Shown: one piece after another, positions 1 to 64,000 of the stretch
Layout: the number at the start of each line of letters is the position of its first letter
Numbering within the stretch: the stretch's first letter is position 1
Assembly (NCBI GenBank): GCA_041946735.1
Contig: JBHGAY010000002.1
Coordinates: 32,001-96,000 of the forward strand
Direction: 5' to 3'
Source of the DNA: Candidatus Eiseniibacteriota bacterium
GTDB lineage: Bacteria; Eisenbacteria; RBG-16-71-46; CAIMUX01; VGJL01
DNA length: 64,000 bases
Made by a program: the position numbers and the translations under genes
The notes under the pieces: model-generated
Told to the model about the DNA's origin: nothing
The model's database searches: none
The model's input: only the letters and a program-made list of their open reading frames with translations

Positions 1-1
1 G

Positions 2-190
2 ACGCGCGTTCGCGAAGCGATGGCCGCCGGCGTGCCACAGACGATCGAGGCCTGCGTGCCTCCTTCGACCTATCAATTCCTGCGATCCGCGGAGGGAGAA
101 GCGATCGCCGCCCGGCTCCGTGAGCGGTCGCGTCATGAGAGCACCGAAAGGACCGAGAGGACCGAGAGGTCCGAGAGGACCGAATCATGA
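2..190 (+). CDS. citC: [citrate (pro-3S)-lyase] ligase, C-terminal part (5' truncated by window)
   Basis: Frame 2 reads TRVREAMAAG...CVPPSTYQFLRS, like the CitC C-terminus (SRVR...VPxxTY). Stop TGA overlaps the citD ATG (ATGA). Not in the ORF track. Confidence 0.75.
   Translation, partial: TRVREAMAAGVPQTIEACVPPSTYQFLRSAEGEAIAARLRERSRHESTERTERTERSERTES
143..184 (+). repeat. 9-bp tandem repeat (ACCGAGAGG-like) encoding a TER-repeat tail on CitC
   Basis: accgaaagg accgagagg accgagagg tccgagagg accgaa. Confidence 0.8.
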
Positions 191-450
191 AGATCCGACG
201 AAAGGCGAGCGCCGGGACGATGCAATCGAGCGACCTGACGGTGGTCGTCGAGCCGGCCGAGCGGCTGACGATCGAGATCGAGTCGACGGTGAAGAAGCAG
301 TTCGAGGAGCTGATCCGAGAGAGGATCCAGAGCGTCCTCGACCGGCTCGGCGTCGCATCGGGTTCGATCAAGGTATCGGACCGCGGCGCCCTGGACTATG
401 CGATCGAAGCGCGCGTCGAGGCGGCCCTGCGGCGCGCCGGGGAGGAATAG
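187..450 (+). CDS. citD: citrate lyase acyl carrier protein (gamma subunit)
   Basis: AGTMQSSD motif with the prosthetic-group Ser, S.VKKQF and D.GALD motifs; 87 aa. Confidence 0.95.
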   Translation: MKIRRKASAGTMQSSDLTVVVEPAERLTIEIESTVKKQFEELIRERIQSVLDRLGVASGSIKVSDRGALDYAIEARVEAALRRAGEE

Positions 451-452
451 AG

Positions 453-923
453 ATGGAGCAGTTCTGGTACAGGGAGTGCCGGTCCGGGCGCCGGTTCATC
501 ATCAAGATCCTGCCCGGAGCGGATCTGCTCGAGCAGCTCCTGTGGTTCGCGCGCACGGTCGGTCTGAAGCACGCGGTGATGCTCTCCGCGATCGGCTCGG
601 TCCGGAACGTGCAGTTCAGCGACATCCAGGCGGGCGCCTGCCTCCCGATCACCGCGCCTCGCATGCCGGTCCACGTCGTCGAAGGACCGCTCGACCTCCT
701 CGGAATCGAAGGGAATCTCGCCCCCAACGAGGAGGGGCGCGTCGAGCCGCACCTGCACATCTCCGGCTCGAAATCCTCGGGAGAGGTGATCGGCGGCCAC
801 CTGATGAAGGCGGAGGTCTTCGCGACCTGCGAGATGGTCGTCGCGGAGTACATCGTCGAGGGAGTCGAGCGGCATCGCTCGAGCGAGGGCGGGATCGACA
901 CTCTCTACTTCGAGGAGCGGTAG
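453..923 (+). CDS. PPC/DUF296 domain protein
   Basis: PGADLLEQL, SAIGSV, PHLHISG, IGGHL and TCE motifs; ATG at 453 follows GGAGG. Confidence 0.85.
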   Translation: MEQFWYRECRSGRRFIIKILPGADLLEQLLWFARTVGLKHAVMLSAIGSVRNVQFSDIQAGACLPITAPRMPVHVVEGPLDLLGIEGNLAPNEEGRVEPHLHISGSKSSGEVIGGHLMKAEVFATCEMVVAEYIVEGVERHRSSEGGIDTLYFEER

Positions 924-925
924 CG

Positions 926-1849
926 ATGGACGCGCCTTGGAAGCTCCGCCGCTCCCTCCTCTACGTCCCGGGAAACATGCCCGGGATGCTGCAGAACATT
1001 CCGGTGTTCGACGCGGACGGCGTCATGATCGATCTCGAGGACGCGGTTCCGCTCAACGAGAAGGACGCCGCCCGCATCCTCGCCCGAAGCTTCCTCAAGA
1101 TGTACGTCGACCGCCGCCAGGAAGTGTTCGTCCGGATCAACGGGCTCGACACCAAGTACGGCCTGGACGATCTCCACGAGGTCCTGCCGGCGCTTCCCGA
1201 TGGGATTCGCCTCCCGAAGGCCGACCGTCCCGAGGTGGTCGAGCGCCTCGACACCATCCTGACCGAGTCCGAGGAGCGGCTGCGCCTGCCGATCGGTCAC
1301 TTCAAAATCATTCCTTCGATCGAGAGCGCGATCGGGATCTTGAACTGCGTGCGGACCGCGGAGTCGTCGAAGCGGATCGTCGCCCTCGCCTTCGGCGCGG
1401 AGGACTACACAGCCTCGATGGAGATCCACCGCACGAAGACCGGCGAGGAGCTGTTCAACGCGCGCACGCGGATCGTCTGGGCGGCGAAGGCGGCAGGCAT
1501 TCAAGCGATCGATTCGATCTTCTCGGACGTGAACGACATGGACGGGCTCCGCGCGGAGACGGAGCTGATCAAGCGTCTCGGCTTCACGGGCAAGTCGCTC
1601 GTCAATCCGCGCCAGATCGAGGTGATCCACGAGGTGTTCCGCCCGAAGCCGGAGGAGATCGAGGACGCGCTCGAGGTGATCGAGGCGATCAAGAGAGCGC
1701 GCGAGATGGGAACCGGAGTGATCTCGGTCCGAGGAAAGATGGTCGACGCGCCGGTCGTGAAGCGCGCGGCGCGAATCCTCAGGACCGCCATCGCTTTCGG
1801 AATGATCGAGTACGAGCTGACTGACGAGGTGATCCTTGGCCAAGAATAG
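926..1849 (+). CDS. citE: citrate lyase beta subunit (citryl-ACP lyase)
   Basis: RRSLLYVPG, DLEDAV, VRIN, RLPK, GAEDY, GK.LVNPRQ and GKMVDAPV motifs; operon context. Confidence 0.95.
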   Translation: MDAPWKLRRSLLYVPGNMPGMLQNIPVFDADGVMIDLEDAVPLNEKDAARILARSFLKMYVDRRQEVFVRINGLDTKYGLDDLHEVLPALPDGIRLPKADRPEVVERLDTILTESEERLRLPIGHFKIIPSIESAIGILNCVRTAESSKRIVALAFGAEDYTASMEIHRTKTGEELFNARTRIVWAAKAAGIQAIDSIFSDVNDMDGLRAETELIKRLGFTGKSLVNPRQIEVIHEVFRPKPEEIEDALEVIEAIKRAREMGTGVISVRGKMVDAPVVKRAARILRTAIAFGMIEYELTDEVILGQE

Positions 1850-3374
1850 CCTCGGGCGAGACATTCCCGACACCTGGCACGGCAAGAAGCTGATCCCCTA
1901 CACCGATCCCTGGTCGCTGATGCCCGACGTAGACCGCGGCACGCGCCCGCTCGTCCGGAGGAACCCGGGCGAGAGCAAGGTGCTTCCCGATCTGCGCGCG
2001 GCGATCGAGAAGTGCGGCCTGCAGGACGGAATGACGATCGCGACCCACCATCACCTGCGCAACGGCGACCTGTTGCTGAACCTCCTCGTGCAGGAGATCG
2101 AGGCGATGGGGATCCGGGACATCACGATCGCTTCGAGCTCCGTGCACCAGGTGCACGCGGAGATCATCCCGCAGATCCGCAAGGGGGTGGTGACGAAGTT
2201 CGAGACGGGGGTCAACGGGCTGATCGGAGAAATGGTCAGCAAGGGGGAGCTGGACTGCCCGATCGTCGTGCGAAGCCACGGGGGCCGCGCGCGGTCGCTC
2301 GTGACGAGCGAAGTGCCGGTCGACGTGGCATTCATCGCGGCCCCGTGCTGCGACGAGACCGGGAACCTGAACGGGGTGAGCGGTCCTTCCGCCTGCGGGA
2401 GCCTCGGCTACGCCTTCACCGACGCCCGCTACGCGAAGAAGGTGGTCGCGGTCACCGACAACCTCGTCCCCTATCCCGCCGCGCCCGTCAGCATCTCGCA
2501 GAGCGACGTGGACTACGTGGTCGCGATCGAGTCGCTCGGGGATCCGAAGAAGATCGTCTCGACGACGACGCGCGTCACGCGCGACCCGGCCGGGCTGCTG
2601 ATCGCGCGCTACGCCGCGGAGGTGATCGAGGCGTCCGGCTTGCTGAAGGACGGCTTCTCGTTCCAGACCGGCGCCGGAGGCACCTCGCTCGCCGTCGCCG
2701 AAGCGGTGAAGCGGAAGATGCTCGCCAACAAGATCCGCGGAAGCTTCGGTTGCGGCGGGATCACCGGCTACTTCGTCGACATGCTCGAGGAGGGGTACTT
2801 CCAGACGCTGTTCGACGTGCAGTGCTTCGACCTCCGGGCGGTCGAGTCGATCGGCCGCAATCTCCGGCACCGCGAGATCTCCGCCGATCTCTACGCGAAT
2901 CCCTTCAATCGCGGGTCGGTGGTCAACATGCTCGACGTCGTGATCCTCGGGGCAACCGAGGTCGACGTGAACTTCAACGTCAACGTGAACACCGAGTCGA
3001 ACGGCTACCTGCTGCACAATACCGGCGGGCACAGCGACACGGCGGCGGGCGCGAAGCTCGCGATCGTCGTGGCTCCTTCGATCCGCGGCCGGCTGCCGAT
3101 CATCCGTGACGAGCTGACGACGATCACGTCCCCCGGCGAGACGATCGACGTCGTGGTGACGGAGCGAGGGATCGCCGTCGCGGACCGCCACCAGGAGCTG
3201 AAGCAGGAGCTTCAGAAGCGCCGCCTGCCGGTGAAGGAGATCCGGGCTCTCCACAAGGAGATCTGCGACCTGACCGGCCGGCCCCGTCCCGTCGAGTTCA
3301 CCGACGAGGTGGTGGCGCTGATCGAGTACCGGGACGGATCGATCATCGACGCCGTGCGGCGGGTCAAGGAATGA
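1836..3374 (+). CDS. citF: citrate lyase alpha subunit (citrate:acetyl-ACP transferase)
   Basis: NSLGRDIP, HHHLRNGD, RSHGGRAR, CGSLGYA, FQTGAGG, GGHSDTAAGAK and EYRDGSIID motifs. Confidence 0.96.
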   Translation: MAKNSLGRDIPDTWHGKKLIPYTDPWSLMPDVDRGTRPLVRRNPGESKVLPDLRAAIEKCGLQDGMTIATHHHLRNGDLLLNLLVQEIEAMGIRDITIASSSVHQVHAEIIPQIRKGVVTKFETGVNGLIGEMVSKGELDCPIVVRSHGGRARSLVTSEVPVDVAFIAAPCCDETGNLNGVSGPSACGSLGYAFTDARYAKKVVAVTDNLVPYPAAPVSISQSDVDYVVAIESLGDPKKIVSTTTRVTRDPAGLLIARYAAEVIEASGLLKDGFSFQTGAGGTSLAVAEAVKRKMLANKIRGSFGCGGITGYFVDMLEEGYFQTLFDVQCFDLRAVESIGRNLRHREISADLYANPFNRGSVVNMLDVVILGATEVDVNFNVNVNTESNGYLLHNTGGHSDTAAGAKLAIVVAPSIRGRLPIIRDELTTITSPGETIDVVVTERGIAVADRHQELKQELQKRRLPVKEIRALHKEICDLTGRPRPVEFTDEVVALIEYRDGSIIDAVRRVKE

Positions 3375-3417
3375 CGGCAGCCGTGTCGCGCAGCGGGTGC
3401 TCGAGAAGGATCGAGGA

Positions 3418-3927
3418 ATGACCGTCTCGCGAAGCGATCTCCTCGCGGCGCGTGAGGAGCAGGAGTCGCGCATCCGGCTCCTGGTGGCACGGTCCTGCGA
3501 CGGCTCGACGTCGCTGGTCTACATCACGACGAACGTCCCGGGACCGGAGAAGGACCGCCAGGAGCTGGGCGGACTGATGGCGCAGGCAGTGCAACGGCTC
3601 CTCGAGCGGTTCGACGGTGGGAGAGCGGTCGACACGGGCCGGGGACCGCTCGGCCCCTACGCGGCTGTCGCGTGTCCGGGCGATCCGTCGCTCGTGAAGC
3701 GGGCGGCCGTCGAGATCGAAGGAACGCTCCCGGGCGGGAGGCTCCTCGACCTCGACGTCTATGATCGCAAGGGGCGCGCGCTCGATCGTACCGCGCTCGC
3801 GCTGCCGCAGCGCTCGTGCCTCGTGTGCCGCGAACCGGCACGCGAGTGCATCCGGGCCGGCAGGCATTCTCCCGAGCAGCTCGAGGAAGCGGTCCGTGAA
3901 CTCCTCGCTCGTTTCCGATCCCTCTAG
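3418..3927 (+). CDS. citX: citrate lyase holo-ACP synthase
   Basis: LLAAREE, NVPGPEK, GRLLDLDVY and RSCLVC...CIRAGRHS motifs. Confidence 0.9.
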   Translation: MTVSRSDLLAAREEQESRIRLLVARSCDGSTSLVYITTNVPGPEKDRQELGGLMAQAVQRLLERFDGGRAVDTGRGPLGPYAAVACPGDPSLVKRAAVEIEGTLPGGRLLDLDVYDRKGRALDRTALALPQRSCLVCREPARECIRAGRHSPEQLEEAVRELLARFRSL

Positions 3928-4696
3928 GTCGGCTCGCAGGTTGGCTCGCGCCCTCGTGGAAGGGGCGCGCCGCGAGTTGGACCTGACCCCCAAGCCCGGT
4001 CTCGTCGATCGCTGGGACAACGGTTCCCATCCGGACCTGAGCTACGAGCAGATGCAGCGCTCCATCGATCTGCTGCCCGTCTACTTCGAAGAGTTGCTCG
4101 CGATCGGCGGAGCGAGCGACCTTGCGGCGGCGATCCGAGCGGGGCAGGCCGCGGAGGCTCGGATGCTCCGGGCGACCGGCGGAACGAACACGCACAAGGG
4201 GTACATCTTCCTGAGCGGACTGACGCTGCTCGCGGGGTCGCGGGACTTCCACATCTCTTCTCTCCCTGTCTCCGCGATCCTCCGGCCCGCGATCGCTCGC
4301 ATCGCGCATGCGTTCTTCGAGACGGCCGACCCGCGCCGCGGAGAAGAGGGCGGGATTCGATCGGAAGCGCTCGCGGGTCTCCCCTGCGTCTTCGAGATCG
4401 GTTTGCCCGCGTATGAGGAGAGGCTGCGCCGCAACGCAGACGAGACGGTCGCGGCGTTCGAGCTCATGGGGCGCCTCATGATCCACCTGGATGACACGAC
4501 GGCAAGGCGTCGCTGCGGCCCCGAGGGGAACGCGATCCTGCGCGCGGACGGCGCGCGCCTGCTCGAGATCGTGGACGCGGGCGTCGATCCGCGCCCCTTC
4601 CTGGTCGAGCGCAACGAGGAGTACCGGAGGATGCGCCTGACGATGGGCGGCGTCGCCGACTGCATGGCGATCTGCTTCGCTCTCCATCGCATGTAG
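3896..4696 (+). CDS. citG: triphosphoribosyl-dephospho-CoA synthase
   Basis: ELDLTPKPGLVD..NGSHPD, GTNTHKG, GGIRSEA, DDTT..RR and GGVAD motifs; GTG start inferred. Confidence 0.9.
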   Translation: MNSSLVSDPSRSARRLARALVEGARRELDLTPKPGLVDRWDNGSHPDLSYEQMQRSIDLLPVYFEELLAIGGASDLAAAIRAGQAAEARMLRATGGTNTHKGYIFLSGLTLLAGSRDFHISSLPVSAILRPAIARIAHAFFETADPRRGEEGGIRSEALAGLPCVFEIGLPAYEERLRRNADETVAAFELMGRLMIHLDDTTARRRCGPEGNAILRADGARLLEIVDAGVDPRPFLVERNEEYRRMRLTMGGVADCMAICFALHRM

Positions 4697-4741
4697 ACAT
4701 ACAGCGAGCAGCGCCCGCCGCGCGGGCCCGCCGGCGACGGC

Positions 4742-4760
4742 GAGGCGGCGGGAATCGAAC
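4742..4760. repeat. distal att-like copy of the ssrA 3' end
   Basis: Identical to 9842-9860. Confidence 0.9.
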
Positions 4761-5083
4761 TCGAATTCGGGCGAAAACCTAACTTGGTGACGCTGCGCGA
4801 CTTCGGACGCAACGGATTCGAGGATGAAGAGTTACCGCCGCCTTCGCACTTCCCCTTGGTCCCCTCGGGTCCCCCGCAATCCCCCCTGGTCGTGGAGGTA
4901 TTCTGGAGGCGTCGGGGCAGGTTCCCGCTGCCTCGGCGGGCAGAAGCCCCTCACGGCCTGCAGCACTTCTTCTTGTGGTGAGCAAGCGCCGATCTCTGCT
5001 GGTCCGTGCCTCAGTGGCCAGACATGAATCCAGGCAACGGCCTCCCCTATCCCGACCTGGTCTCCAATCTGTCCAGAAGGAAT

Positions 5084-6061
5084 CTAGGAGGTTGGTGGAC
5101 CTCCCCACTCGACACCTCGCTCGGTAGCGAGTGGCTGCTCCCGGAGGGGTCGGTCGATCGCGATGGCGTCGATCGCTTCCGTGAAGGCGTCCTGCGCGGC
5201 CAGCACGAGCGAAGAGACGTAATCCAGGGCATGCCGCGCGTCGGGTATGTGCTCTTGCTCCGTCTTCCCCGTGTTGATGTTGACGTGCCATGACCCGTCC
5301 GCGGTCGTGACGATCCCTAGACGAGCGTAGAGGCGCTGGAACCGGCCCGTCTCTGCCATCGAGATTCCCAAGGAGGCAAGTGCCACCTCGGCCCGGAGCT
5401 TCTCAATGGCTTGGCCAAGAGTCAGGGCAACCTTGCCCTCCTTCGCTTGCCACCCCGTGATTTGACGCATCGACCAGTTGTCCTCGTTCGTGCTCTGCCG
5501 GAGTGCATAGGCGACGGACTCGAACGCGATCTTCATCGCCACTAGGGTGACGAACGCGTGCCCCTGATCAAGGACGTACGCGGCATCGGCGATGAGCTGC
5601 CGCAGGTGCGGGTTTCTGATCGCATCGGAGAGCGCGTATGTGGCAAACACAAAGCCGTACACCTTGTCGAAGGTGGTTGCCATGAAGGTTTCGACCGGAG
5701 AGACAAAACGCAGCGCTTCCGTCGGGTCCGGGACGTGAGCGTGATGCTGAACGAGGTTCCGGACCCGGTGGAGCCGATCGAGTTCTTGGTAGTGCGGGAG
5801 GCCAGCCAGGCCGACCTGCTTTGCGAGCTTGGAGGCCTCCGTCCAGAGGGAGGACCGCTTTCGGTCGTCTGGCAGTGCCACTTGGGACTCGTGCGGAATG
5901 TCGATCACGTACAGATTGAGGGCCTGCTCGACGGCCAAATCGAGAAACAGGACGCCTCGCATTGCCGCCGATGGCTCTCCGACGCCTGCGGCCTTCTTCC
6001 CCTCAGTGAAGAAGCCATGGGTCAGAAGGAGCAGTCGCGGATTCGTTGGGGCATGCGGCAC
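5084..6061 (-). CDS. HEPN-motif protein (putative RNase effector)
   Basis: Helical N-terminal domain with LDLAVE and RNLVQH (R-x4-H, 5744-5761); GTG start at 6061 follows GGGAGG. Confidence 0.65.
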   Translation of the reverse strand: MPHAPTNPRLLLLTHGFFTEGKKAAGVGEPSAAMRGVLFLDLAVEQALNLYVIDIPHESQVALPDDRKRSSLWTEASKLAKQVGLAGLPHYQELDRLHRVRNLVQHHAHVPDPTEALRFVSPVETFMATTFDKVYGFVFATYALSDAIRNPHLRQLIADAAYVLDQGHAFVTLVAMKIAFESVAYALRQSTNEDNWSMRQITGWQAKEGKVALTLGQAIEKLRAEVALASLGISMAETGRFQRLYARLGIVTTADGSWHVNINTGKTEQEHIPDARHALDYVSSLVLAAQDAFTEAIDAIAIDRPLREQPLATERGVEWGGPPTS

Positions 6062-6265
6062 CGTGTCATCCTCCCGGGACGGAGGATAACGCGATGCCAC
6101 GTGAACCTCCACCGGAGGCTCGACCGCATGGTCGCCCTTCAAAGCCCTCACTCACACCCAGAATTCGCGCAGGCGCGCGGGAGCGGGGTCACTCGGGCCT
6201 CGGTCTCGCCAGCGCCTTCCCAAGCCCTCTGGCCCTCCAATCACGCCACCCGCTGGCCTCATTTT

Positions 6266-6295
6266 TTGTTCCGCTGGCACAAGCAGTGCTAACAT
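6266..6295 (+). promoter_or_regulatory. candidate promoter of the ImmA-PIN-beta operon (overlapping sigma70-like and sigma54-like motifs)
   Basis: TTGTTC-N18-TAACAT with extended TGn; TGGCAC-AAGCA-GTGCT fits GG-N10-GC. Confidence 0.4.
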
Positions 6296-6398
6296 AGCTC
6301 GGCAGTGGACGAGTCTCGCGTTTGCAGACTCGTCCCGGAGCGCAAGTAGCTAGTGACAGTCGAGGAGGTGTCCCACGAGCCAGACGTTTGCGACTCTG

Positions 6399-7373
6399 AT
6401 GCGACGCCTATCTCATGCGGGCTTCAAGAGGGAGTTCGCGGCCACGGCCATCCTTCCGGACTGGTGGGAGGAGGCGTGCGCTCAAGACCCCGATCTTCTG
6501 CCGGATTTGGAGACACGGGTTGCCCGTTTCCTCGGGATACCGGTCTCCACGGTCCGCGACCCAGACGCACAGCTAGTGGCACCTTCCTATCCGCGGGCGC
6601 AACTTCGCCGGGTCCGGGACATCAATCGGGACCGGCTTGCACCCGCCATCCATTCGGCGACGAGGATCGCTGAAGCCGTCGTCCGCTCGCTCCGTCCTGG
6701 TGTGCCCGCTCCTGAGGATCCCGCGCCCGACGCCCTCGTATGGCGGCAGAGGATCGTCCCCCGCGGGCCAGTGACTCTCGACCACATCCTCGGCGATCTT
6801 TGGGGACACGGCATCCCCGTTGTCGCGATCGAAAGGCTTCCGTCGCCCGCGTTTCAGGGAGCCGCATTCGTCGTTCACGGACGACCCGTAATTGTCGTCG
6901 TGCACAAGCATGACGAGCCCGGGCGCGTCGCCCATCTCGTCACCCATGAAGGCGGCCACATTGCGCAGGGTGATTGCCAGGAGGGCCAGCCGGTTGTCGA
7001 CGAGGAAGACGAGGTGCCCGACAATGATGAGATCGAGGCGAAGGCGGATCGCTATGCCCGGCGCGTTCTCGTGGGAGCCGATACCGTTCCCTCGGTCCAA
7101 GGCGGAGATTTCAAACAGCTCGCGACCGAAGCGCTCGCGATTGAGCGGTCGACGGGCGCGGATGCCAGCGCCGTCATCTTCGCCTGGGCGGCACAAACCG
7201 GCGACTATGCAGCCGCGTCGATGGCCGTGAGGGCACTCTATCGCGGATCTGGAGCACGGCGTCGGCTCCAGGAGCATCTCGAAAAGAACGTCGACGCCGA
7301 ACGCGCATCGGAGAGCGATCGCGCTCTGCTCCGCTGCGTGCTCGGTCACATGGCCGATGCTGCTGCTGGTTGA
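6399..7373 (+). CDS. ImmA/IrrE (peptidase M78) family metallopeptidase without N-terminal HTH
   Basis: GIPVV, G..F...GRPVIVV, HEGGH (6945-6959) and downstream E..AD.YA. Confidence 0.85.
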   Translation: MRRLSHAGFKREFAATAILPDWWEEACAQDPDLLPDLETRVARFLGIPVSTVRDPDAQLVAPSYPRAQLRRVRDINRDRLAPAIHSATRIAEAVVRSLRPGVPAPEDPAPDALVWRQRIVPRGPVTLDHILGDLWGHGIPVVAIERLPSPAFQGAAFVVHGRPVIVVVHKHDEPGRVAHLVTHEGGHIAQGDCQEGQPVVDEEDEVPDNDEIEAKADRYARRVLVGADTVPSVQGGDFKQLATEALAIERSTGADASAVIFAWAAQTGDYAAASMAVRALYRGSGARRRLQEHLEKNVDAERASESDRALLRCVLGHMADAAAG

Positions 7374-7968
7374 CACCGACGCCTTCTGCAAACTGGGGAT
7401 CGCCGGTCTGCTCGGTGATGTGCCGGGGCTCTTCGACTTAGGTTTCACAGACTGCCGGCGGCTCCCGGCCCTGCTGTACATGCTTCGCCGGGGACGCCTG
7501 CCGAAGCTCTACGGCGCCGAGGCGTGTGAGGCGCTTCTCTCCGCCGTCGAGAGAGTCGCCGGCCTTTCGCCGCCGAGTGACGCCTGGCTCGACCGCTTGG
7601 CCCATATCCCCGCGATCGATCCCGGCGAGGCTCTCCTCTTCGCCTCCGCGGCCGAATCGGGCCATCTTGTCCTGTCAGGTGACAAGCGGGCACTGGAAGC
7701 GGTCAAGGACGTGCCGGGTTTCGCGGAGGCGCTCTCCGGCCGCATCGTGGTCCTCGAAGCAGCGCTTTTGGGACTCTGCGAGCGCCACGGCGCAGAGGTC
7801 ATCCGCGGCCGGGTTGCGCCGCTCCTCGCATCGGACATGATGGTCGAGGTGTGCTTTTCCCCGGGAAATCCGGACCCGCCAGGGGCCCTCCTGTCCTACT
7901 TCACGGCACTCGCAAGGGAAGTCGCGCCCTTGGCGTTGTGGGATCCTCGCCCGGGAGGTAGAGCATGA
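7357..7968 (+). CDS. PIN-like domain protein
   Basis: LLVDTD at the N-terminus, IDPGEA and LSGDKRA give the PIN acidic pattern; overlaps both neighbours. Confidence 0.7.
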   Translation: MLLLVDTDAFCKLGIAGLLGDVPGLFDLGFTDCRRLPALLYMLRRGRLPKLYGAEACEALLSAVERVAGLSPPSDAWLDRLAHIPAIDPGEALLFASAAESGHLVLSGDKRALEAVKDVPGFAEALSGRIVVLEAALLGLCERHGAEVIRGRVAPLLASDMMVEVCFSPGNPDPPGALLSYFTALAREVAPLALWDPRPGGRA

Positions 7969-9026
7969 GCTTCGGACCCGACCACTACGTCCCCGTCCTC
8001 AAGATCAAGCGCGGCGAGAAGGCGGCACTTCGGCTCCTGGCGCCGTCGTTTTGGCCGCGGATCACGCCGCTCCTCGAGATCGTGGAGCGTCGGTCGGAGA
8101 GGTCGCCAGATGAGCATCTGGAGACCGCTTTCAAGGGCCTTGCCGAGAGTGTGGGCGCATATCCCTACTTCTTCCTCGATTTGCGTGAGCTTGCCCCGGA
8201 CGGCGCCGCGGTCGCGGCCAAGGTCTTCGGGCGGGCGGCAGATGCCGGCATGGCATTCATCCCGGTCACCGGCATCTCGCGCGGCGCGGACCTGGACGCC
8301 GCGAAGGCCCACCGCTCAGGTGGCCTTGCGCTCCGGCTCACGCGCGAGGAATTCGAACGCGGAGATCTCGCGACAAAGCTCAACCGCTTCATGACGACGC
8401 ACGGTCTTGCGCACGAGGAGACGGACCTCATCGTCGATCTCGGCCCGGTCGATGACATGATCGCCCCGGGCGTCATGGCCTTCGCGGAAGCCTTCCTCGC
8501 CGACGTGCCGGAGCATCTCCGGTGGAGGAGCTTCACGATCTCCTCCTGCGCGTTTCCTCGGGGAATGGGCGGCCTCGAGCGCCACTCGTACGACTTCGTT
8601 GACAGGATCGATTGGATTGCGTGGCGCGACTGTCTTCTTGCGAGGAGGGAGGACATCCCACGGCTCCCGACATTTAGCGACGGCGCCATCCAGCACCCGG
8701 CGGGTGTGGAGGGTTTCAATCCCGCAATTATGCAGGCGTCTGCTTCCGTGCGGTACACGCTCGCTGAGAAGTGGCTCAGGATCAAGGGGCAGGGGCTCCG
8801 CACGAAGTCCGGCAGCTTGCAGTTTCCAAGTCTCGCGACCCGTCTCGTGTACGGCGACCTTCGCGGGCACTACGCAGGCCAAGACCATTGCGAGGGCTGC
8901 CGGCTCATTAAGCTCGCGGCGGACGGCGCGCCAAAGCTCGGCTCCCTTGAAGCCTGGCGACGGTTAGGAACCGTGCATCACATCGCGGTTGTCATACAGG
9001 GGCTTGGGCTGCCGCCCGGGCCTTGA
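7965..9026 (+). CDS. beta family protein (satellite phage P4 beta-like)
   Basis: YVPVLK.KRGE..AL, ITPLLEI, LIVDLG, P.FSD.AI.HP, SVRYT and W...G..HHI motifs; ATGA-coupled to the PIN gene. Confidence 0.8.
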   Translation: MSFGPDHYVPVLKIKRGEKAALRLLAPSFWPRITPLLEIVERRSERSPDEHLETAFKGLAESVGAYPYFFLDLRELAPDGAAVAAKVFGRAADAGMAFIPVTGISRGADLDAAKAHRSGGLALRLTREEFERGDLATKLNRFMTTHGLAHEETDLIVDLGPVDDMIAPGVMAFAEAFLADVPEHLRWRSFTISSCAFPRGMGGLERHSYDFVDRIDWIAWRDCLLARREDIPRLPTFSDGAIQHPAGVEGFNPAIMQASASVRYTLAEKWLRIKGQGLRTKSGSLQFPSLATRLVYGDLRGHYAGQDHCEGCRLIKLAADGAPKLGSLEAWRRLGTVHHIAVVIQGLGLPPGP

Positions 9027-9621
9027 GGGAAACGCAGACGGTCGCCGCGATCTCGTTCAGGTCGAGAACTTCGCAGAGCCTGTCCCACACGAGGGAGCGC
9101 GGCTTCGCGCGCGCTCCGCGCGCAGCACCCCTGGAGTCCAGCAGTTCCAGCGCCTCATCGCGCCACAAGAGCTCGACGAGGGTGCGCGGGTCCCGCGCCG
9201 GGTTTCTGCGTCCGCGGCGGACCGTGCAGAACCGCGGGCCTGTCAGTCTTTGCTCGATACGGAGGACTCCCCACCAAGGCGGTACCAGTTCCATCGCTCC
9301 CGTGAGGTGCCGCGCTGCGACAACAAGCGTCATGCGTTCGAACACCCGGCTATACACTTCGGCCTGTAGACGGAGCCGGCGGAGGGAATCACGGTCGGAC
9401 TTGATCTCGAACCCATGAAGAAGCCCGTTCACGACCGCGAGGTCAATGCGGACTTGGCCCCGGCAGAGACCGAGTTCCTCGAGCATGACGGTGCCCGCCT
9501 CCCGTGCGTGCTTCGCACCGAGATAGGTGCGAAGCGCTTGGCGGATCTCAGGGTCTCCGCATCTCTCCAAATGGTCGTTCGTGGCTACGCCCTCCACGGC
9601 TGATGATTGAAGCACATCCAA
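8992..9621 (-). CDS. Sce7726-family PD-(D/E)xK-type nuclease
   Basis: EELGL, RIDLAVVNG.LHGFEIKS.RDSL.RL..Q..VYS.VF, P.WWG and LLWRDE motifs; start uncertain. Confidence 0.8.
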   Translation of the reverse strand: MDVLQSSAVEGVATNDHLERCGDPEIRQALRTYLGAKHAREAGTVMLEELGLCRGQVRIDLAVVNGLLHGFEIKSDRDSLRRLRLQAEVYSRVFERMTLVVAARHLTGAMELVPPWWGVLRIEQRLTGPRFCTVRRGRRNPARDPRTLVELLWRDEALELLDSRGAARGARAKPRSLVWDRLCEVLDLNEIAATVCVSLKARAAAQAPV

Positions 9622-9651
9622 CTCTGGAATGTCTCCATCGTCCTAGTTCCA

Positions 9652-9680
9652 TGGAGGCGGCGGGAAAGAACCCGAGGGCC
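9652..9680. repeat. internal degenerate copy of the ssrA 3' end
   Basis: TGGAGGCGGCGGGAA is identical to 9840-9854 and is followed by AGAACCCG (ssrA has TCGAACCCG). Confidence 0.8.
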
Positions 9681-9839
9681 CGCAGACGCCTAGCTAGACT
9701 ACAAGGAGATCCCTAGCGCGCAGTCATGTCGGCAGTTACCAATCTGCGGCTTTGCCGCGGCGTCGCGCTGGAACGTGGAGAGATGTTGGAGACAAGCACG
9801 GACTAGGCTGCAAGCCATTTCAGTTACATGAGTTATAAG

Positions 9840-10180
9840 TGGAGGCGGCGGGAATCGAACCCGCGTCCGAAAGGAGATCCGAAAGGACATCTACGTGTGT
9901 GTTCGGTCGTTTGATTCTCGTCCCTCGGGCTCCGGCCGACAGGATCCGTTCGGGACCAGCCTCTGAATGTTTCGCCGCGCTAACGAGGCTCTCACGCGAC
10001 TAGACCGCTGTAACGTCGTCTCTCTGCGACCCAGCGGACGCAATCACAGGAGACGTGGCTACCTAAGCAGCCAGTGCCAATTCAGTGTTGGCAGTTGGTT
10101 TTTGCCACAGGATTTACGAGGCCGTGGCGGCTCGACACGCAGTCCTGACTTCCCTCCCCCCGTCGAAACCAGGCGCCCCC
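9840..10180 (-). ncRNA. ssrA: tmRNA, tag (A)ANTELALAA*
   Basis: Acceptor stem GGGGGCG/CGCCUCC-A with G3.U, T-arm GTTCGATTC, and tag ORF 10092-10063 ending ALAA-TAG; smpB nearby. Confidence 0.96.
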
Positions 10181-10230
10181 GGTTTACTTGCGTCTGCCTT
10201 GGTTCGTGGCTCGGTCCGTTGCTCGGAGGG

Positions 10231-10306
<76 letters not shown>

Positions 10307-10333
10307 AGTGCTCTGTGGGAACACCACCTGGGC

Positions 10334-10362
10334 AGCATAGATCCCGTTCGTTCGACGGTCAA
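10334..10362 (-). promoter_or_regulatory. sigma70-like promoter for tRNA-Lys/ssrA
   Basis: TTGACC-N17-TATGCT. Confidence 0.7.
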
Positions 10363-10477
10363 GTCACCCGGATATTCCGAGACGAGGTCGTGCGAGCCCA
10401 GGCCGCGACCCGCGGCCGCGCCGCCTGCCGACGCCGGATCCCCATGACGGCTCGGCGGACCGCGCCGAGCCCCGCGA

Positions 10478-10972
10478 TCAGAACGGGAGGTCGCTGTCGT
10501 CGTCTCCCCCGACGGGGCCCGGGTCCTCGTCGCCTGGGTACTCGTCGACGCCGGAAGCGCCGCCGCGCGCGACCGCTCCGGCTCCCGCCCCCGCTCCTGC
10601 TCCGGCATAGCCGCCGGCGGAACCGCCCGGGCCGCCTTCGCCGCCCCGGCCTCCGAGCATCATGATGTTTTGAGCGACGATCTCGGTCGAGTAGCGGGTC
10701 TGTCCTTGCTGGTCCTGCCACTGGCGGGTCTGGATGCGCCCCTCCACGTAGACCTGCCTACCCTTCCGCAGATACTCGCCCACGATCTCTCCCAGCCGCG
10801 CCCAGGCGACCACCCGATGCCACTCCGTCTTCTCTTGCCGCGCCTCGCCCGTCCCCCAGATCTCGGTCGTCGCTAGCCGGAAGTTCGCGACGGTCTGCCC
10901 GCCCTGGGTCTTGCGCACCTCGGGATCCGCCCCGAGATTGCCGATCAGGATGACCTTGTTGATGCTCCGCAT
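10478..10972 (-). CDS. ssb: single-stranded DNA-binding protein
   Basis: [20 protein letters not shown], Gly-rich linker, DDSDLPF tail. Confidence 0.97.
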
Positions 10973-11035
10973 GCCTCTTCCTTCCCCGGCCTGGGCTTGC
11001 TGCTGCCCGGCCCGAACCGCTTCCCCAAACCGCAC

Positions 11036-11065
11036 TTGTCAGCCAACGTCCGCCTACCGTACGAT
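11036..11065 (+). promoter_or_regulatory. sigma70-like promoter for tRNA-Pro/His
   Basis: TTGTCA-N18-TACGAT. Confidence 0.55.
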
Positions 11066-11092
11066 CCGTCCTGCGCCCTCGGCCAGGCATTT

Positions 11093-11166
<74 letters not shown>

Positions 11167-11190
11167 CAGACGGTCCCATCGAAGAATCGT

Positions 11191-11264
11191 GGTGGATGTA
11201 GCTCAGCTGGTAGAGCACTGGATTGTGGTTCCAGGTGTCGTGGGTTCGAAACCCATCATCCACC
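11191..11264 (+). tRNA. tRNA-His(GTG)
   Basis: G-1/C73 identity pair, anticodon loop TT-GTG-GT. Confidence 0.95.
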
Positions 11265-11445
11265 CATCTCCTTTCTCTCCGTGTCCGGGGGCGCCGGCGC
11301 GCTGGCGTCTCCGGCATCTGGTCCCGGCCCGATCGGCCGCTCCTCGATCCGCGCGGGTCGGGTGGCCCAGCGTGACCGTGAACGTGACCATGACGGCGGC
11401 CGTGGCCGTCCCGGCCGATTCGCTCCTCTACGTCGCATCGCGTGC

Positions 11446-11522
11446 GCGCCCGTAGCTCAGTCGGATAGAGCAGCGGATTTCTAATCCGCGGGTCGGGGGT
11501 TCGATCCCCTCCGGGCGCGCCA
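11446..11522 (+). tRNA. tRNA-Arg(TCT)
   Basis: Anticodon loop TT-TCT-AA, encoded CCA. Confidence 0.95.
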
Positions 11523-11574
11523 CTGCTTCCACTCACTCCCCTCGGCGGCTGGACCGAATCCGCGCCACGGACCC

Positions 11575-12273
11575 TCAAAGCGAGAAGCGTTCCACCAGCA
11601 GTGCCCGCAGGCGCCGCATCGCCTGCCCGCGATGGCTGACTCGGTCCTTCTCCTCGAGACTCATCTCCGCGAAGGTTCTCTGCGCGCCCTCCGGCAGGAA
11701 GACCGGGTCGTAGCCGAATCCGCCCTGGCCGCGCCGCTCGGTCGTGATCTCCCCCGGGCAGATCCCCTCGACGAGCACCTCGATGCCACCCGGCTCCACG
11801 AGCGCGATCACGCAACGAAACCGGGCCGTCCGCGCGCCCGTCTGAACGCTCTCCATCCGCTTCAGGAGCTCTGCGACGTTCTCAGCGTAGCTCGCTCTCG
11901 GCCCGGCGAAACGGCTACTGAAGACACCCGGGGCGCCTCCGAGCGCGTCGGCCTCGAGGCCCGTGTCGTCGGCGACCGCCGCGATCCCCGTCGCCTCGCA
12001 CAGCTCGCGCGCTTTCTTCAAGGCGTTCTCCTCGAGCGTCGCTCCGTCCTCGACCGTCTCCGGCACCGCGGGATAGTCGGCGCGCGTCCGGATCTCGACG
12101 TCCAGCCCGACCAAGGCAAGCCGCATCTCGGTCACCTTGTCGGGATTGCCGGTGGCGAGGACGATCCGCGCGGCGGGCCGGCCGCGGGCACCCGCGCCTC
12201 CGCTGCTGGCGCCGCCGCCAGCGCCGCCGCGGCCGGCGCCACCGCCCCCGCCGTCCGGCCCGCTCGGCCTCAC
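11575..12273 (-). CDS. rdgB: XTP/dITP diphosphatase (HAM1 family)
   Basis: ATGNPDK, ENALKKA, ADDTGL, GFGYDPVF and SHRG motifs; GTGA overlap with the rph stop. Confidence 0.93.
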   Translation of the reverse strand: MRPSGPDGGGGGAGRGGAGGGASSGGAGARGRPAARIVLATGNPDKVTEMRLALVGLDVEIRTRADYPAVPETVEDGATLEENALKKARELCEATGIAAVADDTGLEADALGGAPGVFSSRFAGPRASYAENVAELLKRMESVQTGARTARFRCVIALVEPGGIEVLVEGICPGEITTERRGQGGFGYDPVFLPEGAQRTFAEMSLEEKDRVSHRGQAMRRLRALLVERFSL

Positions 12274-13031
12274 GTGGACAGCAACGGGCGGGCGGTCCGC
12301 GGAGGGAGCGCCAACGCCCGTTCCTGGGCGCGGAACATGCGCGACAAGCCGGCGCGCGAGAGCCGCAGCATCGGCCGGATCTCCGACTCCTCGAACGGAT
12401 CCCCCTCGGCGGCTCCCTGGATCTCGACCAGCCGGCCGTCCGAGGTCGCGACGACGTTCAGATCGACCTGCGCCGCCGAATCCTCGTGATGGTCGAGGTC
12501 GAGCATCCTGCGTCCTCCCACGATCCCCACGCTCACTGCGGCGACGCGCGAGCGGATCGGGCTGCGCGCGATCTTCCCGGACGCGAGAAGCGACTCGACC
12601 GCGTCGGCGAGAGCCACCCACCCGCCGGTGATCGAGGCCACCCGGGTGCCGCCGTCCGCCTCGAGGACGTCGCAGTCGATCGTCCAGGTCCGGTCGCCGA
12701 GAAGGGAAAGATCGACGGCAGCGCGCAGGGAGCGGCCGATCAGGCGCTGGATCTCGAAGGTCCGGCCTGACGTGCGGCCGCGCGCCACCCGCTCCGGGAC
12801 GGAGCGCGGCAGCATCCCGTACTCGGCGGTGATCCAGCCATGCCCCCGGCCGCGCAGCCATGGCGGGACCCGGTCCTCCACCGTGACCGCGCACAGCACC
12901 TGCGTCCCGCCGAGCCCGATCCAGGCGGAGCCTTCCGCGTGCCGGAGGACGCCCCGCCGGATGCGTACGGGGCGCAGCCGCGCGACCGTGCGGCCGTCCT
13001 CACGAAGATCGCCTTCCCGTTCCGCCGACAT
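12270..13031 (-). CDS. rph: ribonuclease PH
   Basis: GWITAEYGMLPRS, EIQRLIGRSLRA, DCDVLEADGGTR and EIQG.AEG motifs. Confidence 0.95.
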   Translation of the reverse strand: MSAEREGDLREDGRTVARLRPVRIRRGVLRHAEGSAWIGLGGTQVLCAVTVEDRVPPWLRGRGHGWITAEYGMLPRSVPERVARGRTSGRTFEIQRLIGRSLRAAVDLSLLGDRTWTIDCDVLEADGGTRVASITGGWVALADAVESLLASGKIARSPIRSRVAAVSVGIVGGRRMLDLDHHEDSAAQVDLNVVATSDGRLVEIQGAAEGDPFEESEIRPMLRLSRAGLSRMFRAQERALALPPRTARPLLST

Positions 13032-13123
13032 GGGGACCTCCTCTCGTCGTTGGCTACCCGGCCCCGCGCGACCACCGGACGCCGGAAGGTCCCGCCGAGG
13101 ACCGGGCGCCTCATCCAGCGCGT

Positions 13124-14020
13124 CTAGCGCTCGTACCAGGGAATGTCGGACTGCTCGATCCAGTGAAGATTCTCGATCGGCTCCCCGAGGAACCGCTCGC
13201 CGATCTGCTGGAAGCGAAGCGGGACGTCGCTCAGGTAGAAAGTGCGCTCCCCCGCTCCCTTCGCCTGCCGCGCCAGGCCGAGCGACTCGAGCTTTTCGCG
13301 GACGTCGTGCACCGTCGCCTCCGCAGTATCCACGAGATCGATCTGTGGCCCGAGCGCTTCCCCGATCACCTCGCGCAGGAGCGGATAGTGCGTGCAGCCG
13401 AGCACCACCGTGTCGACCCCGCTCCTTCGAATCGGCTCCAGATACGACCGGGCGATCCCGAGCGGGATCTCCCCATCGACCCAACCTTCCTCGGCGAGCG
13501 GGACGAAGAGCGGGCAGGCGGCGGCCTCGACCGCGCAGCTCGCGTCGATCTCGGCGATCGCCTTTTCGTATGCGCGCGACCCGACCGTCCCGGTCGTGCC
13601 GATGACGCCGATCCTGCGCGAGCGGCTGCGCTGGACGGCCGCGCGCGCGCCCGGGAGGATCACGCCGATCATCGGGATTTCGAAGCGGCGCTCGAGGGCC
13701 GGCAAGGCGACCGCGCTCGCCGTGTTGCAGGCGACGACGAGGAACTTGATGCCGCGACGGACCAGGAAGCGGGTGTTCTCGATCGAGAAGCGAGTGACCG
13801 TCTCGACCGACTTGCCGCCATACGGCACCCGGGCCGAATCGCCGAAGTAGAGGACGTGCTCGGCGGGAAGTTGCGAGAGGATCTCGCGCACGACCGTGAG
13901 CCCGCCGATTCCCGAGTCGAAGACGCCGATCGGCCTCTCCCTCGCTTCTTCTGGCGTAGCGGGAGGCGGAACCGGAGGCGGAACGGGAGGGGGAACGGGA
14001 GGCGGGACGGGAACGGTCAT
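13124..14020 (-). CDS. murI: glutamate racemase
   Basis: FDSGIGGLTV, ACNTAS and LGCTHYP motifs; N-terminal PPVP repeat. Confidence 0.97.
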   Translation of the reverse strand: MTVPVPPPVPPPVPPPVPPPATPEEARERPIGVFDSGIGGLTVVREILSQLPAEHVLYFGDSARVPYGGKSVETVTRFSIENTRFLVRRGIKFLVVACNTASAVALPALERRFEIPMIGVILPGARAAVQRSRSRRIGVIGTTGTVGSRAYEKAIAEIDASCAVEAAACPLFVPLAEEGWVDGEIPLGIARSYLEPIRRSGVDTVVLGCTHYPLLREVIGEALGPQIDLVDTAEATVHDVREKLESLGLARQAKGAGERTFYLSDVPLRFQQIGERFLGEPIENLHWIEQSDIPWYER

Positions 14021-14066
14021 GAGAGATCTCCCTTTTCCGGCGAGCCGGAGACACGCCGCGCGCCGC

Positions 14067-14732
14067 TCATGATCCGGCCTCCGCCTCAGCCTCCGCCTCC
14101 GGGGAGAGCCCCAAAGTGGCGAGATCGAGCGGCAGGTCGATCGGGATCGATCCGGGCGCGCGCTCGACGATCTTGCCGTCGACGAGGATCTGCACGGCGC
14201 GGATTCCCGGGACGTTCTCGATGAGCGAGCGCACGAGCGACGCGATCGAGACCCACTCGAGCCCGTCGCCGCGCGGCCAGCGAGCCAGCGCGTCGCTCGA
14301 GAGGTCGAGATAGCCGGTGCCGTCGGGCATCAGGAAGAAGGACTTCACGCGCGCGCGCGACGACCAGCCGCTGATCCCTTGGGACGATCCGGCGAGCACC
14401 TCTCGCGCGACCGCCTCGCCAAGTCGCTCCCGCCCGCCGGGATCCGGCACGGCCCTCTCCTCGCGTACGAGGCCGATCTGGTCGGGCGCTCCAAAGTAGA
14501 GGCCGAGGATCCGGACCGGCGCGCCCGCTTCGGTCGTTCCCGCGCCGACGTCGCGAGGATTGAGCGCCACCGTCCCCAGCCCGCGGTACACCACGATCGC
14601 GGCGACCACGAGCGCGATGATGAGGAGCCCCCAGAGGATGCGTCCCCTCGTCAGCCTGCCCTCGCCCGTGACGCCCGGCACTCGCCGACGCCGGCGCGTC
14701 ACTGCAGGTCTCCTCACGGCGGGCCCGCTCAC
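14067..14732 (-). CDS. GerMN domain membrane-anchored protein
   Basis: N-terminal TM, LYF, YLDLS, and SLV.SL..N...I.AVQILVDG. Confidence 0.8.
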   Translation of the reverse strand: MSGPAVRRPAVTRRRRRVPGVTGEGRLTRGRILWGLLIIALVVAAIVVYRGLGTVALNPRDVGAGTTEAGAPVRILGLYFGAPDQIGLVREERAVPDPGGRERLGEAVAREVLAGSSQGISGWSSRARVKSFFLMPDGTGYLDLSSDALARWPRGDGLEWVSIASLVRSLIENVPGIRAVQILVDGKIVERAPGSIPIDLPLDLATLGLSPEAEAEAEAGS

Positions 14733-16399
14733 GGCAGATCTCCTTCGGGATGCTGACGTGGCGCGCCGTTACCCGCCGGGAGCCCGCGCGACGGCGCCGG
14801 GAACTCCTCGGTCGAGATCGACGCGAGCGCTTCGCCTACGCCGAAGGCGATCGCCTGCGCAAGTCCGGCCCGCTGCCCGGGATCGAGCAGCCGCCCGAGC
14901 GAGAACGGATCCCGCACGAACGCCGGATAGATGGTGAGCGCAGGCATCGTGAACCCCTCCATCCAGCGCGAAGGACGGCTTCCGAGCTGGACTTTCCCCT
15001 GTCCCAGGAAGGTCTCCAGGTGCGCGAAGAGCGTGCGGGCGAGGCGGTCGCTCTCCCCCCGCGAGAGGATCGGCGCCTCGCTCCAGAGCAGCGGCCGCGG
15101 AGCGACCGCATAGGTCCGGCCGGGGGTCTCGTCAAGCAGCTCCCACTTCAGGCGCGGGGCAGGCGTCCAGATCTGGATCTGGTCCGGCGCGTGCTCGTAG
15201 TTGTCGAGCCGCAGCGCGATCACGCATCGCGCCTCGAGCATCGCCGCGTTCGACGCGTCCGACCCGGGGTCGATCGCCTGCATGAATGAGGCCGGCTGGC
15301 CGAGCGTGTCCGCAAGGATGCGGACGACACGATCGGCGAGATCGAGAAGGGCATAGCCTCCCTCGGCAGGATCGCTCGCCCGGTCGATCAGGCAGGTGAG
15401 CAGGATCGGTCCGCGCCGCAGACCGAAGCCGTCGGCAGCGAGGGGGCGCAGGGGACGGAACGATCCTCGATCGACCTCCTGCTGCGACTCCGTGACCTCG
15501 AGCTCCCACGCTTGCTCGTGATCGTCGTAACGGCTCGAGACGCCGACCGCTGTAGGTCCGACGTCGAGCGCGATGCGCGTCCCGTTGGCCCATCCCTCGA
15601 CCTCGCGGATCGACAGGATCGACCGCGGTCCGGCGATCGCGAGGCTTTCGGGGTGCGGCGAGATCCCGTCGAGGATGACCTCCAGGCCGCTTCCTGCCGC
15701 CCACAGGATCGAGCTCCGCCGCGGAGCCGGTCCCGAGATGCGAAGCACGCCTCGATGGCCCACCTCGGCGAGCCGCAGCTCCCGGAAGTGCGGGCTCGGC
15801 CCTCCCCACACGAAACGCCCCTCGGAGGGAGCCCAGGAGGCGGGGCGCAGATCGGACCAGTCGCGCGAGAGAAGCGCGAGTAGATCGACCGGCATGAGGA
15901 CCCCGGGGCCGCCGTAGGAAACCGGCGCGTCCAGCTGCGCGGCGCGCACCCCGCGGAGAAGGACCGGGCTGTCGAGGACGAAGCCGATCCGGGTGGTGTC
16001 GACCTGCACCCAGCCTCGATAGCTGTAGGGATCCCAGGAGTAGGGAAGACCGAGAGCGCGCGCCAGCGAGGCGAGCGGCACGAACTCCACGCCGTCGCGC
16101 TCGTAGCGAGGCACCGGCTGCGCCGGGCGCCCGTCGCCGGGGACGATCAGCAGCTCGCTCGAGCGGGAGAGCGTCGGGTCGGCGAGCGTGGAAGGAGCCG
16201 GTGACTCCTCACGCGGTTCCCCCTGCGCATGCGCGGCACGTCCGATTGGAAACCGTTCACCGGGCGCCACGCCGGAGAGAAGGGCGAGCAGCACGAGCAG
16301 CCCGGGCAGGACGATCAGCGCCAGCCTGGCGAGCAGCGCGCGCCGGGCGAGCAGCGCTAACGGTGAGAGACGACCTCCCCCCGGTCCTGTCCTAGGCAT
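14729..16399 (-). CDS. AmiC-like secreted protein with apparently degenerate amidase_3 domain
   Basis: Signal peptide and stalk-like N-domain (FVPL..LA.ALG). It sits between smpB and GerMN, where an amidase is usual. C-terminus ends [17 protein letters not shown] motifs are absent. Confidence 0.5.
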
Positions 16400-16880
16400 C
16401 ACGCTCCCCTCGCCGCGCCCTCTGCATCTCCCTCTCCGCATCCCGCTTCGCCAGGTCCTCTCTACGATCGTGCAAACGCTTGCCGCGCACCAGACCCAGC
16501 TCCACCTTGAGATGCCGTCCCTTGAAGTAGAGCGAGAGCGGGATCACCGTCAATCCCTTCTCCTGCGTCTGCTGCTGAATCTTGAGGATCTGCCGAGTAT
16601 GGAGAAGGAGCTTCCGGGGCCGGAGCGGATCGTGGTTGAAGCGGTTGCCCTGCTCGTAGGGGCTGATGTGCATCTGGAGCAGGAAGACCTCGCCGTGCTC
16701 GACCTGCGCGTACGCGTCGCCGAGATTCACCTTCCCCGCCCGGACGCTCTTCACCTCCGTGCCGCGCAACGCGATGCCGGCCTCGATCGTATCGAGGACG
16801 TGATACTCGTGCCGCGCCTTGCGGTTGACGGCAACGGTCTTCTTGTCCTCGCCGGCCGGGGCCGATCGGGGGGACGGCAT
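16392..16880 (-). CDS. smpB: SsrA-binding protein
   Basis: [21 protein letters not shown] and GK.L.D.R motifs. Confidence 0.97.
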
Positions 16881-17064
16881 GGGGGGACCTCCGCTTGACT
16901 CGCCCGTAACGAGCGCATAGCATAACACCTTGGCCGGTCGACGGTGACCGCGGTTTGCCGCGGCCGGCGGCGCTTCGCGGCACGGCTCGAATCGAAAAGC
17001 CGCGGGCGGCGGTTGTGGCGGCTGCGGCGGCGCCGGGTCGACAGGTCCATGCGGACAGGTTCAC

Positions 17065-17148
17065 GCGGAAGTGGCGGAACTGGTAGACGCGCTGGGTTCA
17101 GGGTCCAGTGAGGGTTCCCTCGTAGGGGTTCAACTCCCCTCTTCCGCA
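17065..17148 (+). tRNA. tRNA-Leu(CAG)
   Basis: Long variable arm, anticodon loop TT-CAG-GG. Confidence 0.95.
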
Positions 17149-17158
17149 AGACGAGATC

Positions 17159-17193
17159 GGCGGGCGAGCCAGCAGGGCGCGCCCGCCTTTTTC
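17159..17193 (+). terminator. intrinsic terminator after tRNA-Leu
   Basis: GGCGGGCG...CGCCCGCC stem followed by TTTTT. Confidence 0.65.
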
Positions 17194-17219
17194 GTTCGTC
17201 TCCGCGAGCGTGAGGATCG

Positions 17220-20200
17220 TCAGCGGGCCGCCTCCGCGGCCTCCGCCATCCGCTCCTTCTCGTACTCGTAGGTCCGCCGGACCAGCGGGTCGGACTCGTC
17301 CTGCATCCGAAGATCCACGAACGCGACGGTCGGCTCGTCGCCGAGGCGCAACAGCCCGCGCACAGCGGCCGCCCGGTCGGCGGAGCGCTCCATTTCCCCC
17401 GCGGGGCGCTCGAGCCCATTCATCAGGATTTCGCGCACGCGCGCCCGAGCCCGCATCGCTTCCGCCGTCCCCGGCTTCGGCAGCTCGGCGGCGATCTCCG
17501 CGAGCGTCCGCAGCGCGACAGGACGGTCGGCGGCGCCGCTCTCGAACGCGCCCGCGACCGGTCCGACCGCCGCCGCCCCAAACCCCCGCAGCGCCGACGA
17601 CGACGCCGACCGCACCGTCAGCAGGGGATCGCCGAGCCGCGCCGCGAGCGCCGGAATCGACGTCGTATCGCGCAGCGCGGCGAGCGCCCCGATCGCCGCG
17701 AGCCTCCGCCGTTCGATCGGGTCGGCGAGGTAGGGCCGGATCGTCGGCGCTGCGGCCGGGTCGCCGATCCGCCCGAGCGCCTGGATGACGCGAGGGGCGT
17801 GCTCGCGCGCGCTCGCCTCGTTGCGCAGCAGGCGCGCGAGCGGCTCGCGCGCCTCGCGACGCTTCAGCTCGCCGAGGAGCGCGATCACATTGCGCTGCAC
17901 CGGGAGGCGCGGATCGTCCAGCCGCGGCAGGATGCGGGCGGCGAAGGAGTCGGGGAACGCCTGTCCCAGCTCCACGAGCGCGCGGTACTCGAGCCCCGAC
18001 TCGTCCCCCATCCGCTCGCTCGTCGCGTAGCGCACCGCCTCGATCCCTTTCGCGAGGAGCGCCTTTCGCGCCCGCCGGACCTTCTCCCGCGCGCTGCCGA
18101 CCTCCCAGAGCGAGGCGGTGTCGAACAGCTCTTTCACCGAGCGGAGCGAGTCCTCCCGGGTCAGGACCGGCTCGGGGATAGCTTCGGCCGGCAACACGAC
18201 GTCGCGGTCCAGATCGATCCCGACCGCGTAGAGGTCGGAGGACCAGGCGGCCGCGTCGGCTCCGGCCGCTCCGCGCGGGTAGGTGTCCTTCCCCTCGAGG
18301 TCGAGGAAGATCGCGGCGCCGGCGAAGCCGCGCGCCCAGTTGCCGGCTCCCTGGCCGAAGCCGGATGTCGCGTAGAGGTCGTCGCCGAGCCGGTCGAGGA
18401 AGAGGCCGACGGAGTTCGTGAGCGTGACCCCCTGGCCGCCGTCGACCAGGTAGTCGTCGTTGCCGCTGTCGTCGATCAGCATCCCGACGGAGAGATCGTG
18501 GCCGGTGCCTTGCGTGACGCCGAAGCGGGCGATGTAGGCGTCGTCCCCGCCGCGGTCGCGCAGCGAGCCGACGGCGAGGTGGATCCCGGCGCCTTGCGAG
18601 TATTGCGTGGCGATGTAGCGGTCGTTTCCGGCGCGGTCCTCGAGCAGCCCGATCGAATACCAGTAGGCGGCCCCTTGCGAGTAGACCTCGGCGTCATAGA
18701 AGTCGTTCCCCTCGTCGTCGATCAGGACTCCGATACCGCCGGCGGCGCGCGGCCGGAAGCCGATCGAGAAGCCTTGCGAGAGCGCCTGGAAGTCGTCGGG
18801 CAGGAGAGGACGGTGGAGCGCCCAGCCCCCCGCGCGGTAGGTGTCGCTCCCGGCACGGTCGTAGAGGAGCCCCGCGCCGAAGGTCGAGGCGAAGCCTTGC
18901 GACTGGCGGGCGGCACGGTAGGCGTCGTTCTCGTCATAGCGAACCGGGACGGCGCCGGTGCCGGGGACTCCGACGATCCCGCGCTCGTAGGCGAGGTCGG
19001 GCTCCGGCTTCGGCGCGGGCGGAGGCACGGCGGAGGCGTCGGAGACGAGCGCGCCGATCCCGAAGGCCCCGGCGCCCTGCGATAGATTGCGTCCCTCGAA
19101 GGAGTCGACGCCTCCGCCGTCATAGAGGATCCCGGTGCCGAAGAAGCCGGCGCCGCAGGAGCCGTCGGCGCCGCGATACTGGTCGTCGCCGGCGAGGTCG
19201 ATCAATGCGGCGACGCCGAAGATCGCGCTTCCGATCGCATAGGGACGGTCCGACGCGTCGTACACATCGTCACCGGAAGCGTCGACGACGAGGGAGAACG
19301 GGCGCGTCAAGCCGCCGAGGGCCGAGGCGACGCGCCCGCGGTAGACGTCGTCGCCGCCGACGTCGATCAGGAAGGCGATCCTCGCGAGGGCCTCGGGCTC
19401 GTAGATGTTCGTTCCCGGGCCTCCGACGACGAGAGGGCCCAGGGGGGTGTCGACGGATGTGATCACCCCGCCTTTCATGTGTCGGATCATGTGTCGGAAT
19501 GGCGAAGTAGCGTCGAAGCGTTGAAGACGAGGGTGATCTTCCTGTTCCTCCGCCGCCTGCTCCACGACACGAACGGCGACCGCCACGAACGCGTCGAGCG
19601 CCTCGCGGGACGCCTCGGCGAGAGCGCCGCGATCGACGCTCGTCGCGATCGTCAATAGCCGGTCGGCCGTGATCGTGATCGACGTGTCGGCCGCGGCACC
19701 GACCTCGAAGTGCAGCTTCCCCTTCCCGTTCCGATCGGGCGAGTCGGGATCCTCCCAGTCGGCCCAGATAACGGGCGCGAGGACGAGAACCTGCTCGCGC
19801 TCGGCCGGCGTCAGGCGCGCGAAGGCACGCTCCAGCTTCGCCGCTGCGGCGCCCAGCCGAGCCATCTCGGGTTCGAGCGCCGTGCTATCGATGACGACCG
19901 GCCAGGTCTTGATGGTCTCCGCAGCGGCCAGTCCCTCCCGCAGCCGCTGCCAGGACCCAGTCGCCTGCAGCGCCCCGGCCGCGCTCCCCCGTCCCGGCGC
20001 GGCCTCGATCAGCCCATGCAACTCGGTCGACAACGCGGCGGCGTCGCCGCTCGCTCCTCGCAGTCCCGCGAACACCTCGTCCTGCCATCCCGGCAGGCGC
20101 AACGGATCGCCGAGCAGCTGCTCCACGATCGCGAACCGGAAGGTGTCATCGGGGGCGTAGAGCTTGTCGAAGCCCAGCTCCACCGGCCGCACGTCGAGGA

Positions 20201-20327
20201 TCTCGAGCGCCCGGCCGAGCGTGGCTGACGAGAGCGAATCGAGGCCGTCGACCTGAAGCGGCGCGGCGCAGAGAACGAGCGGCGACAAGAGCAGGCAGAA
20301 CAGAACGACGATCGCACGAGACGGCAT
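17220..20327 (-). CDS. large secreted protein with D-x-x-G-D-D-x-Y repeats and C-terminal HEAT repeats
   Basis: Signal peptide, more than 10 DxxG(D/N)DxY-type repeats, HEAT-like ALGRIGD repeats. Confidence 0.75.
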   Translation of the reverse strand: MPSRAIVVLFCLLLSPLVLCAAPLQVDGLDSLSSATLGRALEILDVRPVELGFDKLYAPDDTFRFAIVEQLLGDPLRLPGWQDEVFAGLRGASGDAAALSTELHGLIEAAPGRGSAAGALQATGSWQRLREGLAAAETIKTWPVVIDSTALEPEMARLGAAAAKLERAFARLTPAEREQVLVLAPVIWADWEDPDSPDRNGKGKLHFEVGAAADTSITITADRLLTIATSVDRGALAEASREALDAFVAVAVRVVEQAAEEQEDHPRLQRFDATSPFRHMIRHMKGGVITSVDTPLGPLVVGGPGTNIYEPEALARIAFLIDVGGDDVYRGRVASALGGLTRPFSLVVDASGDDVYDASDRPYAIGSAIFGVAALIDLAGDDQYRGADGSCGAGFFGTGILYDGGGVDSFEGRNLSQGAGAFGIGALVSDASAVPPPAPKPEPDLAYERGIVGVPGTGAVPVRYDENDAYRAARQSQGFASTFGAGLLYDRAGSDTYRAGGWALHRPLLPDDFQALSQGFSIGFRPRAAGGIGVLIDDEGNDFYDAEVYSQGAAYWYSIGLLEDRAGNDRYIATQYSQGAGIHLAVGSLRDRGGDDAYIARFGVTQGTGHDLSVGMLIDDSGNDDYLVDGGQGVTLTNSVGLFLDRLGDDLYATSGFGQGAGNWARGFAGAAIFLDLEGKDTYPRGAAGADAAAWSSDLYAVGIDLDRDVVLPAEAIPEPVLTREDSLRSVKELFDTASLWEVGSAREKVRRARKALLAKGIEAVRYATSERMGDESGLEYRALVELGQAFPDSFAARILPRLDDPRLPVQRNVIALLGELKRREAREPLARLLRNEASAREHAPRVIQALGRIGDPAAAPTIRPYLADPIERRRLAAIGALAALRDTTSIPALAARLGDPLLTVRSASSSALRGFGAAAVGPVAGAFESGAADRPVALRTLAEIAAELPKPGTAEAMRARARVREILMNGLERPAGEMERSADRAAAVRGLLRLGDEPTVAFVDLRMQDESDPLVRRTYEYEKERMAEAAEAAR

Positions 20328-20504
20328 GGCGACTCCTTGCAGGCAAGGCGGCCAAGGGCGGGCGCTCCGATCGGACCGGACCATTCCCGCCCATCGACGT
20401 CGCCTTCGACGCCGACCGGAGCGATCGTAGGTCCGGGTGCGGGATGCGGCAAGAAGCGCCCGCGGGGCAGTGGTCCGCCGCCGCGCAACCGGCTACGATG
20501 CCGT

Positions 20505-22013
20505 ATGCCTTCCGGCGAAGCGACAGAGCCCGATTCCGCATCGCGGTCGCAGTCGCGGCTGCAACCGCAACCGCAGCCGCAGTCCCACGCGCAGCCGCAA
20601 CCGCAGCCGCAGCCCCACGCGCAACCGCAGCCGCCCGCGCAGCCGCACGTCGAGCTTCCCCTGCGCACGGTGGTCCACACCTGGTGGCCGCTTGCCGCGA
20701 GCTGGCTCTTGATGGGTCTCGAGCTGCCGCTCGTCTCGGCGATCCTCGCGCGCCTGCCGGACCCGAAGATCAGCCTCGCGGCCTATGGCGGTGTCGTGTT
20801 CCCGCTCTCGATGATCGTCGAGGCGCCGATCATCATGCTCCTCTCCGCCTCGACCGCCCTGAGCAAGGACGAAGCGTCCTACCGGCTGATCCATCGCTTC
20901 ATGATGCGGATGGGCGCGGCGCTGACCGTCCTGCATCTCGCGATCGTCGCGACCCCTCTCTTCGACGTGATCATCGTGGGACTGCTCCACGCCCCCGAGG
21001 AGATCCGCCATCCTGCCCGCATCGGCCTCTGGATCATGCTGCCGTGGACCTGGTCGATCGCCTACCGCCGGATGCAGCAGGGGGTGCTGATCCGCTTCGG
21101 TCGCTCGCGCTACGTCGGCGCCGGGACGATCGTGCGCCTCGGCTCGAACGCGCTGGTCCTCGCCGCCGGCTACGCGATCCACACGCTCCCCGGGATCGTG
21201 GTCGGCGCAAGCGCCGTCGCGACCGGCGTCGTCGCCGAGGCGGTCTTCTCGGGGATCGCGGTGCGTCCGGTGCTGCGACATCGGCTCCCCGCCGAGCCGC
21301 CGCAGGCCGTCCCGCTGACGTTCGGGACGTTCCTGCACTTCTACGTGCCACTCGCGATGACGCCGCTGATCGTCATGTTGAACGGGCCGATCGGCAGCGC
21401 CGCGATCGGACGAATGCCGCGCACGCTCGACTCGCTCGCCGTATGGCCGGTGATCAACGGGCTTGGCTTCCTCTTCCGGAGCGTCGGGGTCGCATTCAAC
21501 GAGGTCGTCGTCGCGCTGCTCGATTTTCCGGGGGCCGCCCGCGCGCTGCGTCGCTTCGCCTTCTTGCTCGCGACGGCGACCTCCCTGCTGCTTCTCCTGA
21601 TCCTCGCGACGCCCGCCGCCGCCTTCTACTTCCGCACCGTCACCTCGCTCTCCGAAACGCTCAGCGATCTCGCGCGCTCCTCCGCGTGGCTGATCCTGAT
21701 CGGCCCCGCGCTCGGCGTGCTGCAGAGCTGGCACCAGGGGACGCTCGTCCATGCGCGCCTCACGCGCGCCGTCACCGAGTCGGTCGTCGTCTTCCTGCTG
21801 ACGAGCGCAACGGTCCTCGCGATCGGGATCGCCCACGGGCGCCTGCCCGGGATCTACGTCGCCCTCGCCGGGACGATGAGCGGCAACGCCGCGCAGGTGG
21901 CGTGGCTCGCCTGGCGGAGCCGGCCGATTCGCCACGCCTTGGGCCACGGCGCGGAGACGGCGAGCCGCCCCCGCGCCGCGCAGGCAGGGACCGGTGGGGT
22001 TGGCGGCAACTGA
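20505..22013 (+). CDS. ANKH/MATE-like multi-pass membrane transporter
   Basis: About 12 TM segments in two halves (WPLAAS / VPLAMT); N-terminal QP repeat. Confidence 0.7.
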   Translation: MPSGEATEPDSASRSQSRLQPQPQPQSHAQPQPQPQPHAQPQPPAQPHVELPLRTVVHTWWPLAASWLLMGLELPLVSAILARLPDPKISLAAYGGVVFPLSMIVEAPIIMLLSASTALSKDEASYRLIHRFMMRMGAALTVLHLAIVATPLFDVIIVGLLHAPEEIRHPARIGLWIMLPWTWSIAYRRMQQGVLIRFGRSRYVGAGTIVRLGSNALVLAAGYAIHTLPGIVVGASAVATGVVAEAVFSGIAVRPVLRHRLPAEPPQAVPLTFGTFLHFYVPLAMTPLIVMLNGPIGSAAIGRMPRTLDSLAVWPVINGLGFLFRSVGVAFNEVVVALLDFPGAARALRRFAFLLATATSLLLLLILATPAAAFYFRTVTSLSETLSDLARSSAWLILIGPALGVLQSWHQGTLVHARLTRAVTESVVVFLLTSATVLAIGIAHGRLPGIYVALAGTMSGNAAQVAWLAWRSRPIRHALGHGAETASRPRAAQAGTGGVGGN

Positions 22014-22043
22014 TCGTTGCGACCCTCCGGTCCCCCCACCTCC

Positions 22044-23969
22044 TCAGTGAAGAAGCAGGATGCGCGCGCTCGGCCCTGACCCGGTCGCGGGTCGGACGAG
22101 ATAGACGCCCGCGACGACCAGCCGGCCCCGATCGTCCCGGCCATCCCAGATCGCCTCGATCGACGCGCCTGCGGCCTCGCTTCGCGCCGCGCCGGCGAGC
22201 CGCCGCACCTGCCGTCCCGTCGCATCGAAGACGGCGAGCGCGGTCGACGCCCCACTCGGATTGCCGGGGAGGGAGGCATCGATCCGCGTCTCGCCGATCA
22301 TCGGATTCGGAAACGCCCGGATCGAGGCGGGGCCGCCGAGCGAGCCGTGGGCAGGCTCCTCGACGCCGGCGCCGGGGCGGGCTTCGTCGATGCGATGGCG
22401 CTGCCCGGTCGGTTGTCCGGGAAGGTCCTGCACGATGCCGGTGCCGCCCGATCCCGGCCACACGATCCGCACGTCGACCGTCGCCGCGCCGCCCGGGATG
22501 CCGAAGTGCGCATCGATGGCGTCCTGGGCGCTGAAACCCCCGTGCGCCTCGATCTCCCGCATTCCGATCCGGAACGCGGGATCGCCGATGTGGCCCGCCC
22601 GATAGACGGTCACGCGCGCGCCGATGCCGTCGCGGTTGGAGTAGCCGGATCCCTGGTCATGGCGGTGTCCGACGAGGTGGAACGAGATCCAGCCCTCGCT
22701 CGCAGGATCGAGGTCGTTGAGGTAGAGGTAGTTCGTGCCCGGGCTGTGCTCGTTGCCGGCCGCGAGGTCCAAGTCCCCGTCGCCGTCGGCGTCCGCCCAG
22801 ACGACGGCATCGGTGCTGCCCATCCCGAAGGCCGGGACTTCGGTGAAGTGGCCGGTTCCATCGTTGACGTAGAGATAGTTCTGATCGGCGGAGGTGAAGT
22901 CCCCGTTGCCGACGGCGACGTCGAGGTCGCCGTCGCCGTCTGCATCACCCCAGGACAGCGTGTTGGTGTCGCGCGCTCCGAACTCGGGGCGGCCGGTGAA
23001 TGTGCCATCCCCGTTGTTCACGTAGAGGGAGCTCGGGCCGAGATTCCAGTTGCCGACGGCGAGGTCGAGATCGCCGTCGTTGTCGGCATCGCCCCAGTCC
23101 ATCGATGCGGTGTCGAGGGCGCCGAACTCCGGGCGGCCGGTGAACGTGCCGTCCCCATTGTTCACGTAGAGGAAGTTCTGCTCGACGTATCCGAAGCCGC
23201 CGTTGCCCACGGCCACGTCGGGATCGCCATCGCCGTCGAAGTCGCCCCACACGAGCGTGCAGGTCTGGCCCGCTCCGAACTCCGGCCGCTCCGTGAAGGT
23301 GCCGTCGCCATTGTCGACGTAGAGGTAGTTCTGCTCGGCCACTCCGAGGATGCCGTTGGCGACGGCGAGGTCGAGATCTCCGTCCAGGTCGAAGTCCGCC
23401 CAGGCGGTCGAGATCGTGCGCCTCGTTCCGAATTCGTTGCGCTGCGTCCAGGTGCCGTCGCCGTTGTTCACGTAGAGATAGTTCTGCTGGTTGTTCCCGC
23501 GCCCGACAGCGATGTCCTCGTCGCCGTCGGCGTCGAAGTCCGCCCACGCGACGGCGAAGGTGGCTCCGCTGCCGAAAGGCGACGACTCCGTGTAGGTCCC
23601 GTCGGGATTGCGCAGGTACAGATGGTTCGTCTGCTGGTACCGGCCGACCGCCATGTCGAGGTCGCCGTCACCGTCGGCATCCGCCCAGGCGAGGGCGATC
23701 GTCGCACCGCCGCCGAAGGCGAGAGACTCGACGAAGGAGGCCCGCGCGGCCGGCGCGGCGAGCGCGAGGGCGAGTACGAGGGCGAGTACGAAGGCGAGCG
23801 CGAGGGCGCACCCCGAAAGGAGCGTGAGCCTCGACAGGAATTCGCGGCGGAGATTGCGATGGAGATGGAAACGGAGATCGAGCGGGCGGCCGAGCGAGGG
23901 AAGAAGCCGGCGGTCGAGCGACGGGCCGAGCTGCCGGCCGCCTTCGTGAAGCGAGAGGGAACGGATCAT
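22044..23969 (-). CDS. FG-GAP/VCBS (CRTAC1/ASPIC-UnbV-like) secreted protein with FlgD/T9SS-like CTD
   Basis: Repeated WxDxDGDGDLDLAV, NRDGIGARV, HFG, then FPNP...WDGRD...AGVY; start uncertain. Confidence 0.85.
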   Translation of the reverse strand: MIRSLSLHEGGRQLGPSLDRRLLPSLGRPLDLRFHLHRNLRREFLSRLTLLSGCALALAFVLALVLALALAAPAARASFVESLAFGGGATIALAWADADGDGDLDMAVGRYQQTNHLYLRNPDGTYTESSPFGSGATFAVAWADFDADGDEDIAVGRGNNQQNYLYVNNGDGTWTQRNEFGTRRTISTAWADFDLDGDLDLAVANGILGVAEQNYLYVDNGDGTFTERPEFGAGQTCTLVWGDFDGDGDPDVAVGNGGFGYVEQNFLYVNNGDGTFTGRPEFGALDTASMDWGDADNDGDLDLAVGNWNLGPSSLYVNNGDGTFTGRPEFGARDTNTLSWGDADGDGDLDVAVGNGDFTSADQNYLYVNDGTGHFTEVPAFGMGSTDAVVWADADGDGDLDLAAGNEHSPGTNYLYLNDLDPASEGWISFHLVGHRHDQGSGYSNRDGIGARVTVYRAGHIGDPAFRIGMREIEAHGGFSAQDAIDAHFGIPGGAATVDVRIVWPGSGGTGIVQDLPGQPTGQRHRIDEARPGAGVEEPAHGSLGGPASIRAFPNPMIGETRIDASLPGNPSGASTALAVFDATGRQVRRLAGAARSEAAGASIEAIWDGRDDRGRLVVAGVYLVRPATGSGPSARILLLH

Positions 23970-24278
23970 GAGCCTGCCTCCATCGGGTTCGCGGGGGACG
24001 GACGGAGCCGTCCCGGTCCTTCTGTTTCTGGATGTCCAGAATGCGTTTCTAAAAATATCAAGAGGCACGAGGCGATGCAAGCGTGTTCTTGCAAAATGCT
24101 GTTTTAAATCGGCTTGACTCGCAACAACTTTGGGGCGGTAAGATCCTTTCTAGAAATGAAACGTCGGAGATCTCGACGCCGGTTCCCGGCGCTGCTAGGT
24201 TGCAGCGGGACGGGCCACGGCGGCGCTCGTGAGGAGCCGCCCCGCAGAACAGATCCCGGCGCCGAGGGAGGAGCACCG

Positions 24279-25964
24279 ATGGCAGGCGCGAAGAAACGAA
24301 GGAGCGACGTGAAGCGGCAACCGCAGCCGCCCGCGAGGCTGCCCGCGGAGTACCGCGAGGTTTGGCTCGCCCTCCACGACGCCCAGCGGTCCTCTCCATC
24401 GCGGCAAGCTCTTGCCCGACGGCTCGGGATTTCTACCGCCACGCTGCAGCGCTTGCTCGTGCGCGGCGATGTCCCTCCCTTCCCTTCGACGCGAAGCGTG
24501 CGCGTTCGCCGCGCTTGGGCGCGCACGCTCGGACGGCTCGCGATGCGCCTCGGGCACGATCCGGCCGCCTGGATCGAGAAGGTCGGCATCCCGGCGGGCG
24601 ACGCGCAGCCCGCCCTGGCCCGCCTCTCGTCGCGAAGAGCAGCGGCCCACGCGGCCCAGGCAGAGACAACCGCTGCGCAGGCGCGCCCGGTTCCGCTCCC
24701 GCCCGGCGCAACCATCGCAGCCGCCATCCTTCGCCGAGGTATCTCCGCCTCGGTGCCGGGCGCGGCGGCGATCGACGAGTTCCTCGAAGCCTTCCTCCGC
24801 CGGCTGCTCGGCGCCGCCGACCCGTCGTCGACCGTCGAGATCCATCGAGTCACCGAAAGCGAGGCGCGCGAGAACCTTCTTGGCTCTGCCTCCGCGGCGG
24901 CGATTCTCTGCGGCGTCGTTCCGCGCGCCGAGATCGCCCGCGCCGGAGGCTGGATGCTGCGAATCCCCGGGATCCGGCTCACGAGCGGCGCTCTCCGTCT
25001 CGCCGATCGTTCCAAGCCGGCGGCGGCGGTCGCTCCTGCCTCGCTTCGGGAGGCGCTCGCCTCGCGCGCGAGCGAGTCTCCGCTCTTCCTCGTCGCCGGC
25101 TCCGGACCCGCGCGCGCGTTCCTCGCCGGAGCGGCGGGCATTCCCGAGGAGCGGATCCTCGTGAGGCAAGCGGCCGAAGATCCGGCAGGACTGGCGGACG
25201 CCTTGCTCCGCGAGAGCGAGAGGCGCCCCGAACGGGCCGTGGTGCTCTTCGGCGAGAGGATCGCGGTTTCGGCGACTCGCGAGGCGCTGCTCCGCCAGCC
25301 CGGCCTTCCGGACTCGATCGAGATCGTCGATCTCGCAAAGAGGATCGACGAAGCGCCGCATTTCCCGCTCGCCATCGCCGTGCGTTGGGAGGACGCCGCG
25401 CTCGCGCGGCTCTTGCGCCAGGCCCGCGATCTCGATCTCTTCGGCGCCGGCGCCTACGAGACCGGGCGGCTCTACGGGCGCTTGATCGGCCGCGCGGCCG
25501 TAGTCGCCGATCCTCCGCTTCGCCTGCTGCGCTTCGATCGAGCGGGAGCGAGATTCCGTGACGGATTCCGCGCGGGACTCGCCGCATCGCTCGACCACAG
25601 CGGCCGCCTCGACGTCGCGCTCTCCTCGCGGCTCGCCCCTTCCGCGTGGATTGCGGGCGCCGTCGCCGTCCCGACGGCATCCTCGACGTCCGAAGGACAG
25701 AGCGCCGGCGAGCAAGGGGGAATCCGCAGGCTCGCCCACTGCCAGTCGTGCGCCGCCTCTCTCCGGGAGGAGCACAACCAGGGACCGTCCGATCGGTACT
25801 GCCGCTGGTGTTCCGACGAAGCGGGCAGGCTGCGCCCGCGCGCGGAGGTGACTCGAATTCTCGCGGGGTGGCTGCAGCATTGGCAGGAAGGACTCAGCGC
25901 GGATCAGGCTTTGCGCCGCGCGGAGTCCTACATGAAGCTCATGCCGGCGTGGAGCGAGAACTGA
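24279..25964 (+). CDS. putative regulator with N-terminal HTH and C-terminal zinc ribbon
   Basis: SRQALARRLGISTATLQRL; CQSC...YCRWC...MPAW. Confidence 0.6.
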   Translation: MAGAKKRRSDVKRQPQPPARLPAEYREVWLALHDAQRSSPSRQALARRLGISTATLQRLLVRGDVPPFPSTRSVRVRRAWARTLGRLAMRLGHDPAAWIEKVGIPAGDAQPALARLSSRRAAAHAAQAETTAAQARPVPLPPGATIAAAILRRGISASVPGAAAIDEFLEAFLRRLLGAADPSSTVEIHRVTESEARENLLGSASAAAILCGVVPRAEIARAGGWMLRIPGIRLTSGALRLADRSKPAAAVAPASLREALASRASESPLFLVAGSGPARAFLAGAAGIPEERILVRQAAEDPAGLADALLRESERRPERAVVLFGERIAVSATREALLRQPGLPDSIEIVDLAKRIDEAPHFPLAIAVRWEDAALARLLRQARDLDLFGAGAYETGRLYGRLIGRAAVVADPPLRLLRFDRAGARFRDGFRAGLAASLDHSGRLDVALSSRLAPSAWIAGAVAVPTASSTSEGQSAGEQGGIRRLAHCQSCAASLREEHNQGPSDRYCRWCSDEAGRLRPRAEVTRILAGWLQHWQEGLSADQALRRAESYMKLMPAWSEN

Positions 25965-25970
25965 GGGCCG

Positions 25971-26009
25971 TCTCGTCCCGGGCGGGCTCGGCGCCCGCTC
26001 GGGACGAGA
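25971..26009. terminator. hairpin between convergent genes
   Basis: TCTCGTCCCGGGCGGGC / GCCCGCTCGGGACGAGA, 17-bp stem with one G.U. Confidence 0.7.
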
Positions 26010-26067
26010 ATGGCTTCTCGGTCGGCTCCAGGGGGAGCGGTTGCACGCGCCCGCCCGGCGCGATAGA

Positions 26068-26691
26068 TCAGCGGTACAGGGCCCGCATCCGTCCCCAGGT
26101 CGTCGCTTCGATCGCAACCGGCATCTCCCCGTTCGCCGTGCCCGGCGTGGGCGCCAGCCCGTTGCCGAGCGGCGGGGTGGTCCCGGTGTACGGATTCAAA
26201 GCGTCGAACATTTCCCAGGTCAGCGCGCCGTCAGGCCGTCGCCCGCTCGACCGATCGTCCTCGGCCTCGTAGTTGTTGTAGGCATAGGAATCGACGAGGA
26301 GCGTGTCGGCGCCGATCGCCTGTCGAAGCTGCACCGTGTCGCCTTCGTTTCCGAGACGCAGCCCGTAGATGTCGAGGCCGTGACTCTGCTGGTAGGCGAC
26401 CGCAGTGCTTCCGTAGACGATCCGATGCGCGCCGGCGGCCATCGACCCCTCGAAGCCGAAGACGATCGACCCGTCCGCATCTCCCAGGAAGTAGCCGGCC
26501 AAGTCGAGGTCGCCCGGTCCCGGATTCCAGATCTCGACCCACTCGTCGTCTCGACTGGACAGCGCGCCACTGCCGTCCCAGTCGATGGCGGGGTCGGCGA
26601 GGATCTCGTTCAGGACCGGGCCGCAGCTTCCCGAAGCGGCGGAAGAGGCGAGGGCGATGCAGACGATCGCCCCCATCCAGAGAACACGCAT
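26068..26691 (-). CDS. lamin tail domain secreted protein with C-terminal TWG motif
   Basis: Signal peptide, LNEILADP, DEWVEIWN, L.NEGDTV.L; ends EATTWGRMRALYR. Confidence 0.85.
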   Translation of the reverse strand: MRVLWMGAIVCIALASSAASGSCGPVLNEILADPAIDWDGSGALSSRDDEWVEIWNPGPGDLDLAGYFLGDADGSIVFGFEGSMAAGAHRIVYGSTAVAYQQSHGLDIYGLRLGNEGDTVQLRQAIGADTLLVDSYAYNNYEAEDDRSSGRRPDGALTWEMFDALNPYTGTTPPLGNGLAPTPGTANGEMPVAIEATTWGRMRALYR

Positions 26692-26842
26692 GCTTCCTCC
26701 TCGGCGCCGCGACGGTTCGCGGCGCCTGCGTGCCGAGCGCCTCCATGGCGCGGGCGAGGAAGCGGAGGAAGCAAGAGGCGAGCCGCCGGAGGACGAGGGA
26801 GGCCAGGAGGGCTGGGCGGCGCGCGGCGGCGAAGCAGCGCGG

Positions 26843-26938
26843 AAGGACTGAGAGTCCTGTAACGGATCGAGAGTCCTATGCGGATCGAGAGTCCTAACGG
26901 ACCGAGAGTGCTGCAAAGGATCGGGAGCGCGTAGCGGA
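26843..26938. repeat. degenerate intergenic tandem repeat (GGAYCGAGAGTCCT, 16-20 nt period)
   Basis: ggactgagagtcct, ggatcgagagtcct x2, ggaccgagagtgct, ggatcgggagcg. Confidence 0.75.
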
Positions 26939-26960
26939 AGCGAACGCGAACCGAGCGTCT

Positions 26961-27923
26961 CTACGCGCGCACGCGCTCCCCGCTCGCGGTGATCCACGTT
27001 CCCGCGCGGCCGGCGAGCGAGTCGTGCAGCGTCGCGGGGTTCGTGATACAGATCTCGCGGCCGCCGGAGCGCAGGAACCAGATCGCCGCCGCGATCTTCG
27101 GCCCCATGCTGCCGGGCGGGAACTGCCCCTGCTTCAAGTAGCGCTCCGCGTCCTCGACGCTCATCCGCTCGATCCACCGCTGCTCCGGCTTACCGAAGTC
27201 GATGGCGACGCGCTCGACGGCCGTGACGATGATGAGCGACCGCGCGCCCAGCTCGAGCGCGAGCACGACGGAAGCGAGATCCTTGTCGATCACCGCTTCC
27301 ACACCTGCGAGCGTTCCGTCGGGGCGCTCGATGACCGGAATCCCCCCGCCGCCCGCTGCGATCACCACGTGACCCGACTCGTGGAGCTTGCGAATCAGCG
27401 GCAGCTCGACGATGCGGCGCGGCATCGGCGAGGGGACGACACGTCGCCAGCCCCGTCCCGCGTCCTGGACCATCCGCCATCCCTTCGACGCCTGGAGCTC
27501 GCGGGCGCTCGCCTCGTCGTAGAACGGGCCGATCGGCTTCGTCGGGTGCTGGAATCCCGGATCGGTCTCGTCGACGACCGTCTGCGTGATGATCGTCGCG
27601 ACCTCGCGCGAGATGGAAGCTTCGCGAAGGAGGTTCTGAAGGGTCTGCTGCATCATGTAGCCGAGTCCGCCCTGGGAATCGGCGCCGCAAACGTCGAGCG
27701 GCATCGGAGGGATCTCTTGGCGGACCGCTTCGTTGCGGATCAGGATGTTCCCGACGATCGGGCCGTTGCCGTGCGTGAACACCACGGGGCGCTCGCGCAC
27801 CAGGTCGATCGTCTGCCGCATCGTCTCCCGCGTGATCCGGAACTGCTCCTCGATCGTCCCGGCCTTCCCGACCGGCAGGATCGCATTGCCTCCCAGGGAG
27901 ACGACGACCGATGACTCCATCAC
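26961..27923 (-). CDS. arcC: carbamate kinase
   Basis: LGGNAI, THGNGP.VG, PTKPIGPFY, RRVVPSP, GGGGIPV, VIDKD and GSMGPKI motifs. Confidence 0.96.
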   Translation of the reverse strand: MMESSVVVSLGGNAILPVGKAGTIEEQFRITRETMRQTIDLVRERPVVFTHGNGPIVGNILIRNEAVRQEIPPMPLDVCGADSQGGLGYMMQQTLQNLLREASISREVATIITQTVVDETDPGFQHPTKPIGPFYDEASARELQASKGWRMVQDAGRGWRRVVPSPMPRRIVELPLIRKLHESGHVVIAAGGGGIPVIERPDGTLAGVEAVIDKDLASVVLALELGARSLIIVTAVERVAIDFGKPEQRWIERMSVEDAERYLKQGQFPPGSMGPKIAAAIWFLRSGGREICITNPATLHDSLAGRAGTWITASGERVRA

Positions 27924-28148
27924 TCCTCCCGGAAAATGTCCATCCTACCCGAAAGGGTAGGATGGCGTGGGAAGGGATCCGTTCGGATTCCGCGGAGGAA
28001 GCGGGCGGATCCACCCGCGTCCTCGCTTCTGAGATCGACCGCCTCCCGCCTGGTCTTTAGGTTTCGGTCGCGACGGCCGGCTTGGCCGGGCTCGCTGGGG
28101 CGCGAGGCGCCGCGCGGAACTGCTCCGGGACCCGCTCGGCGCAAAGCG

Positions 28149-28186
28149 CCTGCCGGCCGGATCCCTCGGGTCTTCCGGCCGGCAGG
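28149..28186 (-). terminator. hairpin downstream of the aminotransferase gene
   Basis: CCTGCCGGCCGG / CCGGCCGGCAGG inverted repeat. Confidence 0.6.
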
Positions 28187-28204
28187 TACCGTTGCGCTCG
28201 GCTA

Positions 28205-29371
28205 CTACTTGGAAAGGCCGGAGATGTACTCCCCCATCCTTTGGAGCGCCTTCTGGATGTTCTCGACGGAGTTGGCGTAGGAGAGCCTCAGATAGCCCAT
28301 GCCGTAGGAGCCGAACGAGGTCCCCGAGAGGACGGCCACTCCGGCGGTGTCGAGCAGCTCCTTCGCGAGCTTCGGCGACTCCATCGGAACCTTCTTCACG
28401 TTCGGGAAAGCGTAGAAGGCTCCCTTCGGGGTCTTGCAGCTCACGCCGGGGATCTTGTTCAGGCCCGCAACGACGACGTCGCGACGGCGCCGGAACTCGG
28501 CGACCATTGAGGCGACCTCGTCCTGGGGACCGAGCACGGCCCGCATCCCGGCCCGCTGCACGAAGACGTTCGTGCAGGAGTTGGAGTTGGTCATCAGCCG
28601 GGTCACGTGCGCGGCGAGGTCCTTGTGCATGAGGCCGTACCCGAGCCGCCAGCCGGTCATCGCAAAGGTCTTCGAATGTCCGTCGAGGACGATGACGCGG
28701 TCCTTCATTCCGGGAATCTGCGCGAGCGAGATCGGCTCCCCCTCGTAGACCATCCGGTTGTAGACCTCGTCCGACAGCACCCAGATGTCGCGATTGCCGA
28801 TGATCTGCGCGATCCCCTCGAGGTCCTTCCGGGACAGCACGCCCCCGGTCGGGTTCTGCGGCGAGTTCAGGATCAGGAAGCGGGTCTTGTCGGTGACGAG
28901 CGAGCGCAGCTCGTCGAGGTCGATCGAGAAGTCCTTCTCCTCACGAAGAGGAAGGGGGACCGGCTTCGCGCCGATGAACTCGATGACCGACTCGTAGATC
29001 GGGAATCCGGGGTTCGGGTAGATGACCTCGTCCCCCTCGTCGACGCACGCGAGCAGAGAGAAGAAGATGATCGGCTTCGCGCCAGGCGTGACGACGACGT
29101 TCTCCGCGCTGTAGTCGAGGCCGCGGAACTCGCCGGCCTTCTTCGCCAGCGCTTCGCGCACCTCCATCAGTCCGGCCGAAGGACCGTAATGCGTGTACCC
29201 CTGGTCGAGCGCCTCCTTCGCCGCATCGCAGATGAAGCGAGGCGTTGCGAAGTCCGGCTCGCCGATTTCGAGGTGCACCACGTCCCGGCCCTGACGCTCG
29301 AGCTCCTTCGCTCGTGCCAGAACCTCGAAAGCGGTCTCGGTTCCCAGTCTCGACATCCTCTTCGCGAACAT
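28205..29371 (-). CDS. PLP-dependent class I/II aminotransferase (AspC-like)
   Basis: GEPDF, NSPQNPTG, SDEVY and SKTFAMTGWRLG motifs. Confidence 0.93.
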   Translation of the reverse strand: MFAKRMSRLGTETAFEVLARAKELERQGRDVVHLEIGEPDFATPRFICDAAKEALDQGYTHYGPSAGLMEVREALAKKAGEFRGLDYSAENVVVTPGAKPIIFFSLLACVDEGDEVIYPNPGFPIYESVIEFIGAKPVPLPLREEKDFSIDLDELRSLVTDKTRFLILNSPQNPTGGVLSRKDLEGIAQIIGNRDIWVLSDEVYNRMVYEGEPISLAQIPGMKDRVIVLDGHSKTFAMTGWRLGYGLMHKDLAAHVTRLMTNSNSCTNVFVQRAGMRAVLGPQDEVASMVAEFRRRRDVVVAGLNKIPGVSCKTPKGAFYAFPNVKKVPMESPKLAKELLDTAGVAVLSGTSFGSYGMGYLRLSYANSVENIQKALQRMGEYISGLSK

Positions 29372-29601
29372 GATCCGTCCTCCCTCCCGAGTCCCCTGGT
29401 CGTGCGCCGGATGACTCGCCCCTGTCCCCTCCCCGCGGCCCGCGCGCACATCGTGCCTGCCTAGGGGGAAACCGATCGCGATCGGCGCGCGAGGCCCCCG
29501 TTCGAGGAACCGCCCCGCTGCGCACCGCCCGATTCTAGCACGCGAGAAGTGGCCCGATCACGCGCCGCGGTGCGCCGGTGTGCCCCGGAAGGGAGCAAGT
29601 G

Positions 29602-29690
29602 ACGCGAACGGCGCCAACGGCGCCAACGGCCCGCGGCCCCCGCACGGCGTGAACGGCGCGGACCACGCGAACGGCGCCAACGGCGCGACG
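29602..29690. repeat. intergenic 9-bp repeat (AACGGCGCC)
   Basis: Several aacggcgcc/aacggcgcg copies in two blocks. Confidence 0.7.
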
Positions 29691-29772
29691 CGGGCACTGG
29701 ACCGGGCCAAATCCGGGGAGAGCCGGCGGGAAAGGCGCGGCGGCATCGAGCGAGGACCGGCGGCCAAGGGGG

Positions 29773-31290
29773 CTAGCGCCTCCGATCCAAACCGGCCCGG
29801 ACGTCCCAGGGCTCCCAGGCCGGACGTTCACGGCGGGCGAGCCGGGCGAGCGCCTTGGCAAGATCCGCGTCCTTCTTGAACTCGTCGAGGATGACCGAGT
29901 CGAGACGGGAACGGTAGACCCGCGCGTAACGGGTGACGAGCTCGGACTCGGGCGGCTCGAGTCCGTGGAGCGGACGCTGCGAGGAGGGCAGGTCGGTTTG
30001 CTCGCCCGTCTCTCCCGCGCGCCACAAGTCGACGATCTGCGACGCTCGCGCCCGGGTCCCCGGTTGTTCCCCAGCGCCGCGCGGCAGCCGAGTGCGAGCC
30101 CACCCCCGTCCTTCTCGAAACAGGAAGACGGACACCTCCCGAAGATCGCCTTCGCATAGCACGAATCCGAGCGTCGTGTCGCGCCTTGCGGGCAGGGGAC
30201 CGCCCGGATGCACCTCGACCTGCTTGTTGAACGGCGGCATCTCGCGCCGGATCGACTCCGATTCGAGGAGGAGAGCCTCGAGCTCCGAAGGAGCGGTCTC
30301 CCAGTCGAGAGAGCGGATCTCCTCGAGGAGCGCAGCCCGTCTCGCATGGTCGCGGCCGAGGGGACGGAAGTAGCTCATCACGCGGCGGCGCAGATCGCGC
30401 GACTTGCCGACGTAGAGCAGCCGGTCGTTCTCGCCGCGGAAGCGATAGATGCCGGGTCGCTGCGGCAGATCGGCCAGGGTCTCGCGATCGAAGCGGCATC
30501 GCGAGAGGTCGACCGGCACGTTCGCGGTCGACGCCTCGATCTCGTCCTGGATCCAGGAAAGCGGCTGATCGCCGCGTGCCGCGAGGAGGCGTTCCAGAGC
30601 GAGACGGCACTGATGCAGGCGCTCGCGGAGGAGCGACGACTCGTCGGACGCGAGGCTGGGATCCTCGACCGAAGCGGAAAGAACGTCGACCCCGGGAATG
30701 CGGCGGCGCCGCGCGCCGATCGTCGTGTCGCGGCTCGACGATCTTGGCGCCGCCGGCGCCCGAGGCGGCGGCGGGGACGGCGGCGGGCCGAGACGGAGAG
30801 CCGCGGTGAGGTCGAGGATCCGGTCGTGCAGGACCGGCAGGCCGAACCCCTGCTCCCACGCGTGGAGCTGCTTGCGCGTCGCGGCGGCGCTCGTGGTGCA
30901 GATCAGCCTCGACTCGAGCAGAGGGGCGCAGCCGGCCAGACCGGCGCCATCCCAGCGCGCCATACGGGCCTCGCCGTCCCTCCCGAATACCGGGTCGACC
31001 ACCTGCGCCCCCATCGCCGTCCTTCCCGGCTGCCCCGCCGCCTCGATCGTCTCGACGAGGAGCAAGGGATGCGAAAGGAGCGACGGGCCCGGCAGCGAAC
31101 GCGCGAGCCAGACGCCCGCGGCGTTCTCGCGGAAGCGGATATCGCCGGCGAGAATCGCGCGGACCAGCCGGTCGGTCCCGGCCGAGGGCGACTGGATCTT
31201 CAACACTTCGCGGGCGATCTCCTCGGAAGTCCACCCGCGGAAGGACGCGTGCATGAGCGCATAGAGCGAGTCTCGGAGGTCGCCTTTCAA
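29773..31290 (-). CDS. UvrC/Cho-type GIY-YIG nuclease fused to a degenerate DnaQ-like region
   Basis: LPQRPGIYRF...LLYVGKSRDLRRRVMSYF, ELEALLLE...PPFN; TTG start follows GAGGAGG. Confidence 0.75.
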   Translation of the reverse strand: MKGDLRDSLYALMHASFRGWTSEEIAREVLKIQSPSAGTDRLVRAILAGDIRFRENAAGVWLARSLPGPSLLSHPLLLVETIEAAGQPGRTAMGAQVVDPVFGRDGEARMARWDGAGLAGCAPLLESRLICTTSAAATRKQLHAWEQGFGLPVLHDRILDLTAALRLGPPPSPPPPRAPAAPRSSSRDTTIGARRRRIPGVDVLSASVEDPSLASDESSLLRERLHQCRLALERLLAARGDQPLSWIQDEIEASTANVPVDLSRCRFDRETLADLPQRPGIYRFRGENDRLLYVGKSRDLRRRVMSYFRPLGRDHARRAALLEEIRSLDWETAPSELEALLLESESIRREMPPFNKQVEVHPGGPLPARRDTTLGFVLCEGDLREVSVFLFREGRGWARTRLPRGAGEQPGTRARASQIVDLWRAGETGEQTDLPSSQRPLHGLEPPESELVTRYARVYRSRLDSVILDEFKKDADLAKALARLARRERPAWEPWDVRAGLDRRR

Positions 31291-31665
31291 CGAGGTCCTC
31301 CTCGTCCGCGCATGGGAGAAGATGCCGGGCGGTGGCGAACGCCGGTCCCGACGCAGGCTTTCTGGTTGCCGATCGTTCGCGCGGGGCGTACGGTCGGATT
31401 TCCTCCGAACGTCCGGGGCAGCTCGGACTTCGACTGTCGCGTCGGTTCCCACGCGCGCGGCTCGACTCGAAAGCGAAGCGGAGCGAGGGGGCACGCCTTC
31501 GGGTCGTGGCCACGGAGATTCGAGGAGTCGCGAGCGGCGGTCCGCCGGACTGAGGAGATAGCTCGCAAACGACGGGGGGTGAAGCGCGCACGCGCCGCCC
31601 CCCGATTCTTCGCTCTCCGTCCCCCCGTCCGGGCCTTCGACACTGCGCGGAACATCTCCGACAGG

Positions 31666-33201
31666 CTAAGGACCGCCTCGCTGCGCTGTCAATGCGACCG
31701 CGCGGCGCTCCGTGTCGTCGAGCCGCAGCGCGAGACGGATCTCCGTGGCCCCCGGCCGCAATCCTCTCCGCGTGCCCGGAGCGATCCGCTGAATCAGGCG
31801 GAGCGAGCCGGCGACCGGCCGGCGGCCGGCGTTGAAGTCGATCTCGAGCCTCGTCGCCGGGTCGTCCCCGCTCTGATCGTCACCGGTCGCGCCGATTCGA
31901 TGGGAGCGCGAGCGCGTGAAGTCCTGTCGCAGGAGAAGACGAAGATCGCCTTGGCGCCGCACCCCCCTCCATCCGACTTCCCATCCGAAGCTGCGCGAGG
32001 AGGCGTCTTCGCCGGCTCGTGCCGCGATCCGAAGCGCGCCGGGAACGGGCAGGCGCCGCCACGGTGCAGCGAGCGCGAGCGAGACGCTCGTGTATGAGGA
32101 GCCGATCGTTGCCCGCGCGTCGAGCCAGCCCGACCTCGCGGGGAGGACCGACCCGGTCAGCCGCGCCGCGGCGCGGCGCGACCCGGAGAGCACGGTAGCG
32201 GCGAGCCGCGCGCGCAGGCCTGCGAGGGAGCGATCCAGGCGAAGGTCGGCTCGCGCTGCCGCTCCATCTCGACGACGCCCGAGCGACAGGGCGGCGCCGG
32301 CATCGATGCGCTGCTGTCGATCCTGGAAGCAGAACGAAGCGATCGGTGGACAGCCGGAGGGCCTCTCGAGACGAGCCGAGACGTGCAGTCCGGCCGGCGC
32401 GAATCCGATTCCGCCACCGGCGCCGCGCCCCGGGCGCATCCCGGCCCAGAGGACGGTGCCGCGGCCGCGCTCCCGGAGGAGCAGAAAGCCGGGCGTCCCC
32501 CCTCCCTCCCCTTCTTCGCGCCAGAGTCCCGCGAGAAGGCCCGGGAGGGAGAAAGCCGCCCCGGCAACGGCGCGGTCCTCGCGAAAGACTCCCGAAGGTG
32601 CGCAGAGAACACGGGGCGACGCGGATGCGAGCGGGTCGGCCCAGGGATCGCCGCCGCGGACTCCGAGACGCACGGTTCCGGCACGCGCACGCCAGGGCGG
32701 GCGCACGCCACGCGCGATCGCAAGCGGGTCGGCGGCCATCTCGATCGCTGCGTGCGTGAGTCGCGAGGAACGCCCGCCGCTGCCCTCGCTCGCGATCTCT
32801 GCACGAACACGCCCGGCGGCGACCACCGTGCGGGACGCAATTCGCGCGCGAGAGCCGGCCGGACGCAACAGCGAGAGCCGTGCCGACCCGCGCCCGCCGG
32901 CCGATTCATCCGGGAGGTCGAAGCACGGAAGCCACTGCAGCAACCTCTCGCGCGGGATCCCCGTGCGGTCGAGACGCTCTTTCAGGTCTCCGGGTCCCGG
33001 CCCGGCGATGGACAGGATCGCCTCGATCTCTTGCGGCAGGATCCCGGGAAGTCGCGCAACTTCGGCCGGATCCGGATCGAGGAGATCGATGCGCGGCGCG
33101 GTCTCGATCGATTCGCCCGGACGAGCGGGCGACGGCGCCAGGAAGACGGCGACGAGCAACGTCGCGACACCAGCGCGGCCGGGCCTCAGTCGAATGCGCA
33201 C
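31666..33201 (-). CDS. secreted protein with degenerate ComEA-like HhH and a beta-rich C-terminus
   Basis: Signal peptide; IDL..DPAEVARLPGI; third gene of an overlapping trio. Confidence 0.5.
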   Translation of the reverse strand: MRIRLRPGRAGVATLLVAVFLAPSPARPGESIETAPRIDLLDPDPAEVARLPGILPQEIEAILSIAGPGPGDLKERLDRTGIPRERLLQWLPCFDLPDESAGGRGSARLSLLRPAGSRARIASRTVVAAGRVRAEIASEGSGGRSSRLTHAAIEMAADPLAIARGVRPPWRARAGTVRLGVRGGDPWADPLASASPRVLCAPSGVFREDRAVAGAAFSLPGLLAGLWREEGEGGGTPGFLLLRERGRGTVLWAGMRPGRGAGGGIGFAPAGLHVSARLERPSGCPPIASFCFQDRQQRIDAGAALSLGRRRDGAAARADLRLDRSLAGLRARLAATVLSGSRRAAARLTGSVLPARSGWLDARATIGSSYTSVSLALAAPWRRLPVPGALRIAARAGEDASSRSFGWEVGWRGVRRQGDLRLLLRQDFTRSRSHRIGATGDDQSGDDPATRLEIDFNAGRRPVAGSLRLIQRIAPGTRRGLRPGATEIRLALRLDDTERRAVALTAQRGGP

Positions 33202-34103
33202 TGCACTCCCCATCGAGTGCCGAGGGACGATGCCGGCTCCGACCAGATGCCGACACGAAGCCGGTCGCGCACGCGGATCTCGAGCGCCGGGGCGAGCGAG
33301 AGATCGGGAAGCCGCACGATCTGCACGAGGCGGATGCCTTGCGGACCCCACCACGAGATGCCCGCGCGCGCGGCGGGCGCCCGCGCGGGAGCGGGCGAAC
33401 CCACGGCCCATGCGATCGCCGATTCAACCGCGAGCGTCGGCGCAAGCGGCACCGATGCCGACCCGACGAAGCGCGAAACGGGAGCGCTCGACTGCGTGGG
33501 GCCGATCGCCATATCTTGTGCGACTGCGGCAAAGCGGAGTGGCCCGGCGCGCAAGGTCCCGCCGAATGTGAAGGCCGCGCCCTCGCGTGCCCGCGCGCGA
33601 TCTCCCCAGGCGACTCTCCAAAGTCGTACGCCGGCGCAGAGGGGCCCGCGGCGGCACGAAACGCCGGCCGCCTCCTCTCGATAGAGGTCTTCGCACGCAA
33701 GCGTGAACGCCTCGATCTGCCACGCGGTCTTCCTGCGGCGCAGGCCGAGAGTCGCGTGACCCCAGGAGAGCCCGGCCAGCTGCGCGGGCTGCGCGAAACC
33801 GAGGGAGGCGGTCCATCCCCCTTTTGTCGCGTCTCGCGCGCCGCTCGCGAACGCGTCGTCGGAGAGGATCCAGCCCCAGTCGCCCATCGCCGCCGGCGCG
33901 CGGCCGGGGATCGTCTCGAAGCAGGCCGACACGCGCGATCCCGGTATCGAGAGGAAGAGGGCGAGAGCGAGAGCGAGGACGCGGAGCCCGAGCCTCCGTC
34001 GCCTTCCCGGATCGCTCGCCGTCGCGGCCTCGGCGATCGGCGCCATCGTCGCCACCGTCGCCCTCGTCGCCACCGTCGCCCTCGTCGCCACCGTCGCGCT
34101 CAT
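33186..34103 (-). CDS. putative outer-membrane beta-barrel protein
   Basis: FE...GRAPAAMG N-terminal motif, LYREE, alternating beta pattern; ATVATR repeat at the N-terminus. Confidence 0.5.
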   Translation of the reverse strand: MSATVATRATVATRATVATMAPIAEAATASDPGRRRRLGLRVLALALALFLSIPGSRVSACFETIPGRAPAAMGDWGWILSDDAFASGARDATKGGWTASLGFAQPAQLAGLSWGHATLGLRRRKTAWQIEAFTLACEDLYREEAAGVSCRRGPLCAGVRLWRVAWGDRARAREGAAFTFGGTLRAGPLRFAAVAQDMAIGPTQSSAPVSRFVGSASVPLAPTLAVESAIAWAVGSPAPARAPAARAGISWWGPQGIRLVQIVRLPDLSLAPALEIRVRDRLRVGIWSEPASSLGTRWGVQCAFD

Positions 34104-35995
34104 CGCGACGACCCGGGCGGAGCGACGGCGATCGCAGCGCGTCGCGCCTGCTCGCGCTTGCCCGCGCGCTCCATCTCCAGCACGACGACGTAGAGCCCCG
34201 GCCTGGCCGGGCGCGACTGCTCGTCCGTTCCGTCCCAGAATGCGACCAGACGGCCGGCAACCTTGAGGCCGCTCAAGAGACAGCGGCGCGTGGCGCCACA
34301 GAGGTCGAGGATTCGCAGGTCGACGGTCGCCGGCTCGGAGCCGATCTCCGCCTGGATTTCGCACCGGTCCTCGCCAGGCGACAAGACGCGCGGCCGGACG
34401 GCGATCCCTTCCGCAGCGGCGATCGGATCACGCGACGGAGAGCCGAGCGCTCCCGGGCTGCTCCCCGCCGGATCCGTGCAGGCGATCCAGTCGGAGGGCG
34501 ACTCCGCCGATCCCGATCCCCAGCGCTCGAGCGAGATCCCTGCGGCCGGCGAGGGGCCCGGCATCGCCGCATCGAGAACGATCCCCCGAGCATCCCGGAG
34601 TCGGATCGTGTCGGCGATCCCTCCGTCGCTCGCGTCGTTTCGCAGGCGCGGCCAGCTCCCTTCGTACGAGAGCAGCCGCGCGGCATCGAGGCCCGGATGG
34701 GCGGCGAGCATCCGCAGGGAATCCTCGGCGACGAGCGCGACGGCGCCGCCTTCCGCGCTCGAGTCGGCGGCGAAGCGAGCACGGGCGGCCTCGGTGGGGC
34801 GGATCGAGCGGCCTCTCACCTCGATCGAGAATTCGAGGATTGCCGCACCGGCCCGCCGGCCCCCGACACCGAACGCACCCGGCGCAGCGACCGTCGAATC
34901 GGGCGGTTGTCGGGGCGAGGCGAGAGCAATCTCGATCCATTCGCAGCCATTCTCGTGCGGCCTCGCCATCACCTCGGTCACCCGCACCGGGGCCGCTCCG
35001 ACTCCGACGCGAAGCGTATCCGCATCGTTCTCCGGAACCGGGTCCCGGCTCGCGATGCGCACCGTCCATCGGGTTTCCCCCGGATCGCTGGGCGCCCGGA
35101 GACGCACCACGCGCTCGCGCTCCTCTCCCGGCTCGAGCGTTTCCCCGAACCCGACGACGACCGCCCCGGCGCCCTGCGTCTCGAGCTCGACGTCGGGCGC
35201 TGGACCCCGAAAACGTCCGCGATTCGTCACCGCGATCCTCGCTACGACCTCCGCCCCCTCGCGCGGCCGCTCGGGAGAAATGGCGAGCCAGCGAGCCGAC
35301 CAGTCCTCGTCGGGACGGTTCGGCCGCCCGGGACTCGGTCGCGCGGACTCGAAGTCGGCGGAGTTGTCGTCGGTGTCGATGCCGTCGAAGCGGCGGGCGA
35401 GGCTGCAACCGGATCGAGCGGCGGGCGCGGGACGTCCCTCCACGAAGCTCGGATCGAGCGGAGCGCCATAGCCGATCCTGTCGAGCACGACGCCGTTCTT
35501 GCAGAGACGGATGGCGTCGGGACCGTTCTGCAGGCCGAGGTCCGCCTCCTCGCCTTGCCCCGGACCGGGCGCGCCGATGCGATAGAACCCGCCGGGTGGG
35601 ATCGCCCGCCCGCTGCCTCCTCGCCAAACCGTCTTCCATTCGCCCGGATGCGAGCCGTTGCCCGCCTCGACGGTGAGGCCGTCGAGCGGCGCGGCGAAGA
35701 CCGAGGTATTCACGAGCTCGACGAACTCCTGTCCCGCGTCCGGTCCGGCGGGATCGTAGAGCAGCTCGTTGACGAGGAGCGAAGCGTTCGAGCCCGCCGT
35801 CGCGACGAGGAGGCCCAGCGCGGCAACGAAGAGGCCCAGCGACGCAACCGCGAGCCTCCGGCGCACCAGGCCCGGACCGAGAGCGAGAGCGAGAGCGAAC
35901 GCGAACGCGAGAAGAGCGAGCGCGAGAAGACGACCGAACGCGAGAACACGAGCGAGCGCGAGCAAAACCGGATCCCTCCCTGCGCGGCGGCCCAC
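34100..35995 (-). CDS. lamin tail domain protein (2x LTD, CARDB-like) with FlgD-like CTD
   Basis: VNELLYDP...EFVELVN, VTEVM...EWIEI, WDGTDE...PGLYVV; start uncertain. Confidence 0.8.
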   Translation of the reverse strand: MGRRAGRDPVLLALARVLAFGRLLALALLAFAFALALALGPGLVRRRLAVASLGLFVAALGLLVATAGSNASLLVNELLYDPAGPDAGQEFVELVNTSVFAAPLDGLTVEAGNGSHPGEWKTVWRGGSGRAIPPGGFYRIGAPGPGQGEEADLGLQNGPDAIRLCKNGVVLDRIGYGAPLDPSFVEGRPAPAARSGCSLARRFDGIDTDDNSADFESARPSPGRPNRPDEDWSARWLAISPERPREGAEVVARIAVTNRGRFRGPAPDVELETQGAGAVVVGFGETLEPGEERERVVRLRAPSDPGETRWTVRIASRDPVPENDADTLRVGVGAAPVRVTEVMARPHENGCEWIEIALASPRQPPDSTVAAPGAFGVGGRRAGAAILEFSIEVRGRSIRPTEAARARFAADSSAEGGAVALVAEDSLRMLAAHPGLDAARLLSYEGSWPRLRNDASDGGIADTIRLRDARGIVLDAAMPGPSPAAGISLERWGSGSAESPSDWIACTDPAGSSPGALGSPSRDPIAAAEGIAVRPRVLSPGEDRCEIQAEIGSEPATVDLRILDLCGATRRCLLSGLKVAGRLVAFWDGTDEQSRPARPGLYVVVLEMERAGKREQARRAAIAVAPPGSSR

Positions 35996-36108
35996 GCGGC
36001 CGCGCAGGAGAGGCTTTGGCAGGATCGATGCCGGGTGGCAGCGCCGCCCGGCGAGGCGTGCGACCCTTCCTCAGGGAAGCAGGCAGGACGGGATCGTACA
36101 GCCGAGCG

Positions 36109-38478
36109 TCAGGCGAGGCCGGTGCGCCGGCGCAGCACCCACTCGACCGACAGCACGACGACGAACGCGAGGAACAGCGCGAGGTGGTTCCACAGCTCGA
36201 TCTCGCGCACTCTCGTCATCTTGCGAACGAGATCGGGAAGGCGTGAGAGCAGCTCGTCGATGCCCGCGCGGTCGGTCGCCGTTCCGCCGCTCGCCGCGCC
36301 AATCTGCTCCATCGTCCCCGGGTCCGGCCGCAGGCGCGTGAACTCCGGCCCGTTGACGTCGACCCAGAAGCTCGCCGTGGACTTGCCGAGCGTCTGCGAT
36401 CCGTCGGAACTCTGCGCCTGCGCTTCGACGCGGTATGAACCGGGCGGCAGAGGATCGATGCGGCCGCCGTAGCTCCCTTCGGCGGAACCCGGGCGCAGCT
36501 CGAATGGCTGCGCGTCGACCGGCGGAGTGCCGGCGTCGGCAGCCACGACGCGCGCCGTCACGCGCGCTCCGGGAATGGGCGCGTAGCGTTCGTCCCAGAG
36601 GCGCGCAGCGAACTCGGGCGCATCGCCGTTCTGGAAGACGCCGCGGACCGGCTCGACGAGGAAGCGCTCGCGTTGCACCGGCTCGGCGAGCCAGCGGACG
36701 ATCCTCTGCGCGAACTCGGGAAACGGATCGGGCCCCTGCCGCACGTCGCCGTGCGGCAGGAAGTCCCAGCGCCAGAAGTCGCGCGCGTTCAGAGCGGCAA
36801 TCTTCCCCTCGCCGGCGAAGCCGGCGGCGAGGGCGGGCAGTCCTCCATCCGCCGAAGCGAAGCTCAGCAGGACCGGCGCCGACGGCTTCGCCCGTACCCT
36901 TCCGTTCCCGGGCCACACGGGCGGAAGCCCGGCCCAGACCGCATCGGCCCGCCGGCCTCCCTCCTCGAGCGCCGTGATCGGATGGGTCACGCCGGGCGTC
37001 TCGAGTCGGACGGTCGAAGGACGATCGAAGATCCCTCCGCCGGCCAGCTCCAGCGGCAGGAGCGGTTCGAGCGGCGTGCCGCGCAGCCGCGACAGGCCGC
37101 TGCGGCCCGCGAGGACGAGAACGCCGCCGCCTCTCTGCGCGTAACGCGCGAGTTCCGCGTAGAGCCCCGGGCCCGCGAGCGACGCGGGAACGTCGCCGAG
37201 CAGGATAGCCGCGTATTCGGACAAGTCCCCGAGGCCCACCATTCCGGCTCCGGCGGCTCCGGCGGCTCCCGCTGCTCCCGCGGCTCCGGCGGCCCCCGCA
37301 GCTCCGGCGGCTCCCGAAGCTCCGCGCCCCTCGGGCGCGCCCCCGGAGAACCAGCGTCCGTCTTTGCCGGCGACGAGGAATCGATACGCGAAGGAGCTGT
37401 CGGACTCGAGCGCGCGGCGAAGAAAGGCGTGATCCCAGTCGAGGGTGCCATCGAGCACGAGCACGCGCGTCTTGCGCTCGAGCACCTGAACCGCCACCGA
37501 CCGCGAATCGTTCTCGGGCACCGGATCGTTCGCCCCCGCGAGCTTGATCTCCCACCGCCGCATTCCGGGAGCGCCCGGGCGCACGTCGAGACGGATCGAC
37601 TGCTCTCGCTCCTCTCCCGCCTCGAGCGTGACGTTCTGCGTCGCGAGCAGCCGACCCTGATCCTCGACGCGGATCTCGACCGTCTTCCCGGCGAGCCCCG
37701 CGCTCGCGATCTCCACTTCCACCGGAGCCGGCTCGCCGGCGAAGGCGACCGGATTCGCGCGGACCTGCAGGATCCTCGCATCGGGAGGCGCAATGGGGGC
37801 GCCGACGCGAATCGGAAAGACCGGCACGCCGGTGGCGCGCGCGGCCCCGATCGGATCGATGCCGGACGTATTCGCCCCATCACTCACGAGGAGCACCGCG
37901 CCGACCGGCCGCGCGCCGCGCCGGCTCGCGATCCTCTCGAGCGCGGTGCCGATCGCCGTATTGCCGCCCGCATCCTCCCCGCGGCCATCCGCCGCCGCCG
38001 CTGTGCTGCTTCCCGCCTGCTCCCTCGGCTCCTTCGACCCCGCGGGACCGCCGGCCTCGTCCCCCACCGGAGGCCGCTCGCTCGGCACGAGCGAGCTGCT
38101 GAAACGAAACCAATCGAGGCGGTAGCGACCCGACAGCTTCTGCTCGATCGCTCCGACGATCTCCTTCGCCTCGTCGGCTCGTGATCGCTCCCCCGACACT
38201 CCCGCCGGAAGGGCCATGCTGGCGGAGGAGTCGACCAGGACGGCGAGGCCCGGCTTCCCGGGCTCCGGGAGCACGAGCGTCAGGATCGGCTCGGCGAGCG
38301 CGAAGAGGACGATCAGGAACGCGAGCCCTCGCAGCACGCGGAGCACGGTCCGGGTCGGCCGCTCGAGGGGTGCGAGCGTCCGGTAGTAGACGAAGATCGC
38401 GAGCGCAATCAGCACGGGAGCGAGGACGAGCCAGAGGGTGGCGTGTGAGGAAAGGAATTCCAGGGAGAATCGGCTCAT
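36109..38478 (-). CDS. vWA / GATase-like membrane protein
   Basis: DSSASM, LLVSDG, WRW and C-terminal EWVLRRRTGL; internal GAA repeat. Confidence 0.8.
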   Translation of the reverse strand: MSRFSLEFLSSHATLWLVLAPVLIALAIFVYYRTLAPLERPTRTVLRVLRGLAFLIVLFALAEPILTLVLPEPGKPGLAVLVDSSASMALPAGVSGERSRADEAKEIVGAIEQKLSGRYRLDWFRFSSSLVPSERPPVGDEAGGPAGSKEPREQAGSSTAAAADGRGEDAGGNTAIGTALERIASRRGARPVGAVLLVSDGANTSGIDPIGAARATGVPVFPIRVGAPIAPPDARILQVRANPVAFAGEPAPVEVEIASAGLAGKTVEIRVEDQGRLLATQNVTLEAGEEREQSIRLDVRPGAPGMRRWEIKLAGANDPVPENDSRSVAVQVLERKTRVLVLDGTLDWDHAFLRRALESDSSFAYRFLVAGKDGRWFSGGAPEGRGASGAAGAAGAAGAAGAAGAAGAAGAGMVGLGDLSEYAAILLGDVPASLAGPGLYAELARYAQRGGGVLVLAGRSGLSRLRGTPLEPLLPLELAGGGIFDRPSTVRLETPGVTHPITALEEGGRRADAVWAGLPPVWPGNGRVRAKPSAPVLLSFASADGGLPALAAGFAGEGKIAALNARDFWRWDFLPHGDVRQGPDPFPEFAQRIVRWLAEPVQRERFLVEPVRGVFQNGDAPEFAARLWDERYAPIPGARVTARVVAADAGTPPVDAQPFELRPGSAEGSYGGRIDPLPPGSYRVEAQAQSSDGSQTLGKSTASFWVDVNGPEFTRLRPDPGTMEQIGAASGGTATDRAGIDELLSRLPDLVRKMTRVREIELWNHLALFLAFVVVLSVEWVLRRRTGLA

Positions 38479-38487
38479 ACGACCGCC

Positions 38488-39255
38488 CTACACCCCTGCC
38501 CGCCGTCCCGGTTCCTCCGGGATTCCGATCTCCTCGAGAAGGAGGGGCAGGACCGTGGCCGCTGTGCCTCGCAGCGAGATGTCCGCTTTCGCGGAATGGG
38601 GGGTGTCCTCCGGATTCACGTCGATCACGAACGCCCCCGCCTGGCGCGCCATGGCGGAGAACCCGGCGGCCGGATAGACGAGCCCCGAGGTTCCGACGAC
38701 GAGGCACACGTCGGAGGAGATCGCCGCCGCCATCGCCTTCTCGAGGAGATCGACGGGGAGCATCTCGCCGAACCAGACGACGGCCGGACGCAGCATCTCA
38801 CCGCACGAGCAACGGGGAACGGCAGCCCTGGGATCCTCCACCGGCTCGGCTCCGCAATTGCGGAAGCAGCGAGAGGCGAGGATGTCGCCATGGATCTCGA
38901 GGACGTTCCTGCTTCCGGCCCGCCGGTGCAAACGATCCACGTTCTGCGTGGCAAGGCAGAAGCGTTCGACTCCCCGCTCGAGGCGGACGAGCGCGTGGTG
39001 CCCGGCGTTCGGCTCGACGGTCGCGAGATGCGCGCGGCGCGAACGGTACCATCTCCAGACCATCTCGGGATCGCGAAGGAACCCCGCAGGACTCGCGATA
39101 TCCTCCGCTCGCCTGCCTTCCCAGAAGCCGCCCGAGCCGCGGAAGGTGGGAACGCCGCTCTCCGCGGAGATCCCCGCTCCCGTCAGGACGAACCAGGAGC
39201 GAGCGGCGCGCAGGCGGTCTCGCTGGGAGTCGGATGGCAATCGCGAGTCGCTCAC
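38488..39255 (-). CDS. cobB: NAD-dependent deacylase (class III sirtuin)
   Basis: TGAGISAESGVPTFRG, WY..RR, TQNVD.LH, RP.VVWFGE and GTSGLVYPAA motifs. Confidence 0.93.
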   Translation of the reverse strand: MSDSRLPSDSQRDRLRAARSWFVLTGAGISAESGVPTFRGSGGFWEGRRAEDIASPAGFLRDPEMVWRWYRSRRAHLATVEPNAGHHALVRLERGVERFCLATQNVDRLHRRAGSRNVLEIHGDILASRCFRNCGAEPVEDPRAAVPRCSCGEMLRPAVVWFGEMLPVDLLEKAMAAAISSDVCLVVGTSGLVYPAAGFSAMARQAGAFVIDVNPEDTPHSAKADISLRGTAATVLPLLLEEIGIPEEPGRRAGV

Positions 39256-40289
39256 CCGCTCGTCTCCCCGCCTCCGCTCTTGCGCCCTCCGCTCCTCGCG
39301 GCCGGCGGAGCATCGCCGGATTTCACGGCGGGACCTCCCGCCTCGCGCCCACGGTCCGTCGCTGGACCGGGACGCGCGTCGCGCGGCGTCGGAGCCCCGC
39401 CCAGGCGCAGGCCCCAGCGAGTCACGCCGTAGCCGGCTTGAGCGGGCCGGCGGAAGTTGATCCATCCGATCAGGAGAAGATGCAGGGTGGCGGTCACGAA
39501 GAGCAGCGTGATCGTTCCCTCGAGGAGAATCAAGCGAGTCTCGGGCCAGTCCCAGGAGCCGCTGAGCATCAAGAGGATCACGGCCGCGCCGGTGACGATC
39601 CCGCTGCCGCGCCCGAACGGCGTCGGCTTGATCCAGATCCGGCCCCGCAGCAGATAGAGTCCGAGACATCCGCCGAGCAGAACGCCGTAGCGCAGCAGCA
39701 CCGCTCCCATCGTCACTTCTCCGATCCGGTCCCGCAAATAGAGCGGGATGAAGACGGCGAGCTGCATGCAGACGTCCCCGATCGGATCGAGCACGAAGCC
39801 GAGCCGGGTCTCCTCGTGCCGGCGTCGCGCCACGATGCCGTCTGCCACGTCCGTGAGCGCGATCAGCAGATACGCAGCGGTCGCCGCCACCCACTGCCGC
39901 TCCAGGATCAGCCACGCGAGCGTCGGCAGGAATCCGATGCGCAGGAAGCTGAGCACGTTCGCAGGGCCGACGCGCGCGACCGGATTGCCTGCGAGATCGG
40001 TGAGGAAACCGATGTTCAGCAGGACGACCCAGCAGACGATCGAGATCCAGAACAGGTGCGCGAGCACCAGAGCGAGCACGCCCCCGGCCGAGAGCAGCGC
40101 GGCCAGGGGAATGTCGACGGCGAGCGCGGCAAGCGAGAGCCAGAGGCCGGTCTGGATGACCGCGCGCATCCCCTCGGGATTCTGGCGGAACCCGACCTTT
40201 CCCCGGTCCCAGACGAACTGGGTGGCCTGGGAGATCCCCCAGCGGATCAGACCGCTCCGGATCCGCGCCCGGTTCCGCCCCCCGGTCAA
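39252..40289 (-). CDS. CDP-alcohol phosphatidyltransferase family protein
   Basis: ANVLSFLR and DVADGIVARR...GFVLDPIGD; start may be ATG at 40169. Confidence 0.85.
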   Translation of the reverse strand: MTGGRNRARIRSGLIRWGISQATQFVWDRGKVGFRQNPEGMRAVIQTGLWLSLAALAVDIPLAALLSAGGVLALVLAHLFWISIVCWVVLLNIGFLTDLAGNPVARVGPANVLSFLRIGFLPTLAWLILERQWVAATAAYLLIALTDVADGIVARRRHEETRLGFVLDPIGDVCMQLAVFIPLYLRDRIGEVTMGAVLLRYGVLLGGCLGLYLLRGRIWIKPTPFGRGSGIVTGAAVILLMLSGSWDWPETRLILLEGTITLLFVTATLHLLLIGWINFRRPAQAGYGVTRWGLRLGGAPTPRDARPGPATDRGREAGGPAVKSGDAPPAARSGGRKSGGGETSG

Positions 40290-40319
40290 TCGACTCCGAT
40301 CATCTGCATCGCGATTGCC

Positions 40320-43121
40320 TCATGCCGTTCTCGTCAACCCGACCCCTCCCTCGGCGCGAAGGGTCGCCTGCGCCGCGGCGAGCCGCGCGATCGGGACGCG
40401 GAACGGCGAGCAGCTGACGTAGTCGAGGCCCGCGTCGAAGCAGAAGTGGATCGAAGCGGGATCGCCCCCATGCTCTCCGCAGATCCCGACCTTCAGGTTC
40501 GGCCGGGCCTTCCGCCCCTTCTCGACAGCGATCCGGACGAGCTGCCCGACGCCGGTCTGATCGATGCTGACGAAGGGATCGTGATCGAGGATGCCGACCT
40601 CGAGATACTCGCGGAGGAACTTCCCCGCGTCGTCGCGCGAGTAGGCGAAGGTCATCTGCGTGAGATCGTTCGTCCCGAAAGAGAAGAACTCGGCCTTCTC
40701 CGCGATCGCGTCGGCGGTCAACGCGGCGCGGGGCACCTCGATCATCGTTCCGACGAGGAACGGGACCTCCACCCCCTCGGCCCGCTGCACCTCCTGCGCG
40801 ACCTTGCGGACGACCGCCGCCTGGTTCTCGAACTCCTTCACCTCGCCCACCAGCGGGATCATGATCTCGGGCAGCACCTCGATCCCTTCCTTCTTCAGCC
40901 GGCAGGCGGCTTCGAGGATCGCCCGGACCTGCATCGCCGTGATCTCCGGATAGGTGATGCCCAGGCGGCAGCCCCGGTGCCCGAGCATCGGATTGAACTC
41001 GTGCAGCTCCTCGACACGCTCCAGCAGGCGCCGCTTCTCGGCGATCCGCTGCTCGGGGACCTTCTGCTCCTCCATGCGAGCGATCTCGACGAGCAGGTCT
41101 TCCCGGTTCGGCAGGAACTCATGGAGAGGAGGGTCGAGCGTGCGGATCGTCACCGGCAGCCCGTCCATCGCCTTCAGTAGTCCGTAGAAGTCGTCGCGCT
41201 GGAACGGAAGAATCGCGGCGAGCGCTTCGTCGAACTTCGCCTGCGGGCCGGCCAGGTCCTTCTGCTTCGCCGCCAGCCGCGCGGCGATCTCCTTCTTGCG
41301 GGGGCCGTCCGCCGACGCCATCTCGGCTTCCAGGCGCGCGACCTCGCCACGCAGCTTCTTGGCCGAGGCGGCATAGAGGATCATCTGCTGGACGTACGGG
41401 AGCCGCTCGGCCGCGAAGAACATGTGCTCCGTGCGGCAGAGGCCGATCCCCTGCGCGCCGAACTTCCGCGCCTGGATCGCATCGCGCGGCACGTCCGCGT
41501 TCGCTCGCACCTTGAGCTTCCGCACCTCGTCGGCCCATTCCATGAAGATCCGGAACTCGTCGGCGACTTCCGGCTCGAGAGTGGGGACCTTCCCTTCGAG
41601 GACCTCGCCCGTCGATCCGTTGAGACTGATCCAGTCCCCCTTGGCGACGCGCGTGCCGCCGAGATCGACGTACCCCTCGGCCTGATGCACTTGCGCGGCG
41701 GAGCAACCAGCCACGCAGCACTTCCCCATGCCGCGGGCGACGACGGCGGCGTGGCTCGTCATTCCGCCCGTCGCCGTCAAGATTCCCTGCGACGCGTCCA
41801 TCCCGTGGATGTCGTCGGGTGTCGTCTCGGGACGCACGAGGACGACCTTCTCGCCGCGCTTCGCCCACTCGACCGCCTCGTCCGGATCGAAGACGACGCG
41901 CCCGACCGCCGCCCCCGGCGACGCGGCGAGCCCGCGTGCGAGCACCTTCACCTTCGCCGTCGGATCGATGCGCGGATGGAGCAGCTGATCGAGCTGCTCG
42001 GGCTCGATCCGGGTGAGCGCCTCGCTCTTCGTGATCAGCCCTTCGCGGACCATGTCGACCGCGATCCGCACCGCCGCCTGCGCCGTGCGCTGCCCGCGCC
42101 GGGTCTGCAGCATGTACAGCGTCCCTTCCTCGACGGTGAACTCGAAGTCCTGCACGTCGCGATAGTGACGCTCCAGGCGATTGGTGATGTCGCGGAGCTG
42201 CCGGAAGACCTCCGGCATCTCCTTCTCCAGCTCCGCAATCGGCTTCGGAGTCCGGATCCCCGCGACGACATCCTCTCCCTGCGCGTTCATCAGGAACTCG
42301 CCATAGAACTCGGGGACGCCGGTCGCCGGATTGCGCGTGAATCCGACCCCGGTCGCCGAGCGGGATCCCTTGTTCCCGAACACCATCGCCTGGACGTTGA
42401 CCGCCGTGCCGAGATCGTCCGGGATTCCCTTCTGCTTGCGGTAGTAGTTCGCGCGGTCGTTGTTCCAGGAGCGGAAGACCGCGTCGCGCGCCATGTCGAG
42501 CTGCTGCCGGGGATCCTGGGGGAACTCGATTCCCGCGTGATCGCGCACCACCTTCTTGAACCGCTCGATCACCTTCTTCAGATCTCCCGCGCTCAGATCG
42601 ACGTCGGTCGCCGCGCCGCTCTCGCTCTTCGCAGCCTGCAGCTCGACCTCGAAATGGTCCTTGTCGATTCCGAGGACGACGTTGCCGAACATCTGCAGGA
42701 AGCGCCGGTAGGAGTCGTAGGCGAAGCGAGGATTGCCGGTCGTCTTCGCGATACCCTCGACCGAGCGATCGTTCAAACCCAGGTTCAGGATCGTGTCCAT
42801 CATCCCGGGCATCGAGAACTTCGCTCCGCTGCGGACGGAGACGAGAAGCGGATCGTTCGGATCGCCAAGCCCGCGTCCTTGGAGCTTCTCGAGCTTCGCG
42901 AGCGCCTCGGCCTGCTGCTCCAGCACTTCGCTGGAAACCTGTCCGCCCCTCTGCAGATACAGATTGCACGCTGCGGTGACGATCGTGAATCCGGGAGGGA
43001 CGGGAAGACCCGCGTTGGTCATCTCCGCGAGACCGGCGCCCTTGCCGCCGAGCTGGTCCCGCATCTCGCCGTCTCCTTCCGCCTTCCCACCACCGAAGAA
43101 ATAGACGTACTTCGTGGACAT
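40320..43121 (-). CDS. ppdK: pyruvate, phosphate dikinase
   Basis: KYVYFFG, GGMTSHAAVVAR, GLCRTEHMF, NPMLGHRGCR and GICGEHGGDP motifs. Confidence 0.98.
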   Translation of the reverse strand: MSTKYVYFFGGGKAEGDGEMRDQLGGKGAGLAEMTNAGLPVPPGFTIVTAACNLYLQRGGQVSSEVLEQQAEALAKLEKLQGRGLGDPNDPLLVSVRSGAKFSMPGMMDTILNLGLNDRSVEGIAKTTGNPRFAYDSYRRFLQMFGNVVLGIDKDHFEVELQAAKSESGAATDVDLSAGDLKKVIERFKKVVRDHAGIEFPQDPRQQLDMARDAVFRSWNNDRANYYRKQKGIPDDLGTAVNVQAMVFGNKGSRSATGVGFTRNPATGVPEFYGEFLMNAQGEDVVAGIRTPKPIAELEKEMPEVFRQLRDITNRLERHYRDVQDFEFTVEEGTLYMLQTRRGQRTAQAAVRIAVDMVREGLITKSEALTRIEPEQLDQLLHPRIDPTAKVKVLARGLAASPGAAVGRVVFDPDEAVEWAKRGEKVVLVRPETTPDDIHGMDASQGILTATGGMTSHAAVVARGMGKCCVAGCSAAQVHQAEGYVDLGGTRVAKGDWISLNGSTGEVLEGKVPTLEPEVADEFRIFMEWADEVRKLKVRANADVPRDAIQARKFGAQGIGLCRTEHMFFAAERLPYVQQMILYAASAKKLRGEVARLEAEMASADGPRKKEIAARLAAKQKDLAGPQAKFDEALAAILPFQRDDFYGLLKAMDGLPVTIRTLDPPLHEFLPNREDLLVEIARMEEQKVPEQRIAEKRRLLERVEELHEFNPMLGHRGCRLGITYPEITAMQVRAILEAACRLKKEGIEVLPEIMIPLVGEVKEFENQAAVVRKVAQEVQRAEGVEVPFLVGTMIEVPRAALTADAIAEKAEFFSFGTNDLTQMTFAYSRDDAGKFLREYLEVGILDHDPFVSIDQTGVGQLVRIAVEKGRKARPNLKVGICGEHGGDPASIHFCFDAGLDYVSCSPFRVPIARLAAAQATLRAEGGVGLTRTA

Positions 43122-43267
43122 TTCCTCAACCTCCCAACCCGGAGAACGCCGCCGTTGCGGGCGCCCGTACGCAATTCGGCCGGGCCGAACAACCCTTCCG
43201 CGCAACGCGCGGCCATCTCGAGGTCGTCTTCGGCCCGGAAGTTTCGAGAACCGACAGGCTCGTGGGC

Positions 43268-43297
43268 ATTGTAGGTACGCCCGTTCACAAGGGTCAA
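43268..43297 (-). promoter_or_regulatory. sigma70-like promoter of ppdK
   Basis: TTGACC-N18-TACAAT. Confidence 0.6.
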
Positions 43298-45426
43298 GGC
43301 GAGCGGACCGGCGCGAGCGGCTCCAGAGCGCTCGTGAAGAGACGCCATAGCGCGACGCTCGCCGAATCCGGTTCGCCTCCCGGCGGCGCCTCTTGGGCCG
43401 GAGGACGCCTGGACGCGAGCGATGCCAGAAGGGCCTTCGCAAGCCCGTCCCGCCGGTCGGGCGGCACCGCCACCTCCCGCAGCAGATCGCCGATCCAGCG
43501 GGTGGCGCGCGGCGGATCGAGAGCCGTCCAGGCGGAAGCGCGGAGCACGGGAGCCCGGCCGTCGCTCCATCCGAGCGCGATCGAGGAGTCGAACGCAGCC
43601 GCCGCTCGCTCCCAATGCTCCTCGCGCAGCGCGATCAGGCCGCGGTAGTACCAGGCGTAGGAGTCGCGCTGCAGCGCCGGCCGCTCGAGGAGCCGGGACG
43701 CTTCCGCGTCCGCGCCCCGCCGCACCAGGCAGGCGGCGAGTTGGAGCGCCGCCGCCGGCGAAGCGGGCGCTGCGCGCACGGCCGCGCGCAGGTCCTCCTC
43801 CGCTCCACGGAAGTCCCGGGATTGCAGGCGCAGCGAGCCACGAGCCGTCCGCAGCAGCCCGCCGTCCGCTCCTTCCCGCATGCCGAGATCGAGGATCGCG
43901 AGCGCCGCCGGCGCTCCGCCGCTCTCCGCCTCGAGCGATGCCCACCGCTCCCACACGACCTCGCGCGCGGGATCGAGGCGCGCGGCGCGCTCGTAGCCAC
44001 GCTTCGCCTCCTCGATCCTGCCGTCGCGCTCGAATGCCGCCGCCCATTGCGCCGCCGCGAGGCCGTCCTGCTCGCGCGCCGCCCGGCCGGCCGGGACCAA
44101 CGCCATGGCGAGGAGGATCGCCGCCGCGATCGAGGCGCGGAGTCGCGCCGGAGGCGGCGCGTCCCGCCACGAAACCAGCGCGCGACCGGAAAGGATCGCG
44201 AGAGCGGGGACCGACTCGCACTGGTAGCGCGACGCGACGTAGAAGAGGAGGCAGGTGGCCAGGCCGGTGGCCGCGAACAGAACCAGGAGGCCCTCTCGCC
44301 GGTCGCGCGGAGGACGAAGGGCGAGGCCGGCGACCGCGGGGATCCAGAGAAGCGGGAACGGCACGGCGAAGAGGTCGAGGCTTGCGACATCGCCACGCTC
44401 GACGGCATAGGAGTAGTTGTCGGCGTAGGCGTGCGGCCCGGCGAAGCGGATCAGCTTCCACCCCCAGAGACGCGCCGCATGCCCGGGATCCGCGAGGAGG
44501 CTCGAGAGTCCCGCGCGAAACCAGTGCGCCGAGGCCTCCGAGGGCCGGAGCGGCCTTCCCGCTTCGCGCGAGGCCGCCTCCCGGTCGATCCGCGCCTGCT
44601 CCACCGCGTTCGCCGCCGCTCCCACTCGATCGTCCGGCTCGAGCAGGCCGTAGCGCGCCGCCGCGTTGTTGCCGTGGTAGAAGGTGATCCCGCCGTTCGC
44701 GCTGACGAGAACGAGGTCCCGCCCGTGCACCGCGTTGTGGAGTGTGGCGGGCGCGATGGCGAGGAGGGTCCCGAGCGCGAGCGGAGCGATCTCCCGGCGC
44801 AGGAGGGCGAGACGATCCTTCGACGCGAGAGCGATCGCAGCCGCGCCGACGAGGACGAGCAGCAGATCGGGGCGCGCGAGCACGCCCACTCCGAGCGCCA
44901 GGCCGGCGAGGAAACGCGTCCGGCCCGTCGTCGCGGCCGTCCCGAGATCGAGGGCGACGACCGACAGGAAGATCCCGATCGAGGTGGCGAGCAGCTTCGT
45001 CTCGTGCGACGCGAGCGGACCGTAGAGGCCGAGCAGCAGCAGAGCGGCGAGCGCCGCCCGCGGACCGTAGAAGCGCCGCGCGATCCGGTGCACCAAAGCA
45101 AGCGTCGCGATCCCGAGCAGGACTTGCGCGAGGACGATTCCCGCGGCGGGATCCCTTGCGAGCGCGAGCGCCGGCGCGATCACGAACGGATAGAGGGGCG
45201 CGCGGTAGAAGACCGGCTCGGGGAGCGATCCGGCGGCGATCGCGCGGCCGAGGGTGAGATAGGCGATCGAGTCGGCGAGCGGCTGCCGGAGCGCCGGAGT
45301 CCGGGCGATCGCTTCGATCGCGTAGACGATCCGCAGGGCGGCCAACGCGAGCCATGCGAGAAGGGCGAGGCGATCGTCGACCGCCCCGCCCTTGCCCAAC
45401 CCCTCCGGCTTGCGCCCGAGTTTCAC
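43294..45426 (-). CDS. GT39/ArnT-like glycosyltransferase with C-terminal TPRs
   Basis: D...Y and YRAPLYPF, multiple TMs, GITFYHGN, SRY; C-terminal TPR helices. Confidence 0.8.
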   Translation of the reverse strand: MKLGRKPEGLGKGGAVDDRLALLAWLALAALRIVYAIEAIARTPALRQPLADSIAYLTLGRAIAAGSLPEPVFYRAPLYPFVIAPALALARDPAAGIVLAQVLLGIATLALVHRIARRFYGPRAALAALLLLGLYGPLASHETKLLATSIGIFLSVVALDLGTAATTGRTRFLAGLALGVGVLARPDLLLVLVGAAAIALASKDRLALLRREIAPLALGTLLAIAPATLHNAVHGRDLVLVSANGGITFYHGNNAAARYGLLEPDDRVGAAANAVEQARIDREAASREAGRPLRPSEASAHWFRAGLSSLLADPGHAARLWGWKLIRFAGPHAYADNYSYAVERGDVASLDLFAVPFPLLWIPAVAGLALRPPRDRREGLLVLFAATGLATCLLFYVASRYQCESVPALAILSGRALVSWRDAPPPARLRASIAAAILLAMALVPAGRAAREQDGLAAAQWAAAFERDGRIEEAKRGYERAARLDPAREVVWERWASLEAESGGAPAALAILDLGMREGADGGLLRTARGSLRLQSRDFRGAEEDLRAAVRAAPASPAAALQLAACLVRRGADAEASRLLERPALQRDSYAWYYRGLIALREEHWERAAAAFDSSIALGWSDGRAPVLRASAWTALDPPRATRWIGDLLREVAVPPDRRDGLAKALLASLASRRPPAQEAPPGGEPDSASVALWRLFTSALEPLAPVRSP

Positions 45427-47201
45427 CGGACGACGATGAAGTATCCCTTCGCCTCCTCGGAATTCAGCCGGGTCGAGATGTAATAGATGTAGACGCCGCT
45501 CGTCACCGCCTCGCCCCGCGCGTTCTTCAGGTCCCAGCGCTTCGCCGAGGAGGTTTCACCGAAATCGCCCGGTCCGTGCTCGAGCGTGCGCAGCAGATCG
45601 CCGGAAGTCGTGTAGATCCGGATCGTGGCCTGCTCGGGCAGGTTCCGGAACTCCACGTGCTCGCCAAGCTCGCGATCCCACGGCACCTTCCCCGCCTCGT
45701 ACGGATTGGGCACGACCACCACGCGACCGAGCAGAGGAGCGCTCGTTTCGGCTGCCGAGTGGGCCGTGACCGGCGTCGGCGGACCGTTGGGATCGGCGCG
45801 ATACCATCCTTCGTCGACCGTGTTGAGCAGAACGTCGAAGACCGATCCGCCCAGATACTGCCGGCTGAACGCCGTGATGCTGTAGTACCACGGGAACCCG
45901 TTGTGCGGTCCGGCGAGCGGGTCCTCGCCTGCCCCCCTACCCGCGACAAGCGAATCGGGGTCTGTGAAACGGCGCTCCGAGCCGACGAACGTCCAGGTCG
46001 AGTCGCCGAATCCGAACATCCGGACCAACTGCGCGTCCTCGGCTCGTGGCGTCTCGCTTCGCCAGATCATGTAGCCACCGAAGCAGACGGGATCGCGGGC
46101 CGAAGGCTGGCAGAAGCCGGTGCGGTAGTACGGGATCGTCCCATCGGGAAGCGCGACGAAGATCGTGCGGCCAAGGTCCGCGACGCGGGCGGCGGTGATA
46201 TCCCCTTGCGTCGCGAGATCCGCCTGCCTGTAGAGGCGGCCGTCCTTGCCGTCGTAGATCGCGAAGTCGCCGGTCCTCTGAAGCACGTAGACGAGAGCCC
46301 CGTCGGGATCGCGGATCCCGAGCATCGGATCGGTGACGGTGCCGGTCTCCTTGGTGAACCGGCTCGTCCACGAGCGCGTCTCCCATCCGACCAGGCGCCC
46401 GCCGGCGTCGAGGGAGAAGAGCCGGGCGAGATCGGCGGAGAAGACGAGATCGCGGATCTCGCTCTCATGCGCTTGGAGGCGCTGGAAGATGCTGCTGCTC
46501 GCGATCGGCTGGTAGATGCGCACGTTCCCTTGTGCGTCCCCCGCCGCGAGGAGCGAGCCGTTCGTGGCCAAGGCCATCCGGACGGTCGGGCTTCCTGCCG
46601 TCGCGATCTTCCGCAGCAGGCTCCCAGGTCCCGCCCACACCTGGATCGTGTCCGACTCGCCCGCCGTGACGTAGCGCAGCTCGCTCAGCTCGTTCGAGTT
46701 GACGAGGAACCGGACGATCCGCGCGTTGGTCCTCTCGGCGGCATACACATCCCACGTATCGGTATCGAGATTCCAGAGACCCACCGTCCCGTCGGCGAAG
46801 CCGGCGAGGACGATCCGGCCGCTCCCGTGCACGACGAAGTCGGCGATGGGCGACGGCGGCTGGGGAGAGATCTTCTGGACCGCGCCCGACACCTCGTCGA
46901 TCACGTAGATCCGTGGGTCGAGCGATCCGACCACGAAGAGCTGCGTCCCGCCGTTGGTCCGCAGCATCGACGCAGCGCCGGCCCCGGCGGGCGCCGGCAG
47001 CGTCCCTTCCTCCTCGAGAACCGTGTTGCCTTGGAAGTAGGGGTCCAGCCCGTCCAGCGGCTGCCAGGACCAGGTGATCTTCCGATCTCCCAACACGGGG
47101 GGGCCGGAGAACTGGACCTTCTGAGCCCAGGCGCCGCCCGCGACCCCCGCGACCAGCGCGAGAAGCAGCAGACCCGCGAACCCCCGAGACGCGAACCTCA
47201 T
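45423..47201 (-). CDS. WD40-repeat secreted protein with T9SS-like CTD
   Basis: DGTVGLWN, GNVRIY; C-terminal VVPNPY..EFRNLP..TIRIYT..WDLKN..SGVYIY. Confidence 0.8.
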   Translation of the reverse strand: MRFASRGFAGLLLLALVAGVAGGAWAQKVQFSGPPVLGDRKITWSWQPLDGLDPYFQGNTVLEEEGTLPAPAGAGAASMLRTNGGTQLFVVGSLDPRIYVIDEVSGAVQKISPQPPSPIADFVVHGSGRIVLAGFADGTVGLWNLDTDTWDVYAAERTNARIVRFLVNSNELSELRYVTAGESDTIQVWAGPGSLLRKIATAGSPTVRMALATNGSLLAAGDAQGNVRIYQPIASSSIFQRLQAHESEIRDLVFSADLARLFSLDAGGRLVGWETRSWTSRFTKETGTVTDPMLGIRDPDGALVYVLQRTGDFAIYDGKDGRLYRQADLATQGDITAARVADLGRTIFVALPDGTIPYYRTGFCQPSARDPVCFGGYMIWRSETPRAEDAQLVRMFGFGDSTWTFVGSERRFTDPDSLVAGRGAGEDPLAGPHNGFPWYYSITAFSRQYLGGSVFDVLLNTVDEGWYRADPNGPPTPVTAHSAAETSAPLLGRVVVVPNPYEAGKVPWDRELGEHVEFRNLPEQATIRIYTTSGDLLRTLEHGPGDFGETSSAKRWDLKNARGEAVTSGVYIYYISTRLNSEEAKGYFIVVR

Positions 47202-47229
47202 CCCATCCTCCTCCCGGTTCCGGGACCTG

Positions 47230-49464
47230 CTAGTAGTCCTGACCGGTCATCAGCCAGTTGATCGCCGAGGTCCCCGCATCCGCTGCCGGACCCTCCTGGA
47301 ACGGATAGGGCTGGAACAGGAACAGCACCACGCGTCCTTGCTGCTGCCCGCGGAGCGTGTCGGCGGCGGTCGACTCGTAGCGCTGCGCAATCACCGATCC
47401 ATCCCAGGTCGTGGGAGGGAACCCGCCCCAGTTGTACCCGACCGAGGTGTACAGGGTGTCGAGGCCTGCCTCCGGGAAGAACGGCGAGTAGGCCCGATCG
47501 AAGAGCACGCCCTCGAAGTCGCGGATTCCGCCCGTAGGAGGCGAGTTCGGGCCGCAGTCCGCCAGCGCCTCGGTATCGTGCTTGGCCGGATCGATGTAGA
47601 GATCCGGATAGGCCGGATTCGTCGAGACGCACCGGATGAGGCCATCCCTCCAGGACTGATGCTCGAGCTCGATCGTGAGCGAGCAGCGGAACTGGTCGAG
47701 CCCGACGATCTGGCTCCGGATGTGCAGGAATCGGTACAGGAACGAGGTGTCCGAGAAGTCCTGATCCGAGATGCCCGCCTGCGGCGGCAGCTTCGGATAG
47801 TCGCCGCCCGGAACGCCGATCGGGCTGAGAATTGCCGAGAGCGAACGCCCGCCGAAGAGGAACAGCTTGCCCCCGGCGGCGAGGTATGAGGAGAGCAGCC
47901 GGCGATCGCCGCCGGTGGCCGCCTCGTGCTCGTGCATCCAGATGCCGCTCCTGTCTCCAGTGGTGAAGTTGAAGCTCCACAGCAACGCGGAATACTGCGC
48001 CATCTCGCTCAGCTTCAGCGCCTCGTTGTCGGTCGGCGGCATAGCCTCCGGCGCGTTGCCGCGCGGGCGGTACATGCTGCGCTTGTCGAGACCATCCGGC
48101 GCGTAGGCCCGGATCCTCCCTATGAAGCGATCGATGAACGCGTCGTGGACCTGGTCTTGATTCGTGCCGTTCAGTCCGTAGAGCACGCGCGCGTCGTCGA
48201 CGAGCAGAGCGGTGCGCGCGAACCGGAAGGCGACCACCCTGATCACGATCGTGCAGAGCTGCTCGGACGAACGCAGATCGCTCGTATCTCTCATGCGGAT
48301 GTAGAGGACGTGGGTCTGGCCATCCTCGGTGTCATCGAAGATGAGCGGGTTGACCATCTTGTCCCACTTGCCCCATCCGATCCAGCCGCCGATCCCCTGG
48401 GGATCTCGATAGCGGTCGTCTTGTGGATCGGGCACATCCAGACCGTAGTTGACGTTCCCCGGTTTGCCGCCGTAGTAGTCCGCGTCCCCGACCCACCGGA
48501 ATCGGATCTCCGTGTTCGTCGGGACCTCGACGTTCCAGATCGGTCCATCGGACGGGAACTTGTGCCGGCCGAGGCTTCGCTCGAGCACCGTGACGTACGG
48601 CTGGCTCGGGGTGGCGGTCACGTGGAAGCGGAACCAGTTCAGCCCTTCCTCCAGCACCGGCTCCGTGGCGCCTGCCTCGTCGATGGCCCGGACGCCGAAG
48701 ACGAAGATCTCTCCGCCGGTCTCGGGAAGGTCGCGCAGCGTGCGCTGCAGGACGTCCCCGCCGACGCGGATCCATGCGGTCCGATCGCCGGTCTGAAGCG
48801 TGTCGAGGAAGGTGTTCTGGCGCGTGAGCAAGGAGTCGACGATCGCCTCGGGGGTGATGAACGCCGACTTCAGGCGGATCATCTTGTACTCGAAGTACCG
48901 GGGCGTCTGGTCGGGCTGCGAGCTGTCGAGATCCTCGCCCTTCCACTCCACGACGAACGTCTTCACCAGGCTGCTCGTGCTCCCCGAAGGCAGTTTCGGG
49001 AAGGTGATGGTCGCGGTCGGCGCGATCGTCTTCGCGTTGAAGAAGCGCTTGTCGATCGCGCTCGTGGCGTACTCGTTGTCGACGGCCCGAATGTAGAAGG
49101 TGTGCCAATCGGTGAAGGTCCCGTCGTCCGCGTAGGTGTTCGGATGGGAAGCCTCGAACTTCAGCAAGGCATTGAAGCCGGTCGTGTCGTGCCAGGCGGA
49201 TTCGGAGATCGTGTCGTCGATGGCGTACTGGAAGCGGATCACGACTCCATCGTCGTCCGATCCCCGCCACTGGAAATGGACTTTGTAGTCTACCCCCGCG
49301 GAGTCCGCCGTAGCCGCCCCTGCGGTGATGTTGACGCGCGGCGCGCGGTTTTCGACCCGCTCTCCGGTCGGCTTGTCGTCGGGGATCAGCAGGCAGCCGG
49401 CAACGAGGAACAGGGCGAGAGCCGCGAGCGATCCGAGCTTCATCCGGAACTTGTCGTTCTTCAT
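47230..49464 (-). CDS. large lipoprotein with Ig/Fn3-like repeats
   Basis: Lipobox LVAGC; repeated W.G.D.D and F.(I/V)RA(V/I)D modules; start uncertain. Confidence 0.7.
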   Translation of the reverse strand: MKNDKFRMKLGSLAALALFLVAGCLLIPDDKPTGERVENRAPRVNITAGAATADSAGVDYKVHFQWRGSDDDGVVIRFQYAIDDTISESAWHDTTGFNALLKFEASHPNTYADDGTFTDWHTFYIRAVDNEYATSAIDKRFFNAKTIAPTATITFPKLPSGSTSSLVKTFVVEWKGEDLDSSQPDQTPRYFEYKMIRLKSAFITPEAIVDSLLTRQNTFLDTLQTGDRTAWIRVGGDVLQRTLRDLPETGGEIFVFGVRAIDEAGATEPVLEEGLNWFRFHVTATPSQPYVTVLERSLGRHKFPSDGPIWNVEVPTNTEIRFRWVGDADYYGGKPGNVNYGLDVPDPQDDRYRDPQGIGGWIGWGKWDKMVNPLIFDDTEDGQTHVLYIRMRDTSDLRSSEQLCTIVIRVVAFRFARTALLVDDARVLYGLNGTNQDQVHDAFIDRFIGRIRAYAPDGLDKRSMYRPRGNAPEAMPPTDNEALKLSEMAQYSALLWSFNFTTGDRSGIWMHEHEAATGGDRRLLSSYLAAGGKLFLFGGRSLSAILSPIGVPGGDYPKLPPQAGISDQDFSDTSFLYRFLHIRSQIVGLDQFRCSLTIELEHQSWRDGLIRCVSTNPAYPDLYIDPAKHDTEALADCGPNSPPTGGIRDFEGVLFDRAYSPFFPEAGLDTLYTSVGYNWGGFPPTTWDGSVIAQRYESTAADTLRGQQQGRVVLFLFQPYPFQEGPAADAGTSAINWLMTGQDY

Positions 49465-49505
49465 GACACGCCTCACACGCCTCAGAAAACTCCTCATCAC
49501 TCGCC

Positions 49506-51104
49506 TCATCCGTTCGCAACGACCCGGAACACGACCGAACGCTCACGCGAGCGCGTTCCGCGCGAGCTGCCCCCCTGCTGGCTGTTGTCTTCCGCGCGCA
49601 CCCAGATCTTGTACGTTCCCGGCTGGAACGATCCCCCCGGGGGCGTCGCCAGGGTCTCGTACGGGACCAGCTGGTTGAGCGTCTGGAAGTCGCGATAGAG
49701 GAACTCGCCGTCGAAGCGGTAGCCGTACCGCATCTGCTCGCCGGTTCGCGCATCGCGGTCGGTCGCGAGGAACCGGATCGGCAGGCCTCCGGCGACGTCC
49801 TCCAGGCGGAAGGAGTCTCCGGGCATCGGCGTCTGCTGGAACGGTCCGGTGGCGGTGGAGTCCGCCTGACTCACGAAGAGGGGCTGCAGATTCACGAAGA
49901 AGAGCAAGGTATCGGGCGTCGACTCGACCCGGTCGAGCTTGTCCACGCCGCGGGCCATCACGACGTAATCCCCGGTGATGACGCCGGCCAGCTGGATCGG
50001 CGCATCCGCGGTCACGACTCGCCACGGGTTGAAGACCGCGCCGGAGGTCGACCGCCACTCGATGTTCGTCACGACCGGATCGCCGTCGGGGGGATCCGGA
50101 TCATGGGAGCTCGCCTCGAGCGTCACGTTGGGAAACGCCTGCGCCGGATCGATCGGCAGCGGAATCGTGTCGCCGCTGAAGAAGGAGACATCGTCGGCCC
50201 GGAAGCAGGGGACCGGACCGACACCCGGCTTGTCGCAGCGCTGGATCCGGGTCACCGGATCCTGATTCCAGACGAAGCTGATCGTCTGGAATCCGCTCCC
50301 GGAAAGGCCGCCGTCGTCCTGGGCCCGGACCTGCATGGCGTAGTTGGAGCCCGAGGGAACCCGGGTGAAATACTCCGGATCGTACTGGGCGGTCGTGTCG
50401 CTCAGCGTCCCCCCCATCCATTCCGATTCGATCGGAAGCAGGCGGCGGAAGAACCGCTCCACGCGACCCACCTGGATCTCCTGCCCGTCGCGGTCCACCG
50501 CGCGGTCGCCGTCGCTCCCCGACCAGGCGAACGAGACCCCCCAACCGTAGGGAATGGTATCGGTCGGGAAGTCTGGATTGGTGGAGGTCAGCTCCCGGAT
50601 CTCGCCCTGTGGGCCGAAAGCATAGTTCCTGTAGAAGTGCACCTCGGGCGGCACGTTGTCGCGAGCGCCGAAGAACACCCACGCGGGCGTCTCATCGATC
50701 TTCCCCTCGTTGTCGACCGCCCGCACGTAGAACCGATGCCCGAGCACCTCGCGCGTCTCTTCGACCTGGAAGGTGATGAGGCTGTCGGTCCGCTGCGTGC
50801 GTCGCCAGGTGAACTCATCCTCCGTCGGCAGCGAGTCCGTGATTGCGACGTCGTACCCCGTGACCGCCCCATCTCGATCGGCTCCCGACCAGTAGAGCCG
50901 GACCCGGTAGAACGTGGTCTGGCTATCGCCGGGCGCCGACGTCAGAAAGGTTTCCGGGGGAGAGTTGCGATCGATCGGCGCGGTGCTTTGCTCCCGGCAT
51001 CCTCCCAGGAGCCCCCAGAGGGCCGCTACCGCGACGAGCGATGCGATGGAGAACTGGATGCCACGCAGAATCGAGCCGCCAGAAGGAAGACGGCGAGCGG
51101 ACAT
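49506..51104 (-). CDS. lipoprotein with Ig/Fn3-like repeats (paralogous modules to the neighbouring gene)
   Basis: Lipobox LGGC; N.PPET, WSG.D.DG, FYVRAVDN.G..D.TPA. Confidence 0.7.
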   Translation of the reverse strand: MSARRLPSGGSILRGIQFSIASLVAVAALWGLLGGCREQSTAPIDRNSPPETFLTSAPGDSQTTFYRVRLYWSGADRDGAVTGYDVAITDSLPTEDEFTWRRTQRTDSLITFQVEETREVLGHRFYVRAVDNEGKIDETPAWVFFGARDNVPPEVHFYRNYAFGPQGEIRELTSTNPDFPTDTIPYGWGVSFAWSGSDGDRAVDRDGQEIQVGRVERFFRRLLPIESEWMGGTLSDTTAQYDPEYFTRVPSGSNYAMQVRAQDDGGLSGSGFQTISFVWNQDPVTRIQRCDKPGVGPVPCFRADDVSFFSGDTIPLPIDPAQAFPNVTLEASSHDPDPPDGDPVVTNIEWRSTSGAVFNPWRVVTADAPIQLAGVITGDYVVMARGVDKLDRVESTPDTLLFFVNLQPLFVSQADSTATGPFQQTPMPGDSFRLEDVAGGLPIRFLATDRDARTGEQMRYGYRFDGEFLYRDFQTLNQLVPYETLATPPGGSFQPGTYKIWVRAEDNSQQGGSSRGTRSRERSVVFRVVANG

Positions 51105-51144
51105 AGGACCCCCCATCCCCGAGACCAACCCCAACCGTGCGTTC

Positions 51145-51174
51145 ATCGTACGGTCCGGTTCGAAGGAGTGTCAA
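51145..51174 (-). promoter_or_regulatory. sigma70-like promoter of the lipoprotein operon
   Basis: TTGACA-N18-TACGAT; supports ATG 51104 as the start. Confidence 0.6.
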
Positions 51175-51349
51175 CGGAGATTCCCCCTTGGCCTTCAAGC
51201 CGATCGGAGGCCAACGGCAATCCTCCGGCGAGCCCAAACGACCCCGCAGCAACGCACTTGCCCTCTCGGGCCGGCCCGCGCCGACGTCCCTTCCCGCGTC
51301 GTCCGCGAGGACCCCGCTGCGGCGCGGCTCGCCGGCCTGCTCCGCATCG

Positions 51350-52447
51350 TCAGGGAGATTCCCCGGCCCCGGGGTCCGCGCTTGCCAGCTCCCGGAGCAG
51401 GACCGCGACGGCGTTCAAGGTCGGATGGAGGTAGTCGGCGGGGATCGCCGGCCGGCCGAGGGACTTCGGATCGGGCGCGCCGAAGCTGCCATCCGGGTTC
51501 TGGCGCTCCAGGAGCACACGGACCCCTTCCCGGTAGGCGTAGGTGTCCCGCATTCCCGCGACCTGCAGGCAGCAGAGAAGCTCCCCCACGATGTCGATGT
51601 TGTTCAGGACCGAGTAGAGGACGGTGAAGAACGGCCCGACCCGGAGGAGCCAATCGCCCTCCGCCGGAGAGAGATCGAGGCGGGCACCGGTCGCGTAGTC
51701 GGTGTAGGCGAAGATCTCGTGCGTCAGGTAGTACGCGGCGGCCAGGTCCATCGCCGTCTCGTCCGGGCGCGATGCGAGCAGCCCACGCGACCGGAGAGCC
51801 GCCGCATCCACTCCGGGATCGATTCCTGCGGCGGGCAGGTAGACCGCGTAGAGAGCGGCCAACGACGGTGGCACCCGCTGGACCTCCCGCCGCAGCCTCG
51901 CCTCCCTGCTCCGCAGCGCGTCGCCGATCGGCCCGGGGTCCAGACCGTGGATGCGGCAACGCGAGGCGAGAAGCGCGAACTCGGTGAACGCCTCGCTCCC
52001 GCCCGGGGAATCGAGGACCGCGCCGAGCCGGTCACGGTCGAGCGCACGGCGGAGACGCGACTCCACTTCCCGGCGCGCCTCGTCCTTTCGCGGCCCCGGC
52101 CGCTCGAAGACCCAGATGCGATGCCACGTCTCGACCTCCGTCACGAACCGCCGGAAGTCCATCGCGTCGCCGGTGAACGGATCGACCTGCACCGTGCGGA
52201 GCCAGGCCACCGCACGCCCCGCCGAAGCGGCGAGCGGCGCGCGGTCCATCGGGGAGACAGCGCGGGCGCGGCCGGAGGCAAGCAGCAACAGGAGAAGCGA
52301 GGCGAGCCAGAGCCCGCCTCCCGCAGACCCTCGCCGTCTCCTCGCCCGCAGTCGTGATACCCCTCGGCTCCTCAATGCTTCTCCTCGATTCGGTAGAGCA
52401 GGATCGACGTTCCCGCCCGCCCGGCCGGGCGCTCGCGGCTCGGCCAA
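51350..52447 (-). CDS. secreted alpha-helical protein with a prenyltransferase/cyclase-type QxxDGSF motif
   Basis: Signal-like segment, YYLTHEIF, DIVGELL, QNPDGSFG; start uncertain. Confidence 0.55.
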   Translation of the reverse strand: MAEPRAPGRAGGNVDPALPNRGEALRSRGVSRLRARRRRGSAGGGLWLASLLLLLLASGRARAVSPMDRAPLAASAGRAVAWLRTVQVDPFTGDAMDFRRFVTEVETWHRIWVFERPGPRKDEARREVESRLRRALDRDRLGAVLDSPGGSEAFTEFALLASRCRIHGLDPGPIGDALRSREARLRREVQRVPPSLAALYAVYLPAAGIDPGVDAAALRSRGLLASRPDETAMDLAAAYYLTHEIFAYTDYATGARLDLSPAEGDWLLRVGPFFTVLYSVLNNIDIVGELLCCLQVAGMRDTYAYREGVRVLLERQNPDGSFGAPDPKSLGRPAIPADYLHPTLNAVAVLLRELASADPGAGESP

Positions 52448-54075
52448 TCGATCCCCTTCTCCCGCATCCGTATGACGAAATGCGAGCTGATCGCATAGTC
52501 GCCCGGCTCCCGCGCCCCGAGTTGGGCGAGGCTCGCCGGCTCAGCCGGAATACGGTACCAGGCGGGATCCGCGGTTCCGAAGTAGAAGAGCCGGACGCTC
52601 TCGAAGCCCGCCGCGCGCATCGCCGCGGGGAGCTGCTTCAGATCCTGGCCCCAATCGATGTTGACGTCGTCGAGCAGGCGCGGCCCGTTCCTCCACCCGC
52701 CCGCCGGCTCGTTGAAGTAGGCGAGGTAGTGGGGCCACGCGACGGACGTCGTGACGGCGAGCCAGAGAATCGCCGCGGCGGCCGGCAGAGAGCGCCATCG
52801 CCACGGGCGCCACGCGGGAGGAGCGAGGCGGCCGGCACTCACGGTGAGGACGGGAAGGACCGGCAGAACCCGCCGGATTCCGGCAGGTATGGCGTCGGCG
52901 GAAGCGACGGCGAGCAGCAGCAGAGCTGGCAACCACAGCGCCAGTTCCCCGGCAAGGCCCGCGGTTCGACGCCGGAGAAAGAAGACCGACGCGATCCCCA
53001 TGCCGATCACGGGCACCGATCCTTTCAGCGCCAGCACGACGGGATAGTAGTAGGGAATCGGACTTTCTCGGAATGCCCCGAACAGGTACCAGTGATACTC
53101 TCCCGTCCCCTTCACATTCCGGTAGACATTCCCCAGATTCGCGAAGTACCGGCCGGGCTGCGGCGGAAGTCCGAACGCCAGGACGACGAGAAGGGCGGCG
53201 GGCAGCAGCACCCAGCCGGTCCGGATCGCGACGGCCCGCACGCGACCACGCCAGCCGGCTCCCGCCTCCACCCAGCCTCCGCCCGGCTCTCTCCCGCTCG
53301 TGGCCAGCAGCACGGCAGGAACGACGGGAAGCAGCAGGAGCGCCGTGAACTTCGTCAGAAGAGCGAGGCCGAGCGCGACGCCGGCGATGAGCAGCCCCGA
53401 GGGGGAACGACGCCGCGCCCCCCGCCACAGGAGATAGGCGGCGGCAAGCATCGAGGCCGCGCAGGGGAGATCGGCCGAGACGACCCCCGCGAAGGCGATC
53501 AGGTTCGGGGAAAGCGCCGTCAACGCGAGCGTGAGCATCGCGCCCGGCGTTCCCCAGAGATCACGGCTCCATAGCCCTGCGGCCGCGAGCAGGAGCAGGC
53601 CGAACGGAAGGAGGACGGCGAGGCGGCTCGCGAAGAGCACGCGGTCGGCGTCGGCCGCGCCGCCGTAGAGCACCGACGTCGCATACGGATACTCGCGGCC
53701 GAGGCTCTCCTGGAACGGGAGGCGCGAGCCCGGGATCGTGAGACCGGCCGCGCGCGCCCCGAGGCCCGCGAGAGCGCCGACGAGCGGAGGAGCGTCGTCC
53801 TTCATCGTGAAGTCGTGAAGCGTCACCGACGCGAGGCCGCCGACGACGTAGACCGGCTCGTCGAACGTGGCGGAGGTGGTTTGAAGGCTCGTGACGGTGA
53901 AGGCGAGAAAGACGATGCCGCTCAGCAGTATGGAGACGAGCAGGATGCGCCGGGAACCGAGAGCGCGAGCCGGCGCGAACGGCGATTTCGCGCTCCGTTC
54001 TGCCACGCGCTCTTCGCCACGCGCGCCTGTCGTCTCCCGGCCCGCCCCCCGCGCACGCTTCACGCTCCCGCTCAT
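52372..54075 (-). CDS. GT39/ArnT-like glycosyltransferase
   Basis: SATFDEP.Y, PPL, TKFTA, YLAYFN and D.NIDWGQD motifs; start uncertain. Confidence 0.85.
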   Translation of the reverse strand: MSGSVKRARGAGRETTGARGEERVAERSAKSPFAPARALGSRRILLVSILLSGIVFLAFTVTSLQTTSATFDEPVYVVGGLASVTLHDFTMKDDAPPLVGALAGLGARAAGLTIPGSRLPFQESLGREYPYATSVLYGGAADADRVLFASRLAVLLPFGLLLLAAAGLWSRDLWGTPGAMLTLALTALSPNLIAFAGVVSADLPCAASMLAAAYLLWRGARRRSPSGLLIAGVALGLALLTKFTALLLLPVVPAVLLATSGREPGGGWVEAGAGWRGRVRAVAIRTGWVLLPAALLVVLAFGLPPQPGRYFANLGNVYRNVKGTGEYHWYLFGAFRESPIPYYYPVVLALKGSVPVIGMGIASVFFLRRRTAGLAGELALWLPALLLLAVASADAIPAGIRRVLPVLPVLTVSAGRLAPPAWRPWRWRSLPAAAAILWLAVTTSVAWPHYLAYFNEPAGGWRNGPRLLDDVNIDWGQDLKQLPAAMRAAGFESVRLFYFGTADPAWYRIPAEPASLAQLGAREPGDYAISSHFVIRMREKGIDWPSRERPAGRAGTSILLYRIEEKH

Positions 54076-54205
54076 TCGCCGGAGTCTAGCCGAGGGCGGG
54101 GCCGAGCGTCCAACAGCGCCGCGTGCCTCCGCGCCGCCGTGCCGCCGCACCGGCCGCGGCGGCCGTCGCGGCCGTGGCGCAGTTCGAGCGAGCGCGGACG
54201 ATACG

Positions 54206-54238
54206 GAAAGGCCCCCGGCTTCGAGCCGGAGGCCTCTC
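54206..54238 (-). terminator. hairpin downstream of the 1139-aa secreted protein gene
   Basis: AGGCCCCCGGCT-TCG-AGCCGGAGGCCT. Confidence 0.65.
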
Positions 54239-54271
54239 CTCGTGCGTGATCTTCCCGAGCGTCCCGAAGGA

Positions 54272-57200
54272 CTACTTCAGGATGACCATCTTCTTGTTGG
54301 AGACGTAGGAACCGGCCTTCATCTGGCTCCAGTACACGCCCGATCCGACCTTCTGGCCGGAGTCGTTCGTGCCGTCCCAGGTGATGGCATGGTTGCCGGC
54401 GTCCATCTTGCCGTCGACGAGCGTCTTCACCAGTCGACCGTTGACGTCGTAGATCAAGAGCTCGACCGGGCCGCTGGAGGCCAGGGCGAACTTGATCGTC
54501 GTCCTCGGGTTGAACGGGTTCGGCTCGTTCTGGAAGAGACGGTTGACCAGCACGTTCCCGCCGTTCTCATCCACACCGGTCGGGATGTTGTACGTCCCTT
54601 GGCAGGTCGCGAGCGCCTCGGCGCTCGTCAGCTTCGGGATCGCCCCGTAGCTGGCCACGCCGAAGCCCCACTTCAGAGCCGCGCCGATCTCGGACAGCGA
54701 AGCCTCCACGATGGACGGCGCATCCGTCGGGCAGACATCGTTGCCCTGACCGGACGGGTTCCGCTTCGCCATGTGGTGCCAGCTGACGCCGTCGACGACG
54801 GTCCGGTAGTTGCCGCTCGCGTTCGAACGGACCACCTGCTCGTAGAAGGCATCCTTCTGACCGTCCTCGGCATGGTAGCTGCGGTTTCCGATCGCGCCGT
54901 TGGTCGGCGAGTAGACGTTGAAACCGAGCAGCGCGGGGCAGTAGTTCCCCCACGCGTCGATATCGAGGTCGGTACCGAACGCGCCACCCTGCACCGGCAT
55001 CAGCCGGACGCAGTACGAGGTGTTCTCCGGGCTGCAATCCGGGTCTGACGAGACGCCGTTGAAAGCGTCGCAGAACAGGATCGCACCGAGCGTGTTGGTC
55101 ATGAACGGCTGACCGTAGAGAGGCCAGTTCTCCAGCATCTCGCCGATCTTGTCTCCGTTCATCACCATCACCTGACGGTTGGTGTTCGCGTTGCAGTCCG
55201 GAGTGACGAGCCACTGATCGAAGAGCTGGAAGTCGACTTCGTCCATAGCACCCGAGCTGTAGGCGCCCGTGTTCACGAGGATCGCCTGGTAGCCGAGCAG
55301 CTGGTTGACGGTCATTCCGGCGTTGCTGCCAGGAATCGGTCCGCGCGCGAACGGGACCTTCCAGTTGGAGGAGCCGTCGAGGTAGTCGTAGCGGTCCCAG
55401 TTCCGGTCACGCGGGATCACGCACCCGTCCTCCTCGAAGCACGGGTCATACCCGTTGAGGACCGTACGGAGAGCGTTCTCGATGTAGAACTGGGCGCCGG
55501 AGTTGATCACGTCGATGTAGAGAGTGGCCGGCTGGTACGCGCAGTAGTTGAATCCTGCGCCTCCGCAGTTCGGCACGTACGCGTCCCGCACGCCCGGCAG
55601 GACCTCGAACTCCAAGAAGAACGAGCCCGTCGTGTCCGGGTAGTAGTACAGGACGTTCGGGGTGTTCGTGTAGTTCGAGGTGATGAAGTACTCGATCTGG
55701 GTCCCCGGATAGAGGATGTCGTCCCAGATCATTTCGGTCTCCGCGTTACCCTCTCCCACGAAGTCGTCGTCGTTCTCGCGGAAGTTCGAGAGGAACGTGT
55801 TCCTCGTCGGAACGGAGCCGACCTGCATCGAGTCCATCCAGCCGAAGGTGAACTGCGGCTTGTAGGGCCGGTCGATCAGCTTGCCGTCGGCGACGCGATC
55901 CTTCCACGTCTTGTAGCGGCTGGTGACGCCGTTCTCCTTGTCGGCCTGGAAGGCGCCGCGGCGAGCGACGCGCCACCACATCCGGGCCTCCCAGCGCTTG
56001 TTGGGGTCGTTGCCCGGGTTCGGGCCGGCCACGACGAGGCTGTCACCCGCCTTGTCGGTCTCTTCCATGTTCTGCATGTTCTTGTCCGTCGCGATGTTCG
56101 CCGGACCAGGAGCGCGAACGTTGAAGAGGTTCGACGGGTAGCTGCCGACATCCTGGAAGCGAGTCCCGTTATTGAAGCTGATGATCGGGGCGTTCACCGC
56201 CGCCTCGGTCACGCCGACCGCCAGGTTGTCGAGGAGCGGCGTATAGTTCGTGATCCCCGTGCAGTTGGTGATCGCGAACGCGGCGCAGTCCGATTGCAGC
56301 TCGTACAGCATCTTGACGTAGCGAGCGTTGGCGGGGACCGGCTCGCCGGCGGTCTCGAGCGTGGTGCCGCCGTAGCGGGACGTCGCGCAGACCGGGTCGG
56401 CGCCGACGTAGTACCACGTGTCGATTCCGATTCGGTCCGACCACCGGACCGCTCCGGTCACCTCACAGACGGAGGGGTAGTATCTCCAGCCTGGCCGGTA
56501 CAGCACGCCGTTCTCGACCGGCAGCTCCGAGTACTGGTCGAATTCCATGAAGATCGTCTTGAGGTTCTCGTTCCCCGTATCGATGATCGGGCTTTCGAGC
56601 ATGATGAGCTGGCCGACCGGGTGCTCGCCCGCGTCCCCCTGTCCGGAGTGCATCTCGAGGACGTTGCCCTCGAGCTTGCAGGCGCACGGATCGAGGATCG
56701 TGTAGGCGCTGACGTCCACGATGTTGACGTAGTCGCCGACCGGGGAGCAGAGCGTCGGGGTCCAGGTGCCGAGACCCGACTCGAAGTTGTAGGTCTGGTT
56801 GATTCCGCCGCCGTTGATCGTGACGTCGTCCGCGCCGAACGGACCCCAGACGGTCGGGTAGGAGCAGTCCTCATCCGACCAGCCGCCGTCGGAGATGAAC
56901 TCGAAGACGATCTTGATGTTCTGGGCGGCGCCGATCTCCGCCTGCGTGATGTTGCGGGTGAAGGTCAGCGGAGCGGAGTACGAACCCAGCGAGTCGGTGA
57001 ACCCGTGGTCCAGCTCCCAGTCCGGGTTGGCGGCGCACTCACCGGCAGGATACGGGTTGAGGAGCAGCTCCTCGTTGTTCTGCCGGCGCATGTACACCTG
57101 GGTTCCGTCGTAGCAGGGCTCGGTGTTGTTGAAGTACTTGAAGCTCAGCGTGACCGTCCCCGAGCCGTTGTAGGCCAGGGGCGCAGACTCCACGCGCTGG

Positions 57201-57691
57201 CACCAGGTGTTGCCGTAGCCGGCTCCGCACGGCCAGCAGAGCGCATCCGCCTGCGGCTTGTCGGCGCCGACCCAGAGGCTGCGGGTGCCGGCGATGATCG
57301 GGGCCGGAACGCCGAGACCCAGGTTCAGGCTCGCGTCGATGGCCTTGAAGTAGGTCGCGATGTTGGCCGTCTCGTCACGAACCGCCCAGCCTTCTCCGTT
57401 CTCGATGACGTTCGGATCGCCGAAAGGACCGTTGCCGCGATCGAACGTCCACATGACCGACTCTTTGCTCAGGCTGGACCTCGCATAGTACTGGCCGCCG
57501 ATGATCTGGAAGTCGCCGTACCACGTGGTGTCGGCGCGCAGCACATCGGTGACGCGCACCGGGATGTCGCTGCCCTGATCAGCAGGCGTCAGCCAGCGGC
57601 TTGCCGGAAGCGTGCCTTCCGTCGATACCGCGAATGCCGACACCGCCGTCAGGAGCAGGAGCCCGGCAAGGATGGGAAGAGTAACCCTCAT
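54272..57691 (-). CDS. large Cys-rich secreted protein with FlgD/T9SS-like CTD
   Basis: Signal peptide; GYGN.W..E..YD..F.SDG.WSD jelly-roll-like motifs; QNEPNPFNPRTTI...WDG...SGVY...KMVILK. Confidence 0.85.
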   Translation of the reverse strand: MRVTLPILAGLLLLTAVSAFAVSTEGTLPASRWLTPADQGSDIPVRVTDVLRADTTWYGDFQIIGGQYYARSSLSKESVMWTFDRGNGPFGDPNVIENGEGWAVRDETANIATYFKAIDASLNLGLGVPAPIIAGTRSLWVGADKPQADALCWPCGAGYGNTWCQRVESAPLAYNGSGTVTLSFKYFNNTEPCYDGTQVYMRRQNNEELLLNPYPAGECAANPDWELDHGFTDSLGSYSAPLTFTRNITQAEIGAAQNIKIVFEFISDGGWSDEDCSYPTVWGPFGADDVTINGGGINQTYNFESGLGTWTPTLCSPVGDYVNIVDVSAYTILDPCACKLEGNVLEMHSGQGDAGEHPVGQLIMLESPIIDTGNENLKTIFMEFDQYSELPVENGVLYRPGWRYYPSVCEVTGAVRWSDRIGIDTWYYVGADPVCATSRYGGTTLETAGEPVPANARYVKMLYELQSDCAAFAITNCTGITNYTPLLDNLAVGVTEAAVNAPIISFNNGTRFQDVGSYPSNLFNVRAPGPANIATDKNMQNMEETDKAGDSLVVAGPNPGNDPNKRWEARMWWRVARRGAFQADKENGVTSRYKTWKDRVADGKLIDRPYKPQFTFGWMDSMQVGSVPTRNTFLSNFRENDDDFVGEGNAETEMIWDDILYPGTQIEYFITSNYTNTPNVLYYYPDTTGSFFLEFEVLPGVRDAYVPNCGGAGFNYCAYQPATLYIDVINSGAQFYIENALRTVLNGYDPCFEEDGCVIPRDRNWDRYDYLDGSSNWKVPFARGPIPGSNAGMTVNQLLGYQAILVNTGAYSSGAMDEVDFQLFDQWLVTPDCNANTNRQVMVMNGDKIGEMLENWPLYGQPFMTNTLGAILFCDAFNGVSSDPDCSPENTSYCVRLMPVQGGAFGTDLDIDAWGNYCPALLGFNVYSPTNGAIGNRSYHAEDGQKDAFYEQVVRSNASGNYRTVVDGVSWHHMAKRNPSGQGNDVCPTDAPSIVEASLSEIGAALKWGFGVASYGAIPKLTSAEALATCQGTYNIPTGVDENGGNVLVNRLFQNEPNPFNPRTTIKFALASSGPVELLIYDVNGRLVKTLVDGKMDAGNHAITWDGTNDSGQKVGSGVYWSQMKAGSYVSNKKMVILK

Positions 57692-58126
57692 GATCGATGC
57701 CTCCGTCTCTCCTTGGGTCGACTACGGAGGAAGCTCGGCCTCTCGCTGCAGCAGAGAGTGAGCCCTCCGCAAACTACGCCCTAGATTCTCTCGGCTGGGT
57801 CAGGGGATCCGGGGATCGTCCGTCCGCCGGTAGGGGAGGGACACCGGAGCCCAGGCTCTCCCTGCTCCGTCCGTCAAAGGACTTCGCATCACCTCCCCGG
57901 AGTCAACCGGCGGACCTGTGGAGAACAGGCTCCGCATGATTGACGGCAACGGACCCCAAGCGCCACGCGGACGGCTCCGCCAAGCGGTCCGCCGTTCGCA
58001 GTCTTCGTTCGCTCCGCGGTTTGCGACTCCCACAGGGAGTTCCGCACGCGAAGGGGGGACCCTGTGCACCTAGAAGTCAGATCCGCGATGCTTACGAGCA
58101 CAGTCCGGTAGGTCAGCCTGTGGGGA

Positions 58127-58155
58127 AGTATAGGAACGGCCCAGGAGGGAGTCAA
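58127..58155 (-). promoter_or_regulatory. near-consensus sigma70 promoter giving a ~430-nt leader
   Basis: TTGACT-N17-TATACT. Confidence 0.7.
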
Positions 58156-58231
58156 TAGACCAAGATCCTTGGGCTTTTCGGATTGTTCCTCTTTCGATGT
58201 CTTTCGGTGCTTCGGCCGTCTCCGGGAGCCT

Positions 58232-59434
58232 CTAGGCGTCTCTCGGCGCCGCCTCGAGCGCCGCACGCTCGACGACCCAGAAAGGCACCTGATGACGTTC
58301 GGCGGCTGCCCGGACATCCTCGAACTCGACCATCGGCCGCGGAATCCCCCCAGGCCGGCTCCACTTGATCCGAATGTCCCCAAAGGGAGTCGCGACCGGC
58401 TCGATCCGCCGGAGCAGCTCCCGCCGTTCCTCGCGGCGCATCCGCAGCCCCAGACTGGTCGTTTCGCGGAGCAGGCAGGCGGCGAGGTTCTCCTCGTCCT
58501 CCGGCCGGCAGAGAACGGTCAGGAGCACCCCTTGCCGGCCTTTCTTCATCGCTACGGCCGTCCGGAAGACCTCGAGGGCCCCCGCCTCCTCGAGCCGGCG
58601 GACCGCCTCCGCGATCTGCCTTGGCTCCTGATCGTCGACGTTCGCTTCGAGGATCGACACGAACCCCGCCTCGATCTCCGCTTCGCGGTTCTCACCCTTG
58701 CTCGCCGAAGAGTCTCCTTTCACGGAACGTCCAAGGAGCAGCCGTACAATGTTCGGTCTCCCCTCGAGCTTCCGCGTTCCCGCACCGATCCCGACCCTCT
58801 CGAGGACGATCGAAGGGGGAGGCCCGAAGGAGTGCACCAGCCCGCCGAGAATCAGCGCGCCTGTCGGTGTGAGCCACTCCCCCTCGAACGGAAGCCAGCG
58901 GAGCGGCAGGCCCTCGAGGAGGTGCAGAGTGGCCGGGGCGGGCAAGGGCAGGAGGCCGTGATCGGTCTGCATCTCCCCGCGGCTGACCGGAACCGGCCCG
59001 CTGGCCAGCCGGTCGATCCCGAGCGCCTCGAGGCCGGCGACGGCGAGGACGATGTCCGCGATCGAGTCGATCGCCCCCAGCTCATGGAAGTGGACCCGGT
59101 CGGGCACCGTGCCGTGGACGCGCGCCTCCGCCTCGCCAAGCCTCTCGAACAGAGAGAGGCTCCTCGCCTTGACCGTAGCGGGGAGCCGGGAGCCTTCGAG
59201 AAGCCTCCGGATCTCCACGAGCGACCGCGCCGGCGGCTCCTCGGCCGCTTCGACCCGGATGCCAAGCCCCACGATCCCCTGGTGCGTCCGACGCTCGACA
59301 GTCACGCGGATCTCGGGCGCCCCGATCGCCTCGATGGCGCCGCGCATCGCCTCCTCGGGCCAGCCGGCGTCAAGGAGCGCGCCGACCATCATGTCGCCGG
59401 CGAGGCCGACGGTGAGATCGAGATAGGCCTGCAT
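58232..59434 (-). CDS. larC: nickel pincer cofactor biosynthesis protein LarC
   Basis: G..GDMMVGALLD.G, AEARVHG, VHFHELGA.DS, TPTGA, MKKGR.G and EFED motifs. Confidence 0.92.
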   Translation of the reverse strand: MQAYLDLTVGLAGDMMVGALLDAGWPEEAMRGAIEAIGAPEIRVTVERRTHQGIVGLGIRVEAAEEPPARSLVEIRRLLEGSRLPATVKARSLSLFERLGEAEARVHGTVPDRVHFHELGAIDSIADIVLAVAGLEALGIDRLASGPVPVSRGEMQTDHGLLPLPAPATLHLLEGLPLRWLPFEGEWLTPTGALILGGLVHSFGPPPSIVLERVGIGAGTRKLEGRPNIVRLLLGRSVKGDSSASKGENREAEIEAGFVSILEANVDDQEPRQIAEAVRRLEEAGALEVFRTAVAMKKGRQGVLLTVLCRPEDEENLAACLLRETTSLGLRMRREERRELLRRIEPVATPFGDIRIKWSRPGGIPRPMVEFEDVRAAAERHQVPFWVVERAALEAAPRDA

Positions 59435-59462
59435 GAACGATCCTCCTCCCTGGTGTCCCCAC

Positions 59463-59530
59463 GGGGCTCTCCCGCGGCTGTCCCGCGGCTGTTCTGCGCT
59501 GTTCCGGGGCTGTTCCGGGGCTCCTCGGGC
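59463..59530. repeat. intergenic 10-11 bp tandem repeat (GCTGTTCCGGG-like)
   Basis: gctctcccgcg gctgtcccgcg gctgttctgc gctgttccggg gctgttccggg. Confidence 0.7.
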
Positions 59531-59577
59531 GACGGCTCAGGATCGGGGATCTTCGTGTCGGGGGGAAGAGAGGAGAG

Positions 59578-60225
59578 TCAGGAGGACGAGAGGAGAGCCG
59601 TCGCGTCGGCGCGGATCGCTTCCGCGAGGGCATCGACCGGCAGAGTCCCATCCAGGACGTGAACTCGTTCCGGCTCCCGGCCGGCGATCGTCAGGTAGGC
59701 GCGCCGCACCCTTCGGTGAAACTCGATCGCCTCGCTTTCCAGGCGGTCCGGCGCGCCGCCACGCGACCGCACCCGCAGGGCTCCGTCCTCAGGCGCCAGA
59801 TCGATGAGCCAGGTCCGCTCGGGCTTCAGTCCGCCCGTCGTCCAGTGGACGAACGAGCGAGTGGCGGCGATGCCGAGCCTTCGTCCGCCCCCTTGATAGG
59901 CGACCGTCGCGTCGCCGAAGCGATCGGCGAGCACTATCGCGCCGCGATCGAGGGCGGGACGGATGACGCGCGAAACGAGCTGCGCGCGCGCGGCAAGGTA
60001 GAGGAACAGCTCCGACCGCGGATCGATCGGCTCGCTCTCCTGGGAGAGGACGATCGCGCGAAGCCGCTCGCCGAGATCGGTCCCGCCCGGCTCGCGTACC
60101 GCGACGACGTCACGCCCGCTCGAGCGAAGCCAGGCGAGGAGGATCTCCGCCTGCGTCGTCTTGCCCGCCCCCTCGACCCCTTCGAGCGTCCAGAACCGCC
60201 CGCGCGCGCCTCGCTCCACGTTCAT
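59578..60225 (-). CDS. tmk: thymidylate kinase
   Basis: EGVEGAGKTTQ, REPGGT and DRF...VAYQG motifs. Confidence 0.95.
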   Translation of the reverse strand: MNVERGARGRFWTLEGVEGAGKTTQAEILLAWLRSSGRDVVAVREPGGTDLGERLRAIVLSQESEPIDPRSELFLYLAARAQLVSRVIRPALDRGAIVLADRFGDATVAYQGGGRRLGIAATRSFVHWTTGGLKPERTWLIDLAPEDGALRVRSRGGAPDRLESEAIEFHRRVRRAYLTIAGREPERVHVLDGTLPVDALAEAIRADATALLSSS

Positions 60226-60240
60226 CGCCGGCCCGTCCGG

Positions 60241-60846
60241 CTAGCGCGGCGCGCTTCCACGGCGCGCCTCGCGCCGCACGAGGGCGAGCCGTTGGAGGAA
60301 CGTGATGTGACTGCCGAGCGCAAGGGCTCCGAGGACCCAGACGTCGGAACGCGGACCGAGCAGGCAGGCGATCCCGAGAAGCACGAGCCTCTCCGGACGT
60401 TCGAGCAGCCCCACCTCGCAGCGCATTCCGAGGCCCTCGGCGCGCGCCCGCACGTAGGACGTGAGGAACGATCCGGTCAGCGCGAGGGCGAAAAGCCAGA
60501 CGAAGAGGGCCGGCTCCCCGCGCTCGATGCCGGAGATCAGGATTCCGGTCAGGATCAGCGCCTCCGCATAGCGGTCGAGCGTGGAGTCGAGCGCCGCGCC
60601 GAAGGGAGTGCCGGTGCCGCCGTGCGCGCGCGCCACGGCGCCATCGAAGAGATCCGCGAGGCTTCCGAGGATCAGGAAGACGAGGCCTCCGATGCGCGAT
60701 CCGTGAGCGAGCAGCAGTCCGCTTGCGGCGGCGAAGGCGAAGCCGGCGAGGGTCACCGCGTTCGCCGAGACGCCGATCCTCGCGAGCGCGACGCCCACCG
60801 GACGGGCGAGGGCGCGCACCCTTCCCTTCATCGGATCACTCGGCAC
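60241..60846 (-). CDS. CDP-alcohol phosphatidyltransferase (PgsA/PIP-synthase-like)
   Basis: DLFDGAVAR...GAALDSTLDR, SYVRARAEG and ERPER motifs. Confidence 0.88.
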   Translation of the reverse strand: MPSDPMKGRVRALARPVGVALARIGVSANAVTLAGFAFAAASGLLLAHGSRIGGLVFLILGSLADLFDGAVARAHGGTGTPFGAALDSTLDRYAEALILTGILISGIERGEPALFVWLFALALTGSFLTSYVRARAEGLGMRCEVGLLERPERLVLLGIACLLGPRSDVWVLGALALGSHITFLQRLALVRREARRGSAPR

Positions 60847-61648
60847 GACTGTCCTCCGATCCGCTCTCCCCTGATCCGCTCTCCCCTGATCGACCTTCCT
60901 CCGCTCGGGCTGCGAGGACGATCGTGAACTCCCCCTTGCGCGGCCGCTCGAGAAGCTCCTCATGGAGCGCGGCCGCCGTTCCGCGCAGCACCTCCTCGAA
61001 GCGCTTCGTCATTTCGCGGCAGAGCGCGAGCGTGCGCTCCGGCTCGAGAGCGGCGAGAGCGGCGAGGGTCTTCTCGATCCGGTGCGGCGTCTCGAACAGG
61101 ACGATCGTGCGGGGAGAATCGAGCGCCGCCTCGAGGAATCTCCGGCGCCCTCCTTCCCGCGGAGGGACGTAGCCCGCGAAGCAGAACTGCTCCGAAGGCA
61201 TCCCGCTTGCGAGCAGCGCGGCGAGGACCGCGGACGCGCCCGGCACCACCTCCACGCGAATACCGGCGCGGCGCGCCTCCCGCGCGAGCAGGAAGCCCGG
61301 GTCGGAAATGCCCGGAGTCCCCGCGTCGGTGACCAGCGCTCCACGCTCGCCGCTTCGGAGGCGGTCGACCAGCTCGGCCGCGTTGCGATGCTCGCTGTGG
61401 GCGTGGTGAGAGATGAGGGGCTTGCGGATGCGATGGTGATCGAGCAGGATGCGCGTCCTCCGGGTGTCCTCGGCCGCGATCCAGTCGACCTCGCCCAGGA
61501 CGCGGAGGGCACGAAGCGTGATGTCCTCCAGGTTTCCGATCGGTGTCGCGACCAGATAGAGGATTCCGGGGCTCCGATCGGACCCGGAATCACCGCCGGG
61601 GGCGATCCGGTGAGCGGTCCCCGCTTTTCCGACCGGCTCTCGCTTCAC
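60836..61648 (-). CDS. rsmI: 16S rRNA C1402 2'-O-methyltransferase
   Basis: LYLVATPIGNLEDIT, AEDTR, DAGTPGISDPG and REMTK.FEE motifs. Confidence 0.96.
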   Translation of the reverse strand: MKREPVGKAGTAHRIAPGGDSGSDRSPGILYLVATPIGNLEDITLRALRVLGEVDWIAAEDTRRTRILLDHHRIRKPLISHHAHSEHRNAAELVDRLRSGERGALVTDAGTPGISDPGFLLAREARRAGIRVEVVPGASAVLAALLASGMPSEQFCFAGYVPPREGGRRRFLEAALDSPRTIVLFETPHRIEKTLAALAALEPERTLALCREMTKRFEEVLRGTAAALHEELLERPRKGEFTIVLAARAEEGRSGESGSGESGSEDSRAE

Positions 61649-61662
61649 CGGTCCGCCGGTCT

Positions 61663-61959
61663 CTAGCTGGTTGCCTGCGCGTCCTCTTTGGCCACGCGGT
61701 CCTTCAGCTCCTTGGACACCTTGAAGACGGGCACCTTCCGCGGAGGAACCTGCACCTGCGCGCCGGTTCTCGGGTTGCGGGCGATACGCGGCCTGCGGTC
61801 CTTCACCTTGAACGTGCCGAAGCCGCGGATCTCGATGTGCTTCCCTTGAACGAGCGCTTTGGAAACCGCTTCGAGGAAGAAGTCGACCGTTTCTGCGACG
61901 TCCTTCTTGGTCTGCCCGGTCTTGTCGGCAATCTCGTCAACAAGGTCGGCCTTCGTCAT
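61663..61959 (-). CDS. HU/IHF family DNA-binding protein
   Basis: MTKADLV, IEIRGFGTF and ARNPRTG motifs. Confidence 0.95.
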   Translation of the reverse strand: MTKADLVDEIADKTGQTKKDVAETVDFFLEAVSKALVQGKHIEIRGFGTFKVKDRRPRIARNPRTGAQVQVPPRKVPVFKVSKELKDRVAKEDAQATS

Positions 61960-62054
61960 CCTGATACCCCTCCTTCGGAGTTCGGCCGGCGATCGGCACG
62001 GCAGCTTGAGAGCCTCTCGCAGACGGACCAACTTGCGTAATCGCAAGCGGGTAC

Positions 62055-62083
62055 ACGCTAACAACCACCCGTCGGGGTGTCAA
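62055..62083 (-). promoter_or_regulatory. sigma70-like promoter of the HU gene
   Basis: TTGACA-N17-TAGCGT. Confidence 0.55.
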
Positions 62084-62107
62084 GGCGAAAAAAGGGGCCT
62101 CGTGGGA

Positions 62108-63097
62108 CTAACTCTTCGCCCCTGTAGAGGTTGGCGCGAAGGTCCCGGTTCGGCTTCTGCCCAGGCGGACCGTGACGCTCTCCGGCTCGGTCCGGATCGT
62201 CAACGGAGCGCGCGGGGACACCCCGGGAAGGACAGCCCGCAGCCGTACGCGCACGGCGCCGGCGGCGTGCGGGGGAAGCTCCGCGATGAGCCTCGCCCTT
62301 CGCGGATCGGCCGCCTGGACGACCGACGAGGCGCCGGCAAGAACGATCGTCGCCGAGTCGGGATCGAGGGAGAGCAGGGCCGGCCGCTCCCCCTGCGAGG
62401 GAACCACCTGCACCGGCAGGAAGCGCAAGAAGCGCATCACCTTCTCCCCCGTCTCCACCTGGACGGTCACTGTCTCCCGGTCGAGGGAGAGGCCGCTGGG
62501 CGCGTCGAGATCGACCGTGAAGCTGTGTTCGCCGCCGGCGCGACCGAGATCGATCGGGACGGTTCGAATCGAGTCGACGGCGGCGACCTTCGAGCGGCCT
62601 CCGGTCGCGCGAACACGAGCGGGAGCCGCGACCGGCCTGCGCAGGAGAGCGCGGTCCGTCGGCAGGTACCCCTCGACCCTCACCGCGACCGGCTTCGACT
62701 CGGTGACGACCGGTTCGAGGGTCAAGTGCACGACCTGCGGCTCGAGCACCTCGATGAGCGTCGTCGGAATCGTGCGAGGGATTTCCACGTCGGAGCCGAG
62801 AACGGGGCGCTGCAGCTCGCCGGCCCGCGCCTGTTGGAGACTCAGCTCCACTTCGAACGGCCGCGTGCGCAGCTTGATCAGGTCCTTCCCCGACGCGCGC
62901 ACGCGCACGCGGGCCTTCTCGGGCGGGGAATCGGCGAGGGCGAGGCCGGCCGGAATCTCGGTTATGCGGAGGGGCACCTCATAGACCACCTCGCGGTCCT
63001 GCGTCGAGAGGACGTGCACGTACGCGGCGAGCGCGAGGATCAGCGCCAAGGCTTTCGTTCCCAGGTCCTGAAAGAGAATCGACCGGAGTCCCGACAT
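62108..63097 (-). CDS. YbbR/CdaR-like protein
   Basis: N-terminal TM (KALALILALA) and repeated P..V.V modules. Confidence 0.8.
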   Translation of the reverse strand: MSGLRSILFQDLGTKALALILALAAYVHVLSTQDREVVYEVPLRITEIPAGLALADSPPEKARVRVRASGKDLIKLRTRPFEVELSLQQARAGELQRPVLGSDVEIPRTIPTTLIEVLEPQVVHLTLEPVVTESKPVAVRVEGYLPTDRALLRRPVAAPARVRATGGRSKVAAVDSIRTVPIDLGRAGGEHSFTVDLDAPSGLSLDRETVTVQVETGEKVMRFLRFLPVQVVPSQGERPALLSLDPDSATIVLAGASSVVQAADPRRARLIAELPPHAAGAVRVRLRAVLPGVSPRAPLTIRTEPESVTVRLGRSRTGTFAPTSTGAKS

Positions 63098-63264
63098 CCC
63101 AACCTCGATGCGCGAAGCGACGACCGGCGAGACGGCCCACGGCCCGTGACGGGTCGAGCGTAGAGCGCGCGACCGCCCGGCGCCAGATCGTATCGGATCG
63201 CACCGGCCGCGCGCGCCCGCCCGGGACCGCCCGCGCTCACCTGGGTTCGCCTGCGTCGCGCCGC

Positions 63265-64000
63265 TCAGAACGGGTGTGTGAGCGAGACGTTCAGAATCCA
63301 GAGACGGAAGTCGTCGATCGATCTCTCGTGGAACTCCTCGTCCCACTGGATGAACGCCTCCCCGCGCACCCACGGGATCGGCGCCCACTGCGCAAGCAGC
63401 GTCGTGCGGAGGTAGGTGAAGTCGCTCGACGCGAGGCTCAGGTTCAACCCTTCGAAGACCAGCGATCCGCTCGCGCTCCCATGGTAATCGCGCCGTCCCA
63501 CCTCGACGGTGGCGTCGAACCAGAACCGCTCCGCCCCTTCCTTCGCCAGGCCGAGAAGGCCGCCGAAACTGTCGTAGTCGGCGAGGATCGAGAGGCTGTC
63601 GGCCGACGGCGAGCTCGTGCGCAGGACCTCTCCGCGCGCTCCCGCGCGGAGACGCCAGTCGGGCCCGAGCGCGATCCCGAGCACCGGGTCGTTCGAGGCG
63701 CCGAGAGTGATGTCGGTGCCGGCCTGCCCTTCCCAACGCCAATAGTCGACGAATGCGCTCGCCGAGTCGCCGCCTCGATAGTCCTCGCGCTCCCATCGCT
63801 GATCGACGTAGGGGCGCAGGCGCGAGCCGATCGACCTTTCGAAGCGCCCCTCCAGTCCCGCCGTCCGCGACGATGGAATGCCGATCTCCGGATGCTCGTA
63901 CTCCCGATCCTCGAGACGGACCGTGAGATCGATCCGCCCCCGCGAGCCCACCGCGCCTTCGGCCGACAGCTCGCCGAGGCGCGAGTCGTAAGAAGCGGCC
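63265..64000 (-). CDS. putative outer-membrane beta-barrel protein, C-terminal part (5' truncated by window)
   Basis: Alternating beta strands and a terminal Phe (SLTHPF). Confidence 0.55.
   Translation of the reverse strand, partial: AASYDSRLGELSAEGAVGSRGRIDLTVRLEDREYEHPEIGIPSSRTAGLEGRFERSIGSRLRPYVDQRWEREDYRGGDSASAFVDYWRWEGQAGTDITLGASNDPVLGIALGPDWRLRAGARGEVLRTSSPSADSLSILADYDSFGGLLGLAKEGAERFWFDATVEVGRRDYHGSASGSLVFEGLNLSLASSDFTYLRTTLLAQWAPIPWVRGEAFIQWDEEFHERSIDDFRLWILNVSLTHPF

What the first reader, a model, noticed from the sequence alone, without database searches (positions are those of the whole stretch)
5084..9621. Candidate undescribed defence system: ImmA/IrrE protease + PIN-like + P4-beta + convergent Sce7726 nuclease, with a divergent HEPN gene
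Seen: three overlapping genes (peptidase with HEGGH, PIN-like, beta; 17-nt and ATGA overlaps). A PD-(D/E)xK-type gene overlaps the beta 3' end tail-to-tail, and a HEPN-motif gene is divergent. These are the only cargo of a tmRNA islet. Known: P4 beta neutralises the Gop toxin in the anti-phage gop-beta-cII locus, M78 peptidases act as antitoxins or stress-triggered switches (ImmA, IrrE, RosmerTA, CapP), and PIN, HEPN and PD-(D/E)xK domains are nuclease effectors. Inference: a layered abortive-infection module with up to three nucleases held in check by a protease and a beta-type antitoxin. I know of no named system with this combination.
Basis: partly seen in the sequence, partly recalled or inferred. 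Interest (0 to 1): 0.85.

Follow-up and report, generated by a model that had tools for sequence, protein, structure and literature searches.

The report
PIN-toxin variant of P4 beta-cII defence cassette
Four of the five flagged genes form a widely shared mobile cassette related to two known anti-phage toxin-antitoxin systems, but with a PIN RNase as the likely toxin; the fifth (HEPN) gene is only a neighbour.

Summary
All five ORFs, their motifs, and the 17-nt, 4-nt and 35-nt overlaps are present, inside an islet bounded by copies of the tmRNA 3' end.

- **Conserved unit:** peptidase, PIN, beta and the convergent Sce7726 gene occur in the same order in 48 of 70 related loci from many phyla. 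The gene overlaps recur and the four divergences are correlated.
- **HEPN gene:** it occurs in 0 of those 70 loci, so it is separate cargo.
Sce7726 is the P4 cII family (hhalign 99.2%). Beta plus convergent cII is therefore the P4 gop-beta-cII layout, and peptidase plus beta is the PD-lambda-2 pairing.
- **Prior description:** a preprint of October 2026 describes the class as "TIM-B systems" (a beta TIM barrel, a swappable effector, an optional metallopeptidase, a convergent REase). Its text names no PIN effector.

Folds found here: the PIN-like gene matches VapC (Z 10.2) and beta is a TIM barrel (Z 12.3). A complex prediction places the peptidase N-terminal domain on the PIN (score 0.81, best control 0.00).

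Best reading: an abortive-infection-type cassette with a PIN toxin held by an antitoxin-peptidase fusion. It is a new variant of a known kind. Defence itself is untested.

The parts
4742..4763 (.). Distal att-like copy of the tmRNA 3' end (21 of 22 nt): left boundary of the islet.
4764..4933 (.). About 170 nt next to the att copy. The stretch is conserved at 73-81% in relatives, where each copy is also headed by a 23-27-nt copy of the tmRNA 3' end. Read as the conserved end (arm) of an integrative-element family that targets tmRNA (inference).
5084..6151 (-). HEPN-like gene (338 aa if started at the GTG at 6100). It has an invariant RNxxQH motif. It is separate cargo of the islet and not part of the cassette.
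6399..7373 (+). Zn-metallopeptidase of the ImmA/IrrE/CapP (M78) type. The HEGGH motif is at residues 183-187. The N-terminal part (about residues 20-53, plus 92, 96 and 304-308) is predicted to bind the PIN protein.
7357..7968 (+). VapC-like PIN-domain protein (203 aa) with a C-terminal extension of about 65 residues. Likely the RNase toxin/effector.
7965..9026 (+). P4 beta-family protein (PF14350, "TIM-B"), predicted to be a TIM barrel.
8992..9621 (-). P4 cII / Sce7726-family protein with the PD-(D/E)xK motif (E49, D60, E72-x-K74). It is convergent with beta and overlaps its 3' end by 35 nt.
9652..9674 (.). Second degenerate copy of the tmRNA 3' end (22 of 24 nt), 165 nt from the tmRNA gene. 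Read as the remnant of another integration (inference).
9837..10180 (-). tmRNA gene (tag ANTELALAA): the integration target.

Best explanation
Window 6399-9621 is a self-contained, horizontally mobile four-gene cassette: M78-type Zn-peptidase, then VapC-like PIN, then P4-beta (TIM-B, a TIM barrel), with a convergent P4-cII/Sce7726 PD-(D/E)xK nuclease overlapping the end of beta. It is a PIN-effector variant of the beta-centred toxin-antitoxin-like anti-phage systems whose tested members are P4 gop-beta-cII and PD-lambda-2.

Proposed working; all four steps are inferred:
1. The PIN RNase is the toxin. It is made together with the peptidase protein and held inactive by that protein's N-terminal domain, so the peptidase is an antitoxin-protease fusion.
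2. Beta acts as an enzymatic regulator or sensor that keeps the system off. This is carried over from P4, PD-lambda-2 and the preprint.
3. On infection the M78 protease is licensed and removes the restraint, by cutting itself or its partner. The freed PIN cleaves RNA and stops growth (abortive infection).
4. The convergent cII nuclease is a second effector or a back-up switched by antisense transcription.

The divergent HEPN-like gene is independent cargo of the same decayed tmRNA islet.

The confidence of 0.6 is for the whole statement. Taken apart: about 0.9 that this is a conserved cassette of the beta/TIM-B class, about 0.6 that it defends against phages, and about 0.35 for the specific steps.
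For: **Family assignments**
- Beta: PF14350 at 3.4e-52 and PD-Lambda-2_C at 2.8e-29.
- Sce7726: PADLOC "cll" 9.7e-30, NCBIfam sce7726 8.3e-46, Atlas family PF26915 Phage_P4_cII, and hhalign to P4 cII at 99.2% / 3e-19.
- Peptidase:
  - PD-Lambda-2_B 5.1e-8 and capP 2e-5.
  - Its profile finds CapP at E 0.0014 and IrrE orthologues at E 0.11 and 0.71, the only three PDB hits.
  - 29 of 33 relatives hit Peptidase_M78 at E <= 0.1, best 2.4e-6.

**Folds**
- PIN model, pLDDT 94.8. All 17 chains with Z >= 8 are VapC/PIN proteins. Best Z 10.2, rmsd 3.3 A, 119-124 residues aligned.
- Beta model, pLDDT 92.8. The top rows are TIM barrels. Best Z 12.3, rmsd 3.5 A, 208 residues aligned.

**A conserved unit**
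- 70 genome loci from many phyla were found with the PIN family; 48 of the 70 carry all the genes within 4.5 kb in the same order.
- The overlaps recur.
- Pairwise divergences of the four proteins correlate, r 0.60-0.78. None of 999 permutations reached the observed value for any of the 6 pairs, over 33 cassettes. Kinship inflates this measure.

**Same layout in P4**
- gop, then beta, with cII convergent. Phage Rac-SA53 has beta with an overlapping convergent cII-like gene.

**Peptidase-PIN binding**
- Score 0.81, best of 3 controls 0.00. That mark was reached by 116 of 157 solved complexes and 2 of 215 mismatched pairs.
- The runs share at least 96% of contacts and the partner pLDDT is at least 88.
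- The predicted interface falls on invariant residues of both proteins: peptidase P20 W22 W23 E38 R40 R43 F44 L45, and PIN L36 A38 L39 M42 L43 G46 W77 D88 G90.

**Decay pattern**
- In 7 loci (L062, L063, L065-L068, L070) the peptidase is full length but the PIN is cut to its first 32-55 residues, and beta and cII are gone.
- Only L035 has a cut peptidase with a full PIN.

**Context**
- 135 flanking ORFs from 48 loci were scanned against Pfam.
- 13 loci have a restriction, Abi, TIR or helicase-type neighbour.
- 8 loci have integrase, transposase, relaxase, primase or portal genes.

**Sporadic distribution**
- The PIN family is found in 1 of 206 genomes of the phylum, the window's own.
- In relative G002 the tmRNA site holds an AbiEi/AbiEii pair.

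**From papers**
- gop-beta-cII protects against lambda and P1 (PMC9122126, passages).
- PD-lambda-2 is an Abi-type system that needs its beta component for defence (PMC9519451, passages).
- The TIM-B class model (bioRxiv 10.64898/2026.10.19.760177, section 33).
Against: - No experiment bears on this cassette. Defence, toxicity, RNase activity and proteolysis are all inferred.
- The PIN family has no Pfam hit at E <= 0.1 and no credible PADLOC hit.
- No relative of the PIN was found in 50,697 phage records, 72,556 plasmids or IMG/VR. It is therefore not seen on known phages or satellites, unlike P4.
- The window's own peptidase scores below Pfam's M78 cut-off (13.2 against 22 bits).
- The neighbour survey had no background control, and many neighbours are housekeeping genes.
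- In P4 and in the preprint's model beta is the negative regulator. In PD-lambda-2 the peptidase protein itself was toxic and was rescued by the HigB-like partner. That reverses the roles I propose, so the peptidase could be the toxin and the PIN-fold protein its inhibitor.
- L035 keeps PIN, beta and cII with a truncated peptidase. L021 keeps the peptidase, PIN and cII hits at full length but beta cut to its first 19 residues.
- The decay counts are biased, because the loci were found through motifs in the PIN N-terminus.
- A complex prediction is the model's own confidence and not a measurement. VapBC complexes are solved, so part of the pass could be likeness to known complexes.
Confidence: 0.6

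Rival explanations
1. Same cassette with the roles arranged as in P4: beta is the direct neutraliser of the PIN toxin, by binding, by modifying it, or by making an inhibitory product. The peptidase is only the infection sensor or switch.
For: - P4 Gop is toxic without beta (PMC9122126, passages).
- The preprint proposes TIM-B as a constitutive negative regulator acting through enzymatic activity.
- PIN and beta are translationally coupled by an ATGA overlap here and in 25 of 45 loci.
- Beta has many invariant polar residues, which fits an enzyme.
Against: - The prediction places the peptidase N-terminal domain on the PIN, on conserved surfaces.
- L021 keeps the peptidase, PIN and cII while beta is cut to 19 residues. 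That is a single locus.
- In PD-lambda-2, beta was not needed to neutralise toxicity.
Confidence: 0.15
2. A toxin-antitoxin addiction or stress module that stabilises mobile islands, with no role in phage defence.
For: - VapC-type PIN toxins are classic toxin-antitoxin toxins (fold).
- The cassette sits beside integrases, transposases or relaxases in 8 of 48 loci and here in a decayed tmRNA islet.
- No phage data exist for this variant.
Against: - The two tested relatives that share beta (gop-beta-cII and PD-lambda-2) both protect against phages.
- Four conserved genes, two of them nucleases plus a protease, are more than addiction needs.
- Defence-type neighbours occur in 13 of 48 loci, though without a background control.
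Confidence: 0.15
3. One reading: all five genes, including the divergent HEPN gene, form one layered system with three nucleases.
For: - The HEPN-like gene is divergent from the peptidase gene across about 250-300 nt, in the same islet.
- It has an invariant RNxxQH motif.
- It is as sporadic as the cassette: 1 of 206 genomes of the phylum for each.
Against: - 0 of 70 cassette loci hold a relative of the HEPN-like gene.
- Clustering of all flank ORFs found no fifth conserved gene; the further large clusters lie within the cassette genes on other strands or frames.
- 0 of 7 metagenome loci with HEPN-gene relatives hold any cassette gene, but these contigs are short, 1.7-3.7 kb.
Confidence: 0.04

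Closest known systems
Phage satellite P4 gop-beta-cII (anti-phage, toxin-antitoxin-like)
   Same: - Beta is of the same Pfam family: PF14350 at 3.4e-52 here and 4.3e-56 in P4.
- cII is homologous (hhalign 99.2%).
- The layout is the same: effector, then beta, with cII convergent.
   Different: - Gop (133 aa) is absent. There is no PADLOC gop hit, and the PIN profile shows no likeness to Gop (probability 0.03).
- A peptidase plus a PIN stand in its place.
- Beta and cII overlap by 35 nt here; the P4 record has a 27-nt gap.
- The host range is environmental phyla, not E. coli satellites.
PD-lambda-2 (Vassallo et al. 2022, E. coli)
   Same: - An M78-type peptidase gene and a beta gene in one operon: PADLOC PD-Lambda-2_B at 5.1e-8 and PD-Lambda-2_C at 2.8e-29.
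- A toxin-like partner is coupled to the peptidase protein.
   Different: - No HigB-like component A.
- The partner is a PIN placed after the peptidase, not before it.
- Only the peptidase core matches component B (residues 134-230). No HTH family was detected in any of 33 relatives.
- A convergent cII is present here. Whether PD-lambda-2 has one I could not check.
"TIM-B systems" (bioRxiv 10.64898/2026.10.19.760177, Oct 2026; computational)
   Same: TIM-B/beta as the core, an adjacent co-oriented effector, a layered metallopeptidase, and a convergent overlapping REase (section 33). The TIM-barrel fold was reproduced here.
   Different: - The text lists these effectors: Gop, HigB, REase, Pol-beta, GNAT, sirtuin, RES, caspase, 2TM-B and PAACC. 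It lists no PIN; the word "PIN" occurs 3 times in the paper, never in the TIM-B section.
[quoted passage not shown] Here it lies upstream of the effector.
- Figure 6B and the supplements could not be seen and may show a PIN form.
VapBC toxin-antitoxin pairs
   Same: - PIN fold with conserved acidic residues.
- The upstream gene overlaps the toxin gene, and its product is predicted to bind the toxin.
   Different: - The upstream protein is a 324-aa metallopeptidase, not a small DNA-binding VapB.
- The PIN is 203 aa, with inserts and a C-terminal extension, and has no Pfam PIN hit.
Signal-activated M78 proteases: CapP/CapH, ImmA/ImmR, IrrE/DdrO
   Same: HExxH core and a downstream E..AD motif, aligned with CapP. 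Roles recalled from the literature: proteolytic removal of a repressor or partner on a stress signal.
   Different: No separate HTH repressor gene is present. The predicted partner is a nuclease-fold protein.

Membership tests
gop-beta-cII (PADLOC gop_beta_cll; P4) | Beta protein (PF14350) | tested here: met
   E 3.4e-52, 178.5 bits against a cut-off of 27
gop-beta-cII (PADLOC gop_beta_cll; P4) | cII homologue convergent to beta | tested here: met
   PADLOC cll 9.7e-30; hhalign to P4 cII 99.2%; convergent with a 35-nt overlap
gop-beta-cII (PADLOC gop_beta_cll; P4) | Gop toxin upstream of beta | tested here: not met
   No PADLOC gop hit for any of the 5 proteins at E <= 0.1. PIN profile against P4 Gop: probability 0.03.
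PD-lambda-2 | Component C (beta) | tested here: met
   PD-Lambda-2_C 2.8e-29, nearly full length
PD-lambda-2 | Component B (Xre-HTH fused to M78 peptidase) | tested here: inconclusive
   PD-Lambda-2_B at 5.1e-8, but only over residues 134-230, profile positions 246-341 of 402. No HTH family in any of 33 relatives at E <= 0.1.
PD-lambda-2 | Component A (HigB-like toxin upstream) | tested here: not met
   No PADLOC hit. No conserved extra gene in the flanks of the 70 loci.
TIM-B systems (preprint) | TIM-B gene with a TIM-barrel fold | tested here: met
   Model pLDDT 92.8. Foldseek and VIA top rows are TIM barrels, best Z 12.3.
TIM-B systems (preprint) | Specific kinship of TIM-B with deazaguanine transglycosylases | tested here: inconclusive
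   No TGT/DpdA chain appears in the rows shown by either search or in the profile search of PDB. The invariant H308 C309 x G311 C312 ... H338 H339 could be a Zn site like that of TGT; that likeness is recalled, not tested.
TIM-B systems (preprint) | Adjacent co-oriented effector, optional metallopeptidase, convergent overlapping REase | tested here: met
   Gene order and overlaps. The PIN effector type is not named in the text.
PIN / VapC superfamily | PIN fold | tested here: met
   17 of 17 chains with Z >= 8 are VapC/PIN, best Z 10.2. Foldseek top rows are PIN proteins, probability 0.93-1.00 but E 0.03-0.3.
PIN / VapC superfamily | Conserved acidic active-site residues | tested here: met
   D6, D8 and D109 invariant; E91 and E134 near-invariant, in 34 sequences. 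Assigning them to catalytic positions is inference.
PIN / VapC superfamily | Match to a Pfam PIN-family profile | tested here: not met
   0 Pfam families at E <= 0.1; no precomputed Pfam domain on any of the 120 listed relatives
PIN / VapC superfamily | RNase activity | not testable with these tools
   Needs biochemistry
Peptidase M78 (ImmA/IrrE/CapP) | HExxH zinc motif and family profile | tested here: inconclusive
   HExxH is invariant. The window protein scores 13.2 bits, below the cut-off of 22. 29 of 33 relatives hit at E <= 0.1, best 2.4e-6. The profile finds CapP at E 0.0014.
PD-(D/E)xK nucleases (for cII/Sce7726) | E...D...(D/E)xK motif | tested here: met
   E49, D60, E72, K74 invariant in 33 sequences
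PD-(D/E)xK nucleases (for cII/Sce7726) | Restriction-endonuclease fold | not tested
The Atlas model matched only its own family. The preprint calls it an REase.
HEPN (for the divergent gene) | Rx4-6H motif | tested here: met
   R114, N115 and H119 invariant, Q118 near-invariant, in 30 sequences
HEPN (for the divergent gene) | HEPN fold or profile | tested here: inconclusive
   0 of 30 relatives hit any Pfam family at E <= 0.01. In the Atlas model, residues 18-149 align to HEPN clusters with TM 0.76 and 0.66 by the target row, which is under the tool's bar for naming a family.

The most novel reading that the evidence does not exclude
The first 100 or so residues of the peptidase are a previously undescribed PIN-specific antitoxin domain, fused to a signal-licensed M78 protease. 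On infection, sensed through the beta/TIM-B enzyme or its product, the protease destroys its own antitoxin domain and frees the PIN RNase. This would be a self-destroying antitoxin. It would give a general mechanism for the whole beta-centred class, including PD-lambda-2, where a HigA-like domain would play the same part for a HigB-like toxin.
Probability: 0.25. Interest if true: 0.75.

Novelty: new variant of a known kind. Interest (0 to 1): 0.5.

Why it matters
gop-beta-cII and PD-lambda-2 are proven anti-phage systems, but how they work is unknown. This cassette joins the two: it has the peptidase and beta of PD-lambda-2 and the beta and convergent cII of P4. It adds a toxin of a well-understood fold (VapC-like PIN) whose activity is easy to assay.

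It is widespread. At least 375 proteins in the large collection have E <= 0.001, and there are 70 species-level genome loci across many phyla.

The predicted contact between the peptidase N-terminal domain and the PIN gives a concrete, testable hypothesis for how the peptidase component controls the effector in this class of systems.

For annotation, the work shows three things:
- "Sce7726 family" proteins are P4 cII homologues.
- PADLOC v2 sees only fragments of this system.
- The HEPN-like neighbour belongs to a separate, uncharacterised family.

Tried and rejected
1. **HEPN gene as a fifth component.** 0 of 70 cassette loci; no fifth conserved flank gene; 0 of 7 reciprocal loci.
2. **P4 Gop as a hidden PIN.** hhalign probability 0.03. 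Pfam gives only weak hits, E >= 0.026, all below their cut-offs.
3. **Cassette on known mobile records.** The PIN protein found no match in phages, plasmids or IMG/VR. Beta found only 2 phage records at 26% identity.
4. **Kinship of beta with tRNA-guanine transglycosylase.** Not seen in the rows returned, so the preprint's claim is neither confirmed nor refuted.
5. **Sequence matches to solved structures.** Beta gave only E >= 0.72. Sce7726 gave none, and its profile only E >= 1.2. The peptidase as a single sequence gave none. The profile of the HEPN-like gene gave only one designed protein at E 0.58.
6. **Expression.** No RNA holder is listed among the sequencing runs.
7. **Empty integration site.** No contig of 4 runs joins across the islet. 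One record of X3 links 4763 to 10282 with 24 foreign letters. It sits at the GGGAATCGAAC repeat shared with tRNA-Lys, and I read it as another organism's tRNA-like sequence.
8. **Promoter and terminator scan of 4700-9900.** 0 promoter-like sites. 3 terminator-like sites against 3.1 expected.
9. **Earlier findings of the scan.** None for the PIN sequence.
10. **tRNA or tmRNA linkage elsewhere.** 11 of 60 loci hold one tRNA and none holds a tmRNA, so tmRNA is not a general target of the cassette.
11. **Metagenome scan with the 30-sequence alignment.** It failed for lack of a conserved stretch. Repeated with 8 closer sequences, it gave 7 short loci.

Full report
**1. Observation.**

The peptidase gene (6399-7373) ends 17 nt inside the PIN-like gene (7357-7968). 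The PIN-like gene ends in ATGA with the beta gene (7965-9026). The Sce7726 gene (8992-9621, minus strand) overlaps the end of beta tail-to-tail by 35 nt.

The named motifs are all present: HEGGH, RNLVQH and EIK. They are invariant in alignments of relatives.

The tmRNA gene is at 9837-10180 on the minus strand. Copies of its last 22-24 nt lie at 4742-4763 (21 of 22) and 9652-9674 (22 of 24).

A DNA search of 20 relatives found the tmRNA, the tRNA cluster and the left flank. Among the listed matches, none fell in window 4937-9817; 95 weaker matches were not listed. The "islet" reading is therefore sound. No integrase is among its ORFs.

**2. What the genes are.**

*Beta.*
- It is a full-length member of Pfam Beta_protein (3.4e-52) and of PADLOC PD-Lambda-2_C (2.8e-29).
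- With an alignment of 33 natural sequences it folds with pLDDT 92.8 into an alternating strand-helix protein.
- Its best structural matches are all TIM barrels: 16 Foldseek matches at E <= 0.001, and VIA best Z 12.3 at rmsd 3.5 A over 208 residues.

*Sce7726.*
- It hits NCBIfam sce7726_fam (8.3e-46) and the PADLOC "cll" model of gop-beta-cII (9.7e-30).
- The protein atlas files it under PF26915 Phage_P4_cII.
- A profile of 33 cassette copies aligns with P4 cII at 99.2% probability.
- It carries an invariant E49, D60, E72-x-K74 signature.

*PIN-like gene.*
- It has no Pfam or PADLOC hit.
- It belongs to a very uniform family of about 203 residues, with 375 proteins at E <= 0.001.
- Its model (pLDDT 94.8) matches VapC/PIN toxins. 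All 17 chains with Z >= 8 are PIN proteins, best Z 10.2. Foldseek agrees at weak E-values.

*Peptidase.*
- It has an invariant HExxH, then D192-C193 and E213.
- It matches PADLOC PD-Lambda-2_B and capP through its core only.
- Its family profile finds CapP (E 0.0014) and two IrrE orthologues (E 0.11 and 0.71), the only three PDB hits.
- 29 of 33 relatives touch Pfam Peptidase_M78, but the window's copy is below the cut-off.

*HEPN candidate.*
- It belongs to an uncharacterised family with 225 relatives.
- It has an invariant RN..H motif with a near-invariant Q.
- The atlas's own model of its N-terminal domain resembles HEPN models, but below the tool's bar for naming a family. No Pfam family hits any of 30 members.

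**3. Which genes belong together.**

A scan of one genome per species with the PIN family gave 70 loci. They come from Acidobacteriota, Nitrospirota, Gemmatimonadota, Myxococcota, Chloroflexota, Planctomycetota, Proteobacteria and other groups.

- All 70 loci have a peptidase match, though in L064 only a 33-residue fragment about 7 kb from the PIN remnant. 57 have a beta match and 54 an Sce7726 match. These keep the window's order and strands at 40-63% identity.
- 48 loci hold the whole set within 4.5 kb. Several of the rest end at a contig edge.
- The overlaps recur:
  - -17 nt in 33 of 44 peptidase/PIN pairs.
  - -4 nt in 25 of 45 PIN/beta pairs.
  - -35 or -44 nt in 34 of 42 beta/Sce7726 pairs.
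- Divergences of the four proteins are correlated over 33 cassettes, r 0.60-0.78. None of 999 permutations reached the observed value for any pair. Shared ancestry contributes to this.
- The HEPN-like gene is in none of the 70 loci. All-against-all clustering of flank ORFs found no further conserved gene; the other large clusters lie within the cassette genes on other strands or frames.
- Both the cassette and the HEPN-like gene occur in only 1 of 206 genomes of the phylum, the window's own.

**4. Context.**

I scanned 135 flanking ORFs against Pfam. The set was built as follows:
- The two nearest ORFs on each side of the cassette in 48 loci were selected, 165 in all.
- 136 of these were at least 140 aa.
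- One was dropped to fit the size limit.

- 13 loci have restriction-modification, Mrr, type ISP, AbiEii, TIR, HEPN-DUF499, helicase or HTH-M78 neighbours.
- 8 loci have integrase, transposase, relaxase, primase-polymerase or portal genes.
- The rest are housekeeping genes or have no hit. I ran no background control, so this is suggestive only.

In the window's relatives the tmRNA site is a variable spot.
- The 190-nt stretch 4742-4933 recurs in them at 73-81% identity.
- Each copy is headed by a 23-27-nt copy of the tmRNA 3' end.
- The cargo between the tmRNA and these copies differs from genome to genome:
  - G002: an AbiEi/AbiEii pair and an XPB-type helicase.
  - G002, G003, G007: AAA_14-DUF4143 ATPase genes.
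  - G009: an RND efflux pump.

**5. How it may work.**

Shown by computation:
- the family and fold assignments;
- conservation of the unit;
- a predicted peptidase-PIN complex.

The complex scored 0.81, with 0.00 as the best of 3 controls. That mark was reached by 116 of 157 solved complexes and 2 of 215 mismatched pairs. The runs agree in at least 96% of contacts, and the partner pLDDT is at least 88.

The interface uses peptidase residues 20-53 (plus 92, 96 and 304-308) and PIN residues 36-48, 69-93 and 111. These are the invariant patches of both families and flank the PIN's E91.

Decayed loci fit toxin-antitoxin logic. Seven keep a full peptidase beside a PIN cut to 32-55 residues with beta and cII gone. 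Only one (L035) keeps a full PIN beside a cut peptidase. The sample is biased toward loci that keep the PIN N-terminus.

Inferred, by analogy with PD-lambda-2, P4 and the preprint's model:
- The PIN is the toxin.
- The peptidase protein is an antitoxin-protease fusion.
- Beta is an enzymatic regulator or sensor.
- Proteolysis releases the toxin on infection.
- The convergent cII nuclease is a second effector, or one regulated by antisense transcription.

One caution stands out. In PD-lambda-2 the peptidase protein was the toxic one and the HigB-like partner rescued it. The roles of the two bound partners could be reversed here too.

**6. Comparison with what is known.**

- The cassette fails membership of gop-beta-cII (no Gop) and of PD-lambda-2 (no HigB-like A and no detected HTH). 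It shares two of the three components with each.
- It fits the wider "TIM-B systems" class described computationally in bioRxiv 10.64898/2026.10.19.760177 (section 33 and term passages read).
[quoted passage not shown] I could not see its Figure 6B or its supplements.
- Full-text searches for PD-lambda-2, gop-beta-cII, sce7726, PF14350, Beta_protein with defense, and P4 beta / PIN domain / metallopeptidase found no other description.

**7. Verdict.**

- A real, conserved, probably defensive module exists, but it has four genes and not five.
- It belongs to a known and recently named class.
- What is new is the PIN effector, the gene order, and the predicted PIN-binding N-terminal domain of the peptidase.
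- I rate it a new variant of a known kind, of moderate interest. Function remains untested.

Noticed in passing
window 4742-4933; L089 9890-10081, 11427-11603, 12956-13143; L090 9186-9360; L091 4351-4537; L092 1751-1937, 3810-4004: A stretch of about 190 nt, headed by a copy of the tmRNA 3' end, recurs in relatives (73-81% identity). There are three tandem copies about 1.5 kb apart in G002. Single AAA_14-DUF4143 ATPase genes lie between or next to the copies in G002, G003 and G007. This looks like repeated integration of small elements at tmRNA.
   Followed up: partly
window 5084-6100 (-): The HEPN-like protein belongs to an uncharacterised family: 225 relatives at E <= 0.001, no Pfam family, and an invariant RNxxQH motif. 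It has a second conserved C-terminal domain (invariant G245, near-invariant F254). It is present in 1 of 206 genomes of the phylum. Its own partners and context remain unknown.
   Followed up: partly
L062, L063, L065-L068, L070; L069; L021; L035: Decayed cassettes.
- Seven loci keep the peptidase but have the PIN cut after 32-55 residues, with beta and cII lost.
- L069 has an internal deletion joining PIN residue 36 to beta residue 318, with cII intact.
- L021 lacks beta.
- L035 lacks most of the peptidase but keeps the PIN, beta and cII.
   Followed up: partly
window 7965-9026 (beta residues 308-339): Invariant H308-C309-x-G311-C312 and H338-H339, together with invariant D72, E75, D154, D158, D239 and E249. 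This suggests a metal site and an active site. A Cys/His Zn site near the C-terminus is also a feature of tRNA-guanine transglycosylases (recalled, not tested).
   Followed up: no
L072 (phage Rac-SA53) 4989-6624: A beta gene with an overlapping convergent "CII phage-like" gene stands without gop, peptidase or PIN upstream; hok/mok lie there instead. Beta-cII may therefore be a two-gene core.
   Followed up: no
L002, L012, L021, L034, L039, L045, L050 flanks: Seven cassette loci share one large neighbouring ORF family. Four of them, plus one further locus, share a family of about 1100 aa that has HEPN_Swt1 + DUF499 in L039. SNF2/ResIII helicases stand beside the cassette in L002 and L012. This may be a recurrent companion defence system.
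   Followed up: partly
window 3800-10800: Contigs of three further public runs from different studies (X2, X3, X4) cover parts of the islet with no differing letters. The same strain and islet therefore occur in several environments' metagenomes.
   Followed up: partly
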